A stretch of DNA of 63,964 bases, counting the filler, from Kipferlia bialata (taxonomy: Eukaryota), in the NCBI GenBank assembly GCA_003568945.1. It is 5 parts of 5 records of this genome, joined end to end, with 100 filler letters (N's around TTAATTAATTAA, not from the genome) between each part and the next. Parts side by side here need not be neighbours in the genome. Positions count along the whole stretch, not along the records: positions 1 to 27,807 come from BDIP01000163.1; 4 more parts are not named here. One strand, written 5' to 3'. Positions within the stretch are counted from its first letter, which is position 1, and the number at the start of each line of letters is the position of its first letter. The notes under the pieces are model-generated. The model worked only from the letters and a program-made list of their open reading frames with translations. It ran no database searches and was not told the DNA's origin. A program made the position numbers and the translations under genes. This document shows positions 1 to 63,964 of the stretch, in pieces.

Positions 1-3000
1 CAAGCGTCAGGGTCATGGGTTATGATCTACACGATAGCTGCCAGACGTTCTTTGCTAAGCGGCACATAGGTGGGTCACGGTATCTTCGATTTGCACTAAG
101 CTATAGCTACTGTGATTTAGTCTTCCATTGGCTTATTGCTGAGCATACAATATATGACCACCTGACTCTTACGCGATAGGTGTATGTCCCCAGCTCAATG
201 AGAACCTGTGGGTGGATCTCTCAGTGGAGCAGAACGTCATCAATGCTCTTAGGTCAGCAACCACATAAGTTTGGTATTTGTCAATTAGTTGTGAATCCCT
301 TTCTCTCCTAACCCCAGGATCCGTGGTGTCACCTCCAAGTCTGAGCGTGAGTCTGTCTGCCACACCATTCTGAAGGGGGTCAGACTGTTGCAGCACAGGA
401 ACAGAAAGGTATATATTGGTGCATATATTTATATCTATACATGTGTTAGTATGTGTATCTCGATATAGTTGCATGTATATTACTTGTCATTGTGTTACTC
501 TGCTCACCCCTAGGTCCATGAACTGTCTGGTGGCATGCAGCGCCGGCTGTCCCTGGGACTGTCATCTGCAGGTGGGATATATACACGCATATATATATAT
601 ATATATATATATGTCTATCTACCATCAATAATATACAACACTATTATTTGCGTTCTTACCATGTCTGTACTATGCCATCTGCATGTGAGAGACTATAAAC
701 TAGCATACTTTCTAATCCACAGGCTCCCCCAGTCTCATCTTCCTTGATGAGCCAACCACTGGCCTGGACCCAGCTACCAAGAGGGCGGTGTGGTATGTAA
801 ATATGGATACATCAGTATTTATACTATATATATATATTTATGCATAGGATTTCTTTCTCTATACATGATGTCTCTGGACTGGACCCAGTCACAAGAGGGC
901 AGTGTGGTACGATATCCATTACAGTTTACAGTACAAAGGAATTATTTGATGCTCTTCATACACTCTGTACTGACTCCTCATGTCACTTCTCATTCGCTAT
1001 ATTTCCACTATTATACGGTATACACATGTATCCATCCCTCACCCCCAGGTCCTACATGGCAGGTCTGAGGGAGCAGGGCAGTGCATGTCTGTTAACATCA
1101 CACAGCATGGGGGAGGTGGGACATATTATACATGTATGAATGTATTAGTCTGTTAGAGTGTATCTATATATGTATATTCTCTACATAAATAGGCAGTGCA
1201 TGTCTGTTGACATCACACAGCATGGGGGAGGTGAGGATATGTATCATGCTGTATATGTGAACGTGACTATGATTCATAGATGCCCTCCTGTATTCATTCT
1301 CACTCACTAGGTCCAGCGCCTGGCCTCAGAGATCAGCATCCTGCACAGGGGACACGTGCTAGGTATATCTTTGTATAGATAGTGTATGTATCACCGACTC
1401 CTCCTTTGCTCTACGGCTGAGACGTGGTGAATACATGTATATATATATATATATACATATATATGGATACACACAATGTCTGTGTGTAGGACTTCATCTG
1501 GTAGTAAATGGAAGATGTGCACCATATGAATGCTGGATATATGTAGTATATATGAAGTATATTGTGTATAATGTAGATGTGTGCAGGATACTGTTGTAGA
1601 GTATGACTCACTTTAGACACCGGTTCCTCCTTCGCCCTGAGGCAGAGGCATGGTGGATACACTGTCACCATATCCATAGACAGCACTCAGGAGACAGGGG
1701 GAGAGGGAGAGGGTGTGTGCCAGAGTGTGGTGGATACAGTGAGGTACGGGACTTGACATTCCCACACTTATACCCGGGATTGACCCTATCATTCCACCAT
1801 GTAGCCGATAATTGTATTGTTTCCCTCTCGATGTGTTTTCGTACTCATATGCTAATAGCTGTCAGGTCAGTAGTGCTAGCTGCTTCTCCCAGTTAACACA
1901 GTCTCTCCCTCTCGGTCTCTCTTTATGGATGTATATGTGAATCTTACCTTCAGATCTGTAGCCCCCGCGGCCTCTGTCTCTCTCTTGTCACAGCATGTTG
2001 TGACACTGTCAGTCCCCAAGGAGGATGGAAGACTCCTACCTCAGGTATCAACGATATCAACTACTCTCTCTCCTACTACAGGTATACATAATAGCAGATG
2101 TTTTATTATACTCCTTACTCGATGACTACTATGCCATTATGTTTCAGTCCCCAAGGAGGATGGGCGTCTTCTACCTCAGGTATCGACGACTATTCCTTTT
2201 CCTACTCGATCTCTCCCTCCCCCCATTCTTACGCGATAGGTGGCCAGGAACCTTGAGGAGCAGAGGAGGCGGGGGCATGTGACAGACTTCCTCATTGAGA
2301 GGTAAGTGTGTGCAGTATGAGTTCTACTCACACAAACATTGATTTACATCACTCACAATCAGAGCCTCTGAGAGCATGTGTTCACCATTATTATTCATAG
2401 TGAGTATGTTTCCGATACGTGAGTGACTCTTCTTACCCCCAGGGCCTCATTGGAGCATGTCTTCACCTCCATGGTGGGACATGACCTAGACACAGACACA
2501 CATGCAGAGACACAGGGAGAGGGGGGTGTACCTTCATCCTCTGCTACTGTGGGTATTGAGGACACTAAGACTCTCATGCAGAGGCCACTCTCTGGGTGGC
2601 CCTGGGGTGTGTTCAAGAAGGCCTTCCTGGTGGACCAGGCACAGAGTGGCATGGGTGTGTACATTCATTATATATATACATATATATTCATACATGATAC
2701 TATACTGTATATTCGTGATACCGCTTTCTTTCACCAATATATACCACTGCACATCTTACCATCCTGGAAGCTTGTTTCTGCCCCAGAGTTGATACTTCTC
2801 TCACCCCAGGTGTGTTTAGGCACCTGATACTCGCTGTTGTCCTGCTGTGCATCAATGCAGCACTGGTGGCTGTGACAGGTATATACCATATATCATATAT
2901 GATAGTACGAGTATATATATCATATACAATAACTATATGACATTCTCTATTCAATGTGATGATATGTGTTTCTATGTCCTGTTCTGCATCAATGCCGCCC

Positions 3001-6000
3001 TGGTGGCTGTCACAGGTATGTATCGTGTAAGTCCAGTTCCTTTCTATTATGCGTGTGTTTTACTCAATACACTCTATACATACACTCCCGGTTGTAGTTA
3101 CATACATATATTTGACATGCCTCTCATCCCTCAGGCCCCATCCTGGAGCAGTTCTCCAAGACATGGTACCAGACAAACTACACGGAGGTAGTATTCCATA
3201 CTATATCTGCTATGCTGCTCTCTGTCCACTCTCTCGCTATCAATATACCCTCACCTATAGACCCAAACCCTATATCTTGGTTACTTAATACTATATACTA
3301 TATACTCTCTCTCTCTCTTTCCATACCCACTTACTCTAGACCCTGTGCCTAGGTTACTCTCTCTCCACTCTCTCTCTCTCTCTCGCCTTAGATATCCTCT
3401 AACTGCTAGACCCAGACCCAGTGCCTGGACTGCTGTGCCCAGTATGGCTATCTGGATCTGGACTCATGCCTCGATGACAGGTGGGCTTTCTCACTCTCTC
3501 TCTCTCTACCTCTCTCTCTCATATATCTTGTGTCTCTTACCCCCAGACCCCATGGCTTTCACTGTCTCTCTCTCTCTGAGTCTCCATATATATGACAATT
3601 GTGTAATATATATATAGTATCTCTATCTGACTTCAGACCCCATGACTGTCATACTCTCTATCTCTCTCTCTCTCTATCTCTCTCTCTCTATCTCTCTCTC
3701 CCTTGTCGTATATACCTCTTACCCCCAGACCCCATGACTGTTTCCGAACCAATGTCGGTGTCTACCTGAGCAGCGACCCCTGCTACAACTACTTGCTCTA
3801 TGAGGTATGCGGGTATCAGTATATCTATCATGAGTATATATGCATGGGTAGGTCACTTGCCACTTGCTCCTTATCTGACACTCAGGGCCTTGATGTCAAC
3901 TGGGAGTTCCCCTACAAGATCAACGACCCATCTACGGTGCTAGGGGAGGTATTGATGGCTTTGAATATCTCTCTCCAGTAATAGTGTGACAATATGCCTT
4001 TGTTGCCTCGTGTGACAGTGCAGTGTATTCTAAGAAGTTTCTACAGTTATACCATTGTTTGATTGTTGCCTACCATCTTACTCTACAGTTCGGTGTAGCC
4101 ACCTGGGGCTTCGAGAGCATGGGTGCCATCAATTCCTACGCGGGTAGAGAGGGCGAGTGGCCACCATCGCGTAGCTCTGCAGCAGACCTCGACAGCATCA
4201 TACCCTACGGGTGGATGGGCGATGGGTACCTAGGTACGACTATACCATTCAGAACTAAATTCGTAGTGTTCATATGTTGTCTTTATAGTGTATGAATTAC
4301 TGTATCTCACCCCTAGTACAATTCAGACTACTCCTATTATACGTGTTGCCTATACACATGCCTTGGCACTACTCACCCTAGTCAACAACGCCAATGGGCA
4401 CATTGACCAGAATGTACTGGATGCACACTGGGACAACATGTACATAGACAAGGCAAGTATAGATATATATACAGACCTATATATACATACATATATATAC
4501 AGATATGGTATGTATACATGTATAAATAGTGATGCACACTNNNNNNNNNNNNNNNNNNNNNNNTATGTATACATGTATAAATAGTGATGCACACTGGGAC
4601 AACATGTACATAGACAAGTAAAGATATTGATACCAATATATATATATATACGTATATATTGTATTGTGTAATACATATACATATTGAATACATGTATTCA
4701 TTATATATATTACAATATATTAATTGCATATACTTATACATATACATGTTTTATGTATATGTACATAGACTAAGTGTGTGTACCACTTTTCAAATCCTTC
4801 TAACTTCAGGACCCTGTCCTCTACCCCGACCCCAAGGACGAGGATACCAGAGGGTTCTGGCCATTCCTGGGAAGACGGTATGTCAGGATGCATATCATAT
4901 ATAGATACATACAAATATATATACAAATGTGTAACAACCGTAAATATTTATATACCAGAGGGTTCTGGCCATTCCTGGGAAGACGGTATGTCAGGATATA
5001 TATGTATTCATATATATACTTATTCGAGTATTAAGAACATCTCCTTACCGACTCTTGTGTATTCCTAGCGACTGTTAACCTTCAGGTTCATTAGCGCATT
5101 CAGAGACGACTGCCAGAACAGTGTGTATGACTGTGAGTTTGAGTGCAACTATGCACTGGCACCATTCGCCAAGTACAGTGGAGATGACACATTCGACCAG
5201 AACCAGTGCATGTGAGTGACATGTATATATGTACTTTATGTATTTATGGCATCTCGTGTATACATATATATATGAGTTCTTCTTTCTAATTCTTTTGAAC
5301 TTCAGCACAGACTGCAATGCCTAGAGTGACCATCATTAGTACAGCATGTATACGTATTTACATATCTTCATTGTGTATGTGTAATTATTATTCATGTATC
5401 TAACCTCAGCAACGACTGCAATACCAAGAGTGACTACTACATGGCCAACTGCAATGGTGAGTGGGTGAATATACGCACTAGACTAGGCTTGCTTATGGAT
5501 AATAGTAGAGTGTTGTGATTTTTGATTGTGTCATAGTAATATATAGTATTATAGGAGTGTTCTATAGTGTAATATGCATTGCCATCTGCAGTAGTGAGAA
5601 ACTAAGAACACTAGACTAGGCTTTCTTAGTGGATAATAGTATAACATTTTGATTTATAGTGTCATATGCGTGGGAAACTGCAGTGGTGAGTGGTTGTAGG
5701 CACATACATTCATATATACATTGAGTATTTTCCATATATATGTATACACTTTGCCTCTATACTATCTGACTCCTAGCTGACCCCTGGATCTCTAACAGCA
5801 CCATCGACATATTCACATACGACACTGTCGACGACATGAACAAGGATATTGTGAGGTGGGTCAATACTGTATATTCTAAGATAGTTTATTGTAAGTATTC
5901 ATGTTCTAACTACATGGACAGGGACATTGTGAGGTGAGGAATACTTAACACATATACTGTATTTAGGCCAAATAGTGTTTCTCTCTCCCACTCTCACTCT

Positions 6001-6524
6001 AGCATGCAGCGCACCACTGACTACTTTGGCTATGAGAATGACGCATATGGGTACAACCTGGCCATGAGGCAGATGAGACGAGTGCTGCCCAATTACATAG
6101 GTACATATTATGTATATATCATATAGTTATGCATATTCCTAGATAGTTGTGTATGGGTATAACCTGGCCATGAGGCAGATGAGGAGGGTCCTACCCAACT
6201 ACATCAGTACGTTATCCTTCTCTCTAACTATATATCCTCTTTGTCGATAAGCACTGTACTTTGACTTTCTTGACCTCTTTCCCCCTCTCTCTCTGTTTGT
6301 CTGTGTGTTACTATATTAGTATGTGGCTCACATCAGTCGAGTCCCTGTACCTAGACTTCCCTGACCCCTCGGATGTCACTGGTGTATCAGTATCAGATAC
6401 TGATACTGCCACTGATGCTGAGAGAGAGGGGGAGAGAGAGGGGAAGAGAGATATTGGAGATGAAGACCTCTCCCACTATGCATACAGGATGCACACATGG
6501 CTGCCCAACACACCCAGGGTGAGG

Positions 6525-6558
<34 letters not shown>

Positions 6559-9500
6559 GACTCACGATATTTCTTAAGTCTAATGTCAGACCCCTTGGGC
6601 ATACTCCCATTCTCTCTCTCTCTCTCTGACTAACAATAACTCATAAGCCTGCCTCTAAAGTCTTACTATCAGACCCCCTGGGCATACTCGCATGCTAGTC
6701 TGAACCTGCAGTTGCACAATGGAAGGTATGCATTTCCTGCTACATTGTGTTAGTCCTTCATTGTCCAACATTGCTTGTGACAGATGTCTCCGTAAACTTG
6801 TATTCTTTGATTCAGTCCCTAACTTCCAGCCACCTCTTTCAGGTCAACACTCATTTGTATACTCAAACACATTTGCTACTCTATTATTGGGCCTAGTGTT
6901 ATTGTATTACTCTCGCTTCTCTCCTACTTCCAGCCACCTTGTCCAAGTAGTGTTGACGCTTCACTCTAAGAAGTAATTCATTGTTCAACATTGTTTGTGA
7001 CTCTTATTAACCTATATATTCCTTGCTTTGGTAACTAACTTCCAGCCACCTTGTCCAGGTCAAGTATCAGAGTCATTTGCTATTTAGAATTGAATTATCC
7101 CTTCATTCCCCCATTCCGATATCATTATCTTTGATCCCTTACAATCAGCCACCTTGTCCAGGTCAACAAGGAGGGCCAGGCGTCGATCTCTGAGAACATG
7201 TACGCACCCTATTTAACTGTGGAATTGCTGACCACTGTATTATGTCATCATATTGTTATACAGTGGATATATACATTCGGAGGGCCAGGCATTCATCCCA
7301 GAAGACATGCACCGTATTCTTTTCCTATACTGCCGTAGTTAGACTCTGACACCCTGTAGATGTTGTATGCGTCATTATATATCTAACCTCAGTCGGTTCC
7401 ACATGAGTACCCTCTTTTGGTTCAGATATCTCTCTCTCTTACATCAGTCGGTTCTACATCAATGCTATCTCGACCACCGATCATCGACTGGTCTGACATA
7501 TGTTGTATATAGTGTACACCTAAGTTGGAAGATCAGATAAGCCTTTCGCGCTGTCTATATATATGTTGGACTGCGGGTGAAATCTAACCCCAGTCGTCAT
7601 ATATGTATACAAGTGTATAGGTCTCTAGCACGTACGTGTATATATTCACTATGGCATATGTGGCCATGTGATGACGCTGCCCACTAGTTAGTGGTGTATG
7701 TGAGAGCACTTGAATGTATTGCATACACTCACCACTAGGGTCCCTGTGCTGTGGATCGGCATGGTCAATGACGACATATCACGTACCACCCAGACAGCTA
7801 TGGCCAGGGGGTATCAGGTATATATGTATATATATAGTGTATCTGTATATTAACATGTATGTAGTATATGTATATACATATCCCGTACCACAGACAGCTA
7901 TGGTAAGAGGGTACCAGGTACTACTGTATATATATATATATATACATGTGTGTGTGTGTGTGTGTGTGGGTGTTGTATCTATCTCTTTCTCTCTCTTGCG
8001 TATATATACTCAATATCTTACCCATATATCTATCTATCCATATATATGTATTATATCAATGTCTCTACCCTCTAGAGCATGCACCCAGGCCATGCCATGG
8101 TATATATATATATATATATATATTGTATCTCTCCTTCTCTCTATGTACCTTGCATATTGTCTCAATGTCTCACCCCCAGAGCATGCACATATTATAGGAT
8201 TATATTACACAATTTGCACAATCATCTATCTTACCCCTCCAGAGCATGCACCCAGGCCACGGAATGGACGTGTCCCTAGGCGTCAAGTGAGTCATATATT
8301 GTCTTAGCAAGTATTGCACCCATATACATGTCGTTGTGGAATGGCTTCAGTGATGTTTGGAGTCCTCAGATACATCATATTTGACATTACCTCTTGATAT
8401 GCCCATCTAACCACCAGATACATCCAGTACCCCTTCATCGCAGACCCCTCCTACACAATGGACACAGGTATGTTTATGTTATATATATATGTGTGTGTAT
8501 TTATAGACTCATAATTGATATATTCATAGCAGACTCCTCCTACACAATGGACACAGGTATATGTGTATGTATACATGCAGTGTCTATTATTCTATTTTTA
8601 TAATAGTACTATTCCATATATATGTATGAATATTGAATGTAACACATATTCAGACACCTCCTACACAATGGACACAGGTGAGTGAGAGATTTGATACTAT
8701 TATGACTCATCATTCCAGGTGCCCTCCTGTCCCTTCTGACTGAGCTGTTGTCATCATACACAATACTACCTGAATACAGATATATATATATACATATGTA
8801 TATGTATGTGTGTATGTGAGTGTAACCTCATTCCAGGTGCCCTCCTGTCCCTGCTGACTGAGCTGTTGGCTCCTATCGTGGCACTGGTGTTCATTCCAAG
8901 GTGTGTAGATGATTGGAATAGGAATTGCTGTTATTATTGCGTTGTATATGGAGCATTGTATGTTCATTTCAGGGTTGCTGTCTCCCTGGCCTCTGACCTT
9001 AATGTATTGCTAAATGACAATACTTATAGAGACTTACACTTTGTTAGTATCTTGAATGTGCATCTAGAGTACTCATTACAGAGTTGCTGTCTCTCTGGCC
9101 TCTGACCTTGAGAACGGCAGGGTCAGACTTCTCAGGATACACTCTCTGTCCCCTGCATCCCATACGCTCATGGTGGCTGCATACTATGGTGTACAGGGTG
9201 AGGACTGTTTATACATATATACAATGTCAAGTTGCACATTCAATTTATGGAGAGGAACGTATGACTGCTCCAGGTGGATACTTGATTAGCCGCTCTCTCA
9301 AAGATACCTTACCTCCAGGTCTCTGTGTCTCTCTGCTAGCTGTCCTCATCGGCTCTGTCCTTGGGCTGTCTCTCTTCTCAGAGGACCTGCTCCAGACCTT
9401 CACCTCCTTCCTCCTGGGCACATGGGGTTGTGTCGCATGTGGGGCACTCATAGGTATATATATCTATATATGTATATATATGTATGAAGAATCTATATTG

Positions 9501-12500
9501 ATGTATTGGTTGTGTCGCCTGTGAGGCACTCATAGGTCAGTATGTCCCCTTTACACGTTCTGCTGCATAATGTTTGTATATATAGAAATATATTTCAAGG
9601 GCATTCGGAAGTACTCTCAGTGCATCTCACCCCCAGGTGTTACCCTCAAGCGCCAGGCCCCAGCCTCGATAGTGTCCAGTATCCTGATGGGTGGGTTACT
9701 TCTGCAACTATTTCTACATATTTGCCCATTCGTGACTATCTCCATCAATTTTTCTCTTTGCAAGGTTTATCATGTCTGTCTATCCATCTCTCTCTGACCC
9801 CTCAGTCTGCTCCCTGGTCCTGGGTGTGTTCGTCCCCCCAATGGCAGGTGAGGGTGTACTATTCGTATCACTATTCACATGTATATATAAGTATTACTAT
9901 TCCAATGGCATGTATCCAAGTGACCACTATACGTATACGTTTACATATATACTCTATGTATTGTTCCATACAGGTGGATTCTCCCCCCCCCCCCAAGAGC
10001 AGGTCAGTATGTGTGTCTGTTACCCTACCCCTTTCAATACTTGTTGGGCTGTGTGATATTACATTCTCGGCATCCTCACAATCAGGCATGTTCCTGTTCC
10101 CCCCTCTTGCCTTCTGTGACATGTTGTCCCACCCGTCCTCCACTGAGCACCTTCCCGAACAGTGTGTAGTGGGCATAGCGCTCTATCTAGCTGGAGCATG
10201 CCTGGTACAGGTACACATTACTAGTGTACGATGTCCCATATACTGTATACTAAATACTCTTTGAATCTCACACCTAGGCTGAGAGTGTGAGGGATGCCCT
10301 CGTATCAGTGGTCAGAGCCACAGGCAGAGTGGTCAAGGGAGTGGCTGCATATGTAGCTGGTCTCTTTAGTGGGAAGGCTGAGACAAGGTATATACTATCA
10401 GTCACACTCACACTCACACACACTCACACATACACACACTACACACACACACACACATATGTATTCATTGAATATCACGTACCTCTAATGTCTATTGGCT
10501 TCGAGAGTAGTATATATACTAATGCACATGTATATCTCAAGGTGAATATGTCTCACCACTAGTGAGGCAGAGCAAGATTCCAACATCATGTCCTCATCCA
10601 CATATGTCTATACGTTATATATATAAATGTTTCAATGTCATCATTTAACTAGCAGCACTCCAGAGGACGATGTCCTTCTATCCTATATATATATATGTGT
10701 ATATATATATGAGTATTCAAGTATTGGTTACCAACCACTAGCACTCCAGAGGACGATGTCCTTCTGTCCCATGTACCCATTGTCAGTGAGAGTGAGGATG
10801 ATCATGATGAGTACGAGTATGGGAGAGAGCCAGTGGCAGATAAGGCACCCTCTCCCGATGCCAGTCTGTGCCTGACAGACATCCATCACACATATAGCAA
10901 CGGTACTAAGGTATGGGTGTTAATGTAAGTTAGTATATACATGTTCTCTCATGATTACTTACCCCCTAGGCCCTCCGGGGTGTCTCCCTGACCCTGAGGC
11001 AGGGTGAGGTCTATGGACTCTTGGGTGTGAATGGGGCTGGGAAGACAACACTCATTAACTGCATCACAGGTATCTATAGTATATATATGAATACATATAT
11101 AGTATATATAGTATATGGTGTATATAGTATATGCATTTAATGGTATATGGACTATTGGGTGTCAACGGGGCTGGGAAGACAACACTCATTAACTGCATTA
11201 CAGGTACTAATTTGTGTGGTTGCATTATTAGCATATGAGTGTAGTGTTTGCGATAGTATATTTATATTCAGGTGTTCTTCAATCTAGGAATAGTGTCATT
11301 CAGTCCATCTAATCATAGGCATTCTCCACCCCGACTCCGGCAAGGGCATGCTCTACAATATCATAATTATATATTAATGCATGTATAGTATTCTTTGTAC
11401 TGTATATACATATATAGTATATCTGCATTAAATCACAGGCATCCTGCACCCTGACTCTGGCAAGGGCATGCTCAGTGGCCAGTGCATGTTTGACAGGGAG
11501 GGAGGGGCAGAGAGGACAGAGGGAGAGGGTGCGGAGGGAGAGAGGGCCACTGTCAGTGACCATGTGGTCTGTGTGCCCCAGCACGACCTCTTCTGGCCCA
11601 ACATGACTGTGAGGTACGCGGTTAGCCTTATCGTGTAGGAATGGATAGTCCCATACCAGGTAGCAAATTGGTACCTTAGATACTCTCTAATGATCAGGCA
11701 GCACATGGACCTGATTGCTGAAGTGCGTGGGAGAGAGAGTGGTGTAGTGGACCAGGCTCTGAGGACGGTGGGACTGACACAGCATGCAGACAAGAGGGCA
11801 GGTACCGGATTACTATAGTCATAAGTATACGTATATACACGGTATTATATGCACCTATACAGCATTCAGACAAGAGGGCAGGTACTGGATCACTATCATA
11901 TATTTGGATATATACTGTAGTATCTATCCCTGGAAGGGAGTGGGCAGACAGCATAAGACGTAGCTTACATATGTATTACGGTCTCCCCCTCCTGACTATT
12001 GTCCTTTGCTTCCTTCTCTCTCTCTGTTAGGTTCTTAAAAGTGTATCAAACCTGTATTCTGCGCTGTATTCTTAATTGTATTCGACACGTGTCTATTATG
12101 TGTCCTAACCCCAGGTGAGCTGTCTGGTGGTATGAGACGCAGGATGTCTCTAGGCATGGCTGTGTTGGGGGCCAGGTCCATACTCCTAGCTGATGAGGTG
12201 TGCACATTGCAGATGCAGTATATGCTTTCGTATTATATCAGCATGACAGTTCTTAACCACAGTCCACCACTGGCCTCGATGTCACCAGGATTACTTACAT
12301 TAATCATTTTAGATCATGTATACATATGTATCAGTGTCAGTATCCACCAGTATATAGGATATGTATTATGGTACATCAGTCTGACTGTTCTCTAACTATT
12401 AGCCCACCACCGGCCTAGATGTAGCAAGGATTGGTTACAATAATCATTTAAGAATATGTATTTATATGCATTATCATTAGTTTTATAACACTTACCCTCA

Positions 12501-13667
12501 GCCCACCACCGGCCTCGATGTAGCGACCAGTATATAGGATATGTATTATGGTATATATCAGTCTGACTGTTCTCTAACTATTAGCCCACCACCGGCCTCG
12601 ATGTAGCAACTAGACAGGGCGTGTGGACAGGTCTGCTAGAGGCAGCTGCCTCACTCACTGTGGTACTCACCACACACTCGATGGGGGAGGCAGAGGCCCT
12701 GGCTGACAGGTACTGGATATATATAGACATATGTATTGGATAAGGGTATATATACTGATACTGAAACTGTAGACATATGTATTAACTGTTTCTACATACT
12801 TGGGGGCAGAGGCTATATGAGACAGGTAACTACTATTATATTTGTGTGTATAATCGTTTGCACCCTTAGTACCTCAGATGCGTATACATTTGTATTTGTT
12901 TACTAGGCCTGGTGTGTGTATGTATCCACCCTTACCCCAGATGTGGTGTGCTGAGGAAGGGCCAGCTGGTGGCACAGGGGTCAGTGCTAGAGCTCAAGAG
13001 ACAGGTACTGATGAATATTTACTCCACTATATATACTATATTGTATATGTATACATTACATATATGGTGTATGTGTGAAGAGACTGGTGCATGCACTCCT
13101 TGTATTCTCAGGCTGCACTATTAATTGTGTACCTTCGTAGTGTAATATGTATTTGAGAGACTCAAGCAACCCTTTGCTAACCGCACTCACCCCAGGCAGC
13201 AAATGGTGTAGTTGTCCAGCTCCGCAGTGCCCCTGTGTCAAGCACCAGTGACATTGTGGACAGATCAGTGCAGACCCTGGCAGACAGGTGTTATACACAA
13301 TATAGAGATAGAGTTCATTACTACTATTTATGATTCTTTCCTATATATATATATCAGTGCAGACCCTGGCAGACAGGTTGGCGATATACAACATATATAG
13401 AGAGTACAACTATTCACTATATGTTCTGTCTGACGCAGGATCAGAGCCGACTGCCCTGTGGTGTCAGAGGAGAGAGAGGGAGAGGGAGAGAGGGAGGGAG
13501 AGGGAGAAAGTGTCACCCTCAGACTGGCCCCTGACGCCACTCTCTCCACACTCTATGCCCTACTGTGCGGAGAGGGAGAGAGAGAGAGAGAGACTGGAGT
13601 GATGTGGAGTGTATCTTCAGAGCCGCTGGAGGAGATATTCTGCAACCTGGCACAGATTGACTACTAA
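1..13667 (+). CDS. Full-size ABCA-subfamily ABC transporter, multi-exon, 5' partial
   Basis: NBD1 exons: [10 protein letters not shown] (~181), [13 protein letters not shown] (~520), [13 protein letters not shown] (~733), LLTSHSMGE (~1090), SLEHVF (~2446). A large Cys/Tyr-rich exodomain and TM exons follow (~2800-10210). NBD2: [12 protein letters not shown] (~11015-11050), [19 protein letters not shown] (~12116), [27 protein letters not shown], ending [18 protein letters not shown] at 13667. Exon boundaries inferred by eye. Confidence 0.9.
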
Positions 13668-13850
13668 GTAGACTGGTATATAATAGATTCTTTTGATTAG
13701 AAGAGGATACTGAGTAAAGATAGAGTGGTCAGACAAATAATATACACAAAGACTGACTCAGACAAATCATAAACCCTTTTCACACAGAGTTTGTTGTGAA
13801 GATCTAGGCTCTGTGTCTCATCGACTCTTTTGGGATTGTGTGTGCATCCA

Positions 13851-27040: not shown

Positions 27041-27807
27041 GGTGGTAAAAGTCTGTGTGTTAGAGTATGTTCTTTGGTACTGAGGAAGAATAGTACACCT
27101 GTTTCTCAACGATCTCTCATGAGTCCAACCACAGTTAGACTGAAAATACTATATTCAATAGAAGTACCTGTTGGAGAACTGGTGTACATCTTGTTGTACT
27201 ATGTCTTGCTTGCCATGGCTCAGGGAGGGCCCTCCTGCTGGTGAGATTAAGCGCATATCTTGATGGAGGTGATAAGCATAAGCTATACTGTTCCGAAAGA
27301 TGGCGTCAAGTCTGACATGTGTCATGCATGTTGTAGCAACGGTAGTTGAGCACACGCCAAGAATCAACACACCTTGTGTCCTCATGGTCTGGCTCAGATG
27401 GACAAGACCCCACATGTTGACCACTCAGAAGGCAGCAAGTGGCATCACGGGATGAAACACATGTTGTGACTTGCATATTGGAGTACCTGCAGAGAATAGT
27501 ACTCTCACTCAAAACACTCAAGACTACTGATAGAGTAGGGAGGGCGCTCCGAGCAATGTTGCTAATGGTGTTGCTACTTGGCGTATCCAATGGCCACTTT
27601 AGTGAGGAAGATGTACCCAATGGGAATCTAAACACAATCGCGTATGATGTCCTCATATTGAGAACCTCAAGCATGATACTATACTTCACTCTGAGTCTCA
27701 GAGACGGGTTGTCAACGGGAGGCCGCAAGTTCGATTCTCACTCAGGAATGTTTCAGAGACGAAAAGGGGAAAAGGGGACTGAAAAGGGGAAGGTGTTCCC
27801 ATCCTTA

Positions 27808-27907
27808 NNNNNNNNNNNNNNNNNNNNNNNNNNNNNNNNNNNNNNNNNNNNTTAATTAATTAANNNNNNNNNNNNNNNNNNNNNNNNNNNNNNNNNNNNN
27901 NNNNNNN
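27808..27907. other. Artificial contig linker N44-TTAATTAATTAA-N44
   Basis: Six-frame stop linker at 27852-27863 in a 100-nt spacer. Confidence 0.95.
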
Positions 27908-27960
27908 CTCTAATTCTCTCTCTCCGTCTTTCACACTCCCCCCCCCCCTTTACACTCCAG

Positions 27961-30900
27961 GTCAAGCGGTCTCTGGGTGAGGGTCACTTCGCCAAGGCCT
28001 CTCTGTGCACATATGCACCCAAGGTATAGAATATACAGATGTGGGAGAACGGTGAAGTCTCTAATCAATAGTTATCCACCTTGATCCCCATGAATATACC
28101 CATTAATGTGTTGTACACATCCACCCATATATGCATATATACACACACAATTATGTACTGACCCCCAGGACCATGGCACTGTCACCCATAGGGAGAGTGG
28201 CAGAGATGTGGTGCTGAAGGCTGCTGTTCTACCCAATGATGCAGAGACAGGGGAGTACAGGGAGATGGTGACCAGACTGCAGAAGGTATATGAATCTATA
28301 TATATATATACATATGTATATATATACTACTATATATAAGGCTGCTGTCCTACCCAATGATGCAGAGATAGGGGAGTACAGGGAGATGGTGACTAGACTG
28401 CAGAAGGTATGAAGATATAGTAATTCTCTTCTATATACCAATTTCTTAATATCTGTGCATATCTCTATATCTATTCTCACAGCCCCAGGTGTCCCACCCC
28501 GCCCTACTACCCTACACCCTTCTGCAGGATGTCCCCGGGGTCAAGGACAGCCCGAGGTACATTTATATATGTGTAATAATAGTGTATTAGTGTTGCATAT
28601 ACTGGTGTACACATATATGTGTATGTATTTTTATATTTATGTACGATGTGCCAGGGGTCAAGGACAGCCCAAGGTACTATGTACTTCTTCATCATTTCCT
28701 GGTCTTTCTATCGTATTCATCGTGTATTATATGTTATTCTATGTTATATTTGTGTTGTGTTTCTTTTGATTGTGTGTACCTCTGTATTTACATATACCTG
28801 TCTCTCTTATAACCCCCAGGGTTGTGTTCCTAGGCAGACCCTACCTCCGAGAGTCCCTCCCATCCAGACTGGGGTCCAGACCCTTGTACTCTGCTGTCAG
28901 GGCATGGCTCTCGTACTGTGCGATACGGTGAGTGAGTATTAGTATTCTTTCCCTCTTCCTAGTAGTATGTTTATTGTTTGTAGGTCTAACCCCAGTGCCG
29001 TTGACGCTGCCCACTCCCTGTATGGCGCCCATGGGTCTCTCTCCCCCAACAACCTCCACCTGGAGAGTGGCATACTGGTGCTGACTGACTTTGCACCCTT
29101 CAAGCCACAGGTACTCTTTCTCTCTCTCTCTGTCTCTCCATCCCTCTATTAATATTCAGGCCGTACCCATGTTCGACCCAGCCTACTTCTCCTTCTCCTT
29201 AGATACTCTCTCTCTCTCTCAATATATATACATACTTATACTACTGTAGACTCATGATTAGGCTGTGCCCATGTCCGACCCAGCCTACTTCTCCTTCTTC
29301 TTCGATGCCCTGGACAGGAGGGACTGCTACCTCAGCCCAGAGAGGTTCCAGAGCACACTCGACGCAGGTAGATGACCCTATATATATATATATATATAGG
29401 TCCTCATATTCATATGTATACGTGTTTATGGATCAATTGTACTGATTGTATTGCTCATCCTCACCCCCAGGCACCCCCACCAAGGCCGGTGACCTCTATG
29501 CCCTGGGTGCAGTGTTGGTGTACATGTGGAGTGACGCGTGTCCATTCAGGTATATTCAGAACCTACGTGTGTCACATTTTATACCGTGCTTTACGTACTA
29601 TCTGCTGGATGTTTCCTTCTCTCACTGATCTCACCCCAGCCTCTCTGCGGCTCTTGAGATAGCTGCTGGTAGGGGCGACCCTAGAGAGGCAGCCCAGTGC
29701 GTTCCAGAGGCCCTAAGGTAGATATTTACTTTGTATCAATATCGTATGTATATATGTTTATGTTTTTTGCTCAAACCAGGCCCATTGTCAGATCCTTCCT
29801 GTCTGCTGACCCCTCTGAGCGTATGACAACTGCAGAGGCACTAGGGAGGCTGAACAATACAGACAATGCAGATGATTCAGAGAGTTCAGAGTGTGTGTTC
29901 CACCCCTCCTATGCCACTGTGTATGATGCACTGTGTAAGAGCATAGAGGGGGGCAGTGTGTCAGAAGGAGAGAGAGAGACTGGGGCTGGTCAGAAGCCCT
30001 CTGCGCTGACTCCTGAGATAGTGCATGACCTGTTGAATGGTACCTATAGGGTAGAGACAGAGGTAGAGGGTGCAGTGGATAAGGAGAGGGAGGGAGAGGG
30101 AGAGGAAGCCGTTGCTATAGAGGTTGAGGAGCAGAGGGGTAGTGGTCTGAGGATGGTACTAGGAGACAAGCCAAGGGACACAGGCTTCAACTGGTGCCCA
30201 GCACCCTCAGGTACATACACGTACATCATGTACCTATACACCGTCACTTACCCTAGAGACAGTGACCCTTAGTGAGGCCCGTGACCTCTCTCGCTTCCAG
30301 CGCACCAGTACCAGCCAGTGTGAGCAGACCTCCCCCACCCCCGGTTCCCTCTCCATGTCTGGTGTGAGTGGCATGTATCAGACATGCGTGTCAACTAGGG
30401 TGGTACAGGGTACACCTGGTGTACAGATACAGTCTGATGAGGATACCTTGTTAGGCGGTGCAGTGTATGTTAAGCAGGAGGGCGGGACAGGGGAGAGTGG
30501 GACACGTGTGCTGGTAGACTCCCTGCCCCTGCCTAGACAGAGAGTGCCCCAGAGGGGGAGCGAGGGTGGGAGAGAGCCCACTTCATTCACAAGGACACAG
30601 GAAGAGAGGTATGTGTATATTACATACCAGTGATTGACTCAATGTGCAGTGTCTAACCCCCTAGGTTCTCTTCCCATGCCACCCTGCGTGACAGCATGAC
30701 TGCCTCTCTCAATGGAGGAGAGAGAGAGAGAGAGGAGCCTGAGGGGGAGGGCCAGGTTGTGTGGTGGCCTTCTGCTGCTCTGTCTGTACCCTCCATGCCC
30801 CCTGTGGCTGCACCCTTTACTCTTGGCAGTGTGTGTGCACCACTGTGCCCTGGGCCAACAGTGGCACTGATGCGGTATGTAATACTCATATGTATATGTG

Positions 30901-32189
30901 TATATGTGTTTTCATATGTGTATGTGTATATGTGTTTTCATTATACTATAGTGTGTAACCCCCAGTGTCCTGTCCCGCCGTGCCCTGTCCGTGTGGGCCA
31001 GTCAGACCCCTACCAAGGTGTGGGTGAGGATGAGTGAGGGGGAGACAGAGAGGGAGAGGGAGAGGCGCAATGCCACCGAGGGACTAGGGGTGCTGTCCAG
31101 TCTGGCCATGCTGGTGCCAGGTGGGGATCATTTCTACATAATATTCTTGATATTCACATGTGTATGTCTTCTTCTCTTTCTCTCTCTTCCTACTGTTCTT
31201 TCCTTGTGTGTTTGTCTTATCCCCAGGCTCCCCCGACCCAGTCATCTGTGAGTGTGTCCTGCCCCTGTGTGTCACCCTACTGGGCCGTCTCTCTCTCTCT
31301 CAGTCTCGTGCCAAGGAGAGGCAGAGGAGAGAGGGGGAGAGAGAGAGACAGGCAGACAGAAAGCGCAACTCGACAAAGAGAAGGACTCAGAAGGGGCAGA
31401 GAGAGGAGGGTGGGAGTGAGGGCAAGAGTGGAGCAGAGTCTGGAGCTGATGTTGCCGTACTCACTGCTGTCCTCGACCTGCTACTTCTCTGTCTGCAGCA
31501 GCTAAACCTGGTGACTGCTCTGCCAGGTGGGTGTATATACATACATACATATTTAGAGATAGATGGTCCTATTTTATGTGATGTTCTCTTATTGATATAT
31601 TTGTTCGACTTCTTTTCTAACTCCCAGGTCTACTTGACGTCGTTCTCTCTGTACTTAGCAAGCTGACCCCCTCCCCGGTTGACACCCTTAGTCTAAACGA
31701 TCTGCACCGCATATCCCCACTCATCGAGAGGGTCCCCCTCATATGCGGGGAAGTCGCTAGGTGTGTGGATACTGATATGATTTGTATATCAGTCACTTTC
31801 TGTACACATCTGTATATATTCTCTCCCTGACCCTAGACTGGGGCGCAACTGCAACACCCTCGACTCTGGGTCTGCCTTGAGTGACAGAGATGCATGGCTG
31901 TGGCTGCTGGCCACACAGGGTGAGTATATTATTTTTGCCACCATTGTATTGGGTCTTAAGTATTATATACGGGTGCATATGTTCTAATTCTCACCCCAGG
32001 TGTCATCATTGATGTCCTTGTCACCACATCTAGGGACCCCCTACTCCGTGTACACTGTGGGGCACCACTCCTGCAGTGCATACACACCCTACCACTCCTG
32101 GTGCCATGCATACAGGCAGCAGGTGTGTAATTTGCAGTCCATTTGTATTCTCTATTCACGTTGATCCCCCCCCCCCCCCCCCCCTTTTC

Positions 32190-32235
<46 letters not shown>

Positions 32236-34788
32236 CTCACCCCCAGCCGAGTCTGCCAACCCCTCGGTCCCGCCCAGGGCCTGTGCCACCTTCAGCGTGT
32301 CGCTGATATGTGGGAGGGACATATCCATGGACCCACTCACAGTGGTGGACACAGGGGACCCAAAGGGAGGGGGGAAGTCATTAAGGTAAGGGTTGTACTC
32401 ATATTCCTCAGCGCTGATATTTATAGGGGAGAGGGTCCGTTACTGGGTTTGACACTGTACTAGATTGAATACTAACCCCAGCTCTCTGCACCGTCTGGAC
32501 ATTGGCAAGACGTACACCTGGACGGACACCCAGCCCCAGTCTGGGGAGTATGTGTCACCTGGAGGGAGGTCGAAGCCCATGGCCCACAAGAGAGAGAAGG
32601 AGAGCAAGAAGGGGAAGGCGATGAAGGTTGTGAAGGAGACGAAGAAGGAGAAGAAGGCTCGGGAGAAGAGAGAGAAGAGGGATAGGGAGAAGCGAGAGAA
32701 GAAGGAGAAGGAGCTGAAGCAGAAGAGGGCTAAGGACGAGAGAGATCAGGAGGAAAAGGAGCGGAGAGAGAAGAGAGAGAGAGAGAAGAAGGCAGGACAG
32801 GGGCATAACAGGCGACGCACGATGAGTATCTTTGGCTTCATGAGGGAGAAGGAGAGAGAGAAGGGAGAGGACACGGAGGACACAGCTGCAGACACAGAGA
32901 TGACCCTGGAGGATAGTGTGTCTCTGACTGGGGGGTCAGGACACCTGCCCTTGGACTCTATTCCAGAGGCAGATGGGGAGAGAGAGGCTGAGGGAGAGAG
33001 TGTGGCAGAGCTTGATGCCTCCACCCCTGCCCCCCCTACCACTACCACTAAGGATGGGGACACTCTGCACCAGTGTCCCTATGGTGTATTGTCCCCAGTC
33101 ATGAAGGATGGGGTCATGGTGACACCAACAGACACAGCAGCATCTACTCCACAGGTATGTGTGTTTGTGTATAATCATATATAAGTATCAGTACTACATA
33201 TGATATGCCCTCACCCCCAGGTCCCTGTCTCTCTCATCCAGCCTGTCACCCTCACCCTCTGCAGGGTGTCTGAGGACACAATCATGGTCAACGGACTGTC
33301 AATGCCACTCTTCTCAGAGGTGGGTATATATACATATATATATGTATATATAGATATGGGTGTGTGTATCTATTGTCTCGCTTACCCCTCAGGAGGAAGA
33401 GACTGAGCTGCACAAGAACCTCTATGCACGCAAGAGATTTGAACACAGCGCTGGGTCAGAGGACATCGACCTGCTCAGGTAGTGTTTGGGTCATTATATA
33501 TCAATCGTATATATGGTGATGCCTTCCTCTTGCTATGTGTATGCCCTCTCACCCTTAGGGACACCTTTGGCCCTGTCAGGCAGTCAGCATTTGCCAATCT
33601 GAGGTAGGACGGAGAGTATCAATACAGTTAGTTATCTATATTGTTTCAGTATCAGTAACACTACATTGTACTCTCTGATGTATATGTCTGGTGTATTGCT
33701 TTGTAATTCCAATTAGGGTGACTTATGTCTACTGTCACTGTATGTTTCACCTCTCACCCCAGGTCCCCTGAGATTGCCAACCCCTCAGACTCTGACTCAG
33801 ACTCTGATGGAGAGAGGGAGTGCCGCCCCCCACCCAGTGAGGGCATGAGTGAGTGCACCCACTCTGATATAGTATGTAGTGAGGATGGGTCTGAGTCATC
33901 GGACAGACTGGACCAGGGGAGTGCCCTCACATTCTCGTACGCCAAGCACCCGGCGGCACCCCTAGGTGTCATGGCCCATACCCCTGTACACGCTAGGCAG
34001 AGTAGTAGACTGGCCCTGGGGGCTGGGATAGACGCCCTAGACAGCATCAGGGAGGAGGAGACTGACAGTGACCAGGGAGAGAACACTGAGTCAGACTACA
34101 GGCCCCACAACATGTTTGCAGACTCACCTGCCCGTATATTGGAGGACATATCAGGTATCCCACTCAATGCCATCTACTTTACTGCTGTACCATCTCTATT
34201 TAGTATACATTACCCTCCCTGTCTCTCCCTCTGACCCCTTAGACATCGACATGGCTGAGAGCACCATCATCGAAGAGTCTGTGCTGAGCCCTGGACCCCT
34301 ATCTCCATCGGGGGCATCTGCTCTCTCACCTACTGTCAGTGCCAACACACCCAAGGCTGACACCCCAGCATCCCCCACCCCCGGGCCCAGTCTACTGCAC
34401 AATGGGCCTAGGCCTGGCCTGACTAGGAGGGCCACCATGGCACCCATGTACAGAGAGGCAGAGGGGGAGGGGGAGGGTGACATGGGTGTGACGCAGGAGG
34501 ATAGGAGGCGCACTGCCACCTTTGGCACCAGGGCATCCACCCTATCCACTAACAGTGTCAGTAAGACAGGGACCGTCAGGGACCTCATGTCGGGGTGGAT
34601 GCAGGTGGGGGTGGAGCATATATGCCGTGATTCTTTTGTATTCATTCCACCTCTCTCTGTCTGTGTGTACATTACCCTCTTTCTCACTGCAGGACCTCAA
34701 TGCCAAGCAGTTCGACGACATCTTCGACTCCAGTGAGGGCGAGAAGGAGGGGGCAGGCGAGGCAGGTGCCGACATGTCAAGTGACTGA
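27961..34788 (+). CDS. VPS15: Vps15/PIK3R4-like protein kinase, 5' partial, multi-exon
   Basis: Exons read SLGEGHFAKA, RPYLRESLPSRLGSRPLYSAVRAWL, AHGSLSPNNL, VLTDFAPFKP, DPAYFSFFFDALDRRDCYLSPERF, GDLYALGAVL. These match the Vps15 signature TDFAxFKP...F.F.FD...RR.CY..PERF. Leu-rich helical (HEAT-like) exons follow (~30800-32300), then a low-complexity tail to TGA 34788. Confidence 0.82.
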
Positions 34789-35284
34789 GATATGTATTGT
34801 TGGTGTTTGCTGTTTGGATGTGTGCCATATGTTCCATGTGTTTCACTCTTTGGAGTGTTGTTTTGTGGACCTCTTTGTGAGGTCTCTGTCGTTTCCCTTG
34901 TATTTCATGTTTCTTATTGGTCAATAGACAAACTCGTAGAGATGGCTCCCAATGATACTCTTATCGGAATCAATGATCTATTAATCATGATACGTTGTCA
35001 CTTCAGATCTAACAGAAAACACTAAAAGGTATCAAAGTCTTCCAACTCAAAAGGTTGGACAAAACGAAAAACAGTATCGTGTCTGTCCCGTCAAGTATGA
35101 ATGGGGACAGAGACACAGACTAGTACAAATACACAAAAGTCGAGAGAACCCAAGAGGGACCGTCTCGCTTAACACTTGGGTAGTGAGTGGCACTAACCCT
35201 GGGGGGCACAGACATGTTAGGGCATGGTGTGGCTTGATATGGGACCACAGAGGGAACTCTCCATGCTGGAGAGAAGGACTAGGC

Positions 35285-38200
35285 CTAGTAGTACGACCCA
35301 TACCCCCTCGACACCCCTAGACCTAGGCCCAGACCGAGACCTGACGCCATGGAGTCAGGGTCATCCCCCTCCCTCTCTGCATCCAAGTCTCCATCCATGC
35401 TCTGGGAGGGGTATGGACTGGCAGAGTATGCATCAGTCTGGTCCTGGGTCCCAGTCATCTCAACATCACCGGAGGCATCAGCAGCACCACCTGGACCATT
35501 GTCACTGGGGGGTATGGGGCATGTCACACCAGACCCATCCACGCCCATATCCACATCCCTATCAGCAGATGGCACCTTAGCACTATGGTCTGAGGCCTCT
35601 CCCCCCTCTGGCACTGGGTCATCCTCTATCAGACTAGAGGGTAGACTGGAGTGCAGGGTGGGGTCAAGGAGGACAGAGTCTGTGTAGTGCTCAGACGGCC
35701 CATGCCCAGTGGGGACAGCCACAGTCTTGGAGGAGAGAGACGACATCATCATCTGCTTGGCAGTCACACTCCGGTCAGACCCACCACCCCCTCTCTCCCT
35801 GTCAACAGAGGGTGAGGCACCCATGTCTCCAGGGGTGCTACGGCCAGAGTCCAGCCCGGACCCATGCTCTCTCTCTCTCTCCCTCTCTCTCTCCCTGCCC
35901 ACCCCGACCATGGTCATGTCTAACAATGACCCAACCACCGCAGACACATCCCTGGCAGTGCTGTCCTCCACTGACCCCAGACCTAGACCTGACTGCACGT
36001 CACAGTCCCCATCGCCCTGTGACGTGGTACCCACACCCCCTGGGAACTTCCCTCCCTCACTGGCTGGGGGGTCGAGGGTCTTTCGGGTATCGGCAGAGAC
36101 ACCCTCACCCTCACCCTCAGCATCAGGTGGGACTGCCTCTGAGGCACTGGTCTTGGGGGCTGTACCACTAGTGTCCAGCTGACTGGGTGTGGGCTCAGGC
36201 GTTGTCTTGTCTGCCTTGGTAACAGCACCCCCTGTCTGTCCCTTGGCGCCCTTCCCACCCTTGCCCGCCTTGACAGGCTTGACAAGCACCAGGGGCATTG
36301 GCTCCTCATGGCCTGTGGGTAGGAAGGAGGGGTCCCAGGGGGTCCAGGCAGGGGTGGAGGCCTTGTCAGCCTCTGCATCCCCCTTGTCTGTGACACTACT
36401 GGAGGGTGTGTCCTCCTTGGCACCAGTTGTGGTTATGGGGGTATCCATGGCAACAGGTGGGGATGGAACAGGCTCATCAACAGCTGTCGCCTCAACACTT
36501 ACATCAGCTGCAGGTACAGGAGCAGAAGAGTCCCCAGATGGAACCATTGGCACATCTCCACCTACTGGTACTGAACCAGACACTCCCTCTGCCACAGTCT
36601 CTCCCTCTGCCTCAGCCTTCTCCTGGCCACCCAACCCAGCCCCACTCTCTGCTGACACAGACACACACACCTCCGCCCCCTTCCCATCCTTCTCCTTCTC
36701 CTCCTTCTCTCCCTCCTGGGCCTTGACACACACCCCGTCCTTGTTGAGCCCGTACTTGGCCCTCTCCGCATCACTCAGATAGGCACACATGGGGGAGCCC
36801 CTGGGGTCCCAGTGGGGGCCAAGGTCGAGTCCGGCCTGGTTGCATATCCTGCAGGTGAGACAATATACTCAGGTATAGGATACATACGACACACACAATG
36901 AATTGGGGATATGAGGCAGAGACGTGTAAGCTACACTATGACTCACATTAGCGTCATGGACAAGTTGGCCCTGGACAGCTGGATCATGTTGTCTGACTTG
37001 GCAGTGTGCAGCACAGCCCCATAGGCACTGGGGGTGAGGGGGGGGGGGGGGTTACTAATTACTTATACTCATGTATAGATATTCTATACCCACCCTATTG
37101 CGTTGGTGCCTGGGTTGACGCATGTCTGTGTCTTGTGCACTGCCACAGACACCATCCTGCCATACTGCATGTACACACCCTCCAGGGCTGCCATGTCTGC
37201 CCTGTGCTGCCTGTCTCTCTCCCTCTGCTCGAGGTAGTCCCTCCTCACACGCTGCCAGGTGGTACTGAGGGGTCAGGGAGATACTCAATAGTAAATGTAT
37301 TCATCACTGACCATGCAGGAGTGTATTGTGTAAATAGTAGGGATCTCTTACCGGTTAGACCTCACAAGCACTGGCAACTCCTCTTGGTGTCTACGCAACC
37401 GGACCAGAACCTCGTCTTCTCCCTGGGCATAAGTAGACATTAGTGTATTGAGTACAACTCCTATATTCATGAATTGAATACACTCACTAGAGCCGCAGGA
37501 TGGTGTACCAACACATATGCATATATATCAGAAACAATACATCGTACCGAGGCCCTCTGGTGCTGGGTGGCTGTCCTGGGGTCCAGAGATGGTGTGGACA
37601 TCAGGATGCCCTTCATGGCAGTGGTGACCTAGGGTGAGGGGAGGGATGGTTAAATAGAGTAACTATATCAATACCATTAACGGTGAGAGTGTAAATACAA
37701 GCACCATCACACCTTGCGCTGTGCCACCTCCAGGGCATCCTCCTGCTGCCTCATCCTGCCTGTCCCAGGTGCCCTGGGGGACATGTCCAGGATGGAGTAG
37801 TCACGGGGGGTGGGGGGGACAGAGGCAGGGGCAGAGGTAGGGGCAGGGGCAGGGGCAGCATCTGGCTTGGATCCATCAGTACCACCGGCACCCTCTCCTC
37901 CTGTGGGTGCACCAGCACTGGTAGTGGCTGGTGAGGTACCCTGCACTCCTGAGACAGCTGGGTTGGTAGAGGCAGTGTCTGTGACAGGGGCCTCAGTCTC
38001 AGTCTCAGCCACAACCGCAGTGCTCTCTGGTACAGGCGCAGACACCGATGGAGATGCCTCCTGCTCACCAGCCACAGATGCACCTCCTGACTCATCGTCA
38101 AGAGTAGCAGTTCCAGGTGACATCTGGGTACCCAGAAGGTCCACCGAGACCTCACCCGACCCGTCCATCTCCACGTCCCCATCTACAGCCACAGGGGCAG

Positions 38201-39568
38201 ATGGGATAGATGGTGCAGTGGATGCAGATGGTACAGATGGTACAGTGACTACTGGACTCGATGGAACCGGGGTCTCAGGGGCAGCCACTGCTGGTGCAAC
38301 GGGACTAGACTGTGACTGTGACTGTGTATGGTCAACATCAGACACGGCCTGGGAGGCAGCAGGGGTAGATATACCCTGGGACTGGGTGACGGACACCTGA
38401 TCAGACCCCTGATCCATGGGAGAATCAGCCTGCCCCTCTGGCAGATCACCACCCCCTGTCTGAACCGCACTCCCAGTCACCCCACTCTCCACCTTCACCA
38501 GCACCTCTCCCGGCACTGCTCCCACACCACCCACCCCAGGCTCCTGCTTGACCTGGAGAAGGCCAGACCCAGGGGCACTCTCCACCTCCACATCTCTCTC
38601 CCTCTCACCTGCAAAGGCAGGGACGTCGGCTGCGTGTGACTTCCCCCTGCCGCTCTCTCTCTTGCTCTCCCTGCTGCCCCTCACAAACCCCTTGTACAGC
38701 TTCTCGTCCTTCCAGGCAAAGGTCGAGGGGGTCCAGATCTTGCGGATCACCTTCCGGACACCGTACAACAAGGCCTTATCGGTCTGGAGGCTGGACCTGC
38801 GTCTCTCCCTGGCCCTGAACCCCCCCAACAGCTGTGACAGGGTCTCAGAGGCCAAGGCGTCTGCCCGCCTGGCCCTCTCTATGCAGAGCGAGAGGTCGCC
38901 CCTCCAGAACTCCCCCAGCATGGGCACCTCCATCAGTAACACAACGGAGGGGGGGTCAGGGAGGGAGGAGGCAGAGGCGTCAGGGAAGGCAGCTAAGGTG
39001 GCAGCCTTGGCCAGGGTGGATGGCCGAGGGGGGGACAGGGGGGGTATGATGTATGACGTCATGTCCTTGTCCTCTGAGGCAGAGGGCAGCGTGGGGAACT
39101 TGACCTTGTCGCCCTCGGCCTCCTTCTGCACATCCTGCATGGGCGCAAAGAAGGGCAGGCTCAGCCTGGCCCACAGCTTCCTCTCCTCCAGGGGTGTCTC
39201 CTCAGCTGCCATCGCGTAGGACTGGTCCACGTGGATGAGTTTGTTTCTGCCCTTGGCCTTGACCCACAGCGCCATGGCCCTCTGCTCCTCCCCAATCCGG
39301 TTGACAGGCTGGGGGGCGGGGAGGGCGGCAGAGGTCTCGGGGTCATACGAGAACTGGGTGCGTTGCCTGAATATCAGTGGGTGCTAGAGAAGTGGGAGTG
39401 ATGATAGTGAGACAATGTACCTGTTGGGTCTAGTGGCTATGAGGTGGGACACCATCTTGCCCTTGGCCTTGGTGCCCTTGTACGTCTTGGACTTGGCCTT
39501 TGTCTTCACCTTGGCTCTATACTGGTTCTGCTTGGTCTCCCTCGCACTCCGCTTGATGCTCTGGCACC
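35285..39568 (-). CDS. Large hypothetical low-complexity protein, 5' partial
   Basis: Two long GC-rich exons (~35285-36849, ~37712-39368) linked by small in-frame exons bounded by minus-strand GT-AG introns; runs to the contig end. Confidence 0.75.
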
Positions 39569-39625
39569 TGGGGTTATAGGGAAAGGGGGGGGGGGGGGGG
39601 GGGGGGTTTTTTTTATCATACAAGA

Positions 39626-39725
39626 NNNNNNNNNNNNNNNNNNNNNNNNNNNNNNNNNNNNNNNNNNNNTTAATTAATTAANNNNNNNNNNNNNNNNNNN
39701 NNNNNNNNNNNNNNNNNNNNNNNNN
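39626..39725. other. Artificial contig linker
   Basis: TTAATTAATTAA at 39670-39681 flanked by Ns. Confidence 0.95.
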
Positions 39726-39771
39726 TGGTTTTTTTTTTTTGAGAGCCCCCCCCCCCCCCCCCCCACCACAG

Positions 39772-63964: not shown

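What the first reader, a model, noticed from the sequence alone, without database searches (positions are those of the whole stretch)
6046..6212. Intronic copy of an exon end is synonymously recoded (clearest example of a window-wide system)
Seen: the ABCA exon end 6046-6100 and the intronic copy 6152-6206 both encode [18 protein letters not shown]. All 8 nucleotide differences in the full codons are silent (tac/tat, aga/agg, cga/agg, gtg/gtc, ctg/cta, aat/aac, ata/atc). Both end in a phase-1 GT donor. The copy has no in-frame acceptor, and the intron sequence after the two donors is unrelated. A dead duplicate should mutate at all codon positions. Inference, with alternatives: (a) the copies were coding until recently and were captured from a diverged allele or haplotype by recombination or templated repair, which would imply cryptic inter-allelic exchange; (b) duplication and deletion cycles swap copies in and out of the reading frame ('backup junctions'); (c) some splicing route uses them. 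Dozens of cases occur across unrelated genes and contigs here.
Basis: partly seen in the sequence, partly recalled or inferred. Interest (0 to 1): 0.88.

Follow-up and report, generated by a model that had tools for sequence, protein, structure and literature searches.

The report
Fossil exon ends inside protist introns
In the protist Kipferlia bialata, over a third of the introns examined hold a short copy of the neighbouring exon's end or start that differs mostly at silent positions, likely former working exon boundaries pushed into the intron when DNA repair wrote in a new one from a different allele, which would make these introns a record of past recombination.

Summary
The focal pair differs at 9 of 55 bases: 8 silent, 1 V-to-I in the split codon. 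Window exons match named Kipferlia bialata proteins. In 13 hand-built gene models, 53 of 136 introns carry a direct copy of the upstream exon end plus GT, or AG plus the downstream exon start; wrong-polarity controls give 0 of 178. Over 73 copies dN/dS is 0.18; four-fold sites differ at 95 of 405 and zero-fold sites at 78 of 1618, far beyond a dead duplicate (P 5e-9). Yet the copies are decaying, those nearest the exon least, and a TA-rich spacer separates each from the working site. Best reading (0.5): old working boundaries displaced by new ones copied from diverged alleles during break repair. No reads were available, so splicing and physical linkage are untested, and no diverged second allele was found. 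The anatomy resembles amphioxus 'mirages' and the human F7 repeat, and this scan noted single-locus arrays of that kind in other genomes. The density, selection signature and unrepeated intron part were not found in ten literature searches. Three metagenome loci from other eukaryotes look the same.

The parts
1..13667 (+). Host gene: ABC transporter, 48 exons in my model, 5' end missing at the contig edge; 23 of its 47 introns carry a copy
   Evidence: open 1421-codon model with GT/GC-AG introns; PF00005 on one exon
6003..6100 (+). Working exon (inferred); 6046-6100 is the duplicated end
   Evidence: frame continuous with the neighbouring exons
6101..6151 (+). Working GT donor plus 51-nt AT-rich spacer; in-frame AG at 6145-6146 without branch motif
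6152..6206 (+). Focal intronic copy of the exon end: 8 silent differences, 1 V-to-I in the split codon
6207..6336 (+). Copy's own GT donor and the rest of the intron up to the working acceptor; holds a weak, decayed copy of the next exon's start at 6254-6278 (score 30, near threshold)
6337..6518 (+). Next exon
11142..11203 (+). Donor-side copy of the P-loop exon end, 5 silent and 0 replacement differences in 20 codons
12252..12530 (+). Three acceptor-side copies of the exon start at 12585, each with its own AG
15472..15808 (+). Four donor-side copies of the exon end at 15433; three form a true 108-nt tandem array including intron sequence
17424..17475 (+). Strongly diverged acceptor-side copy with conservative replacements, a TCT/AGT serine switch and an in-frame 3-nt gap
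24483..24955 (+). Three donor-side and two acceptor-side copies in one intron; database model P0007 treats 24568-24609 and 24906-24971 as exons
28338..28406 (+). 69-nt donor-side copy in a gene on the second contig, 2 silent and 1 replacement
47780..49075 (-). Five scored copies in three introns of a PF04240 gene on the minus strand (third contig)
52273..53178 (+). Three donor-side copies in a gene on the fourth contig

Best explanation
These are short direct copies of exon ends and exon starts, each with its own splice signal, that likely were working exon boundaries until DNA break repair wrote a new boundary, likely copied from a diverged working allele, plus a TA-rich spacer on their exon side. 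Shown: the anatomy, the strict polarity, the silent bias, the mild decay, the order of decay and the spacer composition. Inferred steps: (1) a break falls in an exon 20-70 nt from a junction; (2) one end is extended on a homologous template from another lineage, across the splice site and a few bases into the intron; (3) synthesis turns into about 40-100 nt of low-complexity TA-rich DNA and is joined to the other end, which still carries the old boundary and the old intron; (4) only products that keep one complete exon survive, which gives 'exon end + GT' downstream and 'AG + exon start' upstream; (5) the spliceosome would use the outer sites, because a copy has only one of the two signals that define an exon; (6) the displaced boundary then decays, and repeated events push older copies deeper. 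Silent differences would be allelic divergence from the time both versions were coding (about 0.2 per silent site in the nearest copies); replacements would be mostly later decay.
For: Silent bias: 95 of 405 four-fold sites vs 78 of 1618 zero-fold sites, P = 4.8e-9 against a dead-copy null; it holds without the focal pair, with one copy per junction (58), in ungapped copies, on both sides and in three gene sets. Simulated dead copies give a ratio near 2 (highest 3.6 in 160 runs) vs 4.9 observed. Diverged but working-type signals: GT kept in 42 of 45 and AG in 25 of 28; copy donor score median 8.4 vs 9.8 for working donors and -0.4 for random intronic GT; branch motif at 19 of 28 copy acceptors; only 7 of 45 donors and 3 of 28 acceptors are identical to the working one. 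Now dead: 7 of 73 have frameshifting gaps, 2 have stops; zero-fold changes run GC-to-AT (40 of 814 vs 20 of 804, P = 0.012) while four-fold changes are balanced; using a copy's site in place of the working one gives a frameshift or stop in 70 of 73. Order: in 11 multi-copy junctions the nearest copy has 4 replacements in 297 sites, the farthest 13 in 251 (P = 0.012). Spacer vs old intron: TA frequency 0.23 vs 0.17 (35 donor junctions, P = 5e-4) and 0.20 vs 0.12 (22 acceptor junctions, P = 0.002); the inner values match copy-free introns. Each copy adds about 117 nt to an intron. Context: metamonads lack Ku and DNA-PKcs, fornicates lack Rad51A and have two Dmc1 paralogs, so recombination is likely their main break repair (PMC8516963, section 8 read). 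Database models P0002 and P0008 use the outer sites throughout.
Against: No diverged allele was seen: P0007 and P0008 each have one member on one contig, P0002 is identical on two contigs, and the published draft of the species has 69 single vs 6 duplicated complete BUSCOs (PMC5874029 supplement 1). The donor must therefore be a past mating or hybrid partner, which is unobserved, and silent divergence near 0.2 between alleles is very high. Intron flanks are far more different than silent sites (only 8 of 73 pairs above the 95th control percentile), which needs de novo spacer or fast intron turnover. The microhomology signal is marginal (1, 4 and 2 of 60 simulations reach the observed value). 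The floor on spacer length (49 nt or more in 58 junctions; 39-43 nt in three weaker hits) is not explained. At least three arrays are plain tandem duplications. No RNA or long reads were examined, and P0007 includes two copies as exons. Gene models are my own hand annotation.
Confidence: 0.5

Rival explanations
1. Self-duplication first, allele exchange later: a boundary is duplicated in place (mirage-like, with filler), and ordinary allelic gene conversion in a very polymorphic population then replaces the working exon end while the copy stays frozen.
For: Gives the same silent bias; 19 copies have no silent difference vs 11 expected under one rate (heterogeneity P = 0.003); three arrays repeat the intron part too; the first 3-12 intron bases are more alike than controls (0.58 vs 0.38 and 0.40 vs 0.29 on the donor side).
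Against: Needs conversion to uncouple sites 100 nt apart within the short life of a copy. Copy and working splice signals usually differ even when the exon parts are identical. It needs the same unobserved allelic diversity.
Confidence: 0.2
2. The copies are still read in some mRNAs, as cassette micro-exons or through an unknown splicing or RNA-recombination route, so selection acts on them now.
For: Low dN/dS; consensus-like signals; P0007 includes two copies as exons; the focal copy has an in-frame AG that would give a 60-nt exon after a 46-nt intron; no snRNA candidates were found in K. bialata (PMC6679479, passages), so its spliceosome may be unusual.
Against: Branch motif plus in-frame AG before only 3 of 45 donor copies (any branch-plus-AG 5 of 45, background 12%); GT after 18 of 28 acceptor copies (background 73%); AG|GT inside the duplicated part in 3 of 73; no excess of AG exon ends or GT exon starts for re-splicing; frameshifts, stops and AT-biased decay. 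Inclusion would duplicate a peptide at a third of junctions.
Confidence: 0.1
3. Backup junctions or programmed collapse: deletion between the two repeats restores a normal short intron using the copy's splice site, often enough, or in a programmed way, that both copies are under selection.
For: Removing one unit leaves a normal-sized intron (core median 100 nt vs 97 nt for copy-free introns); single-strand annealing appears available to metamonads (PMC8516963).
Against: By inference, pairs that last long enough to reach dS near 0.3 must collapse at about the mutation rate or less, too rarely for effective selection; a programmed version has no support; the decay gradient and frameshifts show release from selection.
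Confidence: 0.08
4. Assembly artefact: diverged haplotypes or strains concatenated by a short-read assembler.
For: The assembly is fragmented, and one scaffolding artefact is visible (32-nt overlap across the N run at 4541-4563); the species draft is short-read and described as diploid (PMC5874029); no reads were checked.
Against: Spacer-to-copy junctions lie in N-free sequence; up to five versions occur at one junction, more than two haplotypes give; copies carry stops and frameshifts that live alleles would not; polarity is strict; the same anatomy occurs in three independently assembled metagenome contigs.
Confidence: 0.07
5. Capture from paralogous genes rather than alleles.
For: A few copies are as diverged as paralogs (17424-17475, 24559-24609, 24796-24848).
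Against: Searches with exons of the two genes holding those copies found only the gene itself (1 hit at E up to 1; 1 real hit plus 2 unrelated repeat proteins). Both used 41-44 residue queries and are weak evidence of absence.
Confidence: 0.05

Closest known systems
Amphioxus 'mirages' (Adh3, globins BflGb6 and BflGb9, PGBD5; PMC3087553 and PMC3902484, passages read)
   Same: Direct duplications of exon-intron boundaries at both 5' and 3' ends, lying in the intron, with cryptic AG/GT, reported not to disturb splicing; units of 150-160 bp in the globins; mechanism stated as unclear.
   Different: Mirages are minisatellite-like arrays with whole units 81-100% identical, at a handful of loci. Here 53 of 136 introns are affected, mostly with one copy; the intron part is mostly not repeated; exon and copy differ with dN/dS 0.18. 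The passages read report no such selection signature.
Human boundary minisatellites with silent pseudo-donors: F7 intron 7, CBS, 6-16, LMNB2, PDGF (PMC1557585, passages read)
   Same: The donor is reiterated downstream and the most upstream one is used, which is the rule assumed here.
   Different: Near-identical units with little exon sequence (4 bp in F7), donor side only in the passages read, single loci, no coding-type divergence.
Rogers model of intron gain by tandem duplication of an AG|GT-containing exon segment (PMC2891723, passages read)
   Same: Short intragenic duplication involving exon sequence.
   Different: It creates a new intron from a proto-splice site inside the duplicate; only 3 of 73 copies have one. 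Here an existing intron is lengthened.
Tandem or mutually exclusive exon duplication (own knowledge)
   Same: Gives diverged copies under purifying selection with unrelated introns.
   Different: No copy covers a whole exon (at most 85%) and the opposite-polarity remnants it predicts are absent (0 of 86, 0 of 92).

Membership tests
Mirages / exon-intron boundary minisatellites | Direct duplication that spans an exon-intron boundary and lies in the intron | tested here: met
   73 copies; 41 of 45 and 25 of 28 alignments reach within 2 nt of the splice site
Mirages / exon-intron boundary minisatellites | Occurs at both 5' and 3' boundaries | tested here: met
   45 donor-side and 28 acceptor-side copies
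Mirages / exon-intron boundary minisatellites | Whole unit, intron part included, repeated at high identity | tested here: not met
   8 of 73 pairs above the 95th control percentile; only 3 arrays of period over 100 in 1-27807
Mirages / exon-intron boundary minisatellites | Multi-unit arrays with copy-number polymorphism | tested here: inconclusive
   11 of 58 junctions have 2-3 scored copies; no second individual was available
Mirages / exon-intron boundary minisatellites | Splicing uses only the authentic site | not testable with these tools
   no reads; database predictions agree for P0002 and P0008, not for P0007
Rogers tandem-duplication intron gain | AG|GT proto-splice site inside the duplicated segment | tested here: not met
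   3 of 73
Mutually exclusive or tandem exons | Complete exon copy with both acceptor and donor | tested here: not met
   coverage 12-85% of the exon; branch motif plus in-frame AG before 3 of 45 donor copies; P0007 is a possible exception
Recursive or nested (twin-intron) splicing | First splice regenerates a GT donor or AG acceptor at the junction | tested here: not met
   exon starts with GT in 4 of 23 with a copy vs 27 of 113 without; exon ends in AG in 29 of 35 vs 70 of 101, P = 0.19
Introner-type mobile introns with target duplication | A shared element sequence among the inserts | tested here: not met
   cross-junction intron alignments score at background, median 20; the 20 largest repeat families shown include no shared insert beyond microsatellites

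The most novel reading that the evidence does not exclude
K. bialata, and some other microsatellite-rich protists, rewrite their exon boundaries as a routine outcome of recombination-only break repair: a new boundary is copied from a diverged partner genome, and the old one is left behind in the intron. One haploid assembly would then hold tens of thousands of ordered fossils of former alleles, a direct record of cryptic sex or hybridisation in a group where neither has been seen, and a main driver of intron length. It would also imply exon-definition splicing in an organism with introns of about 100 nt.
Probability: 0.35. Interest if true: 0.9.

Novelty: new variant of a known kind. Interest (0 to 1): 0.74.

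Why it matters
Sex has not been observed in metamonads (PMC8516963, passage). If the copies are displaced alleles, the introns record past genetic exchange and its diversity from a single genome, and public DNA and RNA reads could test this at once. The origin of boundary duplications such as mirages is stated as unclear (PMC3087553); here there are enough cases to count, date and order them. The structures also show which of two competing splice sites a short-intron spliceosome picks, and they can mislead gene prediction (P0007 may be a case).

Tried and rejected
Reads: no DNA or RNA reads could be examined, so linkage and splicing stay open. Whole genome: none held, so all counts come from this window. 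Protein search with an ABC-gene exon found nothing. Pfam gave no family for the focal exon, P0007 or the two metagenome exons, and only a sub-threshold hit for P0008. Rejected: chance (controls); a dead duplicate with or without in-place gene conversion (it cannot exceed a 2-fold ratio); transition bias (four-fold vs zero-fold test); alignment-threshold bias (simulation); Rogers-type intron gain, recursive splicing and whole-exon duplication; a fixed repair-tract length (copy length and spacer length are uncorrelated, rho 0.02, 53 junctions with spacers under 110 nt); spacers as whole introns with a worn acceptor (branch motif near the end of 7 of 33, background 22%). Not modelled: the short-intron gene at about 43300-47200, the minus-strand gene at about 60100-61200 and the ankyrin gene at 62000-63900; the ungapped repeat scan listed no such pair there. 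My first exon for the gene at 23018-25872 was wrong (P0007 starts further upstream), so its 27-nt 'intron' should be ignored; it remains among the 136.

Full report
Setting. The window is six contigs joined by spacers. Exons from three genes match named Kipferlia bialata proteins at 100% (P0002, P0007, P0008), so the organism is that free-living fornicate. No whole genome was held and no reads could be examined. I built 13 gene models by hand from the sequence. All are open, with 136 introns, 134 GT-AG and 2 GC-AG. Four of the five models that could be compared lie whole inside database proteins; the fifth differs from P0007 at its start and by two extra exons.

The focal pair. 6046-6100 and 6152-6206 differ at 9 of 55 bases. 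Eight are silent; the ninth would change V to I in the split codon. Both are followed by GT. The introns behind the two donors share 10 of the first 20 bases and align no better than background further on. An in-frame AG lies 5 nt before the copy but lacks the branch motif. Taken alone the pair gives P = 0.002 against a dead copy, which is not decisive for the best of 73.

The pattern. Exon ends recur in the following intron at 35 of 136 junctions and exon starts recur in the preceding intron at 23 of 136; 48 introns have either. Wrong-polarity and foreign-exon controls are at or near zero. An anchored search raises the count to 53 of 136, with no control hit at its threshold. Copies are 18-69 nt long (median 33), cover 12-85% of the exon and end at the splice site. 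In the 10 introns with both kinds, donor copies always lie 5' of acceptor copies. Each copy adds about 117 nt; none occurs in the 63 introns under 140 nt and 53 of the 73 longer ones have one, which is partly built in, since a copy and spacer take up room. The distribution is uneven: 41 of 76 introns in four genes vs 7 of 60 in the rest.

The selection signature. Over 772 codons there are 135 silent and 94 replacement differences (dS 0.31, dN 0.055, ratio 0.18; codon positions 57, 31, 141). A dead copy beside a working exon should differ about twice as often at four-fold as at zero-fold sites. Gene conversion between the two can only lower that ratio (inference). Observed: 95 of 405 vs 78 of 1618, P = 4.8e-9; bootstrap range of d0/d4 over 58 junctions 0.11-0.26. 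Simulation with transition bias and the same alignment filter gives about 2, at most 3.6 in 160 runs, against 4.9. Replacements are slightly more conservative than random (P = 0.011). So both versions were coding for most of the time since they split.

They look dead now. Seven of 73 have frameshifting gaps, two have stops and six lack GT or AG at the aligned position. Zero-fold changes lean GC-to-AT and four-fold changes do not. Using a copy's site instead of the working one breaks the frame or meets a stop in 70 of 73. Copies do not have the missing second splice signal more often than background. Rogers-type, recursive and whole-exon routes fail their tests. Against this, P0007 includes two copies as exons; the species' models are AUGUSTUS predictions with transcript hints (PMC5874029), so this may be real inclusion or mis-mapping.

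Which is old and which is new. In 11 multi-copy junctions the copy nearest the exon has fewer replacements than the farthest (4 of 297 vs 13 of 251 sites). The DNA next to the working site is richer in TA than the DNA next to the innermost copy's site, and the latter matches ordinary introns. The copy's splice signal is usually a different, consensus-like version of the working one. Similarity runs only about 12 nt into the intron, even where the exon parts are identical. The simplest reading is displacement: the copy with the inner intron is the former boundary, and the working boundary with its spacer was written later from a diverged coding template.

Mechanism. I favour break repair on a diverged homologous template, followed by low-complexity synthesis and end joining (0.5). 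Fornicates lack classical end joining and Rad51A and depend on recombination (PMC8516963, section 8). That Dmc1 tolerates mismatches is recalled, not from a call. The weak point is the donor. No diverged allele or paralog appears in the protein databases and the species draft has few duplicated BUSCOs, so exchange would have to be historical. The closest rival, self-duplication with later allelic conversion (0.2), needs the same diversity. The spacer floor of about 40-50 nt, close to the shortest introns here (46, 51, 54 nt), is unexplained by either.

Elsewhere. Of 129 loci from two motif scans, three of the four richest in microsatellites show the same anatomy (L029, L091, L128). L091 has a donor-side copy with 6 silent changes and 1 replacement in 22 codons (the boundary codon left out). 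L029 has two acceptor-side copies and one donor-side copy with 5 silent changes, 1 replacement and a 1-nt gap. Their frames are inferred; the L091 frame has a lead-level match to PPC domains (0.89). They carry GATA and telomere-like repeats unlike this window and were not identified. These are small numbers from a motif chosen for TA-rich introns.

What is known. Boundary duplications are known as mirages in amphioxus (PMC3087553, PMC3902484; passages) and as boundary minisatellites in human genes (PMC1557585; passages). This finding works like them in layout and probably in being ignored by splicing. It fails their defining whole-unit repetition in most cases. Ten searches found no report of this pattern in Kipferlia or of such a selection signature. 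The library lacks most subscription papers, including the original Adh3 mirage paper. Of the genome paper PMC5874029 I read parts 1-2 of 6, passages and supplement hits; its main text has no occurrence of 'duplicat', 'allel' or 'heterozyg'. PMC6679479 and PMC2891723 were seen as passages; other papers only as search listings. Supplement files of the mirage papers were not read.

Verdict. A real, statistically strong, window-wide feature; a new variant of a known kind. The origin from diverged alleles is the best reading but unproven. Interest 0.74.

Noticed in passing
window 4509-4595: A 32-nt sequence is repeated exactly on both sides of a 23-N gap: a scaffolding artefact beside a real exon-end copy.
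   Followed up: yes
window 4453-4454 and 40850-40851: Two GC-AG introns, both starting GCAAGT.
   Followed up: partly
window 7594-7604 and 10563-10589: Micro-exons of 11 and 27 nt are needed to keep the ABC transporter frame open.
   Followed up: partly
window 47337-49292 (minus): PF04240 (carotenoid biosynthesis, DUF422) gene whose other hits are 34-42% identical metagenome proteins, possibly a transfer from prokaryotes; it already has introns with copies, and an identical protein is recorded on a second contig.
   Followed up: partly
window 24568-24609 and 24906-24971: Database model P0007 treats two copies as exons, giving a protein with local repeats; real inclusion or annotation error.
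   Followed up: partly
window 32166-32234, 39585-39606, 39746-39764, 49958-50007, 50108-50156, 51258-51328, 61204-61219, 63912-63955: Long C or G runs in intron 3' ends; several contigs begin or end at them.
   Followed up: no
window about 43300-47200: A gene with short introns, few TA repeats and no copies, unlike its neighbours; not modelled.
   Followed up: no
L029, L091, L128: Other, unidentified eukaryotes with the same exon-boundary copies, GATA repeats and telomere-like motifs in their introns.
   Followed up: partly
L103 161-300: A direct repeat next to a donor-like site in a TA-rich locus; possibly a fourth case.
   Followed up: no

What the first reader, a model, noticed from the sequence alone, without database searches (positions are those of the whole stretch)
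11009..11473. Nested 'junction inside an intron': recoded donor copy and recoded acceptor copy in one intron at the Walker A exon
Seen: exon A end 11009-11069 ([20 protein letters not shown]) is copied at 11143-11203 with 5 differences, all silent, and the copy is followed by GT. Exon B start 11439-11473 ([12 protein letters not shown]) is copied at 11319-11353 with 4 differences, all silent, and the copy is preceded by ctaatcatag. The layout is A|gt..[A'|gt...ag|B']..ag|B: a complete diverged exon-intron-exon junction sits inside the orthologous intron. A single tandem duplication would give the order B'A'. Inference: either an allelic junction was inserted into the intron, or splicing is nested (twintron-like), or the spliceosome strictly selects the outermost sites.
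Basis: partly seen in the sequence, partly recalled or inferred. Interest (0 to 1): 0.82.

Follow-up and report, generated by a model that had tools for sequence, protein, structure and literature searches.

The report
Stray exon-edge copies fill protist introns
An intron of an ABC-transporter gene in the free-living protist Kipferlia bialata holds a leftover copy of the end of the exon before it and of the start of the exon after it; such copies sit in about a third of the introns examined, likely came from diverged versions of the same genes by unequal exchange, and are likely ignored in splicing, so the 'junction inside an intron' is likely two ordinary copies meeting, not a special nested intron.

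Summary
A DNA unitig spans most of the block unchanged. It is not unique. In 109 curated introns, 34 carry exon-end+GT copies, 20 carry AG+exon-start copies, and 9 carry both (6.6 expected if independent; Fisher p=0.18), all 9 in A'-then-B' order. 36 introns are one-sided, so inner sites must be skipped there and nesting is not needed. Across 70 copies, fourfold sites differ at 24.7% and zerofold sites at 4.3% (ratio 5.7; at most 2 for a neutral copy), so most silent divergence predates copying. A second diverged gene copy with unrelated intron ends and its own donor copies exists in DNA; its RNA contig joins exons cleanly. No RNA from the window's own copy was seen. Closest known: amphioxus 'mirage' boundary repeats; here the intron parts are mostly unrelated and spacers rarely fall below 50 nt. 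Verdict: real, part of a window-wide variant of a known kind; twintron reading unsupported.

The parts
10970..11069 (+). Exon A, Walker A exon of the second nucleotide-binding domain of an ABCA-type transporter (subfamily label from recalled motifs); real donor GT at 11070
   Evidence: PF00005 E 3e-10
11070..11142 (+). First spacer: intron start with no acceptor of its own, about 18% G+C
11143..11203 (+). A': copy of the last 61 nt of exon A, 5 silent differences, no acceptor before it, GT after it (donor score 2.1 vs 3.7 for the real donor)
11204..11318 (+). Core GT..AG segment, 115 nt, ordinary intron length, not detectably related to either spacer
11319..11353 (+). B': copy of the first 35 nt of exon B, 4 silent differences, behind an acceptor as strong as the real one (1.2 vs 0.8), no donor at its end
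11354..11438 (+). Second spacer: intron end with the real branch point and AG, about 21% G+C
11439..11613 (+). Exon B
194..13669 (+). Host gene (5' part lies outside the window); 22 of its 44 curated introns carry exon-edge copies
7818..8242 (+). Another two-sided intron (donor copy, then acceptor copies)
8468..8836 (+). Another two-sided intron (2 donor copies, 1 acceptor copy)
14738..16426 (+). Three consecutive two-sided introns of the next gene (14738-15356, 15434-16062, 16130-16426)
19249..20064 (+). Two-sided intron with 3 donor and 2 acceptor copies
24407..25014 (+). Two-sided intron with 3 donor and 2 acceptor copies
48679..49141 (-). Two-sided intron in the DUF422 gene; the published protein P0001 uses its outermost sites

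Best explanation
The intron holds one copy of the upstream exon's end with its GT and one copy of the downstream exon's start with its AG, which likely arose as two independent events of a kind common in this window and are likely spliced out with the whole 369-nt intron. Shown: the copies, their frequency, order and silent excess, and that only the outermost sites keep the frame. Inferred, step 1: each copy arose by an out-of-register exchange (unequal crossover or break repair) between homologous gene versions, alleles or close paralogs. Their exons differ mainly at silent sites and their introns have become unrelated, so the copy carries the other version's exon letters and intron start or end. 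Inferred, step 2: selection keeps only partial copies that lack the second splice site (a B'A' unit would be a false exon) and that lie behind an A+T-rich spacer of about 50 nt or more. Inferred, step 3: the spliceosome takes the first donor and the last acceptor, probably by pairing sites across the true exon and reading the A+T-rich spacers as intron. After copying, the copies decay neutrally.
For: Frequency and independence: 34 donor-side, 20 acceptor-side and 9 two-sided of 109 introns; 6.6 expected; Fisher p=0.18; order 9 of 9. 42 of 44 donor copies are followed by GT; none is a whole exon. Silent excess: 126 silent and 71 replacement changes, pN/pS 0.16; strict recount 117 and 80. Third-position share is 0.655, against 0.40-0.46 in neutral-copy simulations. 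Fourfold 75/304 vs zerofold 53/1223, p=4e-9. Copies over 14% diverged lose the bias (32 silent, 44 replacement), and one has a stop, as expected of decay. A template of the needed type exists: a second DNA copy at depth 425 has 15 of 21 listed exon differences silent and unrelated intron ends in both loose ends that could be compared. It has its own donor-side back-jumps (12199 to 12153, 12712 to 12672), and its RNA contig joins those exons once, at GT..AG. Intron sequence beside the copies keeps weak homology to the real sites (p=1e-4 and 2e-3 vs neighbouring introns). Only 2 of 70 spacers are under 50 nt, against 63% expected for uniform breakpoints. Published models P0001 and P0006 match outermost splicing.
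Against: No RNA contig from the window's own gene copy was laid, so splicing of this very intron is not shown. RNA evidence for skipping acceptor-side copies is lacking, and copy acceptors score as well as real ones (16 of 26 equal or higher). The sequenced second copy is not the donor of A': over 37 nt it differs from both A and A' at 4 silent sites (loose end), so the donor version is unseen. Whether the second copy is an allele or a paralog is unresolved; the kinase gene showed no second protein. My gene models were built with outermost sites, so their open frames are partly by construction, and the published models are AUGUSTUS predictions. Independence rests on 9 cases with low power; one-step insertion of this block is not excluded. 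One window only; no genome was held.
Confidence: 0.6

Rival explanations
1. One event pasted a whole junction (exon end, intron, exon start) from a diverged allele into a break in this intron; the one-sided copies are the same repair resolved by homology at one end.
For: A' and B' are similarly diverged (8% and 11%), both silent-only, and the core is of ordinary intron length. The two spacers align over most of their length, p=0.02 against other introns.
Against: Two-sided introns are not in clear excess (9 vs 6.6). The spacer similarity vanishes under composition-matched nulls (p=0.14 and 0.30). Many two-sided introns have unequal numbers of copies on each side.
Confidence: 0.17
2. The copies are old local tandem duplicates whose exon-like part is repeatedly refreshed by gene conversion from functional exons of other alleles or paralogs, while their intron flanks drift.
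For: It explains copies identical to the exon but with unrelated intron sequence after them (13 of 70 identical), and the anchoring at exon edges. A few units are plainly local tandem repeats (15595-15809, 95% alike; 12375-12609).
Against: It needs the same diverged homologs as the best explanation plus an extra step; only weak intron homology remains; there is no direct evidence of conversion tracts.
Confidence: 0.13
3. Twintron-like nested splicing: the inner A'^B' intron is removed first, then the outer one, and this route is required.
For: The inner segment has GT, branch-like motif, AG and ordinary length; intron definition favours the nearest pair in fungi (PMC7138796, passages). The inner acceptor scores as well as the outer.
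Against: 36 one-sided introns would be destroyed by use of their inner site. The second gene copy's RNA skips two inner donors. The inner intron interrupts no element of the outer one. Occasional inside-out removal remains possible.
Confidence: 0.06
4. Assembly artefact: divergent haplotypes were stitched in tandem by a short-read assembler.
For: Short-read draft; a diverged second copy exists; one apparent copy (4586-4618) sits beside an N gap with duplicated flanks.
Against: An unchanged unitig bridges A' to B at full depth, and another (11500-12404) bridges further copies. X1 holds 0.95 of sampled words of 8000-16000, where 344 bases are N. Copies decay by degrees.
Confidence: 0.03
5. The copies are still translated as alternative exon pieces, and selection on protein keeps them silent.
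For: pN/pS 0.16.
Against: Donor copies have no acceptor (AG before 2 of 44) and acceptor copies no donor (GT after 3 of 27). Use of either inner site here gives stops. 38 of 70 copies carry replacements.
Confidence: 0.02

Closest known systems
Amphioxus 'mirage' repeats (Adh3; globins BflGb6, BflGb9; Ebner et al. 2010, PMC3087553, passages read)
   Same: Tandem copies spanning an exon-intron boundary, at either the 5' or the 3' boundary, most keeping GT/AG, units of about 100-160 nt, reported not to disturb regular splicing, differing between haplotypes.
   Different: Mirage units are 81-100% alike, intron part included. Here the intron parts are mostly unrelated even when the exon part is identical, the exon parts carry about 16% excess silent divergence, spacers have a floor near 50 nt, and a third of the examined introns are affected rather than a few loci.
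Human F7 intron 7 VNTR (Borensztajn et al. 2006, PMC1557585, abstract)
   Same: Repeated exon-end plus donor units downstream of the real donor; the most upstream donor is used and the others stay silent.
   Different: Identical 37-bp units at one locus, donor side only; it gives no account of the last acceptor winning.
Spliceosomal twin introns (stwintrons) of fungi (PMC7138796, passages)
   Same: An intron-like GT..AG unit lies inside another intron.
   Different: In stwintrons the inner intron splits a donor, branch point or acceptor, or is shown to be removed first. Here no outer element is interrupted, the inner unit is flanked by exon copies, and no intermediate is shown.
Tandem exon duplication / mutually exclusive exons (recalled)
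   Same: Exon-like copies in an intron with mainly silent differences.
   Different: Those are whole exons with both splice sites; none of the 70 copies is (at most 85% of the exon).
AU-rich intron definition in plants (PMC2682935, review, passages)
   Same: Introns are more A+T-rich than exons (40% vs 57% G+C here; the two spacers 18-21%), a possible cue for treating spacers as intron.
   Different: An analogy only; nothing is tested in Kipferlia.

Membership tests
Mirage repeats | Duplication spans an exon-intron boundary and lies in the adjoining intron | tested here: met
   44 donor-side and 26 acceptor-side copies; wrong-end and reverse-strand controls 0
Mirage repeats | Occurs at 5' and at 3' boundaries, mostly keeping GT or AG | tested here: met
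   42 of 44 GT; 26 of 27 AG
Mirage repeats | Minisatellite-like units alike over the whole unit (81-100%), intron part included | tested here: not met
   Median identity run into the intron is 3-4 nt; 6 of 113 segment pairs pass p<0.01 under a Markov null. Only a few arrays are true tandem units.
Mirage repeats | Regular splicing is undisturbed | tested here: inconclusive
   Shown for two donor copies of the second gene copy; no RNA from the window's copy
Mirage repeats | Copy number varies between haplotypes or somatically | tested here: inconclusive
   The second gene copy has a different set of copies, but allele or paralog is unknown
Stwintron (strict sense) | Inner intron interrupts the donor, branch point or acceptor of the outer intron | tested here: not met
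   Outer GT (11070) and outer branch/AG (11438) are intact; the inner unit lies 134 and 120 nt inside
Stwintron (broad sense) | Inside-out removal shown by a splicing intermediate | not testable with these tools
   Only assembled contigs; none from this gene copy
Mutually exclusive duplicated exons | Whole exon copy with its own acceptor and donor | tested here: not met
   No whole-exon copy; AG before 2 of 44, GT after 3 of 27
Recursive splicing | Internal AG|GT site with its own branch point that regenerates a donor | not tested
   A' ends in AG before GT as exon A does, but several donor copies do not end in AG (listing); branch points before these sites were not scored

The most novel reading that the evidence does not exclude
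Across the K. bialata genome, tens of thousands of introns carry exon-edge copies captured from alleles about 16% diverged at silent sites. They would be a fossil record of frequent out-of-register exchange between homologs in a hyperdiverse free-living fornicate (indirect evidence of recombination or sex). A spliceosome with a reduced protein set would then reliably pass over an equally strong upstream branch-point/AG to use the last one, under a roughly 50-nt A+T-spacer rule.
Probability: 0.35. Interest if true: 0.7.

Novelty: new variant of a known kind. Interest (0 to 1): 0.42.

Why it matters
The single locus is not special. The pattern it belongs to offers many natural duplicate splice sites with which to test how a short-intron, reduced spliceosome chooses among competing donors and acceptors; the last-acceptor choice is not explained by first-come scanning. 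The silent excess also gives a way to read past allelic diversity and homologous exchange from one genome of a free-living relative of Giardia. In practice, these copies can mislead gene predictors and exon counts in K. bialata.

Tried and rejected
No whole genome was held, so no genome-wide count. No RNA holder was listed in the run search; one same-sample run guessed to be RNA gave spliced contigs of the second gene copy only; the lack of RNA from the window's copy is no evidence of silence. Protein searches for the host transporter found nothing (limited to 2000 aa, 0 hits), so no published model of it was compared. Homology of the two spacers looked suggestive but failed composition-matched nulls; rejected as evidence. 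The 7-nt repeat shared by the end of exon A and the end of the intron is within the window's chance range. Transition bias does not explain the silent excess (kappa 1-8 simulations). A G+C bias in direction of change between fourfold and zerofold sites was not significant (p=0.20). One acceptor-type hit not behind AG (intron at 1363) was dropped before counting (27 to 26). One donor copy beside an N gap (intron at 4453) was kept but may be a scaffold overlap. The per-site rule counted one L>F codon as silent; the strict recount is. Earlier-scan look-ups by place and by sequence were empty. The primary mirage paper (Canestro 2002, PMC117041) was not held and is known to me only through Ebner et al. 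Literature searches (listings only unless stated) showed no description of these copies in Kipferlia. In the genome paper PMC5874029 I saw passages and section 12 ('duplicat', 'heterozyg', 'ploid': 0 hits in the main text; supplements not read). PMC6679479: passages. PMC11782384: abstract only, not used.

Full report
Setting. The window is from the intron-rich free-living fornicate Kipferlia bialata: two exons match K. bialata proteins at 100% (P0001; P0006). No whole genome was held, so all counts are from this window. The finding lies in a multi-exon ABC transporter gene (194-13669, 5' part outside the window). Exon A (10970-11069) matches PF00005 and holds the Walker A motif of the second nucleotide-binding domain.

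Observation. One search confirms it. A' (11143-11203) differs from the last 61 nt of exon A at 5 silent sites and is followed by GT. B' (11319-11353) differs from the first 35 nt of exon B at 4 silent sites and follows AG. The 369-nt outer intron is spacer 73 + A' 61 + core 115 + B' 35 + spacer 85. Only the outermost pair keeps the frame; A^B', A'^B and inner-only splicing all give stops. All-silent at 9 of 9 has P=5e-6 for random change and 3e-4 for a neutral copy beside a purifying exon. In run X1 a unitig covers 11169-11509 without a difference at depth 454, the same as its neighbour (452). The block from within A' to exon B is therefore in the reads. The junction from the first spacer into A' was not bridged in that call, and X1 may be the assembly's source.

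It is one of many. An unbiased repeat scan showed exon-edge copies throughout the window. I curated 109 introns in 8 gene pieces and scanned each for the upstream exon's end and the downstream exon's start. 34 introns hold 44 donor-side copies (42 followed by GT). 21 gave 27 acceptor-side hits, of which 26 in 20 introns follow AG; the other was dropped. Controls: 0 of 109 for the upstream exon's start, the downstream exon's end, or the reverse strand; 0 of 2118 shuffled pairs. A further 28 introns in six other gene pieces gave 1 copy. The total is 46 of 137, a lower bound because short or decayed copies fall under the threshold. Density differs between genes (22 of 44 in the host gene, 3 of 23 in the kinase gene). 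Nine introns are two-sided, against 6.6 expected if the sides are independent (Fisher p=0.18), and all nine have donor copies before acceptor copies (p=0.004). No copy is a whole exon. Donor copies lack an acceptor (AG before 2 of 44) and acceptor copies lack a donor (GT after 3 of 27). The nested layout is then what two boundary-anchored copies give.

Splicing. 25 donor-only and 11 acceptor-only introns cannot be rescued by inside-out removal, so inner sites must be skipped there, and nesting is not needed in two-sided introns. My models use outermost sites by construction. Independent but indirect support: the published P0001 equals my model, including a two-sided intron, and P0006 matches at 1417 of 1417 residues. 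These are AUGUSTUS models trained with transcriptome data (PMC5874029, passages). One search shows a second DNA copy of the host gene (depth 425). A 1563-nt contig of run X2 (guessed to be RNA) carries that copy's letters, joins exons at GT..AG (11611^11696, 12195^12583, 12706^12938) and runs from exon B directly into exon-A-type sequence. In DNA, back-jumps of 47 and 41 nt at two exon ends indicate that copy's own donor-side copies (the letters between are not given, and the assignment of the second one is inferred). Its RNA has each exon end once, so the first donor is used in 2 of 2. No RNA contig of the window's own copy was laid, so this intron's splicing is untested, and there is no RNA test of acceptor-side copies. 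That side is the open puzzle: copy donors are weaker than real ones on average (p=2e-4), but copy acceptors are not (16 of 26 equal or stronger). Spacers have a sharp floor: 2 of 70 are under 50 nt, against 63% expected for uniform breakpoints, and 1 of 32 among near-identical copies. Site-to-site spacing has a median of 108 nt on both sides. The two spacers here are 18-21% G+C against 57% for exons. I infer that cross-exon pairing plus A+T-rich spacers marks the copies as intron; plant AU-rich intron definition is an analogy (PMC2682935, passages).

Origin of the silent bias. Over 70 copies there are 126 silent and 71 replacement changes (pN/pS 0.16), or 117 and 80 by a strict codon rule; using only the nearest copy per side gives 91 and 56. 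Changes by codon position are 48/20/129. A neutral copy beside a purifying exon gives a third-position share of 0.40-0.46 for any transition bias tried, against 0.655 observed. Fourfold sites differ at 75 of 304 and zerofold sites at 53 of 1223, a ratio of 5.7 where at most 2 is expected, leaving about 16% silent divergence that predates copying. Copies over 14% diverged lose the bias and one has a stop, as expected of later decay. The intron sequence beside a copy keeps only weak homology to that beside the real site, even when the exon part is identical (13 of 70). The simplest reading is that exon copy and adjoining intron come from another functional version of the gene, joined out of register. 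The second copy shows that such versions exist: 15 of its 21 listed exon differences are silent, and its intron ends are unrelated in the two loose ends that could be compared. It is not the donor of A' itself, since it differs from both A and A' at 4 silent sites in 37 nt. Whether it is an allele or a paralog is open: P0001 is encoded identically on two contigs, the kinase showed no second protein, and some second-copy contigs are at about half depth.

One-step insertion of the whole junction remains possible. A' and B' are similarly diverged, and the two spacers align (p=0.02), but that similarity fails composition-matched nulls (p=0.14, 0.30) and two-sided introns are not in excess.

Comparison. 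The closest described structures are amphioxus 'mirages': tandem duplications of either exon-intron boundary that keep GT/AG and do not disturb splicing (PMC3087553, passages). An earlier scan note on a sea-urchin gene (e1-7880682) pointed me to them; I checked the paper, not the urchin locus. The human F7 intron 7 VNTR shows first-donor choice among repeated donors (PMC1557585, abstract). The Kipferlia copies work like mirages but fail one defining feature, unit-wide similarity, so I file them as a variant. They are not stwintrons (PMC7138796, passages), since no outer signal is interrupted. K. bialata retains 87 of 174 spliceosomal proteins searched (PMC6679479, passages). My searches showed no description of these copies in Kipferlia; subscription papers and supplements were not seen.

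Verdict. Real feature; the special nested reading is unsupported; the locus is one instance of a frequent, likely allele- or paralog-derived exon-edge duplication. Best explanation 0.6; new variant of a known kind; interest 0.42.

Noticed in passing
window 47344-49287 (-): DUF422/carotenoid-synthesis-family gene (P0001) with at least four introns. Its only other hits are 34-42% identical metagenome proteins, a possible lateral transfer from prokaryotes that later gained introns. The same protein is on two contigs.
   Followed up: partly
window 11432-13005: A second, diverged copy of the ABC transporter gene is in DNA at similar depth, and it alone appears in the RNA-type contigs: possible allele- or paralog-specific expression.
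   Followed up: partly
window 11900 onward (intron 11802-12114): An intronic stretch is shared with another DNA contig that continues into unlike sequence: a dispersed repeat or a third gene version.
   Followed up: no
window 4453: GC donor needed for the open frame; its apparent donor copy lies beyond an N gap with duplicated flanks and may be a scaffold overlap.
   Followed up: partly
window 7594-7604: An 11-nt micro-exon is needed to keep the transporter frame; inferred only.
   Followed up: no
window 9975-10002: A probable short exon with a C run that does not fit the frame; possible homopolymer error. It was left out of the gene model.
   Followed up: no
window 39770-47160 and 34900-39570: Genes here show no exon-edge copies in 19 introns scanned, unlike the membrane-protein genes at 1-25900; copy density may depend on gene class or on having diverged homologs.
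   Followed up: partly
window 15595-15809 and 12375-12609: Young true tandem units in which the intron part is also conserved, showing that local duplication of existing copies also occurs.
   Followed up: partly
window 27809-27908, 39627-39726, 50009-50108, 61247-61346: N-flanked six-frame stop linkers join separate sequence pieces; they are not biological.
   Followed up: no
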